DNA from: Anaerolineae bacterium
GTDB taxonomy: Bacteria; Chloroflexota; Anaerolineae; Aggregatilineales; Phototrophicaceae
Assembly (NCBI GenBank): GCA_034436595.1
Contig: DAOTUO010000002.1
Span: forward strand, 5,120-69,119
Length of the DNA stretch: 64,000 nt
Direction: 5' to 3'
In this document: positions 1 through 64,000 of the stretch, one piece after another
Numbering within the stretch: position 1 is the first letter of the stretch
Layout: each line of letters starts with the position of its first letter
The notes under the pieces: generated by a model
The model's input: the letters and a program-made list of their open reading frames with translations, nothing else
Database searches by the model: none
What the model was told of the DNA's origin: nothing
Translations under genes and position numbers: made by a program

Positions 1-405
1 TTGGACAAAATCAGAAACGCGCTGTGGTGTATCACCCAACCGCAATAGGGTGAATGAGGTGATGACCACATGGGGACGATTCCGCAGATCGATGAGCATG
101 TCCCGTGCCATAGCAGGATTTTCTGGCTTACCGAGCAATTGCCCCTGTTCGGTGATACCAATCGTATCGGCGCTCAAAATAACGATGGTATCGGCGGCGA
201 GAATGGTCGCAGGTGTAGTGAGGCGTTGGGCAACAGCATCGGCTTTTTCTGATGACAGGCGTTGTACATAAGCGAGTGGGGTCTCTGTGGGGTGTTGCGC
301 TTCATCAATATCGGGTTTGATGATAGTAAAATCAATGCCAAGCGAGGTTATCATTTCCCACCGACGTGGAGAACCAGAGGCGAGGATGAAGGTTTGTTGG
401 GTCAT
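1..405 (-). CDS. maf: Maf-like nucleoside triphosphate pyrophosphatase (5' part; 3' end lies beyond window start)
   Basis: Edge-truncated, so absent from ORF track. Reverse translation from ATG at 405 gives MTQQTFILASGSPRRWEMITSLGIDFTIIKPDIDEAQHPTETPLAYVQRLSSEKA, with the ASGSPRR Maf signature. Frame open to base 1; AAGGAG 5 nt upstream. Confidence 0.8.
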   Translation of the reverse strand, partial: MTQQTFILASGSPRRWEMITSLGIDFTIIKPDIDEAQHPTETPLAYVQRLSSEKADAVAQRLTTPATILAADTIVILSADTIGITEQGQLLGKPENPAMARDMLIDLRNRPHVVITSFTLLRLGDTPQRVSDFVQ

Positions 406-429
406 TTTATCTCCTTATGCGCTATATAT

Positions 430-461
430 AAAAAAGTCCCCCGCCAAAAGTGGCGAGGGGC
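430..461 (-). terminator. Rho-independent terminator downstream of the FKBP gene
   Basis: Imperfect GC hairpin (438-445 CCCCCGCC / 452-460 GGCGAGGGG). Its minus-strand copy is followed by T6 (A6 at 430-435 on plus strand). Confidence 0.6.
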
Positions 462-494
462 TTTATAGATGCAATTTATTGAGATAAGACGAAA

Positions 495-1025
495 TTATTC
501 TTCGTCTTCTTCGTCATCATCTTCATAGTCGTCATCATCATAATCATAAAATTCTGATGCACCATGTGGGTAGCCTTGCGCCAATTCTTCTTCATCGGCT
601 TCGCGCAATTCCAACACTTCCACTTCGTAGGTGACAACTTTACCAGCGAGCGGGTCGTTAAAATCCAATACGACAGAATCATCATTGATGGCGGTCACAT
701 ACGCTTCCATCAATTCACCGTCTTCATCTTCTAGTAAAACTTCCATACCGATTTCTAAATCGTCTGGCACATCTTCACGGGCGACCACTTCGACATCTTC
801 ATCATCATATTCGCCATAAGCATCTTCTGGCTGAAGTGTGATGCTAAATTTATCACCCGTTTTTCTGCCATCGAGCGCCGTTTCTAACCCAGGGACAATA
901 TTCCCTGCACCATGCAAATATTCTAAGGGGTCTTCTGCACTGGTTTCTTCAATTTCTACACCTTCTGAGGTGAGACGATAGGCAATAGAGACCACTACGT
1001 TTTTTTCAATTTTGTTCAAAGCCAT
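495..1025 (-). CDS. slyD: FKBP-type peptidyl-prolyl cis-trans isomerase, SlyD-like, with acidic C-terminal tail
   Basis: 176 aa. FKBP core with insert-in-flap layout (VVVSIAYRLTSEGVEIEE, LEYLHGAGNIVPGLETALDGRKTGDKF, DFNDPLAGKVVTYEVEVLELREA). Tail is DYDDDDYEDDDEEDEE. Confidence 0.8.
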   Translation of the reverse strand: MALNKIEKNVVVSIAYRLTSEGVEIEETSAEDPLEYLHGAGNIVPGLETALDGRKTGDKFSITLQPEDAYGEYDDEDVEVVAREDVPDDLEIGMEVLLEDEDGELMEAYVTAINDDSVVLDFNDPLAGKVVTYEVEVLELREADEEELAQGYPHGASEFYDYDDDDYEDDDEEDEE

Positions 1026-1183
1026 GTGTGTATTTTAATCCTCGTACAACATCAAAGAGCCTCTGAAATTGAGACTCAGAACAGAGAGTAATTATAGTGC
1101 AATTTGCACAAAAGGTATAGGGGCGAATACTATCTGCTCACCTGCCATTTTGTGAACTCTCATGAACCGTTAAAAACTCATTA

Positions 1184-1212
1184 TTGTCAAATAAGACCCA
1201 ATACGTTACAAT
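1184..1212 (+). promoter_or_regulatory. Sigma-70-like promoter upstream of mutS2
   Basis: TTGTCA (1184-1189), 17-nt spacer, TACAAT (1207-1212), 39 nt upstream of the mutS2 ATG. Confidence 0.5.
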
Positions 1213-1250
1213 GAAATTATGATGTTTAATAAAGGAATTGAGATTTTTTG

Positions 1251-3647
1251 ATGATACCCGAAAAAACCCTGCAAACCCTAGAGTTAGATAAAATCCTAGA
1301 CAAACTTGCCACCTATACCACTTTTGGCGGTGGGGCAGATTTGGTGCGCCAATTGTTTCCTACCACCGACCTCCAAGAGGCGCAATTGTGGCAAAAAGAG
1401 ACAAGCGAAGCCCGTTTGTTGCTAGAAAATAAGACCAATGTCACACTCGGCGGTGTGCGTGATGTGCGCGATATAGCCATTGCCGCCCAACGGGGTGTGG
1501 TGATTGACCCGCCCATTTTGCAAGACATCCGCAATACGCTACGGCGTGGTATGACGATTAAGCGCACATTGGGGCGCATGAAATCTAGCTACCCTCTTTT
1601 GGCGAGTGTGGCAGAACTGCTAGAAGAATGTATCGATATTCAAGATGCCATCGGCAATGTGTTAGACGATAATAGCGAAATCAAAGATTCCGCCAGCCCA
1701 AAACTGGCGATTATCCGCAGAGACCTCAAAATCGCCTTTGAGCGCCTTCAAACCAAATTGCATCGCATCCTCAGCACCCCCACCAAAGCCCAATATCTCC
1801 AAGAGACCATCATCACCATGCGCGGTGGGCGTTATGTCGTGCCAATTAAAGCCGACCATAAGGGAAAAATACCGGGTGTCGTGCATGACTCATCATCCTC
1901 TGGTGCAACCTTATTTATCGAACCCCTCGAAACAGTAGAACTCAATAACCAATGGCGCGAATTTCAGATAGAAGAAGAAAAAGAAATTCGGCGCATTTTA
2001 GCCGCCCTCAGCGCCCAAGTGGGCGAACAAGCCGATTATATCGTACATAGTGTGGGCATCCTCTGTTATCTGGATTTTACCTTTGCCAAAGCCCGTTATG
2101 CCGATGATACCCGCTCTGTACAACCCATCCTTATCCCCTTTAAGCAACGCCCCAATAACCCCAATCATCCCGGAAGTACCATTTATCTAAAAGGCGCAAA
2201 ACATCCCCTACTCACAGGCAATGTCGTGCCATTGGATATTGAATTTGGCGATGAAACATGGGTGATGGTCGTCACGGGTCCCAATACGGGTGGTAAGACC
2301 GTCTCGCTCAAAACGGTAGGACTTATGGCACTCATGTCTCAGTGTGGCTTGCATGTGCCAGCAGAAGAGGCAAAACTCACGATATTCGAGGGCATTTTTG
2401 CCGATATTGGCGATGAGCAGAGCATTGAGCAATCGCTCAGTACCTTTTCTTCGCATATGCGAAACACCATCCAAATTTTGGACGACTGTAATGACCGTTC
2501 ATTGGTGCTATTAGACGAGATGGGCGCAGGCACAGACCCCGCAGAGGGTTCTGCATTGGCACGGGCGATTTTGACCACATTGGTCAATCGGCAAGTGACC
2601 ACGATGGTCACAACACATCACCCCGAATTAAAAATTTATAGCGTAGAGACCCCTGGTGTGCGTAATGCCAGTGTCGAGTTTGACCTCGACACGCTCGCCC
2701 CCACCTATCGCTTGGTGGTCGGGCTACCCGGTCGGTCTAACGCGCTGGCAATCGCCACCCGTCTGGGATTGAGCGCCGAAATTATCACATTGGCGCGGGG
2801 CATGGTCGCTATGGAAGATTTGGTGGCAGATGACTTGCTAGACGAAATTCACCGCACCCGCGAGACCATCCGCAGAGAACACGAAGATGCAGTGATGCTA
2901 CGCCAAGAAATTGAGGAGCAGAATGATGCGCTCCAAGCCCGCCTTGACCAAATTGAGGATGAGCGCCGTAATATCATCAGCGTGACCCGCCGTAATGCCG
3001 AAGAAGAACTAAACGATGTCCGCAAAGAGATAAAACGCCTACGCGAAGATATGCGCCGTGCGGGATTGCCACTCGAAAATCTGATGGCGGTACAACAAGC
3101 GGCGGAAAAAATCGCCCAATACAACGCACAACCGATTGTAAATGTCACAGAAGCCGTAGAACGCCCCGCCTTTTTACCCCGTTTGGGTGATGTGGTGTGG
3201 CTAGAGACACTCAATGCAGAAGGCACAGTGATTGAACTCGAATCCAATGGTGCGTTGGTACAAGTGGGGTCGTTGCGTGTGCGCGCGGGGATGAATGAAT
3301 TGCAACGGCGCACCAAAAGCCAAAAACGCGAGATTAAGCGTGGGCATGTGCGCCAATATGAATCGGATACCATCACCTATACCGCCGTCAAATCGCCCGG
3401 TTTAGAACTGGATTTGCGCGGGCAACGGGTGGAATCTGCCATAGAACGACTAGAACAATATGTGGATGCCGCCTATAGTTCTGGGTTGCCCTTTGCGCGG
3501 ATTATTCACGGCAAAGGCACCGGCGCATTGCGAAAAGCTGTGCGTGACCATGTAGAAAGTCATCCCCTCATTTCTAAGGTCGAGACAGCACACCCCAATG
3601 AAGGGGGCGATGGTGTGACGGTCATTCACCTCACCCCACAGATATAA
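1251..3647 (+). CDS. mutS2: Endonuclease MutS2 (MutS-family ATPase with C-terminal Smr domain)
   Basis: Walker A GPNTGGKTV, DEMGAGTDP motif, coiled-coil linker, C-terminal Smr (LDLRGQRVESA, IIHGKGTGALRKAV). ATG at 1251 directly follows the in-frame TTG at 1248 used by the ORF track. Confidence 0.93.
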   Translation: MIPEKTLQTLELDKILDKLATYTTFGGGADLVRQLFPTTDLQEAQLWQKETSEARLLLENKTNVTLGGVRDVRDIAIAAQRGVVIDPPILQDIRNTLRRGMTIKRTLGRMKSSYPLLASVAELLEECIDIQDAIGNVLDDNSEIKDSASPKLAIIRRDLKIAFERLQTKLHRILSTPTKAQYLQETIITMRGGRYVVPIKADHKGKIPGVVHDSSSSGATLFIEPLETVELNNQWREFQIEEEKEIRRILAALSAQVGEQADYIVHSVGILCYLDFTFAKARYADDTRSVQPILIPFKQRPNNPNHPGSTIYLKGAKHPLLTGNVVPLDIEFGDETWVMVVTGPNTGGKTVSLKTVGLMALMSQCGLHVPAEEAKLTIFEGIFADIGDEQSIEQSLSTFSSHMRNTIQILDDCNDRSLVLLDEMGAGTDPAEGSALARAILTTLVNRQVTTMVTTHHPELKIYSVETPGVRNASVEFDLDTLAPTYRLVVGLPGRSNALAIATRLGLSAEIITLARGMVAMEDLVADDLLDEIHRTRETIRREHEDAVMLRQEIEEQNDALQARLDQIEDERRNIISVTRRNAEEELNDVRKEIKRLREDMRRAGLPLENLMAVQQAAEKIAQYNAQPIVNVTEAVERPAFLPRLGDVVWLETLNAEGTVIELESNGALVQVGSLRVRAGMNELQRRTKSQKREIKRGHVRQYESDTITYTAVKSPGLELDLRGQRVESAIERLEQYVDAAYSSGLPFARIIHGKGTGALRKAVRDHVESHPLISKVETAHPNEGGDGVTVIHLTPQI

Positions 3648-3666
3648 TCCACGCCATAGCCGATGC

Positions 3667-4191
3667 TTAATTAGATGGATTGGGAATCAATTTCTCAAAT
3701 TGTTTAACCCACTTTTGTGCATCGGCTTTGCGTTTATCATTGGCATTTTCCATGAGCGCCAGGGCTTTTGTCATCCACTCTAACGCCTCTTTATTCCGCA
3801 ATTTACGATGATGACACAGCGCCATATAATAGAGGGTCTCTCCCCGTTTGGGATTGGCATGATAGGCATGGATAAAATGCTCTAATGCCTCATCCCATTT
3901 GCCATTGCGATAGGCAAGTGTCCCCAAACCGATATGTGCCAACACTTCATAGGCAAATAATTCGAGCGCCACCATAAAATCGTGCTTGGCTTCTTTTTCT
4001 GCACCATCTTCCAGATAATAAAATCCGCGTGTAGCGACATATTCGGCATTATTCGGCAATAGGTTTATGGCTTTTTCCACTGCTAATATCGCCTCTGTAA
4101 GCTGTCGCTTGAGATAGTATTGGATAGATAATTTATATTCGGTATCGGCATCATACCGATTGAGTCCAAGCCGTTGCGTTAATTTTGACAC
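3667..4191 (-). CDS. TPR-repeat protein
   Basis: 174 aa of repeated ~34-aa helical-pair units (AEYVATRGFYYLEDGAEKEAKHDFMVALEL; WDEALEHFIHAYHANPKRGETLYYMALCH). GTG start with GAGGAG about 9 nt upstream. Confidence 0.7.
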   Translation of the reverse strand: MSKLTQRLGLNRYDADTEYKLSIQYYLKRQLTEAILAVEKAINLLPNNAEYVATRGFYYLEDGAEKEAKHDFMVALELFAYEVLAHIGLGTLAYRNGKWDEALEHFIHAYHANPKRGETLYYMALCHHRKLRNKEALEWMTKALALMENANDKRKADAQKWVKQFEKLIPNPSN

Positions 4192-4210
4192 GGGTCATTG
4201 CTCCTCGTGA

Positions 4211-5143
4211 TTAACTGCACCAATCGGCGGCGCAACTCACACTATATTCGATGGTGGTCACATTGGGCAGGGCTTCAAACATATCATCTGTCACTGTTGT
4301 GAACAAATAATCAATAAATACCACAAATCCATTGCCCCCAATCAGCATCATATTAGAAAATTGGGTATAACTACGGGCGAGTGGGCGCACCGTTGTCCCA
4401 TTGGGGATAACCCCTGCGCGTCCAATGGCGCTGGTATCAAAAAAGCCCACCGCAAAATTGCTATTGACAGTCTCACCACCTGTTGCACCCACCACATTGG
4501 GCGATATACGTTCTCCAACGGCTGTGCCTGTGGCAAGATAATTCACTTCCACAAAGACACTAGCTTCTCTGGCGGCACGCGCACAAAAATCCGGTGCGGT
4601 GCGGTCTGCTTGTAGGGCAAAAACACCGTTCAGTTCCAAAAGGCGCACAAGGGCTTGTGTGGTGCGGTCACAACGGAGCAACGGCTCACTACCCACCCAT
4701 CCCGTAGGGCGGGTTGCACCCAAAATGGTCTCTGCAAGTAATTCGAGGTCATGGCGAATATCGCGTGCAATGGCAAAATTGGTGCTGGCAATCACCCCAA
4801 ACCATCCATCGGGGCGAAAATTTGCGCCGACTAGCGCCCCCGCCAACAATTCAAGGTCGAGGCGAATGAGTAGCGCCAAATTGGGGTCGCTGATGTCTAT
4901 CGCACCCGTCCAGCCATCGGGACGCACGCCTGCGCGGGTTGCATTGACCAAATTTTCGAGGTCGCTACGGGCGGCGAGGAGCAATGTCGTCTCGCTCGGT
5001 TGAACGGGTGGTTGTGTAATGGGGTCTATGGGAGCTTCTGGCGTAATTTCGACAGGGGTCGGTGGCGGTGGTTCTTGTGCCAATGCCCATGTGAGAGAAA
5101 ACAAGCATAGGCTGGTGATGATGAACAATTTTAGCAGACGCAT
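4211..5143 (-). CDS. Secreted protein of unknown function with Pro/Thr-rich linker and three ~36-aa internal repeats
   Basis: 310 aa. Signal peptide MRLLKLFIITSLCLFSLTWALAQ, then EPPPPTPVEITPEAPIDPITQPPVQPSETT, then RP(D/T)GW-x-G...DLELLA repeats. No family recognised. Confidence 0.6.
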   Translation of the reverse strand: MRLLKLFIITSLCLFSLTWALAQEPPPPTPVEITPEAPIDPITQPPVQPSETTLLLAARSDLENLVNATRAGVRPDGWTGAIDISDPNLALLIRLDLELLAGALVGANFRPDGWFGVIASTNFAIARDIRHDLELLAETILGATRPTGWVGSEPLLRCDRTTQALVRLLELNGVFALQADRTAPDFCARAAREASVFVEVNYLATGTAVGERISPNVVGATGGETVNSNFAVGFFDTSAIGRAGVIPNGTTVRPLARSYTQFSNMMLIGGNGFVVFIDYLFTTVTDDMFEALPNVTTIEYSVSCAADWCS

Positions 5144-5198
5144 CTATTTTTTTCCTTTAGGTGATAAATAGCCATTCAAAAAAAATATCGTGTGGTGG

Positions 5199-6020
5199 TT
5201 ATGGTGTATACGGACCGTAGGCTGTACCATTGAGCAACAAGACAAATACCTGCCCCGCGCTCACATCCAAAAATAATGACCCGCCATCAAAGCGTTGCAC
5301 ATTCACGGGGTTATCCCCTTCGGGCAATAATCCCAAACCGAGCGCCCGTTGCAACGGCTCAATGGTCGCCCAAACCGAGCCTAATGCGCCACTAGGGATA
5401 AACCGACCGGGTGGCGCAACAATTGCCCCTGGCACCGCCGCCAAGTTGGGCTGTCCCTCATACCAATATGCTCCGCTAAATGTGCCGACACCCGGTGCAA
5501 TTGCCCACACTTCATTAGTCTCTAGGCGCACATACATCGCCCCGCCTTCAAAAATTTGCCCACGTCCATTAAAACCAAAACGGTCTTGGATAGGACATTT
5601 TAGCGTGTTGCGATGGTCATCTTCCCAATTTGTGCCAAATACAGCATCAGATTGGAATCCACAAATGAGGGGGATAGAGTCTATTGGTGTGGGGGGAATA
5701 ATAAAATTAGCAGGATTGGGGATGTTGAGTTCTTGTGCCACCTCTCCCAAAAAGACCCCCACATAGGGGGTGATGGTCGGGGTTGGGGTGGCGGTACGAA
5801 TGGGTGTGGGTGCATTGGCTTGTTGCGTTGCGACCATCGCCACCGCATCGGGTGTGAGTGTTGGCGCGGGTGTGGCTAATTGCTTGATAATTGGCGGTGG
5901 GGTGAGTGTTGGCGCACTATTTGGCGCGACATACACCGTCTCGCATCCACATAATATGAGTAGGGACAGGATTAATCCTGTCCTCAATAACCTATAGCGA
6001 TTTTTCTCATGACCCATCAC
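5199..6020 (-). CDS. Secreted or lipoprotein-like protein with Pro/Thr-rich linker and LGFP-like C-terminal repeats
   Basis: 273 aa. Hydrophobic leader ending LLILCGC (possible lipobox), long P/T/A linker, QIFEGGAMYV and QRFDGGSLFL repeat cores. Start overlaps the upstream stop (ATGA at 6017-6020). Confidence 0.6.
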   Translation of the reverse strand: MMGHEKNRYRLLRTGLILSLLILCGCETVYVAPNSAPTLTPPPIIKQLATPAPTLTPDAVAMVATQQANAPTPIRTATPTPTITPYVGVFLGEVAQELNIPNPANFIIPPTPIDSIPLICGFQSDAVFGTNWEDDHRNTLKCPIQDRFGFNGRGQIFEGGAMYVRLETNEVWAIAPGVGTFSGAYWYEGQPNLAAVPGAIVAPPGRFIPSGALGSVWATIEPLQRALGLGLLPEGDNPVNVQRFDGGSLFLDVSAGQVFVLLLNGTAYGPYTP

Positions 6021-7867
6021 TCACACCTCGCCCGTATTTCATATTCCGATACATTTTCAAACTCGCCCTCTGCTGTGATGCGATACATGCCAAAGCGGAT
6101 GCTAAAAATGCCATCACGGGTTTCGCGTTCTAATGGGTATACATCGCGCACAATTTCACCCTTCATCCAGGTGGTGGTGGGTCGCCAAGCATACACAGGC
6201 GCGGGTTGGTCGGCTTGGGTCATTAATCTGCCTTCCATTGGATAGCCATGCACAAAAACACGTAAATCTTCTGTGGGAATAGCGCCTGTGACCCATATCA
6301 CATGCACATAGCGTGTTGTATCGGTGCAGGTGAGGGTGCTATCTATCATCTTAATGCCGTCTAGGGGGGCATCATCCGCTAATTCTGGCGTAGTTTTTAT
6401 TTGCACCAAGTTGGGTGCAATCGCCACAGGGTATATACGCCCAAGTCGTTCTTCCCACCATGCAGGTGGTTGGGTGTATATCGTAAAATCGGGCGTGAGG
6501 AGCATCCGTCCATCTGCCAAAATCCGCGTATAATCGGCTTTATGGTCTACGAGGTCTATATGCGCCAATTCGCCTGTTAAATCGCGCCCAATGCCCGCCG
6601 CAAAGTGATTGGGACCCCATGTGACCATGACGACACTGCCCGCTGGGGCGTGTTTGAGCGTCTCTATCACCTGCAAGCCGGTTTTATCGGTGGTGACATC
6701 CAGCATAAATTCCAGATGTTGGTTAATCAGCCCCCATGATGCCCCAATAAATACGGGGATGAGTGCCAAGTTCCCCATCCATGCGGGGTTTATCTGCCGT
6801 TGCACAGCATCTATCAACAACAACCAACCAAATGCCAATGACAGCACGATTGGCACAATCAGCGCCGACAAAACATCGTTATACATCAGCACATGAAAGA
6901 CATACGCCGCCCCACCCGTGAGTATCATCGCAAGTGCCAGCTTTTTGTGATAAATCAGCCCCACCAGCAAGCCGATAATACCCACCCCCACCCCGATAAC
7001 GGTCATGTCGGTGATGAGGACACGATTCACAAGGTTAAAATTGGCGATGAGCAAATCGGTTGTCTGTGGCAATCCGATAAACCGCGAGGCTTCTGTGCCA
7101 ATGAATTGCGTCCATACCCCATCCCATGTCTGTGGCTCACCATAAACCCACGCCCCGCCAGAAATGCCACGCAGATACATATACAGGTATTGCCCAAAGC
7201 CAATCATCCCCAACAGCAGGCTTATAACGATAATTTGGGGCAATTTGCGCCGATGTTGGATGAAAAGTGGATAGACCGCATACAGCAAGGCGGGAATCAT
7301 CATGGCGGTGGCACGATGATGCGCTACCCCAATGCCACCGATAAACGCCAGCCAGAAAATACGCCCGCGTATGGGGTTTTTCCATAGGGAAATGAGCAAT
7401 AACAGCACCACAATGAGCAAGCCAAAGGTGTATATTTCGGCGATGATATGATGAATCCAGATGGTGCGTGTCAGCCCAAATATGCCAATGACCAGCGCAC
7501 TCAACCATGCCTTGCGGGTGTAATGATAGGCAAGGATATAGACCCCCGTGAGCGCCAAAATGCCCCATAGCAACGACACCAGCGCGGGGGCAATAATGGG
7601 ACTAATGCCAACCATACGCATGACGGTTGTGAGGATATTGCCCAACACCACATATAGCGGATAGCCTGTGGAATGAAGGCTACCCCACAAATTGAGGACG
7701 AGCTGAGTTTCGCCCACATCAATCATAAAATAATGACCAGACCCGTTTGGGATGGTCTGCATGGTGATGGCATATATCCCTAAGAGGAGAAATAATACCA
7801 TCACCCATGCGAGAATTTTCGGTTGTTTGAGTTGTAAAATTAGACGATTTTCCATGCCCATTAGCAT
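6017..7867 (-). CDS. Polytopic membrane protein, DUF2723/TMEM260-like GT-C glycosyltransferase fold (putative protein O-mannosyltransferase-like)
   Basis: 616 aa with many hydrophobic segments. N-terminal DVGETQLVLNLWGSLHSTGYPLY resembles the acidic loop plus (H)xxGYPL motif of DUF2723/PMT-type enzymes (recalled from memory). Large C-terminal soluble domain. Confidence 0.6.
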   Translation of the reverse strand: MLMGMENRLILQLKQPKILAWVMVLFLLLGIYAITMQTIPNGSGHYFMIDVGETQLVLNLWGSLHSTGYPLYVVLGNILTTVMRMVGISPIIAPALVSLLWGILALTGVYILAYHYTRKAWLSALVIGIFGLTRTIWIHHIIAEIYTFGLLIVVLLLLISLWKNPIRGRIFWLAFIGGIGVAHHRATAMMIPALLYAVYPLFIQHRRKLPQIIVISLLLGMIGFGQYLYMYLRGISGGAWVYGEPQTWDGVWTQFIGTEASRFIGLPQTTDLLIANFNLVNRVLITDMTVIGVGVGIIGLLVGLIYHKKLALAMILTGGAAYVFHVLMYNDVLSALIVPIVLSLAFGWLLLIDAVQRQINPAWMGNLALIPVFIGASWGLINQHLEFMLDVTTDKTGLQVIETLKHAPAGSVVMVTWGPNHFAAGIGRDLTGELAHIDLVDHKADYTRILADGRMLLTPDFTIYTQPPAWWEERLGRIYPVAIAPNLVQIKTTPELADDAPLDGIKMIDSTLTCTDTTRYVHVIWVTGAIPTEDLRVFVHGYPMEGRLMTQADQPAPVYAWRPTTTWMKGEIVRDVYPLERETRDGIFSIRFGMYRITAEGEFENVSEYEIRARCE

Positions 7868-7891
7868 AGCACAAATTGGGCAATTTGGGGA

Positions 7892-8467
7892 TTATTTTAT
7901 CTCTGGATGATGCTTTGCCAGCCATTCACGGCGCAAAATGCCCATTATGTGCATATCGTGATACGCTCCATCCCGATAAAGCGCCTCACGTCTTTTGCCT
8001 TCATGCACAAATCCGACTTTTTCATACGCTTTAATGGCACGCGGGTTATAGCTGAACACAGTTAGCGATATATGGTGCAAATTGAGTTCCATAAAGCCAA
8101 ACCGTATGAGGATATTCATCGCCTCTGAGCCATAACCTTTGCCCCAATCGTCGGGGTCGCCGATGAAAATCCCCACCCATGCCTGACCAGATGCCCAACT
8201 ATCTATCTCAATATCACACCCGCCCACGATGCGGTTATCGTCTAATGCGCGAATACTAAAGGTGAATTCAGAATCGGATGTGGGCTTGGTATGGTCATCT
8301 AACCATTTGATATGCCTATCGTGGGTATGGGGCATGGCGGGGTCGTTACTGAGCAACCGCAACATCTCTGGATTGGCAAACCATTTTTGGTAAGTTGGCA
8401 AGTCGTCACGGCTTAATGATGCCAAATGCACCTTTTCCCCGCGCAATAAATTGTCGGTATAAATCAT
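7892..8467 (-). CDS. GNAT-family N-acetyltransferase (RimJ/RimL-like), copy 1
   Basis: Trimmed to ATG at 8467 (MIYTDNLLRGEKVHL; GAGGTGA upstream). Acetyl-CoA site region IGDPDDWGKGYGSEAM, then YNPRAIKAYEKVGF. Confidence 0.85.
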   Translation of the reverse strand: MIYTDNLLRGEKVHLASLSRDDLPTYQKWFANPEMLRLLSNDPAMPHTHDRHIKWLDDHTKPTSDSEFTFSIRALDDNRIVGGCDIEIDSWASGQAWVGIFIGDPDDWGKGYGSEAMNILIRFGFMELNLHHISLTVFSYNPRAIKAYEKVGFVHEGKRREALYRDGAYHDMHIMGILRREWLAKHHPEIK

Positions 8468-8469
8468 CG

Positions 8470-9039
8470 TTATTTCACCTCTGGATGATATTTTGCCAAC
8501 CACTCACGGCGTAAAATGCCCATGATATGAATATCGTGATACGTCCCATCCCGATAGAGTATCTCGCGCAAAACTGCCTCGCGTACAAATCCAATTTTTT
8601 CATATGACTTTATCGCACGGGCATTATAACTGAACACATTCAATTCCAACCGATGCAAATTTACATCCATGAACGCAAAACGCAACAACACATTCATCGC
8701 ATCAGAACCAAATCCCTTACCCCATTCGCTTGGTTCGCCGATATAAATCCCCACCTCTGCATTACGAGAGTTTTGGCTGATGCTAAAAATAGAGCAATTC
8801 CCCAACAGGCGGTTATCATCTAATGTGCGGATGCCAAACACATATTTATCTTTGCTTTTCGATGCTTCTTCATACCATTCGGTGATGCTGTCCAGTGTTT
8901 TTGGCATAGCAGGGTCACTATTGAGCAACCGTAAAAACTCTGGATTGCTAAACCACTTCTGGTAAATCGGCAAATCATCTTTGCTAATCGCGGTCAGATG
9001 CACTTTTTCTCCACGTAATAAATTACTGGCGTAAATCAT
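8470..9039 (-). CDS. GNAT-family N-acetyltransferase (RimJ/RimL-like), copy 2 (tandem paralog)
   Basis: Trimmed to ATG at 9039 (MIYASNLLRGEKVHL; AGGGGA SD inside the ORF-track extension). IGEPSEWGKGFGSDAM, YNARAIKSYEKIGF. Collinear with copy 1 along the whole length. Confidence 0.85.
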   Translation of the reverse strand: MIYASNLLRGEKVHLTAISKDDLPIYQKWFSNPEFLRLLNSDPAMPKTLDSITEWYEEASKSKDKYVFGIRTLDDNRLLGNCSIFSISQNSRNAEVGIYIGEPSEWGKGFGSDAMNVLLRFAFMDVNLHRLELNVFSYNARAIKSYEKIGFVREAVLREILYRDGTYHDIHIMGILRREWLAKYHPEVK

Positions 9040-9104
9040 ATTTTCCCCTTTCATATAATGCCATTAGTGATGATTTTCCCATATAAAATGCAGATTCGCT
9101 TATA

Positions 9105-10574
9105 TTATAACCCCAATTTTTTGCCTTCATCCCAAAATTTATCGAGTTCATCCAGCGTATAATCGGTGAAAGGCTTATGGCTCTCTGCCACCCGTTTTTC
9201 GACAAATTCAAACCGCCGATAGACTTTTTCATTGGCTTTTTTCAGGGCAGATTCGGGGTCAATTTTCATCCACCGCGCCCAATTGACCAACACAAAAAAC
9301 AAATCTCCCACCTCTTCCATCAAGTGTGCGGGGTCATTTTCGGTTTGTGCCTCTAACACCTCTGCGAGTTCTTCACGCACTTTATCCACCACGCCTTGCG
9401 GGTCTGCCCAATCAAATCCCACCCGCGCCATGCGGTCTTGATATTGCGTGGCGACCATCAACGCGGGCATCCCTTTTGGCACACCTGCCAACATGCTCTC
9501 AAACTCGGCACTCTTATCGGCTTTTTCTGAGGCTTTAATCGCCTCCCAATTGGTGACAACTTGGTCGGCATTTTCGACTGTCACTTCCCCACTCGCGGGT
9601 TTCCATACATGCGGGTGACGGCGAATCATCTTGGTGTTGATATGACGCAACACATCGGTCATATAAAATTCGCCTTCATCAATGGCAATTTGGGTATGCA
9701 AAACCACCTGCAATAACAAATCACCGAGTTCTTTGGCGAGTTCATCGGGATTATCATCTTCAATGGCTTCAATCGCCTCATACGCCTCTTCTAGCATGTA
9801 TTTAATCAGGCTGGTGTGCGTCTGCTTGATGTCCCACGGACACCCCTCTGGTGAGCGTAGATGGGCGACAATCTCTTGAAATTGCTCAAAGCTACTCATC
9901 TCCCCCATTGCGGGTAAATAGAGCGATGTCGTGTGTCCGATATGCTCACTTTGGTCAATGGCGTAGAGGAGCATTTTTTCTGCGATTTCGTCCGATGTCC
10001 CCGCCGAGTGGATGAGTGTCACCTCAAATTCATCGGGATATTGATTCATCAGCGTGAGTTTTATATCAGAGGCGACCATCTGGCTATACACCTGCCCGAT
10101 GATGGCGGGATAATCTGGGTTAATCGGCGGATGGTGCATGGCAACAAGGTCTAACCCGTCTAATAACTGAATCCCGTCTAGCGCATCGTAGCCAATCAGC
10201 CGTAACATCGGCTCGATATAGCTAATGCCACTGACAATTTCCACAGGGATATTTTCGGATTTGGCGCGTGCCATAATTTTGGCGGGTGTAGATTCTCCCA
10301 CAAACGGGTCTCCAGGGACGGCATATACCACATCGCCATTTTTTGCCTGTGTGATAAGCACCTCGACAATGCGCTCATACACCGTCTCAAAGGCATCATT
10401 GGTATTATAAATATCATCAAACGAGTGATAGGTGGGGTTTTGGGGCAAATGTGGCACACATTGGTGCAAATTTGTCCGCAGATATACGGTTTTGGCGTTC
10501 TCTAGCACGCGCCACGCCTTGCGCGATAAATCGTCAATGTCGCCCGGTCCAAGCCCGACTATGGTAATGGTCAT
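9105..10574 (-). CDS. mazG: YabN-like fusion: tetrapyrrole-methylase-like domain plus tandem MazG NTP pyrophosphohydrolase domains
   Basis: 489 aa. N-terminal ITIVGLGPGDIDDLS methylase-type motif. Two MazG EExxE/D helices (MLEEAYEAIEAIEDD, LGDLLLQVV; VREELAEVLEA, MEEVGDLFFVLVNWAR). Confidence 0.85.
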   Translation of the reverse strand: MTITIVGLGPGDIDDLSRKAWRVLENAKTVYLRTNLHQCVPHLPQNPTYHSFDDIYNTNDAFETVYERIVEVLITQAKNGDVVYAVPGDPFVGESTPAKIMARAKSENIPVEIVSGISYIEPMLRLIGYDALDGIQLLDGLDLVAMHHPPINPDYPAIIGQVYSQMVASDIKLTLMNQYPDEFEVTLIHSAGTSDEIAEKMLLYAIDQSEHIGHTTSLYLPAMGEMSSFEQFQEIVAHLRSPEGCPWDIKQTHTSLIKYMLEEAYEAIEAIEDDNPDELAKELGDLLLQVVLHTQIAIDEGEFYMTDVLRHINTKMIRRHPHVWKPASGEVTVENADQVVTNWEAIKASEKADKSAEFESMLAGVPKGMPALMVATQYQDRMARVGFDWADPQGVVDKVREELAEVLEAQTENDPAHLMEEVGDLFFVLVNWARWMKIDPESALKKANEKVYRRFEFVEKRVAESHKPFTDYTLDELDKFWDEGKKLGL

Positions 10575-10643
10575 AAATCCCTCATCATCATTTTTGGGGC
10601 ATCATCAATTGCCCTGTTACACAAACTATTTTACCCGAAAAAC

Positions 10644-10670
10644 AAAAAATCCCCGTTGTGGGGATTTTTT
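10644..10670. terminator. Bidirectional intrinsic terminator downstream of rpsI
   Basis: AAAAAATCCCC GTTGT GGGGATTTTTT, a perfect palindrome with A/T runs on both sides, 11 nt after the rpsI stop. Confidence 0.8.
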
Positions 10671-10680
10671 GAGACATACT

Positions 10681-11073
10681 CTAGCGTTTGGTATAGGTTG
10701 GGGCTTTACGCGCACGCTTGAGACCTGGTTTCTTCCGTTCTTTCTCACGCGAATCACGGGTGAGATAAGTGGCGGTACGCATACGGGGGCGCAGTTCTGG
10801 GTCAATCTTCAATAATGCCCGTGCGACACCGAGTTTAATCGCATCGCGTTGTCCGCTAATGCCACCACCATTCACATGAACGGTCATATCATAGCTACTC
10901 TCTTGCCCAATGAGGGTAAGTGGCTCGACCATGATTTCATAATCGCCCGCGCGGGGCAAATAATCACGACCATCTTTGTCGTTGATTAGCACATTGCCTG
11001 TGCCATTTGGGTACAAGCGCACACGGGCAGATGCCGATTTACGCCGTCCAATCCCTTCATAATATTGCGACAT
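10681..11073 (-). CDS. rpsI: 30S ribosomal protein S9
   Basis: 130 aa. GIGRRKSASARVRL and C-terminal KKPGLKRARKAPTYTKR. Follows rplM. Confidence 0.97.
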   Translation of the reverse strand: MSQYYEGIGRRKSASARVRLYPNGTGNVLINDKDGRDYLPRAGDYEIMVEPLTLIGQESSYDMTVHVNGGGISGQRDAIKLGVARALLKIDPELRPRMRTATYLTRDSREKERKKPGLKRARKAPTYTKR

Positions 11074-11087
11074 GGGTTATTTTCTCC

Positions 11088-11534
11088 TTAAAGTTCCAAC
11101 GTCAATGATTGCGGATTTTGTGCGGCGTGTGGATGCTCTGAACCAGCATAAATCTTCAGTTTTTTAATCATCTGACGACCCAAGCGGGTTTTTGGCAACA
11201 TGCCACGAATGGCAAACAAGAGTGGACGTTCTGGGAATTTTGCCAGTAAGTCGCGCAAATTGGTCTCTGTAAGACCACTAGGGTATTGGGAGTGGTGATA
11301 ATACATCTTGTCATCCATACGCTTGCCAGTGACATGAATCTTGGCGGCATTAATGATGACGACATAATCGCCAGTATCCAAATTTGGGGTATAAATGGCT
11401 TTGTTTTTGCCCTGCAAAACGGGAGCAATCTTAGAAGCCAAACGCCCAAGGGTTTGCCCTTCGGCATCAATTATCCACCAACGACGCTCGCGCTCGATGT
11501 CGGTGGGGGTTGTTACAAACGTCTTAATTCTCAT
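11088..11534 (-). CDS. rplM: 50S ribosomal protein L13
   Basis: 148 aa. RRWWIIDAEGQTLGRLASKIAPVLQGKNKAIYTP is a typical uL13 N-terminus. Confidence 0.97.
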   Translation of the reverse strand: MRIKTFVTTPTDIERERRWWIIDAEGQTLGRLASKIAPVLQGKNKAIYTPNLDTGDYVVIINAAKIHVTGKRMDDKMYYHHSQYPSGLTETNLRDLLAKFPERPLLFAIRGMLPKTRLGRQMIKKLKIYAGSEHPHAAQNPQSLTLEL

Positions 11535-11633
11535 AAAATCTCCTCAAGCGGGCGCAATTGCTCCGCTATCAACTCAACAATAACTTCGATTTGTGCCACC
11601 CGATAATGTGTATAAGAGGGGTTTTGCGAAGCG

Positions 11634-12392
11634 TTAGTCATTATCATCTGAATAGCGGACTTTTTCAAGCACTAATCCATGTGATGGGGCAATCTGCTTA
11701 ATTTTATCCAGCGCACCATCAACAAAAATTTGCCTAAATTGGGAGATAGATAGCATCCCCCGCCCCACCGACACTTGCGCCCCCACCATCCGCCGTACCA
11801 TGTGATATAAAAAGGCGTTGGCTTCTACGGTATAACGCACAATCGCCCCATCATCGGTTGGTGTGGATGTCCATGCAGACACAAATACCTCGCGGATGGT
11901 GCTATCGCCTCCCTGCGGGTCTTGACCAAATGCCCTAAAATCATGCACACCGATGAGCATCTGGCTCACCGTTTGCATCGGCTTTAGTGACAAATCCCCG
12001 CGCACATGCCATGCCGAATGACGATACAACGGATGGCGATAGGGTGTGTTGAGTACCGTATAAACATATTGACGGGAACGCGCATCATAACGCGGATGAA
12101 ATCCGTCATGCAGGCACATATCGCGCAAGGCAATATCATCGGGCAAATTGGCATTGATAGCGCGGAGTAAGGCTTCATCGGTATGCTTCCAATCCACATC
12201 AAAAGCGATGACCTGTCCAGTGGCATGGACACCCGTATCGGTACGACCCGCGCCTAAAACAGTCACAGATTGACCTGTCACTTGGTGAACAGCCGTCTCG
12301 ACCATCAATTGGATTGTGGGTAAACTGAGTTGACGCTGAAAGCCCATATAGGCTGTGCCGTCATAGATGAGGGTGGCGCGATAACGAGGCAT
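11634..12392 (-). CDS. truA: tRNA pseudouridine(38-40) synthase TruA
   Basis: 252 aa. LIYDGTAYMGFQRQ and GAGRTDTGVHATGQV (catalytic Asp motif). Confidence 0.95.
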   Translation of the reverse strand: MPRYRATLIYDGTAYMGFQRQLSLPTIQLMVETAVHQVTGQSVTVLGAGRTDTGVHATGQVIAFDVDWKHTDEALLRAINANLPDDIALRDMCLHDGFHPRYDARSRQYVYTVLNTPYRHPLYRHSAWHVRGDLSLKPMQTVSQMLIGVHDFRAFGQDPQGGDSTIREVFVSAWTSTPTDDGAIVRYTVEANAFLYHMVRRMVGAQVSVGRGMLSISQFRQIFVDGALDKIKQIAPSHGLVLEKVRYSDDND

Positions 12393-12445
12393 AAGGATGA
12401 ATCAGATGGGTGTATGGACATAATTTATCCATACACCCGCTCAAA

Positions 12446-12844
12446 TTATTCGCGTTCTGTCAGTTCAATGAGAACCATAGGGGCATTATCGCCCTTGCGG
12501 GGTCCCAATTTGTAAATGCGGGTATACCCACCTTCACGATTGGCAAAGCGAGGGGCAATTTCATCGAACAATTTCTTCACCAAGTCGCGGTCATTGCCCA
12601 AACGACTGGCGGCGATACGGCGGGCATGAACACCCACTGTTGGGTCATTCGATTCTTCTGCTTTTTTGAGTCCACGTTTAGCGATGGTAATCATGCGTTC
12701 AATACTACGACGCGCAAAAACGGCTTTGGCGTGGGTGGTCTCAATGCGACCATGTTCCAAAATTTCACGGGTGAGGTTCATCCGCAAGGCTTTACGATGT
12801 GCGCTGTCGCGGCTTAATTTCTTGCCATATACATTATGTCTCAT
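12446..12844 (-). CDS. rplQ: 50S ribosomal protein L17
   Basis: 132 aa. MRHNVYGKKLSRDSAHRKALRMNL is a bL17 N-terminus. Confidence 0.97.
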   Translation of the reverse strand: MRHNVYGKKLSRDSAHRKALRMNLTREILEHGRIETTHAKAVFARRSIERMITIAKRGLKKAEESNDPTVGVHARRIAASRLGNDRDLVKKLFDEIAPRFANREGGYTRIYKLGPRKGDNAPMVLIELTERE

Positions 12845-12885
12845 GAGTTCCTCTGGGTAATAACCCTACTGATTAAAATCTGGAA

Positions 12886-12909
12886 CATGATAGGTCATGT
12901 CCTATCATG
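12886..12909 (-). other. 9-bp perfect hairpin in the rpoA-rplQ spacer
   Basis: CATGATAGG (12886-12894), loop TCATGT, CCTATCATG (12901-12909). No clean T-tract follows on the minus strand. Confidence 0.5.
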
Positions 12910-12925
12910 CCCAGTTGCGGTTTAG

Positions 12926-13894
12926 CTAGGTATTATCTGCGCCACTATCCACAGGCATATAGCCTTTTTCGCGCAGTTTATCCACCAATTCATCTAACGA
13001 TTTCTCGCCAAAATTACGGATGGCGAGCATGGCATCTGAGCCACGTTCCAACATATCTAGAACGTCTCCGATGGTGGTAATGCCGGTGCGTTTGAGCGAA
13101 TTAAACACGCGCACGCTCAAATCGAGTTCTTCTATCAGTTTGTTATCAAATGGACGGGGACGGTCTGGCACATCGGCTTCGATGGTGTCCATTTCAATCC
13201 CAAAATCGCCCAATCCGCCTTGGTCAAAAATGCCACTGATGATACGCAAGTGACGGATGAGGATATTTCCCGCTTGTGCGAGTGCTTCCTCTGGGCGCAC
13301 AGTGCCATCTGTCCAAATTTCTAGCACCAATTTGTCATAATTGGTGCGTTGCCCAACACGGGCGCGTTCCACCTCAAAATTGACACGCTTCACAGGGCTA
13401 AAAATGGCATCTACGGGCAATTCACCAATGGGCAAGCGTCCGCGGTCTTCTGCGGGGCTATAACCACGTCCCAAGCGCACCTCAAATTCCATCTCGATGT
13501 GTGCATGGGGTGAATCTACGGTGAACAGATATAAGTCGGTGTTTTCGATTTGGACTTCTGACGGGCAGAGAATATCTGCCGCCGTGACTGTCCCTTCGCC
13601 ACGATGTTGCAATTTAAGACGCGATTGCTCACCCTCTAATAGCTTAAGGCGCAATTGCTTAACTTGCAAAATAAGCTGGGTCATGTCCTCACGCACATCG
13701 GGGATGGCAGAAAATTCATGATGCACATCCGAGACACGGATACTGGTAACAGCCGACCCGGGTAGGGACGACAGCAACACACGCCGTAGGGCATTCCCTA
13801 ATGTCAAGCCGAAACCACTTTCGAGTGGACCAAAGACAAAGCGCCCATAATTGCGCGTAATGGCATCTGTTTCGACTTTGTGCGGTAAAACCAT
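12926..13894 (-). CDS. rpoA: DNA-directed RNA polymerase subunit alpha
   Basis: LGNALRRVLLSSLPG in the N-terminal domain; ELDLSVRVFNSLKRTGITTIGDV in the C-terminal domain. The ORF track starts at TTG 13909; ATG at 13894 (MVLPHKVE) is preferred, so the start is uncertain by 5 codons. Confidence 0.95.
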   Translation of the reverse strand: MVLPHKVETDAITRNYGRFVFGPLESGFGLTLGNALRRVLLSSLPGSAVTSIRVSDVHHEFSAIPDVREDMTQLILQVKQLRLKLLEGEQSRLKLQHRGEGTVTAADILCPSEVQIENTDLYLFTVDSPHAHIEMEFEVRLGRGYSPAEDRGRLPIGELPVDAIFSPVKRVNFEVERARVGQRTNYDKLVLEIWTDGTVRPEEALAQAGNILIRHLRIISGIFDQGGLGDFGIEMDTIEADVPDRPRPFDNKLIEELDLSVRVFNSLKRTGITTIGDVLDMLERGSDAMLAIRNFGEKSLDELVDKLREKGYMPVDSGADNT

Positions 13895-13956
13895 ATTATT
13901 TGTGACCAAATGACTACCCTCTGGCTTCTTGCCAACTAACGACCCAACGATAACGA

Positions 13957-14364
13957 TTAAACACGACGTTTCTTGGGGGCGCGAACACCGTTGTGGGGAA
14001 TTGGGGTCACATCGGTGATGGAACGCACCTTCATACCACTACCTTGAACGGCGCGGATTGCGGCTTCACGTCCAGGTCCTGGACCTTTAACAAACACATC
14101 AACTTCTTTCATGCCGTGTGTTTGTGCGACTTCAGAGGCGGTTTGTGCCGCCATACGTGCGGCATAAGGGGTGCTTTTGCGGCTACCCTTAAACCCACTT
14201 GTCCCCGCGCTAGACCACGACACCACATTGCCAGATTGGTCTGTGAGCGATACGATGGTATTGTTGAAGGTGGCGTAGATATGCGCCTGCCCATAGGGGA
14301 TATTCTTTAAGACTTTTTTGGCGGCGCGACGCGCCGAACCTTGTGTAGCTTTCCCTTTTGCCAT
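13957..14364 (-). CDS. rpsK: 30S ribosomal protein S11
   Basis: ORF-track ORF 13957..14655 trimmed to ATG 14364 ([38 protein letters not shown]). AAGGAG 6 nt upstream. The discarded 97 codons overlap rpsM. Confidence 0.95.
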
Positions 14365-14469
14365 AAAGGACTCCTTATATACTTTGGCTATACAGTTAAG
14401 AACGCCCGCGTCACAAATTGGGCGCAAGGCGCTCTTGAGATGATCGTTTTTTATAACAAAAACCATTGC

Positions 14470-14502
14470 CATAGCAGAAAAAGGTTGCCCTTCCCTGCTA
14501 TG
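14470..14502 (-). other. Hairpin with GNRA loop followed by a U-rich tract in the rpsM-rpsK spacer (possible internal attenuator or processing site)
   Basis: Minus strand reads CATAGCAG-G-GAAGG-GCAA-CCTTT-TT-CTGCTATG, then GCAATGGTTTTTGTT. Starts 14 nt after the rpsM stop. Confidence 0.45.
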
Positions 14503-14515
14503 ACCCACCCAAAGA

Positions 14516-14902
14516 TTATTTCTTGGTTGCGCCTCTACGACGACCACGCCCTGGGACTGTCTTTTTAACACCGCGTTTGGTACGTGCGTTAGTACGGGTA
14601 CGTTGACCACGCACAGGCAAATTACGGCGATGACGCATTCCACGATACGACCCAATTTCTTGAAGGCGCTTGATATTGAGTTGCACCTGACGGCGCAAAT
14701 CGCCTTCGGTGGTCAATTTGCCAATTTCCTCACGCAATGATTGCACTTGGGCTTCGGTCAAATCTTGCACACGGACGTTGGGGTCAATCCCAACCGTTGC
14801 CAACAATTTTTGGCTGGTGGTCTTGCCAATACCGTAAATATACGTCAAACCAATTTCAACACGTTTGTTACGCGGCAGGTCTACACCTTCAATACGAGCC
14901 AT
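14516..14902 (-). CDS. rpsM: 30S ribosomal protein S13
   Basis: 128 aa. [26 protein letters not shown]. Confidence 0.97.
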
Positions 14903-14935
14903 GCTTAATTTCTCCTAAAAAAATGTCCCTGCGAA

Positions 14936-15049
14936 TTATCCCTGGCGTTGTTTGTGCTTGGGATTTGAACAAATAATCATGACGCGCCCTTTGCGTTTAA
15001 TGACGCGACACTTGGGGCAACGCACTTTAATAGATGTTGAGACTTTCAT
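14936..15049 (-). CDS. rpmJ: 50S ribosomal protein L36 (zinc-binding C-x2-C...C-x4-H form)
   Basis: Below the ORF-track size cutoff; hand translation gives [37 protein letters not shown] then stop. Canonical position upstream of rpsM. Confidence 0.92.
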
Positions 15050-15089
15050 CAGATATTATTCCCTGTGATTATCAAACATAAGGACGAAA

Positions 15090-15118
15090 ACGATAGCATA
15101 AAACGCGCAAAATTTCAA
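15090..15118 (-). promoter_or_regulatory. Candidate internal promoter ahead of rpmJ (alpha block)
   Basis: Minus strand: TTGAAA (15118-15113), 17-nt spacer ending TGC, TATCGT (15095-15090). This is an extended -10 context. Confidence 0.35.
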
Positions 15119-15217
15119 CTGCCAACCTACATACCACTTCTTTTGTATGGGGGGTTAATGGCAGTCATCCCACATCTATCGCTAGATTATAGAGATATGC
15201 CAATCACCATCATACTC

Positions 15218-16099
15218 TTATAGTAAGGTTAGTACAATGGGGTCGCCGTCTGTAATGGCGATTGTATGCTCAAAATGAGCGCATAACGAGCCATCGCTGG
15301 TGACGACTGTCCAACCATCAGACAGTTCTTTCAATTTTTCGCGTCCTGCAATCACCATCGGCTCTATGGCATAAGTCATGCCGGCTGCCAACGGTGGATT
15401 ATAGGCAAGTAGTCGTTGCACCTTCTTGGGGTTACTATGCCACCAATTCGGTACTTGTGGTTCTTCGTGCAATTTACGCCCTACCCCATGCCCTGTATAA
15501 TCCCGCGCAACCGTATAACCATGTTGCTCGGCATAGTTTTGGGTGGCGCGGGCGACATCGCTCACGCTGTTGGGGATATGCGATGCCTCAATTGCCGCCC
15601 AGAGTGATGCTTCTGATACATCTAACAGGCGTTGCACGGCGGTTGGAATCTCGCCAATTGCCCATGTCCACGCCGAATCACCAATAAATCCCTGATAAAT
15701 ACATGCTGTGTCGAGGCTAATAATATCGCCCTCTTTAAGCAAGCGTGTTTTTGACGGAATGCCATGCACCAATTCATGATTGATGCTGGCGGTGATGGTC
15801 GCAGGAAATGGCGGGTTGCTATTATTGCCACCCCGATAATTGAGAAATGCTGGAACTGCCCCATGGTCACGAATAACGGTCTCTGCGATGTTATCCAGTT
15901 CCCATGTGCTAATACCCGGACGGAGCGCATCTTTCATCGCCGCATGAGCGCGTGCCACAATTCGCCCAGACTCACGCATGATGGCGATTTCGTCTGGTGT
16001 TTTGAGAATTACACCGTCTGGCTCTTGCTTGGGCTTTGGAGCCGGCTTTGGCATGGGCGGACGGGCAATTGGCTTGATATACGATTTATTGCGTGACAT
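15218..16099 (-). CDS. map: Methionine aminopeptidase type I with Pro/Lys-rich N-terminal extension
   Basis: LVHGIPS, GDIISLD, YTGHGVG and FEHTIAIT metal-site motifs. About 40-aa N-terminal extension PIARPPMPKPAPKPKQEP. Confidence 0.93.
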   Translation of the reverse strand: MSRNKSYIKPIARPPMPKPAPKPKQEPDGVILKTPDEIAIMRESGRIVARAHAAMKDALRPGISTWELDNIAETVIRDHGAVPAFLNYRGGNNSNPPFPATITASINHELVHGIPSKTRLLKEGDIISLDTACIYQGFIGDSAWTWAIGEIPTAVQRLLDVSEASLWAAIEASHIPNSVSDVARATQNYAEQHGYTVARDYTGHGVGRKLHEEPQVPNWWHSNPKKVQRLLAYNPPLAAGMTYAIEPMVIAGREKLKELSDGWTVVTSDGSLCAHFEHTIAITDGDPIVLTLL

Positions 16100-16118
16100 G
16101 ATACAACGTTCTTTCTAC

Positions 16119-16808
16119 TCATCCCAACAGGGATTTTATCTGCTGGCTAACGGTCTCAATTGACAAGGTGGCATCAATGCGTTGCACCAACCCTTTTTGG
16201 CTATAATAGTTGATGAGGGGCATGGTCTGCTCCAAAAAGGTGTCTATGCGTTTGATGACATAACTGGCATCATCATCGGCACGACGTGCCAATTTTTGCC
16301 CATTGAGTGAGGCTTCTAGGCGTGGCGGAAAGGCTTTTTCTGGATGTTCCACAAATTGCCACTGAATATCGCCTGCATTGGAATAAATGTTATAAGCAAC
16401 GCCTGTATGAGCATCAGTCACCCGTCCGTATGCCCGTTTGAAAGCGGTATACGAATCGAGTTCCAAAAGTAACACCCGTTTTATCACACTACCCTTTTGG
16501 GCAAGATGAGCATCGAGCCATTCTGCCTGATGAATCGTGCGTGGAAAGCCATCAAAGATGACCCCTTTTTGAGCATCATCAGCCAAAAGACGTTCTGCGA
16601 CCATTTTTTCGGTGGTCTCGTTGTCTATCAATGCTCCGCTATTCATGAGGTTTTGGATTTGCACCGCAAAATCATCGGTGCGGGTTTTCATAGCGCGGAA
16701 TAAATCCCCGGTCGAAATTTGAGGAATCCCAAATTCGCGTTGGATAAACTGGGCTTGTGTGCCTTTGCCTGCGCCTTGCACACCCATGATAATCACATAA
16801 AGGCTCAT
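16119..16808 (-). CDS. adk: Adenylate kinase (long, Cys-less lid)
   Basis: P-loop GVQGAGKGTQA, DGFPRT, RADD at the lid end. Position between secY and map. Confidence 0.93.
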   Translation of the reverse strand: MSLYVIIMGVQGAGKGTQAQFIQREFGIPQISTGDLFRAMKTRTDDFAVQIQNLMNSGALIDNETTEKMVAERLLADDAQKGVIFDGFPRTIHQAEWLDAHLAQKGSVIKRVLLLELDSYTAFKRAYGRVTDAHTGVAYNIYSNAGDIQWQFVEHPEKAFPPRLEASLNGQKLARRADDDASYVIKRIDTFLEQTMPLINYYSQKGLVQRIDATLSIETVSQQIKSLLG

Positions 16809-16886
16809 GAGAATATCCTTTCCAAAAATTCGATGTTGAATATTGATAAAAATCGGACGAGGTCTCCCCCCGCCCGCCGAACATGC

Positions 16887-18224
16887 TTAGCGCATAAAGC
16901 CTTCGTAATTCCGCATAACCAGTTGGGCTTCCAATTGGCGTAAAAAGTCAATAACTACACCGACCACAATGATAATCGCAGCCCCGGCAAGCACGTTGGC
17001 GGCGTTATTGCCTGTCGCCACAGCTTCGCCAGGGAATAGGAAGGTATTGAGTAAATCCACCAAACCAGGGGTGATAGCAATCACACCCAAGAAAACCGCG
17101 CCCACAAGGGTGATGCGTCTGGTCACGCGCAGAATATACTCTTCTGTACGCTTACCGGGACGAATACCGGGGATAAACCCACCCTGCCGTTGCAAATTAT
17201 CTGCCAATTTTTGGTTGGTAATCATCACTTCTGAATAGAAGAAGGTAAAGGCAACTGTGAGGAAGAAGAACAATCCCCAGTAGATTAGCCCTTGCTGATT
17301 GCCAAACGAGGTGGTGATGCTGGTCTTAAACGGACCATCAGGGAAGAATGCCACGATAACCGTTGGGAATGTGATGATGGCTTGTGAGAAGATGAGGGGA
17401 ATCATCCCGACAGGGTTCACGCGCATCGGCACATGGGTGGCTGTTCCGCCATATTGCTTGCGTCCGCGCACCCGCTTGCCATATTGCACAGGGATACGCC
17501 GTACACCCTCTTGGACATAAATGCACACCACAATACTGACTAGCACAATAATGATAAACAGTACAACATCCCAAATGGGGTGCAACGATGTGCCAATCAG
17601 GTTAAAGAAGCTACTTGGGGCGCGTGCGACAATGCCCGCAAAGATGATAATCGAAATACCGTTGCCAATCCCTTGTTCGGTAATCAGTTCACCAAGCCAC
17701 ACAGCAAACATTGTACCTGCGGTCATGGTTATCAATACCGAGATAGTCACCAAGAAATTTATCCCAAACTGCGGAATAATTTCGGTGGCTTGAGCATTGG
17801 ATTGTAGCAAAAGCGTGTTAAAGATTTGGATTTGGCTATACGATTGCAAAAGTGCCATAGGGATGGTGGCATAATATGTCCAGCGTTGGATTTTTTCTTG
17901 ACCACCGGGTTCTTTTTGAACTTCTTGCAAACGTGGGACAATTGGAATTAGGAGTTGAAAGATAATGGATGCCGTGATGTATGGGTAAACCCCATTGGCA
18001 ATCACACTAAAATTTGCCACCGCCCCACCCGATAACAGGTTCAACACATTAATCAGACCTGCACCCGCATTGGTTGGGCTGAGGAGTTCACGCAAAGCAT
18101 TGCGGTCTACCCCCACCACTGGCACATGGGTTGCAAATTGATAAATGATGAGGATAAGCCCTGTAATGAGCAGTTTATTGCGGACATCTGGCAAGCGCCA
18201 TGCGTTCCGTAATGCCTCTAACAT
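16887..18224 (-). CDS. secY: Preprotein translocase subunit SecY
   Basis: 445 aa with about 10 hydrophobic segments. Canonical location after rplO. Confidence 0.95.
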   Translation of the reverse strand: MLEALRNAWRLPDVRNKLLITGLILIIYQFATHVPVVGVDRNALRELLSPTNAGAGLINVLNLLSGGAVANFSVIANGVYPYITASIIFQLLIPIVPRLQEVQKEPGGQEKIQRWTYYATIPMALLQSYSQIQIFNTLLLQSNAQATEIIPQFGINFLVTISVLITMTAGTMFAVWLGELITEQGIGNGISIIIFAGIVARAPSSFFNLIGTSLHPIWDVVLFIIIVLVSIVVCIYVQEGVRRIPVQYGKRVRGRKQYGGTATHVPMRVNPVGMIPLIFSQAIITFPTVIVAFFPDGPFKTSITTSFGNQQGLIYWGLFFFLTVAFTFFYSEVMITNQKLADNLQRQGGFIPGIRPGKRTEEYILRVTRRITLVGAVFLGVIAITPGLVDLLNTFLFPGEAVATGNNAANVLAGAAIIIVVGVVIDFLRQLEAQLVMRNYEGFMR

Positions 18225-18260
18225 AAAAATGCCTCCATAACATCGTGTCTAAAACGTGCA

Positions 18261-18290
18261 TAGGGACATGGTAAAACTACCGTGTCCCTA
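18261..18290 (-). repeat. TAGGGACA...TGTCCCTA palindromic hairpin in the rplO-secY spacer (member of the GTCCCTAC motif family)
   Basis: TAGGGACA (18261-18268) pairs with TGTCCCTA (18283-18290). The stem is extendable through ATGG/CCGT. Confidence 0.5.
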
Positions 18291-18341
18291 CCCTTGTTAG
18301 TTATCAAAGACTCATTCGTCTTTCAAAATCCGCACTCCGCA

Positions 18342-18866
18342 TTATTCTGCATAGAGTTTGGCAAGTTTTTCTTTGGTGAGCAACTTCACAGTTGCCCGTG
18401 CGCCTTTGAGTTTGAGGGCAATAAGCGTGACAGAACCACCAACATTGGTGATTTTTTCGGTTGCGCCTTTGGTCATCCGATGGGCGCTAACAGTGAGTTT
18501 TTTGGTCAGGTCGCCCTTGCCCATAATCACAACAGGTTTTAACGCATCGCGGATAAGCCCTTTGTCATAGAGGGTCTGTGGATTGACCACATCGCCGTCA
18601 TTAAAACGGGCTTCCAAAAAGCGCACATTCACTTCTTGGTGTTCAATACGAAAAATATTGGTAAACCCGCGCTTAAATGGCAAACGGCGCACAAGGGGCA
18701 ATTGACCACCCTCAAAAAACGCGCCTTTACCACCACCACGACGAGCGCCCATACCTTTTGTACCACGCCCTGCGGTTTTACCTTTACCAGAGGCAATACC
18801 ACGACCAACACGACGGAATTTTTTCTTTTGTGACCCTGGTGCGGGTTTTAAATCATGCAGTCTCAT
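18342..18866 (-). CDS. rplO: 50S ribosomal protein L15
   Basis: 174 aa. MRLHDLKPAPGSQKKKFRRVGRGIASGKGKTAGRGTKG. Confidence 0.95.
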   Translation of the reverse strand: MRLHDLKPAPGSQKKKFRRVGRGIASGKGKTAGRGTKGMGARRGGGKGAFFEGGQLPLVRRLPFKRGFTNIFRIEHQEVNVRFLEARFNDGDVVNPQTLYDKGLIRDALKPVVIMGKGDLTKKLTVSAHRMTKGATEKITNVGGSVTLIALKLKGARATVKLLTKEKLAKLYAE

Positions 18867-19059
18867 TGTCTGTTACCTCTTCAACGGTCAACAGGTGGCG
18901 GATTTTATGAAGCATACCCGCAATCTGTGGTGTTACGGTATGAATACGGCTTTGGCGGATTTTACGCAGTCCCAAAGCGCGTGCAGTAGCGCGTTGGTCT
19001 TGAGTATAGCCGATGACACTACGGACGAGTGTCACACGGACTTTTTTATAGTCACTCAT
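18853..19059 (-). CDS. rpmD: 50S ribosomal protein L30
   Basis: 68 aa. VRVTLVRSVIGYTQDQRATARALGLRKI. Overlaps rplO by 14 nt and rpsE by 8 nt. Confidence 0.9.
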   Translation of the reverse strand: MSDYKKVRVTLVRSVIGYTQDQRATARALGLRKIRQSRIHTVTPQIAGMLHKIRHLLTVEEVTDNETA

Positions 19060-19636
19060 CTTTGGTTGTCTCCGTTGGTTCTATACGAATGGTTGCTTTG
19101 CGCTCCCAGAATGGACGAACTTCGTTCACATCCTTGCCACGCATTGCCGCCAATTCTTCGGCGCTCCGCAATTCGGTCAATGCTTTCATGGTTGCCATGG
19201 CAACATTGAGCAAATTGGGGCTACCTTGACTTTTTGTCAAAATATCGTGGACACCAGCCGCTTCGAGTACAGCGCGGACACCACCAGCGGCGATGACCCC
19301 AGTACCTGGAGATGCGGGCTTGAGCAATACTTTGCTCCCGCCATATTTTGCGGTGATTTCGTGAGGGATTGTCACGCCAGACAGTGCCACTGGACGCATA
19401 TTGCGCCGAGCGCGGTCTGCGGCTTTGCGGATGCTATCGGGAACGCCACGCGCCTTACCGATACCCACGCCAACACGACCTTTATTGTCGCCAACAATCA
19501 CCACGGTACGGAAGGCGAAACGTCGCCCTCCTTTAATTACTTTCGCTACGCGCTTAATATCGATAACACGCTCATCAAATTCATCGCGGTCGTCATCGCG
19601 TTTTTCGCGGCGCTCTCTCTTTTCTTTTTCTGCCAT
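19052..19636 (-). CDS. rpsE: 30S ribosomal protein S5
   Basis: 194 aa. RVAKVIKGGRRFAFRTVVIVGDNKGRVGVGIGKA. Confidence 0.96.
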   Translation of the reverse strand: MAEKEKRERREKRDDDRDEFDERVIDIKRVAKVIKGGRRFAFRTVVIVGDNKGRVGVGIGKARGVPDSIRKAADRARRNMRPVALSGVTIPHEITAKYGGSKVLLKPASPGTGVIAAGGVRAVLEAAGVHDILTKSQGSPNLLNVAMATMKALTELRSAEELAAMRGKDVNEVRPFWERKATIRIEPTETTKDE

Positions 19637-19682
19637 AGTTGTCCTCTAAAAATAGACTCTGTTGTGGGAAAATCCCAGCAAA

Positions 19683-20057
19683 TTAGAATTCAAGACCAGC
19701 TTCACGCGCCGCTTCAGCCAATGCCGCCACGCGCCCATGATATTTATATCCACCACGGTCAAACACAACCATGTTCACTCCTGCTGTTTTGGCGCGTTCT
19801 GCGACCATTTTACCGACCAATTTGGCGGCTTCGACTTTTGTCTTGCCGTCTAATTGTTTTTTGATTTCTTCATCAATGGTAGAGGCAGAGACGAGTGTCT
19901 TGCCAGCTTCATCATCAATGACTTGGGCATAAATGTTGCTTAAGCTACGAAACACACACAAGCGAGGGCGACTTGGAGTCCCCTCAACTTTGGCGCGAAG
20001 GCGGCTGTGGCGACGAATGCGCGATTCAGATTTCTTTTGACCTTTAATATCAGGCAT
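19683..20057 (-). CDS. rplR: 50S ribosomal protein L18
   Basis: 124 aa. [20 protein letters not shown] and [26 protein letters not shown]. Confidence 0.95.
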
Positions 20058-20069
20058 GAGATAATTTCC

Positions 20070-20621
20070 TTATTTCTTCCCAGATTTACCAGCTTTACGG
20101 CGGACAACCTCGCCACGATAGCGAATCCCTTTACCCTTATAGGGTTCGGGGGGACGCAACTCGCGGATATTGGCGGCAACTTGTCCAACCACTTGTTTAT
20201 CAATGCCATTGATATGAATCACGCGCCCTTTGCTGTCTTTTTCAACTTCAAAAGAGACGTTTTCATCGGGTGGGGTGACCACAATTTCGTGGCTATAGCC
20301 CAATTTGAGGACTAAATCCCTGCCACGCATATCGCCTTGATATTGCACACCCTCGATATCGAGGGTACGGCGAAAGCCTTCAGAGACACCAGTCACCATA
20401 TTTGCCAGCAAAGCACGGGTCAACCCGTGCAACGCCTTATGACCTGCGGCATCTGAGGGGCGCGACACAACAAGGTTGCCCTCTTCCATCGCCACCGACA
20501 TTTCGGGATGAACCACTTGCTTTAGTTCGCCCTTGGGTCCCTTAACGGTGACGTTTTGTCCTTCTATGTTAATCTCTACCTTTGCGGGCAGAGTAATAGG
20601 TTTTTTACCAATCCGAGACAT
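20070..20621 (-). CDS. rplF: 50S ribosomal protein L6
   Basis: 183 aa. MSRIGKKPITLPAKVEINIEGQNVTVKGPKGEL. Confidence 0.96.
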   Translation of the reverse strand: MSRIGKKPITLPAKVEINIEGQNVTVKGPKGELKQVVHPEMSVAMEEGNLVVSRPSDAAGHKALHGLTRALLANMVTGVSEGFRRTLDIEGVQYQGDMRGRDLVLKLGYSHEIVVTPPDENVSFEVEKDSKGRVIHINGIDKQVVGQVAANIRELRPPEPYKGKGIRYRGEVVRRKAGKSGKK

Positions 20622-20636
20622 CGTTTTTCTTCCTTA

Positions 20637-21041
20637 TCACCAAACGTAGCACAGCACTTCGCCACCCACACGCTCGCGGCGGGCTTGTTGCGCGGTCATC
20701 ACACCTTTTGGCGTGGTGACAATCGCAATGCCTGTACCGCTTAACACACGGGGCAAATCGCGGCGACCACTGTACACACGACGACCGGGTTTACTCACAC
20801 GAGAAATGTTTGTAATCACCGGGCGACGGCTACGACGTGGACCATAATATTTGAGCGTGATGTGAATAATATTCACAGGCAGTTCGTCACCAATCGTATA
20901 ATCCTCAATATAACCTTCGTCTTTGAGGATGCGTGCAATCTCGACTTTGATTTTCGATTTTGGCACTTCTACTATTGGTTTTCCGACCATTAGCGCATTA
21001 CGAATGCGCGTTAACATATCTGCAATCGGGTCATTGGTCAT
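20637..21041 (-). CDS. rpsH: 30S ribosomal protein S8
   Basis: 134 aa. [13 protein letters not shown] and GGEVLCYVW at the C-terminus. Confidence 0.96.
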
Positions 21042-21054
21042 GTTGGCTTTGCTC

Positions 21055-21237
21055 CTACCAGCTAGATTTCACAACGCCAGGAATTTCTCCCTTAAGCGCC
21101 ATCTCACGAAAACAAATGCGACACAATCCAAAACGGCGGATATACCCACGCGGGCGACCACATTTTTGACACCGGTTGCGGATTTGTACTTCATATTTAC
21201 GTTTGCCCTCGCGGGCAATCATAGACTTTTTAGCCAT
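21055..21237 (-). CDS. rpsN: 30S ribosomal protein S14, short zinc-binding (type Z) form
   Basis: 60 aa. C-x2-C (CQKC) and C-x2-C (CRIC), with final W. Confidence 0.93.
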
Positions 21238-21257
21238 GGGTTATAGTCTCCAGCACC

Positions 21258-21806
21258 TTAATTATCACGGAATGGCATACCCAATAATTTGAGTAAGCGC
21301 CGACCTTCTTCATCGGTCTTAGCAGAGGTGACGATGGTGATTTCCATCCCGCGTAGTTGGTCAATTTTGTCGAAATCAATTTCTGGAAAAACCAGTTGTT
21401 CGCGCAGACCAACCGTATAATTACCACGCCCATCAAGTTTGGCAGGCACCCCGCGAAAGTCGCGGATACGTGGCAGAGCAATATTAATTAGGCGGTCTAA
21501 GAGCGCCCACATCTTTTCGCCACGCAATGTCACCTTCACACCGATTGAGCGTCCTTCACGCAACTTAAAGCTTGCGATACTCTTTTTGGCTTTGGTGATA
21601 ATCGGTTGTTGCCCAGTGATAATGCGTAAATCTTCCACCGCACCATCGAGCAATTTGGGTTCGTCCATCGCTTTGCCCAAGCCAATATTCAACACGACTT
21701 TTTCGATGCCGGGAACTTGCATAATATTGGCATACTTAAATTCGCTCATCAAGGCTGGCAAAACTTCTTCGCGGTAGCGTGTCTTTAACAATAATTCATT
21801 CGTCAT
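21258..21806 (-). CDS. rplE: 50S ribosomal protein L5
   Basis: 182 aa. LNIGLGKA and [27 protein letters not shown]. Confidence 0.96.
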
Positions 21807-21820
21807 GATTTTCGCTCCGC

Positions 21821-22144
21821 TTAATCTATATTGGCGTTACATTTTTTGCAGTGGCGCACTTTTCCGCGACCATCCACAAAACGAAATCCGATACGAGTGG
21901 GTTGATTGCAAGCTGGACACACCAACATCACATTGGAGAGGTCTAACGGAGAATCAAACTCGACAATTTGGGCAGGAATCTGTTGATTCCCAACCTGACG
22001 CGCCTTTTCATGGCGTTTGAGTATATTGACACCGTTCACAACCACACGATTGTCTTTGGGAAGCACTGTGACAACTTCGCCACGCTCACCTAAGTCTTTT
22101 CCTGCGATGATAACTACGGTGTCTCCTTTCTTAATTCGTTGCAT
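21821..22144 (-). CDS. rplX: 50S ribosomal protein L24 with C-terminal four-Cys motif
   Basis: 107 aa. [21 protein letters not shown] (KOW). C-terminal CPAC...CKKC. Confidence 0.95.
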
Positions 22145-22206
22145 CTTTCTTATTCTCCTTCATTTCGGGGGGCTTATGCTTACCCTGCGCCCGAAATAGC
22201 GTATGA

Positions 22207-22578
22207 TTACAGTGTCTCTGGGGCAAGAGAGACGATTTTCATGAAGCCCTTATCGCGCAATTCACGCGCCACAGGACCAAACACCCGTGACCCTCTTGGG
22301 TTGGTGAGGTCATCTGCCAAAATCACGGCGGCGTTATCGTCAAAACGGATATACGAGCCATCATCACGGCGATATTCTTTTGCTACACGAACAATTACGG
22401 CACGCACGACTTCAGATTTTTTGACATTGCCTTGTGTAGAAGCAGATTTCACTGTCCCTACGACAATATCGCCAATCGAGCCATAACGTCTGCGAGAGCC
22501 ACCCAACACGCGGATGACCAAGATTTCTTGTGCGCCGGTATTATCGGCAATCACTAACCGAGATTCAGTTTGAATCAT
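22207..22578 (-). CDS. rplN: 50S ribosomal protein L14
   Basis: 123 aa. [27 protein letters not shown]. Confidence 0.97.
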
Positions 22579-22580
22579 GA

Positions 22581-22871
22581 CTACTTCTTCTCCTCACCCA
22601 AATCTTTGCTCACATTGAACACTTCGGGTGTTTCTAACACTTCTTCAACAACCCACCGTTTATTTTTGCTGAGGGGGCGGCTTTCGACCACACGCACCAC
22701 TGCCCCAACGGGAATGCTGTCACTTTCATCGTGTGCCATGATTTTTTTGGTAGACACAACGACTTTTTTGTAGATGGGGTGCATTTTACGACGTTCCAAA
22801 AGCACCACAACGGTTTTTTGCATTTTGTCACTAACAACACGACCAACGAGTCGCCGACGATTATTAGCCAT
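22581..22871 (-). CDS. rpsQ: 30S ribosomal protein S17
   Basis: 96 aa. [29 protein letters not shown]. Confidence 0.95.
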
Positions 22872-22872
22872 G

Positions 22873-23100
22873 TTATTTTTCTCCTTCGGCGGATTGTTGC
22901 GCCGCTAATGCGCGTTCATGTTGCATACCGAGCAACCGCGCCAAGCCACGTTTGGCATAACGCAATTGATTGCCATCTTCTAATTGATTGGCGGCTTTTT
23001 GAAAACGCAAGTTAAAAATCTTCTCGCGTTGGTCTTCAATCGCATCCACCAATTGTTCATCGGTCATATTCCGAATATCACGTACACTTTGTTCTGCCAT
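22873..23100 (-). CDS. rpmC: 50S ribosomal protein L29
   Basis: 75 aa. Position between rplP and rpsQ; LRFQKAANQLEDGNQL helix. Confidence 0.9.
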   Translation of the reverse strand: MAEQSVRDIRNMTDEQLVDAIEDQREKIFNLRFQKAANQLEDGNQLRYAKRGLARLLGMQHERALAAQQSAEGEK

Positions 23101-23534
23101 TAGGACACCTCTTTTCCAGAGATGGGGTCAATGCGTTTGATGAAGCGTGTCTTGCATGGCAATTTGAATGCCGCAAGGCGTAAGGCTTCACGAGCGAGTT
23201 CTTCTTCAATACCCGCCATTTCAAACAACACACGCCCCGGTTTAATCACTGCAACCCAATATTCCACTGGACCTTTACCTTTACCCATACGGGTTTCGGC
23301 GGCTTTTTTGGTAACGGGTTTATCTGGAAATACACGAATCCAAATCTTCCCACGGCGCTTGACATAACGCACCATCGCTTTACGGGCGGCTTCGATTTGA
23401 CGGCTGGTGAGCCACACGGGGTCTAGGGCTTGTAAGCCAAATTCCCCAAATTGCACCACAGCGCCTCTGTCTGCCTTACCGGTCATGCGTCCGCGCATCT
23501 GCTTACGATATTTTACACGTTTTGGCATTAACAT
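23100..23534 (-). CDS. rplP: 50S ribosomal protein L16
   Basis: 144 aa. [21 protein letters not shown]. Confidence 0.97.
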
Positions 23535-23565
23535 TGCCGATTTTCTCCCTCATCACCTATCTGAA

Positions 23566-23588
23566 GTGGAGAGAAGCGTTCTCTCCAC
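23566..23588 (-). other. 10-bp perfect hairpin in the rpsC-rplP spacer
   Basis: GTGGAGAGAA (23566-23575), loop GCG, TTCTCTCCAC (23579-23588). No T-tract follows on the minus strand. Confidence 0.5.
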
Positions 23589-23600
23589 CACATCCTCTTA

Positions 23601-24290
23601 TTAAGAGGCAACATGAACATCTTTGTCGGCGGAACGATTGGTAATATCTGGCAATTCCACTTTGAGAATGTCGCCCTTATAAATCCATACTTTGATACCA
23701 ATCCGACCATAGGTCGTCAAGGCTTCGGCTGTGCCATAATCAATGTTGGCACGCAATGTTTGGCGAGGAATACGTCCTTCTGCCGCCCATTCACGACGAG
23801 CCATATCTGCACCCGCCAACCGACCACTCACATTAACACGAATCCCTTGTGCGCCTTGACGCATCGCCTGACTAATGGCACGTTTGATGGCACGGCTATG
23901 ACCAATACGGCGTTCCAATTGCCCCGCAATATTAATCGCTACCAATGTCGCATCGAGGTCTGGTTTTTCGATTTCGGTCACTTTGACATTGCACTTTTTA
24001 CCGTTGGTCAGTTTTTCTAAACCTATTTTAAGGTTTTTCACTGCCGCGCCCTTGCTTCCGATAAGGATACCGGGACGGGCGGTGTGAATATTGACCAAAA
24101 CTTGGTTGCTCTGACGCTCAATCTCGATTTTAGAGACACCCGCTTTTTCGCCCTCTTTACGGACAAAGTTGCGGATTTTGCGGTCTTCATGCAGTAATTC
24201 GACATATTTGTCGCCTTCGGCATACCAACGTGCATCCCAATCCCGATTGATTTTCAGACGAAATCCTATTGGATGTACTTTACGACCCAT
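23601..24290 (-). CDS. rpsC: 30S ribosomal protein S3
   Basis: 229 aa. MGRKVHPIGFRLKINRDWDARWYA. Confidence 0.97.
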   Translation of the reverse strand: MGRKVHPIGFRLKINRDWDARWYAEGDKYVELLHEDRKIRNFVRKEGEKAGVSKIEIERQSNQVLVNIHTARPGILIGSKGAAVKNLKIGLEKLTNGKKCNVKVTEIEKPDLDATLVAINIAGQLERRIGHSRAIKRAISQAMRQGAQGIRVNVSGRLAGADMARREWAAEGRIPRQTLRANIDYGTAEALTTYGRIGIKVWIYKGDILKVELPDITNRSADKDVHVAS

Positions 24291-24631
24291 TATTTAGCCT
24301 CCCGTTGTGCCAAAATCACTGTGAGATGTGACGAGCGTTTGACCCGTGGTTTATACCGTCCACGCGCCCCTGCCTTAACACGGCGTGCGCGAGGACCTTC
24401 ATCTGCAAAGATTTGTGCCACATACATTTCGGTTGGGTCGAGGTCAAAGTTATTCTCTGCATTCGCCATAGCCGATTCGAGCGTCTTTTTTACGATATTC
24501 GCGCCTTTTTGGGGCATGAATCTCAATGCCACCCGCGCTTGTTCTGCATTCATCCCACGCACTTGGTCACAAACTAACCGAAGTTTTTGGGGAGAGATGG
24601 AGACGTATTTATATTTTGCGTAAACTTCCAT
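24290..24631 (-). CDS. rplV: 50S ribosomal protein L22
   Basis: 113 aa. ISPQKLRLVCDQVRGMNAEQA. Confidence 0.95.
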   Translation of the reverse strand: MEVYAKYKYVSISPQKLRLVCDQVRGMNAEQARVALRFMPQKGANIVKKTLESAMANAENNFDLDPTEMYVAQIFADEGPRARRVKAGARGRYKPRVKRSSHLTVILAQREAK

Positions 24632-24640
24632 GTCGTTCCC

Positions 24641-24919
24641 CTATTTCTTCTTCTTCTTTTCGACCAGATGCCCGCGATAAGTGCGGGTGGGCGCAAATTC
24701 GCCCAATTTATGCCCTACCATGTTTTCTGTCACATAAATAGGGACATGCCGACGACCATCGTGGACGGCGATAGTATGACCAACCATTTGTGGAAAGATG
24801 GTGCTGGCTCTGCTCCATGTGCGGATAACAGCACCCTTTTTACTTTCCGCATTCAGTTTTTCAACTTTTTTCAACAATTTGGGACTGATAAAAGGTCCCT
24901 TTTTTAATGAACGCGACAT
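24641..24919 (-). CDS. rpsS: 30S ribosomal protein S19
   Basis: 92 aa. [19 protein letters not shown] and [16 protein letters not shown]. Confidence 0.97.
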
Positions 24920-24930
24920 CTATTCTATCC

Positions 24931-25767
24931 TCATGCTCTCTTATCGCCACGACGACGGACGATGAAACGGTCGGTACGATGGTTGGTACGGGTGCGCTTG
25001 CCCAAAGCAGGCTTGCCCCATGGCGTTTTTGGACCGGGCATACCGATACCAGAACGACCTTCACCACCACCATGTGGATGGCTGTTGGGATCCATGGCGA
25101 CACCACGTACCGCAGGTCTCCAGCCCATCCAGCGCGAGCGTCCAGCCTTGCCCAGTTTTACATTGGCATGGTCGGTATTACCAACCTGTCCAATGGTCGC
25201 CATACACCGTTCATGAATGAGGCGAACCTCACCACTTGGGAGACGAACTTGGCAATAAGTGCCTTCTTTAGCCACCAATTGGGCAGAGACACCCGCAGAA
25301 CGTACCAATTGACCACCCTTACCGGGTTCCAATTCGATATTATGAATTTGTGTACCCAATGGAATATTGCGAATTTCGAGCGCATTGCCCGGACGCAATT
25401 CTGCCAATGGACCGTTGCCCACAATATCACCAACTTTTAGGTTCAATGGCGCAATGATGTAGCGTTTTTCGCCATCTGTATATTCTAGCAAAGCGATACG
25501 TGCAGTACGATTTGGGTCATATTCAATGGCAAGCACAGTGGCTTTAGCATCGAATTTGTTACGACGAAAATCTATCAACCGATAGCGCCGTTTATGACCA
25601 CCACCGCGATGACGCACTGTCACCTTGCCCCGATGATTACGCCCACCATGTTTGCGGATTGCTTCGGTGAGCGAGCGTTCTGGCTTGGACTTGGTAATTT
25701 CTTCAAAACTGTGACCCGTCATCCCCCGCCGTCCTGCGGAGGTAGGTTTATAAACTTTAACCGCCAT
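24931..25767 (-). CDS. rplB: 50S ribosomal protein L2
   Basis: 278 aa. [19 protein letters not shown]. Confidence 0.97.
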
Positions 25768-25778
25768 TTGCTTGCCCT

Positions 25779-26075
25779 CTACGCATTAAATAAATCAATC
25801 GTGTTGCCGGGCTTTAGGGTGACAACTGCTTTTTTCCAGCTCTTAGCGCGAATATATTGCTTGCGCCCTCGTTGCCCGCGTTTAGCAGGCACGACCATGG
25901 TATTCACCCGTTCCACTTCGACATCAAAAATAACCTCTATCGCCTCTTTAATTTGTGGCTTATTGGCACCAAGTGCCACTTCAAACGTGTATTTACCGAG
26001 GTCTTCTGTTACCGCGTTTGATTTTTCAGTCACAATTGGGCGACGCAACACTTCATATAAATGGATTGCTGGCAT
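25779..26075 (-). CDS. rplW: 50S ribosomal protein L23
   Basis: 98 aa. [15 protein letters not shown]. Between rplD and rplB. Confidence 0.93.
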
Positions 26076-26081
26076 CTTGTC

Positions 26082-26711
26082 TTACTCCTTCTTTCCCCAG
26101 AGGCTGGTAATGAGTTCCAACGCTTCTAGGGTGACAACGACTTTTTCATAATTGAGCAAGTCACGCATATTGAGGTAGCTGGCACGCAGCGACATCGCAT
26201 CGTCCAAGTTACGCACACTCAATTCGACTGGCTCATTTTTTGTTGCCAATAGCACCAGCGCAGAGTTATTGCCCACAAGGTTGTTTAACACTTGGCGCAT
26301 CTCTTTGGTTTTGGGAGTCGTGAGGCTTAGTGAATCCACAAAGACCAATTGGTCATCGCGCAAAAGGGCGCTCAGGGCGCAACGAATGGCGAGTTGGCGC
26401 ATCTTGCGTGGCATACTCTTGGTGTATTTGCGTGGTCGAGGACCATGCGCCACACCACCGCCCACAAAAATCGGCGCACTTTGCGCCCCATGACGCGCCC
26501 GCCCAGTGCCTTTTTGACGGTACATCTTCGCACCAGTCATACGCACTTCGCTACGGGTCTTGGTGTTGTGCGTCCCCAAGCGTGCATTTGCCATTTGGCG
26601 CACATAGGCTTGGTGCATCAACCCAACATTGACATTTACTTCAAATATATCGGCTGGCAAGTCAATGGTTTTAACCTGCTTACCGTTCATATCCATCACA
26701 GGCACTTGCAT
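26082..26711 (-). CDS. rplD: 50S ribosomal protein L4
   Basis: 209 aa. RQKGTGRARHGAQSAPIFVGGGVAHGPRPR. Confidence 0.95.
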   Translation of the reverse strand: MQVPVMDMNGKQVKTIDLPADIFEVNVNVGLMHQAYVRQMANARLGTHNTKTRSEVRMTGAKMYRQKGTGRARHGAQSAPIFVGGGVAHGPRPRKYTKSMPRKMRQLAIRCALSALLRDDQLVFVDSLSLTTPKTKEMRQVLNNLVGNNSALVLLATKNEPVELSVRNLDDAMSLRASYLNMRDLLNYEKVVVTLEALELITSLWGKKE

Positions 26712-26724
26712 CTTCTAGTCTCCC

Positions 26725-27360
26725 TTACTTTCTCGGACGCGCTGGCTTGATAAACACAATTCCGTTTTTGGCACCAGGGATAGACCCACGTACCGCCAAC
26801 AAATTGCGTTCTGCATCCACAACGACCACTTCCAAATTTTGGGCGGTCACACGAGTGTTGCCATAATGACCCGCCATGCGCTGTCCCTTCATGGTACGCC
26901 CTGGGAAGGTATTTTGCCCCACAGAACCGGGCGCACGCTCACGGTCAGATTGACCATGCGTTTTTGGCTGTCTTCTAAAGCCATGCCGTTTGATGGCACC
27001 TGCAAAACCACGACCTTTGCTGGTGCCAATGACATCAACGCGCTCACCTTTTACAAAAACATCTGCTTTAATTTCTTGACCTTCAGTGACATCCACTTGG
27101 TCATCTTTCAGACGAAACTCACGCAATACACGCAAGGCAGGCAGGCTATTGCGACGCAAATGCCCCAATTGCCCTTGTGTCAGATGTTTTGGCTTGGTTT
27201 CGTTAAAGCCGAGTTGCACTGCCACATAGCCATCTCTATCCGATGTACGGATTTGGGTGACAAAACATGGACCAGCTTGAATGACGGTCACAGGGACAAT
27301 TTTCCCTTTTTCGTCAAAGATTTGGGTCATACCCACTTTTTTACCGATAATACCTTTCAT
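26725..27360 (-). CDS. rplC: 50S ribosomal protein L3
   Basis: Trimmed to ATG 27360 ([15 protein letters not shown]; GAGGAAG SD upstream). The ORF-track N-terminal 17 aa were rejected. Confidence 0.95.
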
Positions 27361-27475
27361 ACGCTTCCTCTCGGTGGGATGCTGTCGCAATCTGCGCCGG
27401 GCGTTTTGCACCCGCTCCCAACCTATCTACTGATATAGCGGCGGATAACTCTTCTCCGCATATATCACATCCCAA

Positions 27476-27787
27476 CTAAATCTTGATTTCAATATCTACA
27501 CCAGCAGGCAGGTTTAAGCGCATGAGGGTGTCAATCGTCTTGCTATCTGGGTCAAGCACATCAATCAGACGTTTATGGGTTCTGATTTCAAAATGTTCTT
27601 GCGAGTCTTTGTCAATAAATGGTGAGCGTATCACCGTAAACCGTTCTAAACGTGTTGGCAACGGCACTGGTCCCACCACCCGCGCCCCAGTCCGTTCTGC
27701 TGTCTCGACAATGCGTTGGGCAGATTGGTCTAATACACGGTGGTCGTATGCCTTAAGGCGAATCCGAATTTTGTTTTTCGTAACCAT
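27476..27787 (-). CDS. rpsJ: 30S ribosomal protein S10
   Basis: 103 aa. [24 protein letters not shown]. Confidence 0.97.
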
Positions 27788-27860
27788 AACAATCCTCTTG
27801 CCTCGGTCTATGAGGCGCTAGGCACTATCTTTGGTGGGCTTCTTCATTTTTGGGTCAAAG

Positions 27861-27884
27861 AAAGGCGTAGTTGGCTACGCCTTT
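27861..27884 (-). terminator. Second hairpin downstream of tuf (weak terminator or leader element of the S10 block)
   Basis: AAAGGCGTAG TTGG CTACGCCTTT, a 10-bp stem. The minus-strand copy is followed by CTTTG. Confidence 0.4.
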
Positions 27885-27894
27885 CCCCACCGTT

Positions 27895-27927
27895 AAATAA
27901 TGCCGAGAGGGTCTCGGCATTATTTTT
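27895..27927. terminator. Intrinsic terminator downstream of tuf
   Basis: AAATAATGCCGAGA GGG TCTCGGCATTATTT, a 14-bp stem with U-rich 3' flank on both strands, 30 nt after the tuf stop. Confidence 0.6.
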
Positions 27928-27956
27928 GATGATTTAGCACACCGCAACAGCGCGTG

Positions 27957-29156
27957 TTACTTCGTCACTTCCACGATGATACCCGCACCAACGGTCAAGC
28001 CGCCTTCACGGATAGCGAATTTAGAGCCTTTTTCGAGCGCGACAGGCATGATAAGTTCCACGTCCATTGTCACGTTATCGCCAGGCATAACCATTTCCAC
28101 GCCTTCGGGCAGGGTCACGGTACCGGTCACATCCATGGTACGGATGTAGAATTGTGGGCGATAGCCAGTGAAGAAAGCCTTATGACGACCACCTTCATCC
28201 TTCTTAAGGATATAGACTTCGCATTTGAAGTGGCGGTAAGGGACGATACTCTTTGGCTTTGCCAAAACCATCCCGCGTTCCACGTCTTCACGGTTGATAC
28301 CACGGAGCAAAATACCGGCATTGTCGCCAGCTTTGGCAGCATCGAGTTCTTTGTGGAACATTTCGATGCCAGTCACGATGGTTTTCACAACTTCATCGCG
28401 CAAACCAACGATTTCGATTTCTTCACCCTTGAGCAATGTACCACGTTCAACACGACCAGTCACCACAGTACCGCGACCTTTGATGGTGAACACATCTTCC
28501 ACAGGCATGAGGAAGGGTTTGGATGTTTCGCGTTCTGGGGTTGGAATCCACGCATCCACTGCATCCATCAATGCCAAGATTGGGGCATATTCTGGGGCGT
28601 TGGGGTCGTTGCTGGTGCATTCAGATGCTGCCAAAGCCGAACCACGAACAACGGGGGTCGCGGGGTCAAATCCATATTGTGCCAGCAATTCGCTCAATTC
28701 CATCTCGACCAATTCGAGCAATTCAGGGTCGTCCATTTGGTCAACTTTATTCAAGAATATCACCATTGCTGGCACTTCCACTTGGGCAGCCAAGAGGACG
28801 TGTTCACGGGTTTGGGGCATAGGACCATCGGGGGCGCTTACCACGAGAATAGCACCATCCATTTGGGCGGCACCGGTAATCATGTTTTTGATATAGTCAC
28901 GATGGCCTGGGCAGTCTACGTGGGCGTAGTGACGCGCGGCTGTTTGGTATTCAACGTGACGGATGTTGATGGTGATACCACGAGCGCGTTCTTCTGGCGC
29001 ATTGTCAATATCGGCATAATCCATCTTTTGTGCATCACCCCTGAATGACAACACTTTGGTGATGGCGGCGGTAAGGGTGGTCTTGCCGTGGTCGACGTGA
29101 CCAATGGTGCCAATATTTACGTGCGGTTTACTGCGGTCGAATTTTTCTTTAGCCAT
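27957..29156 (-). CDS. tuf: Elongation factor Tu
   Basis: 399 aa. [18 protein letters not shown] GTPase motifs. Confidence 0.98.
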
Positions 29157-29218
29157 TGTCTATCCTTATACTCTCTTAAAAATTGTGTTTAGCGAACATT
29201 CTGCGCTAGGCGCGTTAT

Positions 29219-29271
29219 GATACACCGTTTTGGTGTATCGCCACAGGGGAAAATTGTTGTTTTCCCCTGTG
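29219..29271 (-). other. Two adjacent hairpins in the fusA-tuf spacer
   Basis: GATACACC/GGTGTATC (29219-29239) and CACAGGGGA/TCCCCTGTG (29242-29271). No clean T-tract on the minus strand. Confidence 0.4.
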
Positions 29272-29280
29272 ATTTTTCCC

Positions 29281-31398
29281 TTAAAGCGTACCTTTAATCA
29301 CTTCTTCGGCAATGCTATTGGGGGCGAGTGTGTATTTATCAAATTCCATCGTAAAGCTACCACGACCTTGCGTAATATTGCGGATGTTGGTCGCATAACC
29401 AAACATTTCCCCAAGAGGCACTTGTGCCGTAATACCACTGATACCAGTGCCACGCGGTTGCATTGCCTGAATCACACCACGTCGTGAGGACAAATCGCCC
29501 ACCACAGACCCCATGTAATCGTCTGGAACAACCACTTCTACCTTCATAGAAGGCTCAAGAATGACGGGACCTGCTTTTTGTACTGCATCTTTTAGACACA
29601 TTGAGCCAGCGATTTTGAATGCCATTTCGCTGGAGTCTACATCATGGTAAGACCCGTCTACCAATATTGCCTTCAGACCAACCATCGGGTAGCCAGCAAT
29701 CACGCCGCCCATAGCAGTTTCTTTGATACCGTTCATGGTTGGGCGGATATATTCGTGAGGAACAGTCCCGCCTTTTGTACCATCAACAAACAAGAACTCT
29801 GCATAACCATCTTTGTTGTCTTTGATGGCTCTGGCGCGGTCTTCTTCGGTCATGGGTTCAAATTCGACCACGACACGCGCATATTGACCACGACCACCCG
29901 ATTGACGCTTAAAGGTGGTATCCATACGGACAGAACGGGTGATGGTTTCACGATATGCCACACGGGGGCGACCTACCGTAGCTTGGACACCATATTCACG
30001 TTTCATACGGTCTACCAAAATTTCGAGATGCAACTCACCCATACCCTTAATTTTGGTTTGTCCGAGTTTGTCATCTACTTCTACAATGAATGTGGGGTCT
30101 TCTTCTGCAAGGCGACGCAACGCCAAAGCCATTTTATCTTGGTCGGCTTGGCTGTTTGGCTCTACTGCCACTTCAATCACGGGTGCAGGGAACGTAATGT
30201 TCTCTAGCATGATTTGATTGTTGGGGTCAGACAGGGTATCGCCCGTGAAGGTTTCTTTTAGGTTAATGATGGCGGCAATATCGCCTGCGTGTACTTCGTC
30301 AACATCTTCGCGGCGGTCTGCAAACATGCGGACGATACGCCCAACACGTTCACTTGTGCCTTTGGTGGTGTTTTGAACACTGGTGCCAGTACGAAGCACA
30401 CCAGAATACACACGGGTGAATGCCAAGCGACCAAAGCGGTCGGTGATAATTTTGAACACCAACGCCGAGAGAGGATCATCATCATTTGGATGACGTTCTA
30501 TTTCTTCATCGGTTTTTGGGTCAAGCCCTATAATCGCAGGCACATCCAAAGGCGATGGCAACAAATCAATCACGCGGTCAAGCATCATTTGTACGCCCTT
30601 ATTTTTGAGGGCAGACCCGCAGATGACAGGGTGCAATTTACCTTTGATAGTGGCATCACGCAGAGCAGACAAAATTTCATCATCACTGATTTCTTCTTCC
30701 ATCAGGAATTTTTCAGTGAGAAATTCATCTACTTCAACAATACGGTCAACCATTTCGGCACGTTCTGATTGGGCAAATTCCATAAAGTCATCAGGAATGG
30801 GGACATTTTCAATGTCTGTTCCCAAGTCATTGCCATAGATGACCAATTCCATCTTGAGCAAATCTATAATGCCCTTAAAGTCATCACCTTCGCCATAAGG
30901 AACTTGAATTTTGACTGGTTTACCAGCAACGCGATCAACAATCATGTCAACACAACGTTGAAAGTTTGCCCCAGAACGATCCATCTTATTTACAAAGCAA
31001 ATACGAGGAACATTAAAGGAATCGGCTTGCCGCCAAACAGTTTCGGATTGGGGTTCTACGCCCATCACACCATCAAACACGACCACGCCACCATCGAGTA
31101 CGCGCAAACTGCGTTGTACCTCTGCGGTAAAGTCAACGTGACCTGGGGTGTCAATGAGGTTAATATGATAACCCTTCCATTGGCATGTTACTGCCGCCGA
31201 TGTAATGGTAATCCCGCGCTCGCGTTCTTGTTCCATATAATCGGTGGTCGCCGCGCCTTCATGTACTTCACCAATCCGATGCACCATCCCCGTATAATAG
31301 AGGACGCGCTCGGTGGTGGTGGTCTTGCCTGCGTCAATATGGGCAATAATGCCGATATTTCGCACCTTATTTAAATCGAGTTTCATATTTTTTGTCAT
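29281..31398 (-). CDS. fusA: Elongation factor G
   Basis: 705 aa. [24 protein letters not shown] motifs. Confidence 0.98.
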
Positions 31399-31444
31399 AC
31401 CGTTATGTTAAGTCTCTCACTCGTTGATTAGCTTAGATTCTATC

Positions 31445-31912
31445 TTAGCGGAAATGTGCAAAAGCACGGTTGGCTTCTGCCATGCGATGCGTGTCATCTT
31501 TTTTCTTGACAGCGGCACCTTGTCCGGTGGCGGCATCCATTAATTCGGCGGCAAGTCTGTTCGACATACCACGACCACCCCGCGCACGGGCATATTGAAT
31601 AAGCCAGCGCATTGCCAATGAGGTCGCCCGCGATGGCGCAACTTCTACTGGCACTTGGTAAGTAGACCCACCCACACGACGCGGTTTGACCTCAACGGTT
31701 GGGGTCGCATTGCGAAGGGCTTGCTCAAAAATTTCCATTGGGTCTTTTTTGGCACGTTCTTCAACAAGCGCGAGCGCATCATACACAATACGTTGTGCAA
31801 CGCTCCGTTTGCCACCATACATCATCCGATTAATCATCATGGTGATGTTCTTGCTGTTATATTTACTATCGAGCGGGACAACCCGCTTGGCTGGTGTACT
31901 ACGTCTTGACAT
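31445..31912 (-). CDS. rpsG: 30S ribosomal protein S7
   Basis: 155 aa. VPLDSKYNS and AFAHFR at the C-terminus. Confidence 0.97.
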
Positions 31913-31924
31913 GATTAGGCTTCC

Positions 31925-32374
31925 TTATTTCTTCTTGCCAGTGGGTTGCGGTTGACCAGGCTTTGGACGTTTTGCGCCGTATTTACTCCGTGATTGTTGC
32001 CGATTTTTCACGCCGTCACTATCCAATGTGCCACGCACAATATGATAACGAACACCGGGCAAATCTTTAACACGACCACCGCGAATGAGGACGACACTAT
32101 GCTCTTGCAAGCTATGACCTTCACCAGGGATATAAGCAGTTACTTCTAGCCCATTGCTAAGGCGAACACGAGCAATTTTACGCAACGCCGAATTCGGTTT
32201 TTTTGGTGTGGTGGTACGCACAACTGTGCAAACACCACGTTTTTGGGGCGCACCTTTCATACGGCGCGTCCGTTTTTGCGAAAACACATTTAACGTATAT
32301 TGAAGCGCAGGGGACTTTGATTTCTTGCGTTTGCTAGAACGCCCTTTACGCACCAACTGGTTGATTGTTGGCAT
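31925..32374 (-). CDS. rpsL: 30S ribosomal protein S12 (with ~15-aa insertion near the N-terminus and short basic C-terminal extension)
   Basis: 149 aa. [35 protein letters not shown]. Confidence 0.97.
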
Positions 32375-32603
32375 AATCTCTCCACATCAACTAAATGACA
32401 TCACTATTAAAATTTTCTTGCCAGACTATTCTGGCGTTAAACAAGCAAAAAAACGCACAAACTGAAGTATGTCCGTATGCTTCTGGCTTCCAGAACACCG
32501 AGCCACCTACCACAGTTAGTAGGCACTTTCGCTGTTATCATCTTCAATTCAGCACAGAAACATTGCCCCCGTGGGGGTTGCGTGCTGTCTCTAAGTGGGG
32601 AGT

Positions 32604-32632
32604 ATCATATCATCCCGTGTTCTAATTGACAA
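32604..32632 (-). promoter_or_regulatory. Sigma-70-like promoter of the rpsL (str) block, giving a ~220-nt leader
   Basis: Minus strand: TTGTCA (32632-32627), 17-nt spacer, TATGAT (32609-32604). Confidence 0.5.
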
Positions 32633-32884
32633 GGGCTGTAAATACACCAGTTTGTGCCATTCATCCGCATCTTTTAGACCATTTTGCACAAATCCATGTC
32701 TCTATCCTTAATTATCCCATTCCCAAAAGACACGCGGGTCACCATAATCGGCTAAATTCACTTCTCTGGGCATGGGTCGTATCGCAACATCGGCTGGAAA
32801 AACAAGGTGTAGCCTATACCTAAATGGATATAAGACACAGCATCAGCAAAATAAGTGCGCGAAGAGAACACCTCCACATGGCAC

Positions 32885-32913
32885 AAAAAACGCCTTACTA
32901 TCATTGTAAGGCG
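32885..32913 (-). terminator. Intrinsic terminator of the FHA-receiver gene
   Basis: CGCCTTAC (32891-32898) pairs with GTAAGGCG (32906-32913). The minus-strand copy is followed by T6 (A6 at 32885-32890). Confidence 0.75.
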
Positions 32914-32954
32914 TGTGAAGAACATATCGAAAGCGTGGTAGGGGAATAAGCGGG

Positions 32955-33869
32955 TTAGCGTAGCCCAATGCCTCTATCGACATCGGCAGAATTGGGGACA
33001 ACTTTGCTCATCCCGCGCAACAATTCATCTATACCCACTGGCTTGGTGAGTACCATATCTGCGCCTGCATCTATCGCCTGTCCCATCTGATACCCGCCCG
33101 TTGAGCCACTCACCACCACAATCGGCACCGTTGCGCCTTTGGCGTGCTTGCGGACAAAGTGAATCAGGTTAAGCCCATTGCCCTCACTCAGCATGAGTTC
33201 CATCAGGACAATATCGGGCATGTTGTGTTCGACTAGGGTGATGGCTTGGGTCAGATTTGATGCCCATATCGCCACGAATCCCGCCTGTTCCAACACCGAT
33301 TTAATGGCATTGGCGACTTGTTCCTCTTCTTCTAAGATGAGGACGCGCTCCCCTTTTGAGATGGTGGGGATAATCACCTCATAAAACGGCATATCCTCTT
33401 TTTCATAGCTACTCGGTGTGACAACAAAAAATAATTGCACTTCTAGGCGACCAAACAGCAGGCTATCACCATGTTTGAGCCGATATTCCTGCCCTGCATC
33501 GAGCCGACCACTATTGAGGTACGTCCCGTTGGAACTGCCCAAATCGCGGATGCTCACACGACTATTACGTGCCGATATAACTGCATGAGTGCGTGACACC
33601 CCATGTTCATACCCGTTGTAAGTGGCTAAATCTACCTCTGGACGGTTGGTGCTATCGGCATCACCACGCCCAATCATCATAGATTCCGTGACTTTCACCT
33701 GTAACACCGTTGGCGTGCCAACAATTCGCAATTCAATCACCCAAGGGATGGCATAATCCAACGGACCTGTGCCTTGTCTGGGGGGAAGATTAGAGACCAC
33801 ATCTGGGTTGAGATGGCGGGTGACAGAATTTTGAGGCTTCGTGTCTGCCATAAGATTATCCTTCAACAT
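32955..33869 (-). CDS. FHA domain protein fused to an atypical (Glu-for-Asp) receiver domain
   Basis: FHA: MMIGRGDAD, GVSRTHAVIS, IRDLGSSNGTYLNSG, GDSLLFG. REC: RVLILEEEE, PDIVLMELML, VVVSGS, VLTKP. Likely true start is ATG 33851 (MADTK; AAGGA 8 nt upstream). Confidence 0.85.
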   Translation of the reverse strand: MLKDNLMADTKPQNSVTRHLNPDVVSNLPPRQGTGPLDYAIPWVIELRIVGTPTVLQVKVTESMMIGRGDADSTNRPEVDLATYNGYEHGVSRTHAVISARNSRVSIRDLGSSNGTYLNSGRLDAGQEYRLKHGDSLLFGRLEVQLFFVVTPSSYEKEDMPFYEVIIPTISKGERVLILEEEEQVANAIKSVLEQAGFVAIWASNLTQAITLVEHNMPDIVLMELMLSEGNGLNLIHFVRKHAKGATVPIVVVSGSTGGYQMGQAIDAGADMVLTKPVGIDELLRGMSKVVPNSADVDRGIGLR

Positions 33870-33964
33870 CCGAACACTGTAAAAAGTTGTTTATATATTC
33901 ATTGTATCGCTAATTATACTAAAAAGAAAATACACACACATTTTTCTTACAAATAACCGCCGTA

Positions 33965-33989
33965 AAGCCCCTAGCTTTAGCTATCGGGA
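33965..33989 (+). repeat. Copy A of a 25-nt intergenic repeat
   Basis: AAGCCCCTAGCTTTAGCTATCGGGA matches 34267-34291 at 22 of 25 positions. Both copies are followed by GTATGT(G/C)AT. Confidence 0.6.
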
Positions 33990-34045
33990 TATAAGGTATG
34001 TGATGTGTGTGGCTAGATTTTGTATCGGCAATTGTCGTATAAAAT

Positions 34046-34075
34046 TTGCCACACCACCACATTTTGTGCTATCAT
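34046..34075 (+). promoter_or_regulatory. Orphan plus-strand promoter (extended -10)
   Basis: TTGCCA (34046-34051), 18-nt spacer ending TGC, TATCAT (34070-34075). No plus-strand CDS lies downstream. Confidence 0.45.
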
Positions 34076-34266
34076 GATAAGCACAGTGGGACATCACTGA
34101 CAGATTTAAGGCTTTAGCCCAATACCGTTAAGATAAGGTTTTTTATCCCCACCCCACGCCGTGCGTACAACAGAAGCCACTGCTCTTCAGGGCATGTGGA
34201 GCGTCACTACTGTCTCAGTCAAGAGAAGACCAGTACATAAACTACGGCACTTGATGTTAACGGCAG

Positions 34267-34291
34267 AAGCCCCTAACTTTAGGTATGGGGA
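34267..34291 (+). repeat. Copy B of the 25-nt intergenic repeat
   Basis: AAGCCCCTAACTTTAGGTATGGGGA; see copy A. Confidence 0.6.
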
Positions 34292-34310
34292 GTATGTCAT
34301 AAATAACAAC

Positions 34311-34340
34311 AAATCCCTGCCTCTAAAGGCAGGGATTTTT
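34311..34340. terminator. Bidirectional intrinsic terminator (acyl-CoA dehydrogenase gene on minus strand; candidate sRNA on plus strand)
   Basis: AAATCCCTGCC TCTAAA GGCAGGGATTT followed by TT ATATT. The 11-bp stem begins 23 nt after the minus-strand stop at 34363. Confidence 0.75.
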
Positions 34341-34362
34341 ATATTATGCACGGGTTATGGGT

Positions 34363-35532
34363 CTATTTGAACAATTCACGCACAATGATATTGCGTTGAA
34401 TTTCGCTTGTGCCTTCGTAGATTTGGAAGATTTTCACATCGCGGAGCAATTTTTCTACGGGATATTCCTTCATAAAACCATATCCACCGAATACCTGCAC
34501 GGCATCTACGGCGGCTTTGGTCGCCATATCAGCGGCAAAGGCTTTGGCATAGGCGGCGAGGCGTGGATTCACCACGCCGTGGTCAACTGCCCATGCCGCT
34601 TGCCACACCAACAAACGGGCGGCTTCGTAATGGATTGCCATATCGGCAATTTTGTGACCAATGGCTTGATGTTGGAAAATCGGTTGACCAAATGCCTCGC
34701 GTTCACGGGCATATTTGATAGATTCTTCCAATGCACGGCGTTGCAAGCCAACAGCACCCGCCGCCACACCCGGACGGCTATAATCGAATACTTTCATCGC
34801 CAAATAAAAACCACTGCCTTCTTTGCCAATCATATTTTCTTCTGGCACTTCCACATTTTCAAATACGATTTCGGCAGTGTCTGATGCCCGTTGACCCAAT
34901 TTATCAAATTTCTTGCCCACACTCACGCCAGGGGTATTGCGGTCAATGATAAATGCGGTCATCCCACGATGACCCGCGCTGGGGTCTGTTTTTGCAAATA
35001 CGGTGAAGAAATTGGCATAGCTGGCGTTAGTGATAAAGGTCTTTGACCCGTTAATCACATAATGACTGCCTTTTTTATCGGCACGGGTTTGAATCCCGAC
35101 CACGTTAGAGCCAGCCGCCGCTTCGGTCACACCATAGGCGACAAATTCACCTTTGTCTACCAAACGTTCACCGAGCCAATATTCTTTTTGGGCTTCACTG
35201 CCACCCAAAATAATCGGCAAGTCGCCCAAGCCATTCGTCCCGATGCTGGTGCTAATCCCAGAGCAACCATACGCCATTTCTTCGCTCACCAGACATTCTT
35301 CAAAGACAGATGCACCCACCCCGCCATAGGCTTCGGGGATGTTCATATTGACGAGTCCAATTTTGCGGGCTTTTTCAAAAATATCTTTGGGGAAAATCGC
35401 ATCACGATCATAATGTTCAGCGACAGGGATAATTTCTTTTGTGGCAAAATCCCGCGCCATTTTTTGTAATTGTTTTTGGTCAGGGGTTAGCTCAAAACTC
35501 ACACCACCAACAGATTCTAAAGTCGCAACCAT
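34363..35532 (-). CDS. Acyl-CoA dehydrogenase
   Basis: 389 aa. YGCSGISTSIGTNGLG, GSKTFITNA, and C-terminal QIYEGTSEIQRNIIVRELF typical of the ACAD family. Confidence 0.92.
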   Translation of the reverse strand: MVATLESVGGVSFELTPDQKQLQKMARDFATKEIIPVAEHYDRDAIFPKDIFEKARKIGLVNMNIPEAYGGVGASVFEECLVSEEMAYGCSGISTSIGTNGLGDLPIILGGSEAQKEYWLGERLVDKGEFVAYGVTEAAAGSNVVGIQTRADKKGSHYVINGSKTFITNASYANFFTVFAKTDPSAGHRGMTAFIIDRNTPGVSVGKKFDKLGQRASDTAEIVFENVEVPEENMIGKEGSGFYLAMKVFDYSRPGVAAGAVGLQRRALEESIKYAREREAFGQPIFQHQAIGHKIADMAIHYEAARLLVWQAAWAVDHGVVNPRLAAYAKAFAADMATKAAVDAVQVFGGYGFMKEYPVEKLLRDVKIFQIYEGTSEIQRNIIVRELFK

Positions 35533-35618
35533 AATTTAAGTCTCCAAGTAAAAAAATTTAACGATGATTAGATTATATCAAATACTAGGCGAAAAATGCA
35601 ATTTTTTAATGGACACTA

Positions 35619-35649
35619 TTCATAGGGATGGACATATCACCCCTATGAA
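35619..35649 (-). other. 9-bp hairpin downstream of the hydrolase gene
   Basis: TTCATAGGG (35619-35627) pairs with CCCTATGAA (35641-35649). Contains the TAGGGA core seen in other intergenic palindromes. Confidence 0.4.
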
Positions 35650-35679
35650 TCATGAAGATACACAGCGCACTACGGGACA

Positions 35680-36438
35680 CTAACGAAGACGTGCCAGCAA
35701 CGTGAGGGTGGCGTTGGTAATTTGTTGTGTCTGAGACTCGCGGCTGATGGTAGCGGGATTATCACCCGGTTGGTCGCCATACCAACCAAAATTAGCATGA
35801 TTGCCACCCACAATTTCGACAAAAGTCGTATTGGTGGGCAAATAATCCGCAGACCCCAGCACCGTATTTGGTGTGGCAAGTCCGTCTAATGCACCATAGA
35901 TAGAGGTCACTTGCAAATTTGTTTCTGCAAGGCTTTTGCTGGCATCTGGATACGATGCCCATAACACCAACCCACTCATTTTTTCGGGATTATCATACGC
36001 ATACCAAGCCGCCATTGCCCCACCGAGTGAATGACCGCCGATTGCCCATGTTTCGATATTCGGAAAGCTGGCTATCACACCATCTGCACCTGTGATATTA
36101 AAAATGGCAAAATTGAGAGGCATGGGGACAATCACCACCAAATAACCCTCCTCTGCGATGGCATGGGCAGTCGGGGCATACGATTCGGGAAGCACTTTTG
36201 CGCCCGGATAAATGATAAACCCAACAGTGGGGTCTTGGTCGGTTGGCATAAATACCAGATAGGTATCTGTAGAAACTTCCACATCACGATCCGATTGCAT
36301 CGCATCCCGCGCTTGTGGCATAGCTGCGCCAACAGGGGTTGATAACCATACCAATCCACCGATGATACCCACCAATAAAAAAACGGGGATGAACCACAAT
36401 AATCGTCTGAATTTTTTAGACATACAAAGAACGCTCAC
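35680..36438 (-). CDS. Alpha/beta-fold hydrolase with N-terminal membrane anchor or signal
   Basis: 252 aa. Nucleophile elbow GGHSLGG; hydrophobic N-terminus LLWFIPVFLLVGIIGGLVWL. Alternative ATG start at 36423. Confidence 0.75.
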   Translation of the reverse strand: MSVLCMSKKFRRLLWFIPVFLLVGIIGGLVWLSTPVGAAMPQARDAMQSDRDVEVSTDTYLVFMPTDQDPTVGFIIYPGAKVLPESYAPTAHAIAEEGYLVVIVPMPLNFAIFNITGADGVIASFPNIETWAIGGHSLGGAMAAWYAYDNPEKMSGLVLWASYPDASKSLAETNLQVTSIYGALDGLATPNTVLGSADYLPTNTTFVEIVGGNHANFGWYGDQPGDNPATISRESQTQQITNATLTLLARLR

Positions 36439-36500
36439 TATATAAGCTAATAGAGAGCGTCATCTTATCAGGATTAAATGAGCCTTAGATAACACCTATC

Positions 36501-37529
36501 TCATTTTTTGATGAGTTTAAGCATCGCCTCACCTGCGCTTAATCCAGACATCACTGCGCCTTCTACCCGCGCAGACCCAAAACTATCTCCCGCCAAAATA
36601 AGCGGTTGGGGGGTCTGTGTGACCATGCAATGCTCGGCAAATGGGTTTAATGGACGAGAATAACGCCACCGCTTGAGTTGTGCCTCGCGGATATGCACCC
36701 GTTCATCCATAAAAATTCGCAAATCGGTGATAAGCGCATTGAGAACTCGTTCATCTGGTGCATCCCACAATTGATGGCTATATTCTTCACTCGCCTGAAC
36801 GGTGACTAAAATGCCATTGGGTGATATACCCTTTTGATGATTATCGGCAATCCACGTAATATTGCCAGTGCGCCGTTGAATGGCACCTGGGGCGGGCAAG
36901 GTAACACGTCCGCCTTCTATCCAAAACATCCCCGCCAGACAGGGTGCATATTCAATTGCCATGACCAATTCTTTTTCTGTGGGGTTCAGAAAGGTTGCGC
37001 CATCTTCTAATATAGCGAGTGTTTGGGGCATGGGTGGGGTCATGATGAGCGCATCACTGGTGAATAAATCGGCATTTTCATCCTGAAAGACCCACCCTTG
37101 TTCATCATATGTGGCGGTGACGATTTTACGACCAAGCCGAATATCGTTTAGCCCACTCGCCACATGCTTGGCAAGCGCGTTCATGCCACCACGCACTGCA
37201 TAACGCGGATGTCCATCGGTTGGGGTGGTAGCAAGGCTTCCATCGTTAAACCCATATGACCACACATAGACCAAATCTTGGGCAACCCATTCATCTACCA
37301 TCGCCTGAAATTGTGGATGACGTACCGTAAAAAATTGTGCGCCATGGTCGGCAACACCCGTACCAATCCGCCGTGTGGCAAGCCGTCCGCCCACGCTGGT
37401 GGCTTTGTCCATCACACACACACTAACCCCGTTATCTTGCAGTACACGCGCCGCCAATAACCCGCTAATGCCTGCGCCGACCACAATCACTTCTGCTGTC
37501 ACCTGATTCATATCCCGCGCTTTCACCAT
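36501..37529 (-). CDS. FAD/NAD(P)-dependent oxidoreductase (amine-oxidase / renalase-like)
   Basis: 342 aa. Dinucleotide fold VIVVGAGISGLLAARVLQDNGVSVCVMDKATSVGGR. Confidence 0.8.
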   Translation of the reverse strand: MVKARDMNQVTAEVIVVGAGISGLLAARVLQDNGVSVCVMDKATSVGGRLATRRIGTGVADHGAQFFTVRHPQFQAMVDEWVAQDLVYVWSYGFNDGSLATTPTDGHPRYAVRGGMNALAKHVASGLNDIRLGRKIVTATYDEQGWVFQDENADLFTSDALIMTPPMPQTLAILEDGATFLNPTEKELVMAIEYAPCLAGMFWIEGGRVTLPAPGAIQRRTGNITWIADNHQKGISPNGILVTVQASEEYSHQLWDAPDERVLNALITDLRIFMDERVHIREAQLKRWRYSRPLNPFAEHCMVTQTPQPLILAGDSFGSARVEGAVMSGLSAGEAMLKLIKK

Positions 37530-37559
37530 ACACTGACCAACCTATACTCTATTGGGCAT

Positions 37560-37928
37560 TTATCCCAATAAGCGACCAAATAAAATCGGTAAATTCTCTG
37601 GCTCAAAGGGTTTCACCAAAAAAGCAGAAGCCCCTGCCGCCATCACTTCATCACTCACATCTAACCCAGAGGTCATAATAACAGGGGTAGTGGCGAATGT
37701 GGGATGAACCCGTAAATGGCGCAACACCTCGACTCCGTGCATATCATTGAGATGGTAATCCATCAAAAAAATATCGGGATTCGATTGTTCTGCAATTCCC
37801 ATTACATCGCCACCACGATTTGCAACCACCACATCATATCCATCCAATTCCAGAAGTGTTTGAAGCAATTTTACCGTTGTGCGGTCATCATCTACAATCA
37901 TTACTTTTGCCAAAATATAGCCTCGCAT
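37560..37928 (-). CDS. Single-domain response regulator (CheY-like receiver)
   Basis: IVDDD, FLMDYHL (phospho-acceptor Asp), MTSG and VKP all present. Trimmed to ATG 37928; the ORF track begins at TTG 37949. Confidence 0.85.
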   Translation of the reverse strand: MRGYILAKVMIVDDDRTTVKLLQTLLELDGYDVVVANRGGDVMGIAEQSNPDIFLMDYHLNDMHGVEVLRHLRVHPTFATTPVIMTSGLDVSDEVMAAGASAFLVKPFEPENLPILFGRLLG

Positions 37929-37997
37929 CTTTTTTTGGTTTAACGACAAATTCTATGAATAGTGTATCTGTTAATTGCCTAACTGTCCATAAAATGA

Positions 37998-38026
37998 TTG
38001 ACAAAACTCATATTTTGGCGTTCAAT
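37998..38026 (+). promoter_or_regulatory. Sigma-70-like promoter of the ABC-F gene, giving a ~250-nt leader
   Basis: TTGACA (37998-38003), 17-nt spacer, TTCAAT (38021-38026). Confidence 0.5.
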
Positions 38027-38287
38027 AGAAAAAGCAACGGCAAAAGCACATCAAACACTTTTCCCCTTGCTTATAATGGTTCTAGTGAAAAGGTATTTCA
38101 TGCACACTGATATTTCCCCCATACAAACACGCTAAAGACCTCCTACGCGCTGTGATTTTTTGTATGCGGTGATGTTCCTGCATCCCTCTCATTGTCTACA
38201 ATTGTATAGGATTGGTCTTGCATCGGGCAGAATTTATTCTGTGTCCATCCGTCTATTTTCGATTTATCTACGGAGGCAATCCTAATT

Positions 38288-39952
38288 ATGCTGTATTTAT
38301 CTGTATCCAACATCACAAAAACCTATGGCTTTCATCATATCCTCAATGGCGTGTCGTTTGTCCTCAATATGGGGGAACGCATTGGCTTGGTTGGTGCGAA
38401 TGGTGTGGGCAAATCTACTCTACTCAAAATTATTATGGGGCAAATCGAAGCCGATAGCGGGGGAATTTTCCTCTCTGGCGCGGGACATATTGGCTATCTG
38501 GAGCAAACTGTTCACGCACATGCCCATGAGACGATTGCCGATAGGATTATCGCCTCACAACACACCCTCTATGCCCTAGAAGTGACTCTGCGTAACTTGG
38601 AAGCACAAATGGCGACCACCAAAGGCGATTTATTCAAAACATTGATGCTAGACTATGGCGACAAAACCGAGCGATATGAGCGCATGGGGGGCTATGATGG
38701 CGAACATCGCATTGACACAGTGCTGGCGGGTTTGCGAATTGACCACCTGCCCCGCACACGCTTGGTCAATACCCTATCTGGTGGCGAAAAATCACGCCTC
38801 GCATTGGCGCTATTGCTCCTAGAATCACCCGATATTTTGCTCCTCGATGAGCCGACCAATCACCTTGATTTTGCCAGTTTAGCTTGGTTAGAGGGGTATC
38901 TGCGGACATATCGTGGTGGCGTTTTGATGGTATCACATGACCGCACCTTTTTGAATAAGACAGTCACCAGCATCCTCGAAATTGATGAGCATACCCGCCT
39001 CGCTAAGACCTATAAAGGCGATTACACCACCTATCACCGGGCAAAATTGCGCGAGCGACAAAAGTGGGAAGCCGATTATGCAAATGAGCAAGACGAAATT
39101 AAGGCGTTGCGCCTCGCTATCAAAGAGACTGCCCGCCAAAATACCAATTACCGGACGCATACCGATGGCGATAAGCATGTACTCAATGGCAAAATCGCCA
39201 CCCATGCCCATACTGTCTCCAAACGGGTACGGAGCGCAGAGGAACGGCTCAAGCGTATTGAGCAAAATCCTATCCAGCGCCCACCAACCCCGTTGCAATT
39301 TCGTGCCGATTTATCGCCACAAGCGCTAGAGGGAAAATATCCCCTCACGGTAGAAGGGCTAAGTAAGGCATATAATGGGCAGGTGATATTAGATGATGTG
39401 AGTTTTGCCCTACATGAGTATAGCCGTGTGGTCATCATCGGAGAAAATGGCGCGGGAAAATCTACCCTGCTCAAAATTCTGATGGGACAAGAAACGGCGG
39501 ATGCGGGCGAATTTGCTTTTCATCCACAGACCAAAATCGGGTATCTCGACCAAGAGAACACCGCATTTAACCCTCATAGCACCTTGCTAGAGGCATATTT
39601 AGATGGGCTAGAGGGCGATGAACAACCCCTCAAGGCGATGTTGTTGCAATCTGGGTTATTTTATTATGACGATTTGGGCAAGCGTGTCGGTGATTTGAGC
39701 AGTGGGCAGGGGCGAAAATTGCAACTTGCACGGCTAATGGCGAGCCGTGCTAATTTGCTCATTCTCGATGAACCGACCAATTTCATTAGTTTTGATGTGT
39801 TAGAAGAATTTGAGACGGCGCTCAAAACATTTCCCATGCCCATTATTGTCGCCACACACGATAGACGCTTCATCGAGCAATTTGGCGGGGAGGTATGGCG
39901 ATTAGCAGGCGGAAACTTGGGCGTGGTCGGTGATATTATGCCTGTATTATAG
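38288..39952 (+). CDS. ABC-F family ATPase (two ABC cassettes, no membrane domain)
   Basis: 554 aa. Walker A GANGVGKST and GENGAGKST; signatures LSGGEKSRL and LSSGQGRKL; charged inter-domain linker. GGAGG upstream. Confidence 0.9.
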   Translation: MLYLSVSNITKTYGFHHILNGVSFVLNMGERIGLVGANGVGKSTLLKIIMGQIEADSGGIFLSGAGHIGYLEQTVHAHAHETIADRIIASQHTLYALEVTLRNLEAQMATTKGDLFKTLMLDYGDKTERYERMGGYDGEHRIDTVLAGLRIDHLPRTRLVNTLSGGEKSRLALALLLLESPDILLLDEPTNHLDFASLAWLEGYLRTYRGGVLMVSHDRTFLNKTVTSILEIDEHTRLAKTYKGDYTTYHRAKLRERQKWEADYANEQDEIKALRLAIKETARQNTNYRTHTDGDKHVLNGKIATHAHTVSKRVRSAEERLKRIEQNPIQRPPTPLQFRADLSPQALEGKYPLTVEGLSKAYNGQVILDDVSFALHEYSRVVIIGENGAGKSTLLKILMGQETADAGEFAFHPQTKIGYLDQENTAFNPHSTLLEAYLDGLEGDEQPLKAMLLQSGLFYYDDLGKRVGDLSSGQGRKLQLARLMASRANLLILDEPTNFISFDVLEEFETALKTFPMPIIVATHDRRFIEQFGGEVWRLAGGNLGVVGDIMPVL

Positions 39953-40217
39953 TCGCCAATAGTGATATGCAAGGATGACCCTATGTGGCAATAAATCTGG
40001 TAATTGTCGTATCATCAAAATTGAATACACTATAAATATGGATACTATAACCCATAAATCACCCCCACTTTGTCGGAGTGGAGGCTGATCTAACCAAGCC
40101 CTAACTGAATATTGGTCAAAAATACGCTATGAAAAGCATCTTTTTCATGGCGATTTTTGCGTTGTGGTGGTGGTGTTCATATCGTCATATAGTGTTATCA
40201 CGAAAGGACAAGAGAAT

Positions 40218-41417
40218 ATGTTCCGCAAGTCTGTTAAGCGTCATGCACGGCGCATGACGCTATTTATGCTGGTTTTGTTGGTCATCGAATTTGTAGATGA
40301 ATTTGTCTTTGGCTTGGTTAATGCCGCCATGCCTTTTATCCGTGATGATTTGAGCATGAATTATGACCAAGTGGGGTTGTTATTCACCATACCAAGTCTC
40401 ATTGCCACCTTCATAGAGATGTTTTTTGGGATATGGGGCGATGGTGCAGGCAGGCGCTGGCTCATTATTGGCGGGGGAATTAGCTTTACACTGGCATGTG
40501 CATTGTCTGCTCTGAGCCAAGATTTTAATATGTTTTTATGGTCATTCATCATTTTTTTCCCGTCATCTGGGGCGTTTGTGGCTTTGTCACAAGCCATTTT
40601 GATGGATATTGAACCCACACGGCATCAACAAAATATGGCGCGTTGGACATTTGCGGGGTCATTGGGTGTGGTGGGCGGTAGTATTGTCTTTGGCATCTGG
40701 GGCGATTGGCGCGGGATGTTTGCGTTGTGTGCGGTCTTATCGGCAGGGGCATTGGGCATCATACTAGTTTATTACATCAGTGGCAAAGCTCCACAAGAAG
40801 CAGTAAAAGGCAATGCCGATGAAGAAGCCACACTTTGGGATGGATTAAAAGATGCCTTCACACAAATGCGTCGTAAAGAGGTCTTACGCTGGTTTGCCCT
40901 GTTAGAATTTTCCGATTTGATGATGGATGTCCTGATGGCATATCTGGCGCTGTATTTTGTGGATGTGGTCGGCAAAACCCAAACAGAAGCGGCGATTGCC
41001 GTGGTCATTTGGACAGGTGTCGGCTTAATAGGCGATTTTCTGCTCATCCCCTTATTGGAACGGGTCAATGGATTGGTCTATTTGCGTTCTAGCGCGGGGT
41101 TGATAGGCATCATCTATCCGCTATTTTTGCTTGTGCCATCAGTAGAGATTAAGTTGATATTGCTCGGCACACTCGGATTTTTTAATGCGGGGTGGTATAG
41201 CATTTTGCAGGGCGAGATTTATACCAGCCTGCCCAATAATAGTGCCTCTGCAGAACTCACTATCGGCAATTTGGCGGGTATCGTTGGCAGTTTTATCCCG
41301 TTGGGCGTGGGCATGGTGGCAGAACGGGCAGGTTTGGATGTGGCGATGTGGTTATTATTGCTGGGACCCATTGTGCTGTTAATAGGGATTCCGCGCATCA
41401 AACACGCATCAGAATAA
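40218..41417 (+). CDS. MFS-type transporter
   Basis: About 12 hydrophobic segments. Trimmed to ATG 40218 (MFRKSVKRHARR). Family assignment comes from topology only. Confidence 0.65.
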   Translation: MFRKSVKRHARRMTLFMLVLLVIEFVDEFVFGLVNAAMPFIRDDLSMNYDQVGLLFTIPSLIATFIEMFFGIWGDGAGRRWLIIGGGISFTLACALSALSQDFNMFLWSFIIFFPSSGAFVALSQAILMDIEPTRHQQNMARWTFAGSLGVVGGSIVFGIWGDWRGMFALCAVLSAGALGIILVYYISGKAPQEAVKGNADEEATLWDGLKDAFTQMRRKEVLRWFALLEFSDLMMDVLMAYLALYFVDVVGKTQTEAAIAVVIWTGVGLIGDFLLIPLLERVNGLVYLRSSAGLIGIIYPLFLLVPSVEIKLILLGTLGFFNAGWYSILQGEIYTSLPNNSASAELTIGNLAGIVGSFIPLGVGMVAERAGLDVAMWLLLLGPIVLLIGIPRIKHASE

Positions 41418-41464
41418 CATGCCTTGCTTACTAGGTTGGGTGATGGCGGACAAGCCTTATATGC

Positions 41465-41522
41465 CGTCCCTACGCTCTCAAACACGGTTATATGATTGTA
41501 GGGACGCGATTATATCGCGTCC
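41465..41522. terminator. Two overlapping, mutually exclusive hairpins in the convergent MFS/prfA spacer
   Basis: CGTCCCTAC (41465-41473) pairs with GTAGGGACG (41498-41506). GGACGCGAT TAT ATCGCGTCC spans 41502-41522. The two structures share GGACG. Confidence 0.5.
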
Positions 41523-41526
41523 ACTA

Positions 41527-42597
41527 TTATACGGTGGTATTAGCTAATTTTTCGGCTTGTTCGTGCGTAGCGAGTTCATCTATAAAATCGTCAATCGCAC
41601 CATCTACCACCGCCGTAAGGTTGTAGTTGCTATAATTGATGCGATGGTCGGTCACACGATTTTGGGGATAGTTATAGGTGCGAATTTTTTCTGACCTATC
41701 GCCCGCACCTACTTGGTCACGGCGCTCAGATTCACGTTCTAGCCGTTGCTTCTCTTGTTCGCGTTCATATAACCGATTGAGGAGGATTTGCTTGGCACGT
41801 ATCCGATTTTGTAATTGGCTACGCTCATCCTGACATTCTGCCACAATCCCAGTTGGGATATGCGTCATCCGCACAGCCGAGTCGGTGGTATTGACCGATT
41901 GTCCACCCGCTCCCTGGCTACGATACACATCTACACGGACATCTTTCATATCAAAATCAATGTCAATGTCCTCCAATTCTGCCAAAACCGCAACCGTAGC
42001 GGTGCTGGTATGAATCCGTCCCTGACTTTCGGTGACAGGCACACGCTGAACGCGATGCACACCACTCTCATATTTTAGCCGAGAAAATGCCCCTTTGCCC
42101 TTAATTTCGCACTCAATCCGCCGATATCCACCATTACCTGTTTCGTTTTCCGATGTGACCAGCACCTTCCAGCCTTGTGCTTCGGAATAACGGATATACA
42201 TGCGAAACAAATCGGCGGCAAAAATAGCGGCTTCTTCGCCACCCGCCCCTGCCCGAATTTCCATGATGACATTTTTATCATCACGCGGGTCTTTGGGGAG
42301 GAGCATCAACCGCATAGTCTCTTCAGATTCCACAATGCTGGCTTCGAGGCTGTGCATTTCTTCGCGTGCCATCTCACGTAGTTCCGAATCATTCTCTTCC
42401 TGAAAAATCTGCTTGGCGCTCTCCAACTGGCTCACTTGGCTTTTATAGTCCCGATACACCGTGACCAAATCTTCTAAATCTGACCGTTCTTTAGAATAGA
42501 CGACCATTTTTTCATAGTCATTGGCTGTAGACGGGTCAGACATAAGCCTTTCAAGCTCATCATAGCGTTCATTAACTTTTTCTAACTTTTCTTGCAT
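41527..42597 (-). CDS. prfA: Peptide chain release factor 1
   Basis: 356 aa. GGQ motif (SQGAGGQSVN) and RF1-type P-V-T tripeptide (RVPVTES). Confidence 0.95.
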   Translation of the reverse strand: MQEKLEKVNERYDELERLMSDPSTANDYEKMVVYSKERSDLEDLVTVYRDYKSQVSQLESAKQIFQEENDSELREMAREEMHSLEASIVESEETMRLMLLPKDPRDDKNVIMEIRAGAGGEEAAIFAADLFRMYIRYSEAQGWKVLVTSENETGNGGYRRIECEIKGKGAFSRLKYESGVHRVQRVPVTESQGRIHTSTATVAVLAELEDIDIDFDMKDVRVDVYRSQGAGGQSVNTTDSAVRMTHIPTGIVAECQDERSQLQNRIRAKQILLNRLYEREQEKQRLERESERRDQVGAGDRSEKIRTYNYPQNRVTDHRINYSNYNLTAVVDGAIDDFIDELATHEQAEKLANTTV

Positions 42598-42728
42598 AGA
42601 CGTATTTCTTCCTCAGTTCAACAATTATGTTTTTATTATAGGGGGTATTGGGATTTGTGGGTAGGGGCATGGCATGTCATGGCTGAATCGGCTATAATGA
42701 ACAGGCGTTTTGATTTAGGATACCCCCT

Positions 42729-43931
42729 ATGCACATAGACCATTTATCGCTCCAAAATTTCCGTAATTATGCCCGCTTAGAACTCACCTTCCCAAAACAG
42801 CCGATGGTGCTATATGGCGAGAATGCACAAGGCAAAACCAGCCTATTAGAAGCCCTCGCCTATCTCGCTACGGCAAAATCACCTTATACCACCACTGACC
42901 GCCAACTCATTCACTGGCGCATGGAGACCGAAACAATGCCCTATGCCAGACTCGCGGCAGATATTATGAGTCATGGACGCTTTAACCGCCTCGAAATTAC
43001 CCTCATGCTGGAAAATAATGGCGAAATTGCCCCAAAATTCAAAAAGGTGATTAAACTCAATGGTGTCGAAAAGCGCGTGATGGATATTTTGGGATTGGTC
43101 ACAGTGGTGCTATTTTTGCCACAAGATTTATCGTTGGTAGAGGGGTCTCCCAGTGAACGCAGACGCTTTATGAACGACACCCTCTCACAGGTTGAACGTG
43201 AGTATTATATCGCCCTTGAAGGATATGAAAAATTATTGCCCCAACGCAATGCCTTGCTCAAACGGATTAACGATAAAAAAGCCAAGCAGAACGAGTTGGG
43301 TTATTGGGATGAGCAACTGGTGGCGGTGGGCGCGGTTCTGATTGCGGGCAGGCAACGCTTTTTACGTGAACTGGAATACCTCGCCCAACGCGCTCATCAC
43401 GACCTCACAGGGGGCATCGAAACACTCACACTGGTGTATCAGCCGAGTTTTTTGCCGTCTGCGGATAATAACGGACAGCGTGCCTTTGACCTGTTAGGGC
43501 TGGACTTGCATCGGCAATTATCCCCACAAGACATTGCCCCACAATTTGCCACACAACTGGTTACAGAGCAACGTGAGAGTATTGAGCGTGGCGCGACATT
43601 ATCGGGACCGCACCGCGATGAATTACGACTATTCATCAATGGACGTGATGCGGGGTTATATGGCAGTCGTGGGCAGGCACGCACCGCAGTTTTGGCGCTG
43701 AAATTGGCACAATTAGAATGGATGCACGGGCGCACAGGGGAATATCCATTATTGCTACTCGATGAAGTAGTGGCAGAACTCGATGCCAAACGCCGTGCCT
43801 ATTTGTTGAGTCGTATGAATGACCAATGCCAAACCCTACTCACGACCACTGAGCTAGACACATTTTCGTTTGAATTTTTATCACGGGCGACTGTGTTACA
43901 AGTGGAAAATGGGCAAATCGCCCCAAAATAA
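42729..43931 (+). CDS. recF: DNA replication and repair protein RecF
   Basis: 400 aa. LSLQNFRNY, Walker A GENAQGKTSLLEA, Walker B LLLLDEV. Confidence 0.92.
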   Translation: MHIDHLSLQNFRNYARLELTFPKQPMVLYGENAQGKTSLLEALAYLATAKSPYTTTDRQLIHWRMETETMPYARLAADIMSHGRFNRLEITLMLENNGEIAPKFKKVIKLNGVEKRVMDILGLVTVVLFLPQDLSLVEGSPSERRRFMNDTLSQVEREYYIALEGYEKLLPQRNALLKRINDKKAKQNELGYWDEQLVAVGAVLIAGRQRFLRELEYLAQRAHHDLTGGIETLTLVYQPSFLPSADNNGQRAFDLLGLDLHRQLSPQDIAPQFATQLVTEQRESIERGATLSGPHRDELRLFINGRDAGLYGSRGQARTAVLALKLAQLEWMHGRTGEYPLLLLDEVVAELDAKRRAYLLSRMNDQCQTLLTTTELDTFSFEFLSRATVLQVENGQIAPK

Positions 43932-43958
43932 ACGGGGGGCTTATCACAGCCACCCGTT
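43925..43958 (-). terminator. Terminator-like hairpin downstream of the 43974 gene (overlaps the recF 3' end)
   Basis: AACGGG-G-GGC...GCC-A-CCCGTT (43931-43958). The minus-strand copy is followed by TTATTTT. Confidence 0.45.
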
Positions 43959-43973
43959 ACACAACCTCGTTAT

Positions 43974-44702
43974 TTAAGGCAGGATGAAAATCACATTTTG
44001 CTCTAATGGAACTCTGCCCCAGTTGGTGATTTGACCCTGACAAGTGAATGTTTTACTGCCCATTTTGCCATCGGGATAGGGATAAGCCACGGTGCATTGC
44101 CCATTACCATTATAGGTGAAGGTGATATTGCCTGCGTCATTGCTCCCCAACACATCGCCCGCTTCGGCATTGGCTAAGGCTTCTTGGGTCACACGGAAGG
44201 ACAAAATGCCCGCCCCGTCAAAGATTTGATACACATCATAGCCAGTATCTGGCACGAGATAGGTTTGCGCCAATGCTGCATTATCTCGATAAGCAGGGAA
44301 TGAACAGGCATTTCTGGATAGGAGAACGATACTAGCATCTCCCAATGCGAAGAATTCCCCTCTGAGCGCATCTATGAAGGCTCTGGCGGATTCATCGACA
44401 CCCAGACCAAAGCTGTCTAATTCTTGTGCTTCATCAGTGAACATCCAACCTGTGATTTGATAAACATCACCATTAAGTTCTTCTGAGAAGAAAAGGTCAA
44501 ACTGAACGGGAATCAATTCGACACTCAAGCCTTTTATGTTAACCACAATGCCATCCACATAAATGGGAACTGTCAGTTGAACACAAAACCCTTGCGGAAT
44601 AGGTAATTGTGATTGTTGTGGTGTGTTCGATTTTGCACTAACAGGGGTCAATACCATGCTCAAAATCCCGATGAGTAATGCAACTATCATGAGCCGTTTC
44701 AT
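43974..44702 (-). CDS. Secreted protein of unknown function
   Basis: Trimmed to ATG 44702 (MKRLMIVALLIGILSMVLTPVSA; AAGGA 8 nt upstream). No family recognised. Confidence 0.6.
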   Translation of the reverse strand: MKRLMIVALLIGILSMVLTPVSAKSNTPQQSQLPIPQGFCVQLTVPIYVDGIVVNIKGLSVELIPVQFDLFFSEELNGDVYQITGWMFTDEAQELDSFGLGVDESARAFIDALRGEFFALGDASIVLLSRNACSFPAYRDNAALAQTYLVPDTGYDVYQIFDGAGILSFRVTQEALANAEAGDVLGSNDAGNITFTYNGNGQCTVAYPYPDGKMGSKTFTCQGQITNWGRVPLEQNVIFILP

Positions 44703-44872
44703 ATATGTTCCTTTCATCTGAGAAAAAAATTTCGTATTTATTTATATTTACAGTATAGTCTTATTGATGACGCTAGGTGTACACAAATAAAAAAAATTTA
44801 TTTTTGGGGGCTATGGCTAGATGTACATGTTAAGATATATTTTATGAGTATTAATTTTGGAAGGATTTTTAC

Positions 44873-46624
44873 ATGAGACATCGTTTATGGTTTATCGTAT
44901 CATTTGTGTTGATTGGTTTCGGGATATTTCTCCCACAAGCAGTCACAAAAGCAGCCACCGTCACCTATACATCGTGTCCGACTTTTGCGACTTTAGAAGC
45001 GGATGCCAGCACATCAGGCATAATTACCTTCAATGTAGCGGGGGATTGCATCATTGTCTTTGATTATGAAATTGAAATTGATAGTGCCGTGACCATCACC
45101 AATATCGGCAGTGATGTGATTTTTGATGGCTTTGCATTTACCTATCACTTTGATATTTTTCCTTCTGGCAATTTAACCCTCAATAACCTCAACCTCTATA
45201 ATGGGTATTGTTGTGAGGGTGGGTCTATTTATAACGAAGGCACCCTCACTGTCACCAATAGCCTATTCGATTATAATTTTGCAAGTTTATATGGTGGCGC
45301 GATTTATAACGCAGGCGGGACTGTTTTTCTCACCAACACCGATTTTGCAGATAACGGAGCAGGTTTAGATGGTGGCGCGATTTTGAATGACGGTGGCAAT
45401 CTGACGATTGTCGGTGGCTTATTTGATAGCAATATTACAGGAGAGTATGGTGGGGCAATTGCGGGAGATGGTGCGATGAACATCTCTGGCGCATATTTTG
45501 AAAATAACGAAGCCTCCAGTATGAATGGTGGCGCAATTTATAATTTGGATGGCTCATTAACGGTGTCTAATAGCACCTTTGAGGGCAATTATGCCAATTC
45601 TGGTTATGGTGGTGCCATTAACCAAGAAGATGGAACAACCATCATCACAGGAAGCACTTTTTATGATAACTATGCGGATGATGGTGGTGCGGTGAATAAC
45701 GACTATGGCACGATGACCATCAGCCACAGCAGTTTTTATTTCAACACTGCATCGTATGGTGGGGCAATATATAATTTTGATGGTGCGGTTTTGAATGTGA
45801 GTAACAGCACCTTCTATGGCAATGAAGGTTATACTCAGGGAGGTGTATTTTATAATAACGATGCAACTGCTACCTTCACGCATGTGACAATGGCAAACAA
45901 CACTTCTCCACTTGGCGCGACATTACATAATTATGATGGTGCTTCTACCACGATAATCGCCAGTATTTTATCGGGCGGGGATTGTAATTTGGAAAGTGGC
46001 TCAATCAATGATGGTGGCAATAATATTCAGTTCAATGCACCCGGTTGTGTTGGCACAGATGCAGACCCACTGCTTGGGGCGTTTGCGGGTGGTGTGATGT
46101 ATCCCGCGTTGGGGTCTCCTGCCATTGATATTTATGGCGCACCCTGTTTGGTCGCAAATGACCAGTTAGGGACAGTCCGTCCCAACGGCACGGGTTGCGA
46201 TGCAGGTGCGACAGAAGGCGATGGTTCTACGGTGGTGGTGGTTGCGCCGAGTGTGACGGGTCCAGAGGTGATTGGGTGTGTATTCGATACCCCCAATGGC
46301 ATGGCAATCGGCAATGTGCCAGATAACACCTATTGCACCGTTCTCATGCGAAATGGTGGTGTGGTCAATTATTCGGGTGCTGTCCCAGCCGAATTGATTG
46401 GGCTTGGTGTGATTTTTGCGGTGGATGTTTATCGTTTAGAGGGTGGTCAGAGTATTCAGGAATTCCCAGATTATGGTCAAGTATGCTTACGTGGCTCTGG
46501 TCGCTTATTTTATATGGATGCGCGGAATATGCCCCGTTATTCTGTCGAAATGCCCACTGAACGCGTAGATGGCATGACCTGTGCATGGATTCCCGCACCG
46601 GGGACATTGATTTTGACGAATTAA
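44873..46624 (+). CDS. Secreted parallel beta-helix protein with Pmp-type (GGAI / FxxN) repeats
   Basis: 583 aa. Signal peptide, then at least nine ~23-25-aa units such as GGAIYNAGGTVFLTNTDFADN, GGAIYNLDGSLTVSNSTFEGN and GGAIYNFDGAVLNVSNSTFYGN. Confidence 0.7.
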   Translation: MRHRLWFIVSFVLIGFGIFLPQAVTKAATVTYTSCPTFATLEADASTSGIITFNVAGDCIIVFDYEIEIDSAVTITNIGSDVIFDGFAFTYHFDIFPSGNLTLNNLNLYNGYCCEGGSIYNEGTLTVTNSLFDYNFASLYGGAIYNAGGTVFLTNTDFADNGAGLDGGAILNDGGNLTIVGGLFDSNITGEYGGAIAGDGAMNISGAYFENNEASSMNGGAIYNLDGSLTVSNSTFEGNYANSGYGGAINQEDGTTIITGSTFYDNYADDGGAVNNDYGTMTISHSSFYFNTASYGGAIYNFDGAVLNVSNSTFYGNEGYTQGGVFYNNDATATFTHVTMANNTSPLGATLHNYDGASTTIIASILSGGDCNLESGSINDGGNNIQFNAPGCVGTDADPLLGAFAGGVMYPALGSPAIDIYGAPCLVANDQLGTVRPNGTGCDAGATEGDGSTVVVVAPSVTGPEVIGCVFDTPNGMAIGNVPDNTYCTVLMRNGGVVNYSGAVPAELIGLGVIFAVDVYRLEGGQSIQEFPDYGQVCLRGSGRLFYMDARNMPRYSVEMPTERVDGMTCAWIPAPGTLILTN

Positions 46625-46644
46625 ATCATAATAACTCGGTTTGG

Positions 46645-46680
46645 TGGCGGACATACGATCTTAACAGGTCTAGTCCGCCA
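46645..46680. repeat. REP-like hairpin 1 (TGGCGGAC...GTCCGCCA)
   Basis: 8-bp arms at 46645-46652 and 46673-46680. The left arm continues as TGGCGGACATACGA, identical to 49330-49343. Confidence 0.6.
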
Positions 46681-46708
46681 TTACACCACCAAAGAATAAT
46701 AATCGTAA

Positions 46709-46747
46709 TGGCGGACTAACGCGAAGCGTGTATGTCCGCCACTTTTT
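46709..46747. repeat. REP-like hairpin 2 with the same arms in inverted orientation; doubles as terminator
   Basis: Arms at 46709-46716 and 46734-46741, followed by CTTTTT. The reverse complement of the right arm reads GGCGGACATAC. Confidence 0.6.
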
Positions 46748-48008
46748 ATGCTCCTGCCACCGCAATCACCAAATTATCTGGATTAATATAGGCTTGTGCC
46801 GCTTTTAGCGCATCATCGGCAGTAATGACATCAATCATCTCACGGTAATTCATCAAATAATCTAGCCCATAGCCATAGCCTTCCATCGTGTGAATCGAAT
46901 TGGCAATGCCTTCATTCGTTTCGAGTTGCAAAGGCAAGCGCCCCGTAGTATACGACTGAAAATCACGTAATTCATCGGCAGTCACAGGCTCATTGACTAA
47001 TCGTGCGAGTTCTGCACGACAGAGGGCGATGGTCTTATCCACATTATCGGGATGCACCCCCGCCACAATCCGCCAAGCACCCGGTCCATAACCACCATCC
47101 ACACGGCTACTCACATGATATGCCATGCCTTCACGCTCACGCACAACCTCGCCAATGCGCCCCATCATGCCAAATTGCCCCAAGACCCCATTGGCAACCA
47201 CCGCCGCATGATAATCTGGCGCATAACGCGAGGGACCTAATGTCGCCATGATGAGGTCTGCTTGCGATTTTCCCGCTACTTTCATGCGGTCATAGTGGGG
47301 TTGCTGGCTAATAAGCGCTGGCAATTCTGGCGGTATCGGCTGATGGGGGTTATCCCAATCGGCAAAATATTGCCTCACGGTGGCAAGGGCTTGGGCGCTG
47401 TCTACTGAGCCTACAATCACTAAGACCATATCCTGCGCCCCAAAGTGCGTGGCATGATAGTCTCTTATATCGTCTATGCTGATAGTTGGAATGGTGTCTA
47501 ATGTTCCCGTATTGGCATAATGATAGGGATGCAAATCGGGATATAACCCTTCGCGGATGCTCCGCGCCGCCAACCATCCGGTATCTTGTTGGCGATAATT
47601 GAGCCATGTTAGGCGTTCTCCACGCAGACGCTCAATTTCTTCTGTAGGAAAAGTGGGATGGCGCAAGGCTTCACTGAGCAATTCTAATAACACAGGCAAA
47701 TCTTCTGCCAATGCTTTGCCATGAAAACCAATTTTATGCACGCCAGAACTCATGCCCAAATTTGCACCCATATCCTCTAAGGTGTTGTGCAGAGCATTAA
47801 AATCATATTTGTGTGTGCCACGCATGAGGCTAGATGCCAACATAGACACCATGCCCGATTTTGCGGGTGACTCGAATAGACTGCCCGCCTCTACAGACCC
47901 GCTAATGACAACCGAGTGTGTATGCGGAGTTTCGTAGATGAGGACGCGCAAGCCATTAGGCAAAATATCGCGGGTGATTGTCTTTGTATTGGGTAATGTT
48001 TGCATCAT
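46746..48008 (-). CDS. M16-family peptidase homolog lacking the HxxEH zinc motif (probable non-catalytic partner)
   Basis: 420 aa, collinear with the M16 fold. The N-terminal region has no H-x-x-E-H. Confidence 0.8.
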   Translation of the reverse strand: MMQTLPNTKTITRDILPNGLRVLIYETPHTHSVVISGSVEAGSLFESPAKSGMVSMLASSLMRGTHKYDFNALHNTLEDMGANLGMSSGVHKIGFHGKALAEDLPVLLELLSEALRHPTFPTEEIERLRGERLTWLNYRQQDTGWLAARSIREGLYPDLHPYHYANTGTLDTIPTISIDDIRDYHATHFGAQDMVLVIVGSVDSAQALATVRQYFADWDNPHQPIPPELPALISQQPHYDRMKVAGKSQADLIMATLGPSRYAPDYHAAVVANGVLGQFGMMGRIGEVVREREGMAYHVSSRVDGGYGPGAWRIVAGVHPDNVDKTIALCRAELARLVNEPVTADELRDFQSYTTGRLPLQLETNEGIANSIHTMEGYGYGLDYLMNYREMIDVITADDALKAAQAYINPDNLVIAVAGA

Positions 48009-48012
48009 AGTA

Positions 48013-49266
48013 TCATCCTGTGGGGATTAGCCAGCCAACAGTACGGTTTTGTGGGATAAGATAACGCTGTGCGGCGGTCAATGCCTCGTCTATCGTGACA
48101 GATTCAAGCCGTGCCAAATAAGTATCGTGCCATGTGGGATCGCCCAATGCCGATGATTGTGCCAATCCATAGGCTTGGTTAGTGATGCTTTCGGTCTCAT
48201 AGGCAAAATTGGCTCTGGCTTGTTTTTTTGCGCGAGATAATTCGGCAGGTGTGATTCCATCTTGGCACACCTTATCAAATTCTGCCAGTAATAGGGTTTC
48301 TGCCTCTTGATGCGTATGTCCATCGCGCAGGGTCATGCTGATGGTATACAGATAAGGGTCTATGGTCTCGTTGATGCCACCACTCATGCCCGCGCACACC
48401 TCACTTTTGACCAATGCCCCATACAGGCGCGAGGTCTTGTTATCGATGCTCCCCCCTGCCCCTGTGAGGATGCTATCGAGTACCGACATCGCCAACCAAT
48501 CGGGATGCGTTGCCTGTGGGACACGATGCGCCATCATCACAAATGCCGTTTTGATGGGGCGCTCCACCATGGCACGCCGTTCCCCAAGTTGGGTTGGTTC
48601 TGGGCGAGAAAATAAGTCGGGTTTTGTGCCAGTGGAGATTTTCCCATAGTACGATTCAATTTTTTCGCGCATATCATCGGTATCAAACGCACCTGCCAAC
48701 ACCAAAACCGCATTGGCGGGATTATAATGGTGCCGATAATGGGCATAAAGTTGGTCACGGGTCATGGTGGTGAGGTCATGAGCATCGCCAATAATTTCGT
48801 GATGATAACCATGCACCTTAAAGGCGGTAGAACGCACTTCTTCGCGCAACCAAAAAGTCGGCTGATTTTCTGAGCCTTGTCGCTCCGATAAAATGACGGT
48901 GCGCTCCGATTCGGTCTCATCGGGGTCAAATAAGGCGTTGGTCATGCGGTCAGATTCAAGGTCAAGTGCGATGTGAATATACTCGGCGGGAAGGGTTTCA
49001 TAATACATGGTCGAATCGTGCGATGTAAAGGCGTTCCATTGCCCGCCCACCCGATCTATCAGACCATCTAATATACCGGGTGGATATTTTTTTGTGCCTT
49101 TGAACATCATGTGTTCCACCCAATGCGATGCGCCAGTCGTGCCTGTGCGCTCATTGCGACTACCAACACGGTAAAGCGTCCACATGCTAATCACAGGGGC
49201 GGTATGAATTTCTTTGAGCAAGACGGTGAGTCCATTGGGGAGGGTATAGTAGGTCACTTGTGACAT
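48013..49266 (-). CDS. M16-family zinc peptidase (pitrilysin-like), catalytic subunit
   Basis: 417 aa. Inverted zinc motif HWVEH in GASHWVEHMMFKGT. Confidence 0.88.
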   Translation of the reverse strand: MSQVTYYTLPNGLTVLLKEIHTAPVISMWTLYRVGSRNERTGTTGASHWVEHMMFKGTKKYPPGILDGLIDRVGGQWNAFTSHDSTMYYETLPAEYIHIALDLESDRMTNALFDPDETESERTVILSERQGSENQPTFWLREEVRSTAFKVHGYHHEIIGDAHDLTTMTRDQLYAHYRHHYNPANAVLVLAGAFDTDDMREKIESYYGKISTGTKPDLFSRPEPTQLGERRAMVERPIKTAFVMMAHRVPQATHPDWLAMSVLDSILTGAGGSIDNKTSRLYGALVKSEVCAGMSGGINETIDPYLYTISMTLRDGHTHQEAETLLLAEFDKVCQDGITPAELSRAKKQARANFAYETESITNQAYGLAQSSALGDPTWHDTYLARLESVTIDEALTAAQRYLIPQNRTVGWLIPTG

Positions 49267-49332
49267 AATAACGAGCTTTCCAGTAAAAATTTTATGATAA
49301 AAAATGCCTTTTTCATTATAGGCGATTTATGG

Positions 49333-49361
49333 CGGACATACGACCCATTTTTTGCTATAAT
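49333..49361 (+). promoter_or_regulatory. Extended -10 promoter of the TIR operon
   Basis: CGGACA (49333-49338, part of a REP-like GGCGGACATAC copy), 17-nt spacer ending TGC, TATAAT (49356-49361). Confidence 0.5.
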
Positions 49362-49397
49362 GCTTCACATATTTGAGTGATTAACTGGAAAAAAACC

Positions 49398-50789
49398 ATG
49401 TCCCATATATTTATCAGCTATAGCAGAGAAGATGTTGATTTTGCCCGTTATTTACGAGCGCAATTTGAAACCGAAGGGTATCGGGTATGGATGGATGAAC
49501 AGCGTCTACATCCCGGTAGCGATTGGTGGGACGAAATAGAGAACAACATCATCACCTGTAGCGTATTTATGGTGGTGATGTCGCCCAATTCGGCAGGGTC
49601 TAAGTGGGTGAAGCGCGAAATTTTGTGTGCAGAAGACAATCATCGCCCCATTTTCCCCATATTACTGGCAGGTAAGGTATTTGGCAGATTAGCCGATTTG
49701 CAAGCCGAAAATATGATGGGGGGCATCACTGCCAAATTGTCGCAACGGCTATTGGACAGCCTCAAAGGGCTTTTATCCACCAATACCAACACCCCCCTAA
49801 TGGTCAAAATCACCAAAGCCAATATCAGCCAATTCCCCGCCGATGTCATGGTCTTAAAATATTCAAAAGGCTTTTTGGGCGCGAGTATGCACGTTTTTAA
49901 CAGCCTACAACAAGTTGGTACAACCATTAATACGGCAGAACTGACAGAAATTGGGTCATATCAACTGCTAAATACTCAAGATGCTCTCACGGCACCATTA
50001 GTCTTGTATGTGTCCACACCCTATCCACGCCAATTCAAATATACCGATTTAACTGCCTTCATCAAACGGTCTTTTATCATCCTCAAAGAACAAAAACCCG
50101 ATATTCAGCATGTTGCCATGACCATTCACGGCATTAAATTTGGACTAGATGAACGCGAAGCCTTCCTCACCCAGATGAACGCCATTTTTGAGGCGTTTAT
50201 CTCTGGCGATGTCCCGCCAAAATTAGAGCGTGTGAGCATTATCGAAAACGACGCAGGACGTGCGACGCGATTGATTGATATTGCCGATGAATTCACCGAT
50301 ATGCGCGAGGACATAACCACTGTCGAAAATGACATGGGGGCGTATCGTCTGGATATACAACGCGCTACCACCGAAATACCCGCCATCGTCATTTCCGATA
50401 CCAAGCCCTATATTTTGGCAATCATGCCCCCCGCTGATAGCTATGATGATTCGTTTTATTATGGCATCCAACGCCCCACCCATACCTATGGCTTGTTATG
50501 TGAACGTGAATCGGCAGAATTGCTCATCGAAATGCCCGCCGACATCGAAAATTTACAAAGCCGGATCGAATTGGCGCGCGGGGTGATTATTCATCTGGAT
50601 GATAAGCCACTCACGCCCGATTTTGCCATGCAAATTGGCTTAGTATGGGGTGCAAAACGCCCCACCCTATTTATCTGCCAATCGGACAATACCGCCCATC
50701 ATTTGTTGCCCAAAGATGCCATTCATACTTATAAAAAAATATCTGAATTAGAGATATTTATTGCCGATTATCTCGGAGGCATATCATGA
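49398..50789 (+). CDS. Three-domain TIR protein (TIR / macro-like alpha-beta module / nucleoside 2-deoxyribosyltransferase-like module)
   Basis: Trimmed to ATG 49398. TIR: IFISYSREDVDFARYL...VWMDEQRLHPGSDW...SKWVKREIL. The middle and C-terminal assignments rest on pattern similarity only (see findings). Confidence 0.85.
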   Translation: MSHIFISYSREDVDFARYLRAQFETEGYRVWMDEQRLHPGSDWWDEIENNIITCSVFMVVMSPNSAGSKWVKREILCAEDNHRPIFPILLAGKVFGRLADLQAENMMGGITAKLSQRLLDSLKGLLSTNTNTPLMVKITKANISQFPADVMVLKYSKGFLGASMHVFNSLQQVGTTINTAELTEIGSYQLLNTQDALTAPLVLYVSTPYPRQFKYTDLTAFIKRSFIILKEQKPDIQHVAMTIHGIKFGLDEREAFLTQMNAIFEAFISGDVPPKLERVSIIENDAGRATRLIDIADEFTDMREDITTVENDMGAYRLDIQRATTEIPAIVISDTKPYILAIMPPADSYDDSFYYGIQRPTHTYGLLCERESAELLIEMPADIENLQSRIELARGVIIHLDDKPLTPDFAMQIGLVWGAKRPTLFICQSDNTAHHLLPKDAIHTYKKISELEIFIADYLGGIS

Positions 50790-51313
50790 CCGAAAAATGG
50801 ATTACCACCAAAGCCGATTTATTGCCCCAGCTTGAGGAACAATGGGACGCGCTTCATGCCCTGTTCAACATCCTCACAGACTATCAACTCACCCAGATTA
50901 AAAATCCTGATGGGTGGGCAATCAAAGACCATGTGGCGCATCTCACCGCATGGGAAAATTCGGTGATTGCCTTGCTGACGGGTATCCCCCGACATGAGGG
51001 GCTTGGGATTGCACAGGCGTTGTATAATAGTGATGATTTGGATGCTATCAATAAGGCAATTTTTGACATGCACAAAGACGACCCCACCCATGTGGTTTTC
51101 CCGGAATTCCATAAATCCCATGAAAAATTATTGTCGCTGATAGACGGGCTATCCGATGAAGATTTGAATAAAGGATACGGTCACTTTTTGCCCACCGAAA
51201 CAGGCGGGCATTTGCCTGTTATCAACGTGATATATGGCAATACGGTGCATCACTTTAAGGAACATTTGGGGTGGATAGAGGCGATGTTGGCACGGCACAA
51301 TAGCGAGAAATAA
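50786..51313 (+). CDS. DinB / ClbS(DfsB)-like four-helix-bundle protein
   Basis: 175 aa. KADLLPQLEEQWDALHALF, GWAIKDHVAHLTAWE, NTVHHFKEHLGWI. ATGA overlap with the TIR gene; GGAGG 6 nt upstream. Confidence 0.55.
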   Translation: MTEKWITTKADLLPQLEEQWDALHALFNILTDYQLTQIKNPDGWAIKDHVAHLTAWENSVIALLTGIPRHEGLGIAQALYNSDDLDAINKAIFDMHKDDPTHVVFPEFHKSHEKLLSLIDGLSDEDLNKGYGHFLPTETGGHLPVINVIYGNTVHHFKEHLGWIEAMLARHNSEK

Positions 51314-51317
51314 AGAC

Positions 51318-52181
51318 CTATTTGGGCAGAGTTTTTATAAAATCGGCAATCCGCGCTTGGTCATCGGCTGAATATGCCGATGGATTTTTGAGTTCAGAAG
51401 CAGGATTACCCAATTGCTGAAATAAGCGACTGCCATTATAAACCTGCTGATAGGCTTGCCCTAAATCCAAAATAAATTTATCTTCCCCTTCTAATGGCAC
51501 ATAAAATTTAGGCAATGGGTCAAGTAACCCGATTTGGTAAATATCTACTTTGCCCACGGAATCATGCGCATGGGGGTCGGTGACAATGGCATAATAAGGT
51601 GTGCTATTGAGCATATCAGGGTAATCGGGAATATAAGGTAAAATAGGCTGTGTTTGATGTAAAAAGTCAATTTCCACTAAATTCAATCCTGCCCATAAAG
51701 ATGGCTCGCGTTTTTTGATATATGGCGCATAATAACTAGATGGCGGTTTATTGGCAGGTGATAATAATTCGATACGGGTCACTGGCGTTGAATTTAAGAC
51801 AGAATCTTTGAATTTATAGATGACCAAAGCCTGCACAGCATCCTCTGGTGTCAATAAATAATCTAAATTCCTTGTCATGGTAGGGGCAGTCACTGTTGCA
51901 GTTGGAATAGCGGACTGATATCTATCAGAAGTGCCTCGAATCAAAATATCAGGTCTGATGCGTTCTGTTGTAGGTGAATCAAACTCATCCAATAAATTAA
52001 TATGTGCTAATTGAAGTGATTCTTCGTTGGATGTGTAATAACCATCTGGCAAGCTAATATCAATCACATCAGATAAATGTGATAAATATTTATTATGGAA
52101 GCCATGCCACCCGCGGGGTTGCAAATAACTATTCAAATGGGCATTCACACCGGGATATGGATTTCTGCCAGCCATCATCAA
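51318..52181 (-). CDS. DUF4058-family protein (restriction-endonuclease-fold-like)
   Basis: 287 aa. N-terminal NPYPGVNAHLNSYLQPRGWHGFHNKYLSHL matches the remembered DUF4058 opening (P-F/Y-P-G-x-D/N-x-Y-L...W..FH). RPDILI and IELLSPANK motifs. Confidence 0.65.
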   Translation of the reverse strand: MMMAGRNPYPGVNAHLNSYLQPRGWHGFHNKYLSHLSDVIDISLPDGYYTSNEESLQLAHINLLDEFDSPTTERIRPDILIRGTSDRYQSAIPTATVTAPTMTRNLDYLLTPEDAVQALVIYKFKDSVLNSTPVTRIELLSPANKPPSSYYAPYIKKREPSLWAGLNLVEIDFLHQTQPILPYIPDYPDMLNSTPYYAIVTDPHAHDSVGKVDIYQIGLLDPLPKFYVPLEGEDKFILDLGQAYQQVYNGSRLFQQLGNPASELKNPSAYSADDQARIADFIKTLPK

Positions 52182-52335
52182 TTATCCTTTACACTCATTT
52201 TATTCATTATAACATGATTTTGTTAATCATCACGCCTCGTCAATCGGCATAAACCCCTCTATAATAAACACATATTTCTATCTTGCGGACAGCAAAAATG
52301 CCGTCCCTACGAACATATTGGTGAGGACAAATCGT

Positions 52336-55300
52336 ATGTCGCAACCGTTAAATTTTCAGCAAGTTATCCTCAAATTACATGAATTTTGGGCATCGCAAGG
52401 CTGTGCCATCTGGGAGCCATATAACATGCAGGTCGGTGCTGGCACAGCCAACCCCGCCACGCTTTTGCGTGTATTGGGTCCCGAACCGTGGCGCGTAGCG
52501 TATGTAGAGCCATCCGTCCGCCCCGATGATGGGCGCTATGGCGAAAATCCCAATCGGATGCAAAAATATTATCAATATCAAGTCATCCTCAAGCCAGACC
52601 CCGGTAATCCACAGGAACTATATCTCAAATCGCTAGAAGCATTGGGGATTAACCCGCGTGAGCATGATATTCGCTTTGTCGAAGATAATTGGGAATCTCC
52701 CGCGCTAGGTGCATGGGGTTTGGGTTGGGAAGTGTGGCTAGATGGTCAAGAAATCACCCAATTCACCTATTTTCAACAAGCAGGCGGGCTGGAATGTAAC
52801 CCCGTATCGGTAGAAATCACCTACGGCGTGGAGCGCATTGTGCTGGCTTTGCAGGGCAAAAATTCGGCTTGGGAAATTGATTGGCTAGACGGTCTGACCT
52901 ATCACGACATGATGTATAACGAAGAGGTGGAGCATTGTCGGTATTATTTTGACATTGCCGATGAAAATGCGCTCAAAGGGGTCTATGACACCTATGAGAA
53001 CGAATACAAACGCGCCCTAGAGGGCAACGCGCTCATCAGCGCCTATGATTATGTCCTCAAATGTAGCCATTTGTTCAATGTGTTAGATACACGCGGGGCA
53101 ATCGGCGTGACAGAACGCGCCTATTATTTTAAGCGGATGAGGGAGATGACACGCACGATTGCCAAAACATACGCCGCCAAACGTGAGGAACTCGGCTACC
53201 CACTCATGCGAATGAATAGCAAGTGGGGTGAACCGCAAACCCCCGATGCACCCGAACAAGTGCTATATCAACATCCACCCACAGAACCAAAAGACTTTTT
53301 ACTAGAAATTGGTGTGGAAGAACTCCCTGCCCAAGATGTGGATAGCGCCCTCGCCTATCTCCGCGCCACCGCACCCAAATTTTTCGCAGATTTACATTTG
53401 GATGTGGAAGCCGTGTATGTGTTTGCGACACCGCGCCGTCTGGTGATTCATGCGGTCAATCTCGCCCCAAAACAAGCCGATGTGCAACTAGTCGAGAGAG
53501 GTCCCGCCGCCAACCGTGCTTTTAATCCCGATGGCACACCCACCAAAGCCGCAGAAGGCTTTGCACGGGGCAAAGGTGTGGATGTCTCGGCATTACGCAT
53601 CGAAAAAACCGATGCAGGTGAATATGTTGTGGCAGATGTCCATCATATCGGCAGACATACTATCGCTGTGTTGATAGATGCCCTACCAGATTATCTCGCG
53701 GGGATAAAATTCACCAAAATGATGCGCTGGAATAGCACAGGCGTGGCATTTTCGCGCCCCATTCGCTGGTTATTGGCACTATACGACAATGCCATCGTCC
53801 CATTCAATTATGCAGGTGTGACCAGTGGCGCAGTGACATACGGGCTACGTCCATTCGGCTCGTTGCCAGAAGTCGTGACCGATGTCATGGGTTATTTTGA
53901 TGCAATGGGCAGGCAAGGCATTGCACTGAATATCGAAGAACGCCGTGAGATTATCCAGCAACAAATCGCAACGCTGGCGGATGAAGTCGGCGGAAAAATC
54001 CCCAACGACCCCGCCCTGTTGGATGAGGTGGTCAATCTCATCGAAGCGCCAACCTCGCTACGTGGGACATTTGAGGAAAAATATTTAGCACTTCCCCGTG
54101 AAGTGCTGGTGACAGTCATGCGGAAGCATCAACGCTACTTCCCGATTGAGGATAAAAATGGCGACCTCATGCCCTATTTTATCACCGTCCGCAATGGTGA
54201 TATGCACTATCTGGATAAGGTCACACATGGCAACGAACACGTTTTGCGGGCGCGTTTTTCTGATGCCAATTTCTTCTATAGCGAGGACATCAAAAAATCA
54301 CTGCCAGATTATTTGCCCCGCCTGAGTACCCTCACCTTTCAAGAGCAATTGGGGTCTATGATGGATAAAAATAACCGTGTGGCGGGTTTGGTCGAATCAC
54401 TCGGCGGGTTACTCGGTGTGTTCTCTACGGATATTGCCACCGCCAAAACCGCCTCATCTGTCCTCAAAGCCGATTTAGCCACGCAAATGGTCGTCGAAAT
54501 GACTTCGTTACAAGGGGTCATGGGGCGCGAATATGCCCTACGCGGTGGGATGCCCAAAGAGGTCGCACACGCCATCAGCGAACATTGGCAACCCCGTTCT
54601 GCTGGTGATAACACCCCATCTAGCCAAGCAGGGGCATTGCTCGCCATCACCGATAGGCTCGATAGCCTTGTGGGGCTATTTGGGGCAGGACTCGCGCCAA
54701 AATCCACCGCAGACCCTTATGGGTTACGGCGGGCGGCGTTGGGTGTGATTCAAATTGTGGTGGATAAAAAGATGAACACCGATTTGCGCCTGCTCATCAA
54801 TACCGTAGCCGATGCCCAACCCATCACCATATCCGATGAGACCAAAACCGCCGTACTCGATTTTATCGGTGGGCGGTTGCGCGTGTGGCTCGGTGAAGGC
54901 GATTATGCCCCCGATGTCATTAATGCGGTGTTGGCGGAACAGGGTCATAACCCGTATCTGGCGACCATCGGCATTGCACAACTCTCCGAATGGACAAAAC
55001 GTGATGATTGGGCAAACACGTTGGATAGTTTTGCGCGGTGTGTTCGTATCACCCGCGCCGAAAAAGACCGCTATGCGGTGAATCCTGCCTTATTCCAACA
55101 ACCAGAAGAAGGTGCATTGTATGAGGCATACAAATCTGCCAGCAACAATTTGCCTAAAGACGGCGATATTTCGGCATTTTTGACGGCGTTCCTACCGCTT
55201 GTGCCTGCTGTGAGTGCCTTTTTTGGCACGGGCAAGGGGGATGGCGTGCTAGTACATGCCGAAGATGTGGCGGTGCGTCATAATCGGCTGGGTCTGTTGC

Positions 55301-55359
55301 AACTGATTGCACAGATGCAGTCTGGGCGTGCCGATTTGAGCGTGTTGATGGGCTTTTAG
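52336..55359 (+). CDS. glyQS: Glycine--tRNA ligase, fused alpha and beta subunits
   Basis: Alpha part [23 protein letters not shown], beta part [13 protein letters not shown] onward. Trimmed to ATG 52336 (GGTGAGGA SD); the ORF track starts at TTG 52318. Confidence 0.93.
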
Positions 55360-55369
55360 GAGATAATAT

Positions 55370-55400
55370 AAAAAGGTGGGAGAACAGTTCCCACCTTTTT
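55370..55400. terminator. Bidirectional intrinsic terminator between glyQS and the ASCH cassette
   Basis: AAAAA GGTGGGA GAACAGT TCCCACC TTTTT. Confidence 0.85.
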
Positions 55401-55412
55401 GTTATCTAGTAT

Positions 55413-56210
55413 TCAAAAAAGAGAAAGCTGTTTTGTTTCAGTTTTAGGAGGATAAAATACTCCTAAAACAACCCAAGAGTTATAGGGAAAAATTGTACCC
55501 ATAAAAAATTGAGTGTCTTTTTTAGGGTCACATAAATCATCAAGGTATTTCTTTTTAACACTTTCTGCGGCTTTTTCTTCACTACCTAATTTATCAACTT
55601 CCTTTAGAAAAAGTACCCCTAATTCCCAATCTTCACACATAGTTTTATGATAGCTTTTGCTGTCCTCACATTCAAAAATATATGAGAACTTATAAGGTAT
55701 CTTCTTAAGTGGCTTTGGTGGTTCTCCAAATAACTTTAATTGTCTATAAAGAGCTTCCCATTCAGGTTTCCACTCTCTGTCTGCTTCTTCAATTACCATG
55801 TCTATTATTTTACTAGGACGTACAATACCTAACGATGTTTTATCAATATCATACAACTCACGATATTGATTGACTGTATAGCGGGGTAATTTATCTATAA
55901 TTTCACGCCGTGCAGACCAATTATTGCTTGTCAGAATAGGTTTTCCCAAAGGTCTGATTGTTTCCAAATTAGGTTTACGACTCTCTTTACGATTATCATT
56001 CCCATGCCCTCGGGAGCCTAGTTCAACTTCAATCCATTGGTATTTATGAAATTTTTGTTCATTAGGACGATAACGATAATCTATCGGATATAAACGTACC
56101 CATTCTCCCTGTTTCGTAATCCCTGCCGTACACACCAGTTCTTGGTATCCTCTTGAAGGGTGAGGATATGTCATCACCGTTATTAAAACTTCTGTCTTTT
56201 CCACCTTCAT
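55413..56210 (-). CDS. Orphan 265-aa protein, partner of the ASCH gene; no family recognised
   Basis: Trimmed to ATG 56210 (MKVEKTEVLITVMTYPHPSRGYQELVCTAGI; AGGGGGA 4 nt upstream). An in-frame TAG lies just upstream of the ORF-track TTG. AT-rich codon usage. Confidence 0.7.
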   Translation of the reverse strand: MKVEKTEVLITVMTYPHPSRGYQELVCTAGITKQGEWVRLYPIDYRYRPNEQKFHKYQWIEVELGSRGHGNDNRKESRKPNLETIRPLGKPILTSNNWSARREIIDKLPRYTVNQYRELYDIDKTSLGIVRPSKIIDMVIEEADREWKPEWEALYRQLKLFGEPPKPLKKIPYKFSYIFECEDSKSYHKTMCEDWELGVLFLKEVDKLGSEEKAAESVKKKYLDDLCDPKKDTQFFMGTIFPYNSWVVLGVFYPPKTETKQLSLF

Positions 56211-56607
56211 AAGTCCCCCTAAATTCACTTGTGTAAAGCTCAAATTCTAATACCCACACGTCATAAGATAATTGAGATTTTGCCCCATGAATAATTTTCC
56301 ATGTTGCCAGAAATAATTCTGGTGAATCAAAACCCTCTGCAATTGCATCTGCATGATTGATAAGGTTCACTTGTTCACGCCTAATATTTATAAGCAAAAT
56401 TCGCGCAACCGATTTTTTGCCACGTCCGGGTTGTACAGCATAGGTTTTGCCAACTTGGTAAACTATTCTTTTACCAGATACAACACGATATATACCATCT
56501 TGAAAGGTCATTTTTTCATCAGGCTTAATCAAACGGCGTGTTTGCTTTTTGTACCCACATAAAACTTTATCTAATGTGTGTGCGAAAATCATAAATATCT
56601 CATCCAT
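56062..56607 (-). CDS. ASCH (PUA-like) domain protein
   Basis: HTLDKVLCGYKKQTRRL, GKTYAVQPGRGKKSVARILLINIRREQV, ADAIAEGF, VWVLEFEL. The last ~50 codons overlap the next gene out of frame. Alternative start at ATG 56592. Confidence 0.75.
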   Translation of the reverse strand: MDEIFMIFAHTLDKVLCGYKKQTRRLIKPDEKMTFQDGIYRVVSGKRIVYQVGKTYAVQPGRGKKSVARILLINIRREQVNLINHADAIAEGFDSPELFLATWKIIHGAKSQLSYDVWVLEFELYTSEFRGTYEGGKDRSFNNGDDISSPFKRIPRTGVYGRDYETGRMGTFISDRLSLSS

Positions 56608-56625
56608 GCAACAAACGTTTCATTG

Positions 56626-56654
56626 ATTATAGTTAAGAACAAAGAGGTTTGCAA
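56626..56654 (-). promoter_or_regulatory. Near-consensus sigma-70 promoter of the ASCH cassette
   Basis: Minus strand: TTGCAA (56654-56649), 17-nt spacer, TATAAT (56631-56626). Confidence 0.6.
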
Positions 56655-56675
56655 TAATATCTCTTAGATAAAAAT

Positions 56676-56702
56676 AAAAAAAGCGGAGGGTTGCCCACCC
56701 GC
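56676..56702 (-). terminator. Intrinsic terminator of pdxS
   Basis: GCGG-A-GGG TTG CCC-AC-CCGC hairpin (56683-56702). The minus-strand copy is followed by T7. Confidence 0.75.
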
Positions 56703-56727
56703 CTTTATCACTTATCCTAGAAAAAAA

Positions 56728-57627
56728 TTACCACCCGCGATGGGCGATTTTATTGGCATCTGCCATGGTGCTGACATTGATGCCAACCATCGCCTCGCCC
56801 AATCCGCGACTGACATTCGCCAGCACATCGGGGTTATCAAAGTGGGTCACGGCTTCGACAATGGCTTTGGCACGTTTGGCGGGGTCGCCAGACTTAAAAA
56901 TCCCAGACCCCACAAACACCCCATCCACACCCAATTGCATCATTAGGGCGGCATCGGCAGGCGTTGCCACACCACCTGCGGCAAAATTCACGACAGGCAA
57001 TTTGCCCAATGTCGCCACTTCACGCACCAAATCGTATGACGCTTGGATATTTTTGGCGTAGGTATAGAGTTCATCTTCGCTCATGCTGGTCAGACGGCGG
57101 ATTTCACCGATGACCGTGCGTGCATGGCGCACCGCCTCAACCACATCACCCGTACCCGCTTCACCTTTGGTACGAATCATCGCCGCGCCTTCAGAAATAC
57201 GGCGGAGCGCCTCGCCCAAATTACGGCATCCACACACAAACGGAATTTTAAATTTATGCTTGTTGATGTGATGCTCTTCATCGGCGGGAGTCAGGACTTC
57301 GCTCTCATCAATATAATCCACACCTAACGCTTGCAAAATTTGTGCTTCCACAAAATGCCCAATGCGGGCTTTTGCCATCACAGGAATCGTCACGGCTTTG
57401 ATAATACCCTCAATCATATCGGGGTCGCTCATACGGGCAACACCACCCTGTACGCGAATATCGGCAGGCACGCGCTCCAACGCCATGACCGCACATGCGC
57501 CCGCATCTTCGGCAATTTTGGCTTGGTCTGGTGTGACCACATCCATAATCACACCACCCTTGAGCATTTGCGCCAATCCGCGCTTGGCAATTTCTGTCCC
57601 TGTTTCGCCTAAATGTCCGTTATTCAA
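56728..57627 (-). CDS. pdxS: Pyridoxal 5'-phosphate synthase subunit PdxS
   Basis: [17 protein letters not shown], and [11 protein letters not shown]. Start reassigned to TTG 57627, 7 nt after GGAGG; the ORF-track N-terminal 24 aa were rejected. Confidence 0.93.
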
Positions 57628-57790
57628 GTGAAAACCTCCATGAAAATTAAAATGAATATCGCTAGGATAATGGTAACAACCGCTAAACTGTATGTCCACC
57701 TAAGTCCAATTTGGATAAAATGAATAAATTCAAACCAAACGCGCACAATAAGCCACTTTCGGATAAAATAGACCATAGGAGAAAAACAGC

Positions 57791-58393
57791 ATGTTCGATG
57801 AATCACAAGAGCGCAATTCACTGGCACAGAGCATTTTTTGGCACAATTTAGGCTGGGAAGATGGCACACTCCAAGAAGAGATGATAGCCACGCGCCTGCG
57901 TCAACGGGCAGACCAATATGCCAAACCCACCCCCACCGATGAAGATACCCCCACTGTCACGGTGATTATTTTTCGGTTGGGTGATGAGACCTATGCGGTG
58001 GATGCGCTGGTTGTTTATGCGGTACGGCGTATCGGCAAAATTGCGATGGTGCCAAATATTCCCGATTTTTATGCGGGTGTAGTGAATCTGCGCGGACAAA
58101 TCATCACTGTGATTGACTTGCGCCAATTCTTTGGCACACCCATCAATCAATCTGCCCAGCCAGATGAATTGCTAGTGATACGCGCACATGGGCTAGAATT
58201 GGGCATTTTAGCACACGCCATACACGATGTTATCACGCTAAAATTAAGCGACATTCAGCCCCTCACCGACATGGGCTATGCCTGGGGCATCACCCCGCAA
58301 AAAGTGATTTTACTCGATATGGCGCGTCTTTTTACCGATGACCGCCTCATTATTGGCACAACCGACTCAGATGACTCAGGATATGGGCTATGA
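57791..58393 (+). CDS. cheW: CheW-like coupling protein
   Basis: 200 aa. [47 protein letters not shown]. Confidence 0.85.
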
Positions 58394-59628
58394 CAACCAC
58401 AACCGCACCCGATTTGAATCAACGCATCCGCACCCTATTCGCCAACCCCACCCCATTTATCGGCGCGGGGATTTTGGCACTCTATACCGCGCTAGTCTGT
58501 CTTTTCATTGTGGGGATAGGCACAAATTCCGCCTTGCCATTCATCCTCATCACCGCCATTTCGTTGCCAATCGGCTTCATTATCGGCTTATGGATGAACC
58601 GCGTGTCCTATCGGCGCACAGCACACATCCTCAAGAGTTATATCGCCACGATGGAAAAAGCCGCCAATGGTGATTTGACACAAGAATTTTCGTTGCCCGC
58701 CCTCGCGCCCAATCTGCCAGAAACCGCCCTACTCGCCAGATTAGTCGAGACGACCAACGAAATGCTCATGCGGATTCGGCGGGTGATGATAGGCGTGAGC
58801 AATGCGCTCACACGGCTCGATACCGATACACAGGCGATTCTGGAAGCCACGTCGCGCCAAATCATCATGACCAATGAGCAAGATTCTGTCGTGACAGAGA
58901 CCACCGCCACCGTGAACGAAGTCCGTGCCACCGTCACAGAGACCGCAGAACGGGCGCAAAGTGTGGCAGAAACGGCGCAAATCTCGGTGGATATTTCCAA
59001 ATCGGGGATAGATGCTGTCAATGAGACCATATCGGGGATGCAACTCATCCGCAAACGGGTAGAAGATATTGCCGATAATATCCTCGTGTTATCCGAACAC
59101 ACCCAACAAATTGGCGAAATTATCGCCACGGTGAACAGTCTCGCAGACCAATCGCGTATGTTGGCGCTCAATGCCTCTGTAGAGGCGGCGCGGGCGGGTG
59201 AGGAAGGCAAAGGCTTTGCGGTGGTGGCGATGGAAGTCCGCAATCTGGCAGACCAAAATAGGGATGCGACCATCCAAGTCCGCGAAATTTTAGGCGAAAT
59301 TCAACGCGCCACCAATGCCGCCGTGATGGTCACAGAAGAAGGTAGCAAGGGCGTGGATACGGGGCAAAAATTGGTCAATAGCGCAGGGGATGCCATCCGC
59401 AATTTGGCTCGCGCAATCGAAGAAGCGGCAATGGCGGCATTGCAGATTGCCGCCAGCACCCGCCAGCAAACCATCGGCATGGATCAACTCACCCACGCCA
59501 TGCGGACGATTAAACACGCCACCACCGAAACCGTCGGTGGCACGATGCAGGTCGAAGCCAGTGTCCAACGCTTGCGCGATGCGGCGTATCTGGTCAACAA
59601 CCTGCTCGGTGATTTAAAATTAGGGTAA
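58390..59628 (+). CDS. Methyl-accepting chemotaxis protein
   Basis: 412 aa. Two N-terminal TM segments. Signalling hairpin [34 protein letters not shown] overlap with cheW. Confidence 0.9.
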
Positions 59629-59634
59629 AAAATA

Positions 59635-61779
59635 TTACGGCGAAACAGTGATATTCAACCCATCAAACGTAATGGTGCGCTCACCAATTTGCACCACTGG
59701 CGCGGTTGAATTGGCATCTAGCAGGGTGATAATAGGCAATTCTGCCCCACTATCCGCCCCCACCAGCACATGCAAGAAATAGGCTTGTGTGGGGTTATCG
59801 GTGGTACTGGCGATATACCGATGCGTCATCGTCTGATAACTGGCGGGTGGCTCGCTGATTTCATCTGGCACCAAAATGACCTGCGTCTCGGTGGTCATGA
59901 GGGGCAAATTGATGATGCTCAACTGATTTCCCCCCACGGTCGTCATCACAGTCGTGTTATTGGTGATGGTGGCATCGGCAGGCAGATTTAGCACAAAGCG
60001 CTTAAAGCCGTTATTTTGTGTCTCTGCAAGGTCGTATATCACCACCACATCGGGTTTGAGCCACACCACTTGTCGCACCACCCGCAACACACTGGTAGAT
60101 TCGGCATAATCGGAATTATATAGTGGGGTAGCATCACCCGTGACAGCGATATAACCATCACCTTCTGACCATATCGGCGGATTTGGGTCGCCACTGGGGA
60201 TATATAGCCACTGCGAGCCACGTTCATACAGCATATAGCGCCAATCATCATAACTCGGCGGATTATTTTGCACTAGTAGCGTATTTTGATTGTCGCTAGA
60301 GAGATAATCGAGGTCATAACCTACCCGCACTTGCGTGAGCCATTCGCCCTGTCGATAGAGTTCTACCGCATTACCGTTGGCGCTCTGGTGGTCTACGGTG
60401 TTCCATGTGAGGTTATAGGTGAACCATGTCGCATCTGGAGACCAATTTGTCCGTCCTAATAAGCGACGTAACCCTGGCGCGTAATAAGTCGTGGATAATG
60501 TCGGACGCGGGTCAGTTAGATCGCGTGCATCAGGTGGCAGGAGCAAAAAGTATAAAATCGGCTTGACGTATTGCTCATTATCCACTCGTGAACCCAGTCC
60601 GCTCTCCCCACCAGGGGCGCTATTGAGTTGAATCCAGCGCGTGGTATTGAGCGCATCGGTCTCTCCGCGCAAGTGGGCATACCATCCCAACGCGCCGAAT
60701 AATTCGATATGGTCGGGCATAAAATAATGTTGACCACTACCATACCATGCTGGCACATACACCTGACCATAATCGTCATTGGCGTGAGGTGCAGGACTCA
60801 GTGAATGAAGATATGCCCGCATAGAATCATCCCAATACGGGTTGTTATCAAAACTGGTCTGTGGATAGGTATCGGCATAACCCGCCGTGTGGAGTGCGAG
60901 TAAAAATTGAGCCGTATAACCCAATGTCTGCGGGCTATATTCAAAGCCTTCTGCACCCATACCACCTTGTGTATCGGTATTAAAGCTATTATCTAGCACA
61001 TATAACCACGCACCCATCGCCTCATCCAAACAGGTGGCGAGTGCGCCTGTGAGGTCATCTTCTGGATTCAGCGACAGGCTCATTAGCCCCATATTCCGCA
61101 TGTGTGCCGCATAATAATTATTGTTGCTCCAGCGATGATAGAGTGGGTCTTGTATCAATTGCGGGTCATTGACCACGCCAATCGGCTCTGGACGGTTATT
61201 ATTGGTGGTATAGGCATTGCGATTTTCATCACACCAACGGATAAATACCGTAGCGATAAGCGCCTTATCGTCGGCGGTCAAAATGGGATAAATCCAATCT
61301 ACCACCAACCCAAAACTCGCCCCATACCAGCGAGAACGGTCGCTGAGGCTAAAATCTGGACGGCGGAACGCGGTATCTTCTGCCATCCCAAGCGATGCTT
61401 GTTCGATGATATACATGAGCAGTGTCCGCGCACGCAAGGCATAATCGGCACGAATCGTCTCATCTGGATGCACCAAACTCACAAATGACAATAGCAACGC
61501 ATGATTTTCGTTGGGATATTCCACCCAGCTATTTTCGCCAATATCTTGTGTGGGCAAAATCCCCGTATCCATGAGGGCGACTGTCTCTTGTGTGAGGGCA
61601 AATAATTCTACCCAGACGGGGTTATCGGGCGTGGCAATAGCTCGCAAAGCAGGCAAATCGGCTTCTGTGAGCCATAGATGTGGATGACCTATCGGCATTT
61701 GGGCTTGGCTAGGCAGATAAGCCACTCCAAATAGGCATTGAATGGCAATAATCAAAATAAAAACGCGGAATCGTTTCAC
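59635..61779 (-). CDS. Secreted polysaccharide-lyase-like protein (heparinase II/III or alginate-lyase superfamily, tentative)
   Basis: 714 aa. Signal peptide; an Asn/Trp/Tyr/His-rich helical N-terminal half and a beta-rich C-terminal half (VVWLKPDVVVIYDLAE). Family call is from general pattern only. Confidence 0.4.
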   Translation of the reverse strand: MKRFRVFILIIAIQCLFGVAYLPSQAQMPIGHPHLWLTEADLPALRAIATPDNPVWVELFALTQETVALMDTGILPTQDIGENSWVEYPNENHALLLSFVSLVHPDETIRADYALRARTLLMYIIEQASLGMAEDTAFRRPDFSLSDRSRWYGASFGLVVDWIYPILTADDKALIATVFIRWCDENRNAYTTNNNRPEPIGVVNDPQLIQDPLYHRWSNNNYYAAHMRNMGLMSLSLNPEDDLTGALATCLDEAMGAWLYVLDNSFNTDTQGGMGAEGFEYSPQTLGYTAQFLLALHTAGYADTYPQTSFDNNPYWDDSMRAYLHSLSPAPHANDDYGQVYVPAWYGSGQHYFMPDHIELFGALGWYAHLRGETDALNTTRWIQLNSAPGGESGLGSRVDNEQYVKPILYFLLLPPDARDLTDPRPTLSTTYYAPGLRRLLGRTNWSPDATWFTYNLTWNTVDHQSANGNAVELYRQGEWLTQVRVGYDLDYLSSDNQNTLLVQNNPPSYDDWRYMLYERGSQWLYIPSGDPNPPIWSEGDGYIAVTGDATPLYNSDYAESTSVLRVVRQVVWLKPDVVVIYDLAETQNNGFKRFVLNLPADATITNNTTVMTTVGGNQLSIINLPLMTTETQVILVPDEISEPPASYQTMTHRYIASTTDNPTQAYFLHVLVGADSGAELPIITLLDANSTAPVVQIGERTITFDGLNITVSP

Positions 61780-61952
61780 AGTGTAATCCTTTGATGGTAA
61801 TAAACTATAATGTTAGTATAGGCAGATGCCAAACATACGCTACACCATCATGACGGTTGCCCTACGCGGGAAAAAAGGTTCATAAAATCTCCACGATTTC
61901 GGCGTATGATAAACGTAAAGCGTCTACATATACATCTTTGGATAAAATCGCT

Positions 61953-63206
61953 ATGCAACAACATACTGTACCCAACCGCCGTATAAAATCACCAGAGGCA
62001 ACCGTCCCTTCTGGCGCACTATCCGATAAAACTGTGTCGCATCAGCCTGTGTCACCGATTTATTCGCCACAGCCACAGCCCGTAGTAAAAATGCCCATGC
62101 CACCCCCGCAACCGGTCATGCCACCACACTCGATTGAAAAAAATCGCCATCATAAAGGCATTAATTGGTGGCTATGGGGATTTTTGGGTATAGGTATTTT
62201 TGGCATGTCATCGGTGGTGGCAGTGATGTTTGCCGTATTTATCACCCAAGCCGATGCCAAACGGCTGGATGCGACCCAATATCTCTCTGCGGATGCTGTC
62301 CCTAGCGCCCTTTTGGGATTGGCAACAACATTCAGCACACAAATCGAAATCACGCGCATTTTGGTGATGAATCCGCTCTCGGTGCGCCTATATGACCCCG
62401 TTACGGGCGATTTTGCCACATGGGAATTACCCGTTGTTAATTGGGATAGCTGGTTATCTGCGACACCAGACGCAACCGCCGCCGATGGCTATCGGTTTGA
62501 TATTGAGGTGCAAGGGGTCACCGACTTTTTGATGAGCCAGCAGGCACAACATCTGGATTCATCACGGTTTATCAACATGGCAGAGGCATTAGACCAAGTG
62601 CAGACGGCGGTACGGGCGGGGGATGAAGCCCTTCTGCGGGTGTATCATAATGCGCGTCAGCATGTGGTCGGCGCGGGGGAGACCATCACCAGTATCGCGT
62701 GGGATTATGGCATCCCCTATCTATTTATCCAACAAGCTAATAACGGCATTAGCGGGTTATCGGTGGGGCAAACCATCACCATCCCACCCGCCGATATGTT
62801 TATTGAATTTACCCCCATCCCCAATAAGCGGATAGAAGTGAGTATTGCCGAACAGCGTGTGCGTGTGTATGAAAATGGGGTGTTGTTGTGGGATTGGGGC
62901 GCGAGTACAGGCATCAATAGTAGCCCCACATGGCGCGGGGTATATCAGATTTTATCGCACGAAATCAATGCCTATGCGGGCAATTGGAATTTATGGATGC
63001 CCAATTTTATGGGGGTGTATCGCCCAATTCCCAACGCCGATTTTACCAACGGCTTTCATGGATTCCCCACACGCGGAGGCGGTCAATTGCTCTGGGAAAA
63101 TAGCATCGGCACTCGTGTGACCTATGGGTGTATTTTGTTGAGCAACACCCATATTCAACAACTCTACACATGGGCAGATGAAGGTGTGGTCGTAGAAATC
63201 AATTAG
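61953..63206 (+). CDS. L,D-transpeptidase (YkuD domain) with LysM domain and membrane anchor
   Basis: LysM GETITSIAWDYGIPYLFIQQAN...GQTITIP. YkuD FHGFPTRG...RVTYGCILL. TM segment WWLWGFLGIGIFGMSSVVAVMFAVFI. Start uncertain; the ORF track begins at TTG 61857. Confidence 0.85.
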   Translation: MQQHTVPNRRIKSPEATVPSGALSDKTVSHQPVSPIYSPQPQPVVKMPMPPPQPVMPPHSIEKNRHHKGINWWLWGFLGIGIFGMSSVVAVMFAVFITQADAKRLDATQYLSADAVPSALLGLATTFSTQIEITRILVMNPLSVRLYDPVTGDFATWELPVVNWDSWLSATPDATAADGYRFDIEVQGVTDFLMSQQAQHLDSSRFINMAEALDQVQTAVRAGDEALLRVYHNARQHVVGAGETITSIAWDYGIPYLFIQQANNGISGLSVGQTITIPPADMFIEFTPIPNKRIEVSIAEQRVRVYENGVLLWDWGASTGINSSPTWRGVYQILSHEINAYAGNWNLWMPNFMGVYRPIPNADFTNGFHGFPTRGGGQLLWENSIGTRVTYGCILLSNTHIQQLYTWADEGVVVEIN

Positions 63207-63640
63207 CTCGCGTTAATATGCTGTAAATTGCGTAATATGCGTAAGAGGTGGACATAATCTTCTCCCAAATGGGCTTTGATGGCTTCGTCAATTTTTTCGG
63301 CATTCGCTAAAAATTCTTCACGAATCGCCAATGATTTTGGGGTGAGTGATAGCTCAATCTCACGATGGTCATGAAGCTGTTTGCCAACAACATAATTTTT
63401 TTTCTTGAGTTTTTTGGCAATATGGGAGAATGAATTCGGTTTTCTGCCCACCGATTTGGCGAGTCCAGAGGTAATGAGTGGGGCATTCCGCGTCATCAAT
63501 TCGCGCAGGGTATACCATTCGGGCAAATTGAGGTCTTTGGTCAATAGCAATGGCTTGATAAAGCGTTCCAAGCTGGTTGTCGTAAGTGTAAGATTAATTA
63601 ATAGAGACTCATTAAAAATTGGAACGCTAGGTGTCGTCAT
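63203..63640 (-). CDS. MarR-family transcriptional regulator
   Basis: 145 aa. Winged-helix pattern LPEWYTLRELM...SGLAKSVGRKPNSFSHIAKKLKKKNYVVGKQLHDHREIELSLTPK. Confidence 0.65.
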   Translation of the reverse strand: MTTPSVPIFNESLLINLTLTTTSLERFIKPLLLTKDLNLPEWYTLRELMTRNAPLITSGLAKSVGRKPNSFSHIAKKLKKKNYVVGKQLHDHREIELSLTPKSLAIREEFLANAEKIDEAIKAHLGEDYVHLLRILRNLQHINAS

Positions 63641-63671
63641 AGAACCCCACTGTAGTTCATTTTATTCACCA

Positions 63672-64000
63672 TTAAGCAATAATCATATTGAGGTCTGCCA
63701 AACCGAGTCGGTCACCAATTCGTAGCGCATGTGGCTCGTGTGAAATGAGGCGTGTTCCGTTGATAAATGTGCCGTTCATTGAGCCTAAATCCATCACATA
63801 CACCGTATCGTTATAATTAACCAATACAGCATGTCTGCGCGAAATACCCCGTTGTTTGGCATCAAATGTAGAAAGGTCAATATCAGGCAAGTAGCTAGAA
63901 GCCAAGTCGGAACGACCCAGTATATAACCTTCCACATGAGGAGCGATGACAGAAATAATACTCTCTTCAGATAGTATCTCTGGATTGATTTTAACTTTTA
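63672..64000 (-). CDS. FHA domain protein (3' part; 5' end beyond window end)
   Basis: ILGRSD, GISRRHAVLV, VMDLGSMNGTFINGT, GDRLGLA. By hand translation the frame stays open upstream of the ORF-track GTG to base 64000. Confidence 0.8.
   Translation of the reverse strand, partial: KVKINPEILSEESIISVIAPHVEGYILGRSDLASSYLPDIDLSTFDAKQRGISRRHAVLVNYNDTVYVMDLGSMNGTFINGTRLISHEPHALRIGDRLGLADLNMIIA

Follow-up and report, generated by a model that had tools for sequence, protein, structure and literature searches.

A TIR protein of Anaerolineae with a conserved macro and NDT-like dyad: a candidate self-contained NADase

In the stretch of Anaerolineae DNA analysed here (64,000 nucleotides, referred to below as the window), a single gene encodes a protein in which a TIR domain is followed by a putative macro domain and by a domain resembling nucleoside 2'-deoxyribosyltransferases (NDT). 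The reading that we favour, if only tentatively, is that of a self-contained TIR NADase placed under the control of a ligand-binding macro/pseudo-NDT module and belonging to no named system. NAD signalling by TIR domains is a theme common to the immunity of bacteria, plants and animals; in bacteria, few receptors of TIR products are known (SLOG, macro and some newer effector domains). Here, an unannotated and divergent macro plus NDT/DRHyd module appears repeatedly joined to TIR and to domains of the cell-death type, and a natural Glu-to-Gln, “substrate-trap-like” clade marks its key position. Should this dyad prove to bind or process a molecule derived from ADPR, it would constitute a new receptor or enzyme class in NAD-centred immunity, within a single-gene system. 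If the protein is metabolic instead, it would be a rare housekeeping TIR in which the Glu at the catalytic position is conserved.

The gene and its surroundings

The features discussed in this article are the following (positions are those of the window).

49333..49361, + strand: promoter-like site upstream of the TIR gene, CGGACA-17-TATAAT with a TG extended -10 (consensus scan, 10/12 matches)
49398..50789, + strand: gene of the TIR-macro-NDT-like protein (463 aa), counted to the end of the stop codon (ORF list)
49398..49778, + strand: TIR domain, residues 1-127 (Pfam TIR_2, PF13676, over residues 4-104)
49617..49619, + strand: codon of Glu74 in SKWVKREIL, at the catalytic-Glu position of TIR NADases (codon checked)
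49794..50312, + strand: predicted divergent macro-fold domain, residues 133-305 (Foldseek on the AlphaFold model)
50313..50408, + strand: linker, residues 306-337, disordered at 322-334 (pLDDT <50), variable and gapped in alignments
50409..50786, + strand: predicted NDT/DRHyd-like Rossmannoid domain, residues 338-463, without the nucleophile Glu (Foldseek on the domain model)
50631..50633, + strand: codon of Gln412 at the NDT-type Glu position (codon checked; DFAMQIGLVWG here, NVYLEVGYAWG in relatives)
50786..51313, + strand: DinB_2/DUF1706 gene downstream of the TIR gene, 175 aa (Pfam DUF1706 6e-20, DinB_2 2e-11)
51361..51383, + strand: terminator-like hairpin and T-run 3' of the DinB gene (pattern scan)

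The open reading frame described in an initial annotation, which had been made from the sequence alone, is present at 49398..50789, and all peptide strings quoted there occur in its translation. The ORF list also contains an in-frame GTG upstream, at 49377, but the ATG at 49398 is favoured since relatives open with MSHIFISYS. A homolog search returned an identical protein (P0001) and about 97 clusters of homologs of some 450-470 aa, with E values from 0 to 1e-67; this number of clusters of full-length homologs argues for a real, conserved gene. Its GC content (0.455) is close to that of the genome (0.479). The full-length AlphaFold model has a mean pLDDT of 88.5 and a pTM of 0.50, a value at which the inter-domain geometry is not fixed.

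The promoter-like site is to be taken as a pattern match and not as a sign of function. Stop and start codons of the TIR and DinB genes overlap (ATGA), with a GGAGG Shine-Dalgarno motif inside the 3' end of the TIR gene, and the two genes are probably co-transcribed, as judged from this arrangement. The number of terminator-like patterns in the region equals the shuffle expectation, which lends little weight to the hairpin behind the DinB gene. Considered as a functional partner, DinB/DUF1706 was discarded: it stands next to the TIR gene in near-identical contigs only, and a functional partnership is improbable because neither the locus of the ortholog with 73% identity nor any more distant locus has it. 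Also set aside, as unrelated, was a PDC-M19B homolog, which lies 4.6 kb downstream on the opposite strand, beyond glyQS, in an interval that differs in a close relative. Scanned over its full length for Rfam families and tRNAs, the window gave no match.

The TIR domain

The N-terminal domain matches Pfam TIR_2 over residues 4-104 with 83.7 bits (cut-off 28; E=1.9e-23). The S-x-W-x-x-x-E helix to which the initial annotation had drawn attention is conserved throughout the family: S68 and E74 occur in 64 of 64 members, and position 70 is occupied by W (43), F (16) or Y (5). We take the position of Glu74 to be that of the catalytic Glu of TIR NADases, and presumably it has the same role here; the domain is probably an active NAD-cleaving enzyme, to judge from these residues. 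The best PDB sequence matches are SPARTA TIR-APAZ (2.7e-17), TIR-STING and SARM1, and the best PADLOC matches are Aga_TIR and SAVED_TIR (SAVED-TIR 1.6e-10), ahead of ThsB (1.5e-6). In sequence, the domain is nearest to the NAD-depleting, effector-type TIRs, ahead of the ThsB signal generators. PADLOC and NCBIfam models match the TIR part of the window protein only.

A divergent macro domain

Residues 130-463 gave no Pfam match at E<=0.1, the Macro family included, and nothing was returned for them by PADLOC, NCBIfam or phmmer against the PDB. Because these profile searches were silent, assignment of this region depended on TIR-less relatives and on structure models. Foldseek searches with these models place residues 133-305 with macro domains and residues 338-463 with the NDT/DRHyd group, as the initial annotation had proposed. 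For the former, Af1521, macroH2A1.1, PARP9/14 and MacroD2 head the PDB list (E~1e-7, target TM 0.65-0.75), which comprises more than 40 macro structures with target TM values of 0.61-0.76 overall. A viral structure library yielded nsP3/Mac1-type macro domains, always as single macro domains. On the strength of the model, residues 133-305 are assigned to the three-layer alpha/beta/alpha macro fold, and weak matches (E 0.02-0.9) link them to the macro-fold families Peptidase_M17_N and 2dx6.

The conserved pocket motifs comprise GD/N142, D149, K154, G161 and T242-H244-G245...D251-E252-E254. The GD motif is found in 125 of 145 non-TIR dyads (proteins with the macro+NDT pair but no TIR domain), and the window protein has Asn142; in classical macro domains the Asp at this position contacts adenine. 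Loop 2 reads T-I-H-G-x-G-[FY]-G in the family and TIHGIKFG in the window protein, and aligns weakly (E=0.85) with LLGTGVGG of 2dx6, while the GGG-type loop 1 is cut down to one invariant Gly161. The earlier view of this region as macro-like is thus upheld for the fold, but not in its statement that the Gly-rich loop is lacking, as loop 2 is present and only loop 1 is reduced.

Classical macro domains (Af1521, MacroD, macroH2A, viral Mac1) share with the dyad family the fold, the GD(I) motif at the start and the weakly alignable loop 2. In the family, L-K-Y-A with its invariant Lys stands where the classical domains have NAAN, and F-x-G-A-D where they have the GGG loop; the signature H-G-x-G-F-G-L-D-E-x-E is specific to the family. 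The window protein is set further apart from them by Asn instead of Asp at position 142 and by its failure to match Pfam Macro.

The NDT-like domain and its nucleophile position

A separate model of the C-terminal domain has a pLDDT of 93.4. Its best Foldseek match is the Chroococcidiopsis NDT 8qc0 (E=1.7e-6), followed by DNPH1 and other NDTs and then by TIR domains, and on this model the C-terminus is assigned to the nucleoside-2'-deoxyribosyltransferase (NDT/DRHyd) fold. PF05014 does not match the window protein itself but does match 15 of 16 TIR-less relatives, the scores of the relatives being 20-40 bits for a cut-off of 28.8; there is also a weak profile match to the MilB CMP hydrolase over the E-x-G motif. 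NDT, DNPH1 and MilB (PF05014, DRHyd) have the same fold, and the relatives share with them the “AMPF” of beta-strand 1 and the layout “...E-x-G-[YW]-A-x-G-x-x-P”. Unlike these enzymes, the window protein carries Gln412 in place of Glu and leaves PF05014 unmatched, and throughout the dyad family a macro module lies in front of the NDT-like domain.

Gln412 aligns with the conserved Glu of the relatives, in agreement with the initial annotation. The NDT-type Glu is present in 137 of 145 non-TIR dyads, whereas among dyads fused to TIR it is kept in 12 of 112. A single clade of 91 members includes the window protein; it is a clade almost confined to Anaerolineae/Chloroflexota, in which the position is Q (68), H (8), K (5), L (4) or another residue, and never Glu. 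Conservation in this clade nevertheless exceeds 90% at D149, K154, G161, T242, H244, G245, D251, E252, D351, C368, E369, R370 and G414. Loss of the Glu with such retention of the other pocket residues is the pattern of a pseudoenzyme with a pocket. Of 50 positions that are highly conserved in the dyad, the window protein, diverged to 35-40% identity, keeps about 39, among them K154, H244, D251, E252, D351, C368, E369 and R370; it shows further changes at family-conserved pocket positions (D142N, D163S and Y415L). Replacement of Glu by Gln would end NDT catalysis. The Foldseek list includes 8pqq, an engineered E88Q NDT mutant with bound nucleoside, and this analogy suggests that such a change can leave binding intact.

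That TIR fusion as a rule causes loss of the NDT Glu was considered and rejected: the tree has about 4 changes of Glu state for about 13 of TIR fusion, and Glu is kept in 12 of 21 TIR-dyads outside the 91-member clade. The association of Glu loss with TIR carries little statistical weight, since the loss is essentially one evolutionary event.

Distribution of the dyad

The macro and NDT-like domains are found together in at least 1,059 cluster representatives at E<=1e-30, and they form one conserved dyad and not two independent modules. Most dyads stand alone and keep the Glu; the others are fused to TIR (repeatedly), SEFIR-TIR, CHAT, protein kinase, HD, EAD1/7/11 or a bacterial Death-like domain (bDLD1). 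The gene context of stand-alone Glu-type dyads is heterogeneous and has no recurring partner. The full dyad was not found on phages or plasmids, where only the NDT domain gave matches. Pfam, NCBIfam and PADLOC hold no model for the macro half, and the accessible portions of Kaur, Burroughs, Iyer and Aravind (2020, 2021) describe neither a macro-DRHyd unit nor the order TIR-macro-DRHyd; an earlier mention (Burroughs et al. 2015) is possible. The macro+NDT tail would thus be a widespread module with no earlier description in the literature examined.

The predominance of stand-alone proteins with Glu (137/145) makes the ancestral dyad look like an enzyme and not like a sensor. TIR, DRHyd and Macro are listed among the nucleotide- or NAD-processing effector domains of conflict systems in PMC7159879 and PMC8195603; according to these papers, the variable ends of conflict-system proteins carry either an effector domain or an EAD. 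Taken with these Aravind-group papers and with the roles of EADs, the EAD and Death-like fusions indicate that the dyad may be an effector. The earlier suggestion of two ligand-sensor modules is plausible, but several observations speak against it: the two domains form one conserved dyad, which is mostly stand-alone with Glu and is also found fused to EAD and Death-like domains, and the missing Glu characterises one clade and does not follow from TIR fusion in general.

Genomic neighbourhood

The flanks of homologs in 38 genomes show no defence-island enrichment. PADLOC, run on their 137 flanking ORFs, matched only paralogous TIRs, “mad2” and one apparently kinase-type protein, and the “mad2” matches are probably generic methyltransferases. 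The defence-island hypothesis was consequently dropped; the initial annotation had named beforehand the lack of such a link in homologs as one of the findings that would refute its reading. Neither the window nor the 38 homolog loci contain a conserved signal-generating or effector neighbour.

The gene is syntenic and passed on vertically, and an acyltransferase often shares its operon, with translational coupling at many loci; in the window the coupled gene is DinB. Orthologs of 71-73% identity occupy the same place, with M16 peptidases on one side and glyQS on the other. Protein clusters of the acyltransferase and/or SAM methyltransferase type occur at 25 of 41 loci, and one of hexapeptide acetyltransferases, mostly upstream, at 20 of 41; at 21 of 38 loci an acyltransferase or methyltransferase ORF follows directly on the same strand, with a 4-nt overlap in 14 cases. 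The acyltransferase linkage is missing in the window protein's own clade and is thus not obligatory. Tandem paralogs exist in several genomes (loci L014, L016, L024 and L030).

Possible mode of action and alternatives

As a self-contained NADase under ligand control, the protein would be a partner-less NAD-targeting device of filamentous Anaerolineae. Its dyad would have lost nucleotide turnover and would bind nucleotides instead, the ligand most likely being ADP-ribose-containing or NAD-related. NDT-family enzymes are known as obligate oligomers, and the dyad may also aid self-association. Occupancy by the ligand would control TIR-TIR assembly and thereby NAD+ cleavage, so that the affected cell of the filament stops growing or dies, a logic shared with SARM1, TIR-SAVED and TIR-STING but served by a different sensor. 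Since no signal-making partner gene is conserved, the ligand would have to be a metabolite of the cell, a molecule of an invader or, as feedback, a product of the TIR itself. The presence of the dyad on CHAT, protein kinase, HD and SEFIR-TIR outputs is typical of sensor modules. In the TIR-DrHyd-SLOG class, members without activity serve as sensors by binding nucleotides (PMC9503650), a macro domain receives the TIR product His-ADPR in type II Thoeris, and there is published precedent for a stand-alone TIR-SAVED protein acting without its cyclase by sensing a nucleotide that the host makes.

Several observations run counter to this reading. Most dyads stand alone with Glu, and the 12 of 21 other TIR-dyads that keep it indicate that a TIR joined to an active dyad is viable. 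The variability of the Glu position within the clade fits simple decay as well as a binding role. The substitutions D142N, D163S and Y415L, the lack of a defence-island context, the syntenic and often acyltransferase-linked position of the gene and the EAD and Death-like fusions also weigh against it.

A rather unlikely alternative is a three-step NAD-processing enzyme, in which the TIR would cleave NAD+ to ADPR or a derivative, the macro domain would bind and process it (K154, H244, D251 and E252 being possible catalytic residues) and the NDT-like domain would hold the base or ribose. The dyad would then be an effector or processing module, and its product a signal, a toxic metabolite or a fuller destruction of NAD. 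The enzyme-like, mostly stand-alone Glu-type dyads fit this scheme, as do the EAD1/7/11 and bDLD1 fusions, given the effector domains listed in PMC7159879 and PMC8195603; about 13 separate TIR-dyad fusions, mostly with Glu, suggest metabolic channelling between TIR and dyad, and a macro pocket that did no more than bind would not usually keep its polar residues so strictly. However, Glu never occurs in the window clade, where the position drifts between Q, H, K and L, so that the protein lacks one of the three steps or more; the macro-hydrolase motifs NAAN and GGG are absent, and no receptor or effector for the product is encoded nearby. The fixed synteny between M16 peptidases and glyQS, the acyltransferase and methyltransferase clusters, the 137 flanking ORFs without defence-gene enrichment, the near-genomic GC content and the absence of the full dyad from phages and plasmids would suit a protein with a housekeeping or regulatory role specific to the Anaerolineae lineage, outside conflict and immunity and acting in NAD/ADP-ribose homeostasis, envelope or lipid metabolism. 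We consider this unlikely: a TIR with a conserved Glu at the catalytic position would be costly if constitutive, the acyltransferase linkage fails in the window clade, and tandem paralogs together with the EAD, Death-like, CHAT and SEFIR partners of sister dyads are traits of conflict systems. Moreover, the conflict systems of multicellular bacteria may be dispersed and not gathered in islands, as a 2020 study of the Aravind group reportedly holds.

Very unlikely, in our estimate, is a dyad that is a mere oligomerisation scaffold or decayed relic, its NDT-like domain dimerising the TIR and its pockets binding nothing relevant. The variable nucleophile position, the extra substitutions of the window protein at family-conserved positions and the established oligomeric nature of NDT-family enzymes would accord with it, but the roughly 39 of 50 conserved positions kept at such low identity include polar pocket residues for which a scaffold has no need. 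Between these last two in probability, and doubtful, stands a bolder extension of the ligand-controlled NADase: the dyad would be a widespread and hitherto unnoticed module that receives or processes a small molecule derived from NAD, and that has been combined many times with various output domains (TIR, SEFIR-TIR, CHAT protease, kinase, HD, EAD/Death adaptors). Its dead form in the Anaerolineae TIR clade would read the TIR's own ADPR-type product, so that one polypeptide would make up a complete, self-amplifying “one-protein Thoeris” suicide switch in a multicellular filament.

Relation to named systems

The domain order was found in none of the named defence systems, as the initial annotation had supposed. 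CBASS TIR-SAVED and TIR-STING and SARM1 (ARM-SAM-TIR) likewise unite a TIR NADase and a nucleotide-binding regulatory domain in one polypeptide, but the putative sensor of the window protein is a macro plus pseudo-NDT module and not SAVED, STING or ARM. A CD-NTase or other CBASS signal synthase is absent from the flanks of the window gene and of its homolog loci, and the SAVED_TIR model matches the TIR only. As to SPARTA and short pAgo systems, the Aga_TIR models cover residues 3-83 only, no APAZ is present, and no Argonaute lies nearby.

With Thoeris the protein shares a TIR and a macro domain, a known TIR-product receptor, and its domain of the TIR-DrHyd-SLOG class has a relative in the sensor (SLOG) of type I ThsA. 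In contrast to Thoeris types I-XI, it is the product of a single gene and not of a two-gene operon, and lacks a membrane or SIR2 effector. Matches to ThsB HMMs are weak, and NCBIfam type III ThcB4 reaches 36.5 bits for a cut-off of 220. The survey that defined Thoeris types V-XI explicitly left out stand-alone TIR proteins.

Finally, the window protein has no EAD or bDLD match and no neighbouring STAND or vWA-MoxR NTPase, EAD and Death-like adaptors being found on sister dyad proteins only. These sister dyads carry EAD1, EAD7, EAD11, bDLD1, CHAT and SEFIR, as do the conflict systems with EAD or Death domains known from multicellular bacteria (Kaur, Burroughs, Iyer, Aravind 2020, 2021), and the host lineage of the window protein likewise consists of filamentous Chloroflexota.

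The TIR protein and its N-terminal domain

The protein under study is encoded by the following gene (NDT, nucleoside 2'-deoxyribosyltransferase):

49398-50789, + strand, TIR-macro-NDT gene, 463 aa counted from the ATG

This is a genuine conserved gene. Public data contain one identical copy of its product and full-length homologs (~450-470 aa, E-values 0 to 1e-67) in about 97 clusters, and every peptide quoted for it in the initial annotation is present in the translation. A GTG lies in frame at 49377; the ATG is supported as the start because the homologs open with MSHIFISYS.

The N-terminal domain is a true TIR-family member, as originally read. Pfam TIR_2 matches residues 4-104 with 83.7 bits (cut-off 28), and in a family alignment of 64 sequences S68 and the catalytic-position E74 of SKWVKREIL are invariant, residue 70 being W, F or Y. 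In PADLOC and the PDB the closest relatives are the NAD-depleting effector TIRs (SPARTA TIR-APAZ, SAVED-TIR, TIR-STING, SARM1), and the Thoeris ThsB signal generators score lower. The domain carries all the sequence hallmarks of a putative NADase. In a scan of genome contigs (L051-L089), many Anaerolineae genomes were seen to encode further TIR proteins that share the HIFISYS[RK] N-terminus but differ in their C-terminal regions, some being fused to FGE-sulfatase/FGS domains (for example P0104, P0114, P0117 and P0120); this points to an expansion of the TIR type within the lineage.

The macro and NDT-like domains

Residues ~130-463 match no profile in Pfam, PADLOC or NCBIfam. A full-length AlphaFold model computed from the family alignment (mean pLDDT 88.5) has three folded blocks and a disordered linker at 322-334; with a pTM of 0.50 it does not fix the packing of the three domains. 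The second domain is a macro family member by fold, not by profile, in agreement with the first reading: the model's top PDB matches are the macro domains of Af1521, macroH2A1.1, PARP9, PARP14 and MacroD2 (E~1e-7, target TM 0.61-0.76), and a viral structure library also returned nsP3/Mac1-type macro domains. Weak sequence matches point to Peptidase_M17_N and the macro protein 2dx6, both of which we take to be macro folds. In the 2dx6 alignment (E=0.85) GD(I) pairs with GDIT, L-K-Y-A with NAAN and T-I-H-G-x-G-F-G with the LLGTGVGG loop. In the family one macro loop is kept and the other is cut down to a single invariant Gly161, so that the earlier remark on a missing Gly-rich phosphate loop was only half right: it holds for the reduced loop, not for the one retained in this weak alignment.

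The third domain is likewise an NDT member by fold, not by profile. Modelled on its own, the stretch 334-463 (pLDDT 93.4, pTM 0.88) matches NDTs best (8qc0, E=1.7e-6), then DNPH1, then TIR domains. Fifteen TIR-less relatives (303-353 aa) align across residues 131-463, and PF05014 matches 15 of the 16 sequences in their alignment. Since DFAMQIGLVWG of the window protein lines up with their NVYLEVGYAWG, Gln412 occupies the position of the NDT-type nucleophilic Glu, bearing out the suspected Gln-for-Glu replacement; the catalytic-position residue is absent.

A large family of macro-NDT dyads

Macro and NDT form one module. Screening 1.84 billion representatives with a profile of this dyad recovered 1,059 proteins at E<=1e-30. 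Among the best 150, the majority stand alone (~320-350 aa) and 42 carry extensions, which comprise TIR in 21 of the 42 and otherwise EAD7, EAD1, EAD11, a bacterial Death-like domain, CHAT, SEFIR-TIR, DUF4062, Ser/Thr kinase, HD and HTH. The dyad is a large unannotated family wired again and again to TIR and cell-death domains. Two papers count TIR, DRHyd and Macro, each on its own, among the effector domains in conflict systems of multicellular bacteria (PMC7159879, PMC8195603), and inactive domains belonging to the TIR-DrHyd-SLOG class are described as nucleotide sensors (PMC9503650); the part of the literature covered by our survey holds no description of the dyad or of the TIR-macro-DRHyd order. 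No full dyad was found in the phage and plasmid collections searched. Genomic contexts of stand-alone dyads are heterogeneous. Among those examined, only that of the Glu-type dyad P0106 (L091:1162-5275), flanked by one protein with an FGE-sulfatase (FGS) domain and another, unannotated, of 628 aa, resembles a conflict-system neighbourhood.

The NDT-type Glu is present in 137 of 145 non-TIR dyads and in 12 of 112 TIR-fused ones, where Gln (72), His (8) and Lys (6) also occur. A first reading of these raw counts, that TIR fusion entails Glu loss, was corrected by a neighbour-joining tree. On this tree TIR fusion takes ~13 steps and Glu loss ~4, concentrated in one 91-member clade that includes the window protein, has no Glu at all and lets the nucleophile position drift; TIR-fused lineages outside it mostly keep Glu (12/21). 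Both TIR-fused and non-TIR dyads conserve all the remaining conserved pocket residues, D149, K154, G161, T242, H244, G245, D251, E252, E254, D351, C368, E369, R370 and G414 at >90 %. Of 50 highly conserved dyad positions, 39 are retained in the window protein; D163S, R219T, G262A and Y415L are among its substitutions, and Asn replaces the 'GD' Asp142.

Distribution and neighbourhood

Full-length homologs occur in about 40 species-level genomes, nearly all labelled Anaerolineae or other Chloroflexota (Aggregatilineales, Phototrophicaceae), the exceptions being one MAG 'bacterium' and one 'Bacteroidetes'. The window copy of the gene sits between an M16 peptidase pair and glyQS; a 73%-identical ortholog (locus L004) occupies the same slot with other small neighbours. 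The next gene downstream is:

50786-51313, + strand, DinB_2/DUF1706 gene, 175 aa, ATGA overlap with the TIR gene

Because of this overlap and a GGAGG Shine-Dalgarno inside the TIR gene, the two are probably co-translated. The DinB/DUF1706 gene is restricted to near-identical contigs and absent from L004.

Among the flanks compared, no conserved partner gene was found. An acyltransferase (PF01553) and/or SAM-methyltransferase cluster occurs at 25 of 41 homolog loci, with an ORF of this cluster directly downstream on the same strand at 21 of 38 (14 with an exact 4-nt overlap), and a hexapeptide acetyltransferase cluster at 20 loci, mostly upstream. This association may be functional (through acyl-ADPR chemistry, for example) or else a matter of synteny. 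In many Anaerolineae genomes (L015-L047) the overlapping gene encodes a ~200-aa PlsC-like acyltransferase with an HTSNWD motif, often followed by a ~290-aa CMAS/UbiE-like SAM methyltransferase; in L045 (11422-12885) acyltransferase and methyltransferase form a single 487-aa fusion protein. PlsC-like (PF01553) examples are:

L015:11431-12024
L020:11407-12009

Tandem or near-tandem TIR-macro-NDT paralogs occur at four loci (L014, L016, L024 and L030), for example:

L016:8403-9863 and 10001-11374

The homologs P0014 and P0041 may share a contig, the longest being 37,170 bp for both.

Possible mode of action

The window protein combines a predicted TIR NADase and a so far undescribed macro/pseudo-NDT module. 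It lies outside the Thoeris, SPARTA, CBASS and EAD-adaptor systems, since the defining feature tested for each was not found, and in its working would most resemble sensor-TIR effectors. Our leading, still tentative proposal is that the dyad of the 91-member clade would bind an ADPR- or NAD-related ligand without turning it over and thereby control TIR assembly and NAD+ cleavage. The same control logic applies to SARM1, TIR-SAVED and TIR-STING, and there is a published precedent in a stand-alone TIR-SAVED protein that senses a nucleotide made by the host.

That most dyads stand alone with Glu, and that others are fused to EAD and Death domains, speaks for a dyad acting as effector or enzyme, here in a processing cascade from TIR through macro to NDT, which we consider unlikely. 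Synteny, the coupling to acyltransferases and the lack of defence islands would fit a lineage-specific housekeeping role, a doubtful reading and one of lower probability; that the dyad is a mere oligomerisation scaffold or relic is improbable. The initial annotation had set in advance an association of homologs with defence islands as one check on its interpretation. That interpretation is supported in part. Its three domain assignments stand and this link does not: PADLOC, run over 137 flanking ORFs, gave no enrichment of defence genes. The system is testable as a single gene.

Other genes in the window

Scans of all 64 kb (1-64000) detected neither a tRNA gene nor an Rfam family at gathering threshold. 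Three further genes were noted:

44873-46624, + strand, 583-aa protein with Chlamydia-PMP-type repeats, directly upstream of the M16 peptidase pair
51318-52181, - strand, 287-aa protein with a DUF4058 match, E=4e-24, located after the DinB gene and before glyQS
55413-56243, - strand, 276-aa protein matching the PADLOC candidate defence family PDC-M19B, E=3e-83

The PDC-M19B protein has no Pfam or NCBIfam match and no obvious M19A-type partner beside it. The glyQS-pdxS interval has the appearance of a variable hotspot because its contents differ between the window and L004, where seven different small genes stand instead, including DUF2283 and DUF2726 plus a Zn-ribbon. A second DUF4058 gene lies ~4 kb upstream of a distant TIR gene homolog (L007, 2268-3161). 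The PMP-repeat protein, probably a secreted beta-helix protein, is conserved in L004.

Follow-up and report, generated by a model that had tools for sequence, protein, structure and literature searches.

An ASCH protein in place of the DUF488 partner: a low-GC two-gene operon of Chloroflexota related to the candidate defense cassette PDC-M19

The stretch of DNA that we analyzed (the window; 64,000 nt) belongs to a genome of the Phototrophicales (Chloroflexota). Within it, a 1.25-kb operon of two genes lies on the minus strand, with the convergent genes glyQS and pdxS on either side. Gene 1 (positions 56062 to 56592) encodes an ASCH protein, and gene 2 (55413 to 56210) encodes a 265-aa protein of the PDC-M19B family. 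A sigma-70-like promoter, TTGCAA-17-TATAAT, is predicted purely as a consensus match at 56654 to 56626 on the minus strand, directly downstream of the pdxS terminator (56700 to 56681). It matches 10 of the 12 consensus positions and is the best-scoring site between 55200 and 56900. Since that region holds five promoter-like sites, against 4.8 expected from shuffled sequences, it is the position of this one, not the statistics, that makes it credible. At the other end, a hairpin at 55370 to 55400 with a 12-bp perfect stem (an inverted repeat with 100% complementarity) and A and T runs on either side forms a bidirectional terminator, common to gene 2 on the minus strand and to glyQS on the plus strand, which ends at 55359. 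A first-pass annotation had proposed the promoter and both hairpins, and we recovered all three.

The same annotation had described the cassette as low in GC, and a windowed calculation bore this out (0.36 versus 0.48). The coding part (55413 to 56607) has a GC content of 0.359, compared with a window mean of 0.479 (standard deviation, 0.028 for 1.2-kb windows; z = −4.3), and a value this low occurs in just 0.16% of 1.2-kb windows. In sliding windows the cassette ranged from 0.31 to 0.39, and glyQS and pdxS ranged from 0.50 to 0.55. GC3 was roughly halved, at 0.25 in gene 2 and 0.26 to 0.30 in the ASCH gene versus 0.53 in glyQS, 0.54 in pdxS, and 0.51 to 0.63 in neighboring genes. The cassette is flanked in the window by housekeeping genes, outside any defense system and with no restriction-modification (R-M) genes adjoining; the nearest defense-like gene, at a distance of about 4.6 kb, encodes a TIR protein. 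We saw no integrase, transposase, tRNA, or repeat in the window that would mark an enclosing mobile element, and searches for tRNAs and known RNA elements found none, the single Rfam match being far under threshold.

Because all homologs begin at MIFAHTL, we set the start of the ASCH gene, on the evidence of 55 of them, at the ATG at 56592 and not at 56607, where it had been placed before. The folded domain ends near 56236 (...VWVLEFEL), and the frame stays open to a stop codon at 56064 to 56062. It thus runs 149 nt into gene 2 instead of ending ahead of it. The stretch that encodes the C-terminal tail also contains a putative Shine-Dalgarno-like AGGGGGA (56214 to 56220, minus strand), proposed from sequence alone, 3 nt 5′ of the gene 2 ATG. 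In the AlphaFold2 (AF2) model of the ASCH protein, pLDDT exceeds 90 for residues ~10 to 125 and is about 50 for the tail, which is disordered in the model and missing in about half of the homologs. The tail frame was open in 12 of the 12 loci examined. The ASCH gene was missed by gene callers in eight same-species contigs among the matches listed, and also at locus L009.

The window ASCH protein itself matches the Pfam model PF04266 with an E value of 0.055 (14.6 bits, below the gathering cutoff of 21.2), and 42 of 56 aligned family members match it at an E value of ≤0.01 (best, 2.4e-8). When we searched the PDB with the model by using Foldseek, the top 12 matches were all ASCH proteins (YqfB, 3s9x, 1t62, PH0355, and ZmASCH among them), and the closest fold was that of E. 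coli YqfB bound to ac4C (TM score on target, 0.71 to 0.74). The fold and the family-level Pfam matches therefore uphold the earlier assignment of gene 1 to the PUA-like ASCH proteins of the YqfB type. The octapeptide GxKxx[E/T]xR is present as G18-Y-K20-K-Q-T23-R-R25. K20, T23, R25, and E91 are invariant across 56 ASCH sequences, and hhalign pairs them with K21, T24, R26, and E74 of YqfB. Mutagenesis has shown the catalytic residues of YqfB to be essential, namely, the Lys, the Thr nucleophile, the Glu, and the Arg of the oxyanion hole (PMC6972931). The cassette protein looks, as far as its sequence tells, like a YqfB-type enzyme with the catalytic Lys, Thr, and Glu and the Arg intact, and the full set favors an enzyme over a passive reader. 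Of the earlier idea of a base-binding ASCH protein, the domain stands; the role of mere reader fits the complete catalytic set poorly, and ASCH is only a minority partner of the gene 2 family. YqfB D27, H70, and Y89 are not kept (the window protein has L/V, D87, and H106 at these positions), so that it represents a separate branch, not a YqfB ortholog. The biochemistry on record for ASCH proteins is hydrolysis of ac4C and N4-acylcytosines and deacetylation of tRNA, not defense; nineteen diverse ASCH proteins deacetylate tRNA ac4C. The C-terminal part of the protein matches PHROG 874, and distant relatives occur in phage-like gene sets beside a DNA methylase and SSB. A homolog with 63% identity is solitary at locus L181, with no gene 2, and L009 has a frameshifted ASCH gene next to an intact gene 2.

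Gene 2 had been taken for an orphan, but it matches the PADLOC model PDC-M19B (PDLC04508) from position 2 to position 267 of 269 (E value, 2.6e-83) and PHROG 25907 (E value, 3.7e-56). Pfam and NCBIfam have no family for it. It has more than 2599 homologs, the best 120 of which are 65 to 79% identical, and the family is 61 to 79% identical across many phyla; for a set that includes Chloroflexota, Planctomycetota, Cyanobacteria, Acidobacteriota, Poribacteria, and Bacillota, the range is 61 to 75%. Such conservation is unusual for a defense gene and counts against a defense role. Three residues (Cys27, Cys181, and His188) never vary in the family, and Cys227 almost never does. The AF2 model (pLDDT, 84; pTM, 0.83) has a strand order that fits tandem OB barrels, and we predict a protein with two tandem OB folds. 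Foldseek matched it with a probability of 0.99 to 1.0 to Teb1, RPA70, TEBP-alpha, and CST; POT1 and LEF-3 were further matches, and RecO, a ligase OB domain, S12, and IF1A were matched by single domains. Fold searches of PDB and viral structures thus returned OB-fold nucleic acid binders only, with a global TM score of only ~0.3. The family profile gave nothing against PDB sequences at an E value of ≤10, which, like the low TM score, weighs against the OB assignment. We also considered an ASCH-OB fusion made by frameshifting and rejected it: the gene 2 frame is shut by a TAG just upstream, natural fusions are absent among homologs (gene 2 relatives reach at most 327 aa and ASCH relatives at most 234 aa), and locus L178, with a stop codon right behind the ASCH domain, also contradicts it.

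PDC-M19 is the cassette FAM_02799>>FAM_02993, one of 145 candidates without experimental support (Payne et al. 2024); in the literature that we searched, it is named in one supplementary table only. The usual same-strand gene upstream of gene 2 homologs encodes a protein with winged-helix (wHTH) and DUF488 domains, PDC-M19A (E values, 5e-79 for PDC-M19A and 1e-23 for DUF488), and this was the upstream partner in 69 of 80 species genomes. ASCH held the same position in 10 of the 80 loci, all from Chloroflexota. We found a DUF488 gene at none of the ASCH-type loci, and an ASCH gene at none of the DUF488-type loci. A tblastn search of the window found no PDC-M19A homolog anywhere, and the ASCH protein matched no PADLOC model at an E value of ≤1. 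In a neighbor-joining tree, the gene 2 proteins linked to ASCH form one clade, and ASCH and gene 2 distances are correlated (r = 0.82; Mantel P = 0.004; n = 7); the two proteins co-diverge. The junction differs as well, with an overlap of 107 to 188 nt in ASCH-type pairs versus the usual 4-nt ATGA in DUF488-type pairs. The N-terminal part of PDC-M19A gave weak matches to the DarG model (E values, 4e-4 to 0.02). On DUF488 function the literature that we searched offered nothing useful, full-text matches being mostly incidental or to DUF4886, and a sequence search for relatives of ASCH, gene 2, or the DUF488 partner with solved structures found none. The arrangement is a previously unrecognized variant of PDC-M19, in which the B component is kept and the winged-helix and DUF488 A component is exchanged for ASCH.

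The family occurs in just 209 stretches out of 185,579 species genomes, and the pair of ASCH and gene 2 recurs at unrelated loci (L009, L012, L178, and others). The neighbors in the window and at L009, L178, and L181 are ordinary metabolic genes. Across 74 loci, the GC content of the cassette averages 0.07 under that of its flanks and is almost never above it. We found homologs in Gordonia phages, on bacterial plasmids (10 of 22 typed as conjugative), and on Sulfolobus conjugative plasmids. Viral contigs yielded seven loci in 2.9 million, all of the DUF488 type, a rarity that argues neither way. The Gordonia prophage homolog adjoins an immunity repressor in a region expressed in lysogeny; the "immunity repressor" gp44 upstream of the phage homolog has an HTH only, with no ASCH, DUF488, or PADLOC match. 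We regard the identity of the cassette as a mobile pair of ASCH and PDC-M19B as very likely. The earlier proposal of a self-contained, horizontally acquired two-gene module agrees with the GC deficit, the cassette's own promoter and terminator, and the unrelated loci, and the search of other genomes found the pair syntenic and patchily distributed.

The 80 metagenome loci with the closest pdxS relatives (72 to 83% identity) had no glyQS, ASCH, or gene 2 nearby. As none of them has glyQS nearby, the adjacency of glyQS and pdxS is specific to this lineage, which leaves insertion boundaries and a target duplication undefinable, and as we found no empty glyQS-pdxS site in relatives, we infer the insertion event itself. 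When the window is aligned with 11 other ASCH-type copies, similarity at the DNA level is confined to the coding region (56593 to 55438). We looked for transposon-like ends and dismissed them: terminal repeats shared among copies were not found, and the inverted 8- to 9-mers that had been noted on either side, though present, do not recur in the other copies.

What defines the PDCs is that they are embedded in loci of BREX, DISARM, or type I R-M systems (guilt-by-embedding; Payne et al. 2024). A link to defense loci had been raised for this pair too, and in two ASCH-type loci, L010 and L035, HsdR indeed lies directly downstream, 4 nt from gene 2; these contigs end just upstream of the pair, and L035 carries a TIR protein as well. 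The DUF488-type pair of L016 sits between hsdM and hsdS/hsdR, and similarity to L016 indicates the same arrangement for L019. Pfam, NCBIfam, PADLOC, and PHROG searches found no nuclease, toxin, or antitoxin domain in ASCH or gene 2, so the suggested likeness to reader-nuclease restriction or a classical toxin-antitoxin system finds no support; the two proteins may be a sensor and an effector, as had been proposed. The lack of such domains, the housekeeping neighbors of the cassette in the window, and the solitary ASCH homolog at L181 speak against a defense role. We put an anti-phage or anti-mobile-element role for the pair slightly short of an even chance, and we infer both this role and any mechanism behind it.

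Our preferred reading, for which, taken as a whole, the balance is about even, is that the cassette is a laterally acquired two-gene operon and a Chloroflexota-specific variant of PDC-M19 in which ASCH replaces the DUF488 partner. The OB-fold protein would bind single-stranded nucleic acid, which could be RNA (tRNA, for instance) or the DNA of a replicon that invades the cell. The ASCH enzyme would then remove an N4-acyl or similar exocyclic group from a cytosine of the bound strand, and the two proteins would jointly interfere with the invader, possibly as a second line of defense beside type I restriction systems. We offer this clamp-plus-deacylase mechanism tentatively and consider it unlikely. 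The exchange of DUF488 for ASCH is clean and mutually exclusive, ASCH is catalytically intact, and the OB-fold protein is the same, and for these reasons the active step of PDC-M19 might, as a long shot, be to erase a modification from bases of single-stranded nucleic acid. The enzyme would strip an N4-acyl group from a strand held by the OB protein. With tRNA ac4C as the target, translation would be halted in the infected cell; with acylated cytosine in phage DNA as the target, the DNA would be exposed to restriction.

The pair might instead be an accessory module for nucleic acid maintenance, in which the OB protein binds single-stranded DNA or RNA and ASCH or DUF488 removes a cytosine adduct, for example, in the repair of damaged bases in single-stranded DNA or in the turnover of ac4C in tRNA or rRNA, with lateral spread through usefulness under stress. 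The recorded chemistry of ASCH proteins is of this kind and not of defense, the 61 to 79% identity of gene 2 across phyla fits a conserved cellular substrate, and the metabolic neighbors at the four loci named above and the missing toxin or nuclease domain point the same way. However, the very patchy distribution and the GC deficit are typical of mobile accessory genes, the pair recurs next to or within type I R-M operons, homologs are found on conjugative plasmids and in the immunity region of a prophage, and exchange of the A component between unrelated folds is common in conflict systems. We think maintenance improbable on balance, while giving it real weight.

Both remaining explanations strike us as quite improbable. 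A toxin-antitoxin or addiction pair, in which one product would inhibit growth and the other neutralize it, would persist because its loss is harmful. A compact, mobile, low-GC operon of two genes with overlapping frames, one variable and the other conserved, would suit such a pair, as would the weak DarG-model matches of the N-terminal part of PDC-M19A. Yet no known toxin or antitoxin family was matched in Pfam, NCBIfam, or PADLOC, and in size and conservation both products exceed what is typical of type II components. The solitary ASCH at L181 and the frameshifted ASCH at L009 also imply no obvious lethality of either gene in the absence of its partner. The operon could also be a function of a mobile element left in the chromosome, one that either counters defense or shields the single-stranded DNA of the element itself: in transfer or replication, this DNA would be coated by the OB protein, and the enzyme would strip or alter a base mark read by host defenses. 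Consistent with this idea are the homologs in Gordonia phages and on bacterial and Sulfolobus conjugative plasmids, the distant ASCH relatives that accompany a DNA methylase and SSB in phage-like gene sets, and the PHROG 874 match. Against it, the close subfamily is almost absent from viral contigs (the seven DUF488-type loci), no integrase, transposase, tRNA, or repeat of a surrounding element was found in the window, and the position of the Gordonia prophage gene by the repressor, in the lysogeny-expressed region, is a better fit to host-protecting genes.

PDC-M19 is widespread and both of its proteins are without known function; the ASCH variant brings in a known enzyme chemistry, whose four named residues and defined nucleoside and tRNA substrates make concrete experiments possible. 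The ASCH partner is matched by no PADLOC model, and current annotation overlooks it. If the pair protects against phage, this would point toward base de-modification as a defense step and hint at the role of DUF488. Should the erasure reading be true, defense or conflict would act by de-modification instead of cleavage, and DUF488 would gain, by analogy, a first function. If the pair gives no protection, it is still a clear case of a small accessory operon between two housekeeping genes.

Several known systems invite comparison. The fusions of PUA-like readers to nucleases (EVE-HNH VcaM4I, SRA, and YTH) share with the cassette a PUA-superfamily domain and a mobile, defense-associated setting, but the cassette has no fused or adjacent nuclease, and its ASCH protein keeps catalytic residues. 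PrrC and RloC, a second line of defense, resemble it in that relatives of the cassette too are small extra modules in or next to hsdM/hsdS/hsdR (L016, L019, L010, and L035); PrrC is cited as occurring almost only inside type I R-M systems, and there would be a further parallel if ASCH acts on tRNA, which is possible. Unlike them, the cassette has no ABC-ATPase, anticodon nuclease domain, or homology, and no R-M genes stand beside it in the window. The predicted pair of consecutive OB barrels in gene 2 recalls RPA70, Tetrahymena Teb1, Oxytricha TEBP-alpha, POT1, CST, and baculovirus LEF-3. These tandem OB single-stranded DNA binders have no sequence similarity to gene 2, the global TM score of ~0.3 indicates a different domain arrangement, and gene 2 is set apart by its conserved Cys/Cys/His/Cys set and by a second domain that contains a helical hairpin.

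With the YqfB/ASCH amidohydrolases and tRNA ac4C erasers, the cassette ASCH protein shares the beta-barrel fold, the threonine-type octapeptide GxKxxTxR, and the aligned glutamate. Its identity to YqfB is only ~14 to 19%, and it has an insertion of ~20 residues and a disordered tail that is optional. Its gene belongs to a mobile operon and has an OB-fold partner, whereas YqfB is a monomer of 103 residues. PDC-M19 itself has the full-length B component, two same-strand genes, and the partner directly upstream in common with the cassette, some relatives of which lie at type I R-M operons. The cassette departs from it in its A gene, which encodes an unrelated ASCH protein and not wHTH-DUF488, and in the long overlap that replaces the 4-nt ATGA.

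The cassette is transcribed from the minus strand between two convergent genes, glyQS (52318-55359, plus strand) and pdxS (57627-56728, minus strand). The pdxS terminator (56700-56681) lies just upstream of it, and the best promoter-like site in the region, TTGCAA-17-TATAAT (56654-56626, minus strand), matched 10 of 12 positions. We placed the start of gene 1, which encodes the ASCH protein, at the ATG at 56592 (minus strand) because all 55 aligned homologues open with MIFAHTL; a start at 56607 was rejected on the same grounds. Gene 2 runs from an ATG at 56210 to 55413 on the minus strand (265 aa), and a perfect 12-bp hairpin with A and T runs beside it (55370-55400) could terminate gene 2 and glyQS alike. 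The first-pass annotation had called the cassette low in GC from hand counts, and computation agreed. GC content is 0.359 in the coding part, whereas the window averages 0.479 (z = −4.3); no 1.2-kb stretch in the 64 kb is lower, and GC3 is 0.25 to 0.30 in the cassette genes versus 0.51 to 0.63 in the neighboring genes. The cassette is a real, self-contained operon of foreign composition.

No Pfam or NCBIfam family matched gene 2. The earlier view of it as an orphan nevertheless had to be abandoned, since it matched the PADLOC family PDC-M19B from end to end (E = 2.6e-83) as well as PHROG 25907 (E = 3.7e-56) and belongs to a large family. A word-indexed search found at least 2,599 homologues at E ≤ 0.001, the best 120 being 65 to 79% identical, and an exhaustive search of 50%-identity representatives gave 1,107 clusters at E ≤ 1e-10. 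In an alignment of 50 sequences, 60 columns were invariant, including numerous aromatic and basic positions; Cys27, Cys181, and His188 never varied and Cys227 hardly did. Because one distant family member lacks these residues, any metal site would be structural. The AlphaFold model was confident (pLDDT 84, pTM 0.83), and every significant match in a fold search of the PDB and a viral structure library was an OB-fold nucleic acid binder, with Teb1, RPA70, Oxytricha TEBP-alpha, POT1, CST, and baculovirus LEF-3 matching over two domains and RecO, ligase OB domains, S12, and IF1A over one. Global TM-scores were only about 0.3 and the family showed no sequence-level link to any solved structure, so "tandem OB fold" is a fold-level statement. 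With that reading, gene 2 is predicted to encode a PDC-M19B protein with a tandem OB fold, which would bind single strands. In one database protein, P0288 (323 aa), the final 200 residues of a gene 2 relative follow an unrelated N-terminal part of 115 residues, presumably resembling a reverse transcriptase of group II introns; an inserted intron or a chimeric gene prediction may explain it.

We scanned one genome per species across 185,579 species and found 209 stretches encoding gene 2 relatives. The best 80 of the 209 were 61 to 75% identical and came from Chloroflexota, Planctomycetota, Cyanobacteria, Acidobacteriota, Poribacteria, Bacillota, Nitrospirota, Spirochaetia, Myxococcota, and Armatimonadota. 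In 69 of these 80 loci, the adjoining upstream gene, in the same orientation, encodes a protein of about 290 aa. Its match to PDC-M19A scored E = 5e-79 to 4e-83, and its winged-helix-like N-terminal part is followed by a DUF488 domain at the C terminus (E = 1e-23 to 1e-25). A Fischerella plasmid has the order reversed, with DUF488 downstream of the gene 2 homologue. PDC-M19 is 1 of 145 untested phage defense candidates, which Payne and colleagues predicted from genes lying within BREX, DISARM, or type I restriction-modification (R-M) loci; it appears in their supplementary table under the cassette name FAM_02799>>FAM_02993. In the literature searched, PDC-M19 was mentioned only there.

In 10 of the 80 loci, all of them labeled Chloroflexota or Anaerolineae, the upstream gene encodes an ASCH protein, as it also does in the window and in two further contigs, L009 and L178. 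No DUF488 homologue was found in ASCH-type loci and no ASCH in DUF488-type loci, and all seven viral-contig copies were DUF488-type. The ASCH-linked gene 2 proteins formed one neighbor-joining clade, with a single DUF488-type sequence nested inside. DUF488 has been replaced by ASCH in one Chloroflexota clade. Pairwise distances of the two proteins were correlated (r = 0.82, Mantel p = 0.004, n = 7), and the pair is therefore inherited as a unit, the ASCH protein diverging faster (mean distance, 0.39 versus 0.29). The gene for a more divergent ASCH protein, P0196, also has a divergent gene 2 relative behind it (E = 1e-10), so the association predates the tight clade. The linkage is not absolute: an ASCH gene 63% identical over the domain stands alone in L181 (6001-6384, flanked by Cad-family and PMT_2 genes) and L182, and more distant ASCH relatives occur in phage-like gene sets, in each case without gene 2. 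In the ENA contig L009 (5581-6113), a frameshift splits the ASCH gene into ORFs at 5581-5811 and 5808-6113 and gene 2 is intact; the split marks a pseudogene or else an indel introduced in assembly.

DUF488-type pairs are mostly joined by a 4-nt ATGA overlap, and ATGA was retained at the gene 2 start in 11 of the 12 ASCH-type loci examined for overlap (the window, L009 to L014, L018, L021, L035, L071, and L080). In each of the 12, the ASCH frame was +2 with respect to gene 2 and stayed open for 107 to 188 nt beyond the gene 2 ATG, 149 nt in the window (56062-56210); the same frame was shut before 107 nt in 41 of 58 DUF488-type loci. Three observations argue against a functional ASCH tail: the model shows this segment as disordered, about half of the database homologues lack it, and a stop codon truncates it in L178. 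In public contigs L001 to L009, the ASCH gene is uncalled, leaving a gap of 460 to 520 nt upstream of gene 2, probably because of the long overlap, and the partner is therefore easily missed by automated annotation.

The window gene 1 protein fell below threshold against Pfam PF04266 (E = 0.055), which 42 of 56 gene 1 homologues matched. Its model is confident over residues ~10 to 125, and the best structural matches were Escherichia coli YqfB with and without ac4C (TM 0.71 to 0.74 on target), followed by other ASCH structures. K20, T23, and R25 are invariant in the motif G-x-K-x-x-T-x-R, as is E91, and a profile alignment equated them with K21, T24, R26, and E74 of YqfB, which serve as base, nucleophile, oxyanion hole, and acid; alanine mutants of the Lys, Thr, and Arg are inactive and E74A is 100- to 1,000-fold less active (PMC6972931). 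A 2026 preprint divides ASCH motifs into threonine-type (GKTR) and glutamate-type (GKER). D27, H70, and Y89, kept in the YqfB branch, are absent from gene 1, which is thus a separate branch and no YqfB orthologue. Judged from its residues, the protein looks like an enzyme with the YqfB-type catalytic set intact.

The identical gene 2 protein was present in 22 contigs, and the eight listed, from several samples, all had the same glyQS/pdxS context; the cassette is therefore fixed in this population. Outside the window, the pair occupies unrelated sites: its neighbors in L009, from a genome of ~60% GC, are an FAD-binding oxidoreductase gene on one side and ABC transporter genes on the other, and in L178 it lies between a carboxyl transferase gene and an NYN_YacP gene. 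Among 74 loci with enough flank, cassette GC averaged 0.07 under the flanks, being more than 0.05 below them in 47 and essentially never above. The cassette is a laterally moving accessory module. No empty glyQS-pdxS site was found among the metagenome loci with the closest pdxS relatives, because these relatives are just 72 to 83% identical and the 80 loci contain neither glyQS nor the cassette close by. Adjacency of glyQS and pdxS is therefore peculiar to the window's lineage. Here one fused gene, glyQS, encodes both the alpha and the beta part of glycyl-tRNA synthetase (tRNA-synt_2e plus tRNA_synt_2f; a 1,013-aa ORF, called as 1,007 aa).

Type I R-M genes recur as neighbors of the pair family. 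In the ASCH-type loci L010 and L035, a few bases separate gene 2 from a type I HsdR gene of full length (E = 0), with a TIR protein beyond it in L035; both contigs break off shortly before the ASCH gene, and full embedding is therefore not visible. The DUF488-type pair of L016 lies between hsdM and hsdS/hsdR, an order shared, by similarity, by L019. About 1.7 to 5.6 kb downstream of the pair in L178 (8503-12375) are E2-CBASS, ThiF (E1-like), an 82-aa protein, and a methyltransferase, with E2-CBASS/ThiF some 3 to 6 kb away; together they may form a ubiquitin-like conjugation defense system. In Gordonia phage Nymphadora (L090, 3027-4831), the gene for the PDC-M19B homologue gp43 (E = 2.5e-48) comes right after that for gp44, the annotated immunity repressor, in which the one recognizable domain is an HTH (240 residues have no assignment); both are in the lysogeny region near the integrase, Cro, an anti-repressor, and a HipA-like gene. 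In the window, the cassette's neighbors are housekeeping genes, and the only defense-like gene nearby encodes a 470-aa TIR-domain protein (49377-50789; TIR_2, E = 2e-23; PADLOC TIR-type matches). It lies upstream of glyQS, in a stretch (49377-52181) that also encodes proteins of the DinB/DUF1706 and DUF4058 types. GC is 0.40 and GC3 0.34 in the part with DUF4058 (~50900-52650), the second low-GC island of the window. A third, at 43951-46001, holds a 247-aa ORF without a Pfam match (43974-44717, minus strand) and takes in the first part of the gene for a 583-aa protein bearing Chlamydia-PMP repeats (44873-46624).

We infer that the ASCH-gene 2 pair may act in defense; in a more tentative model of how, the OB protein would hold a single strand and the ASCH protein would de-acylate cytosine on it. 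In the 2026 preprint, 19 of 19 diverse ASCH proteins strip ac4C from tRNA, and an accessory module for repair or RNA modification turnover, sitting as the window's does among housekeeping genes, has some claim to attention but seems unlikely. A function for the mobile element itself, either anti-defense or the guarding of its own single-stranded DNA, would suit the distant gene 2 relatives (23 to 34% identity) carried by Gordonia phages, by bacterial plasmids, and by conjugative plasmids of Sulfolobus. We consider such a function improbable, and no less so the toxin-antitoxin pair raised by the first-pass annotation. The first-pass observation holds up, and its interpretation does so in part: a self-contained, laterally spread ASCH module stands, and the orphan status of gene 2 does not.

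On present sequence relationships, the cassette is an ASCH-partnered form, previously undescribed, of the predicted system PDC-M19. Its main value is that the ASCH partner offers a way in, through defined chemistry, to a pair of families otherwise uncharacterized in function.
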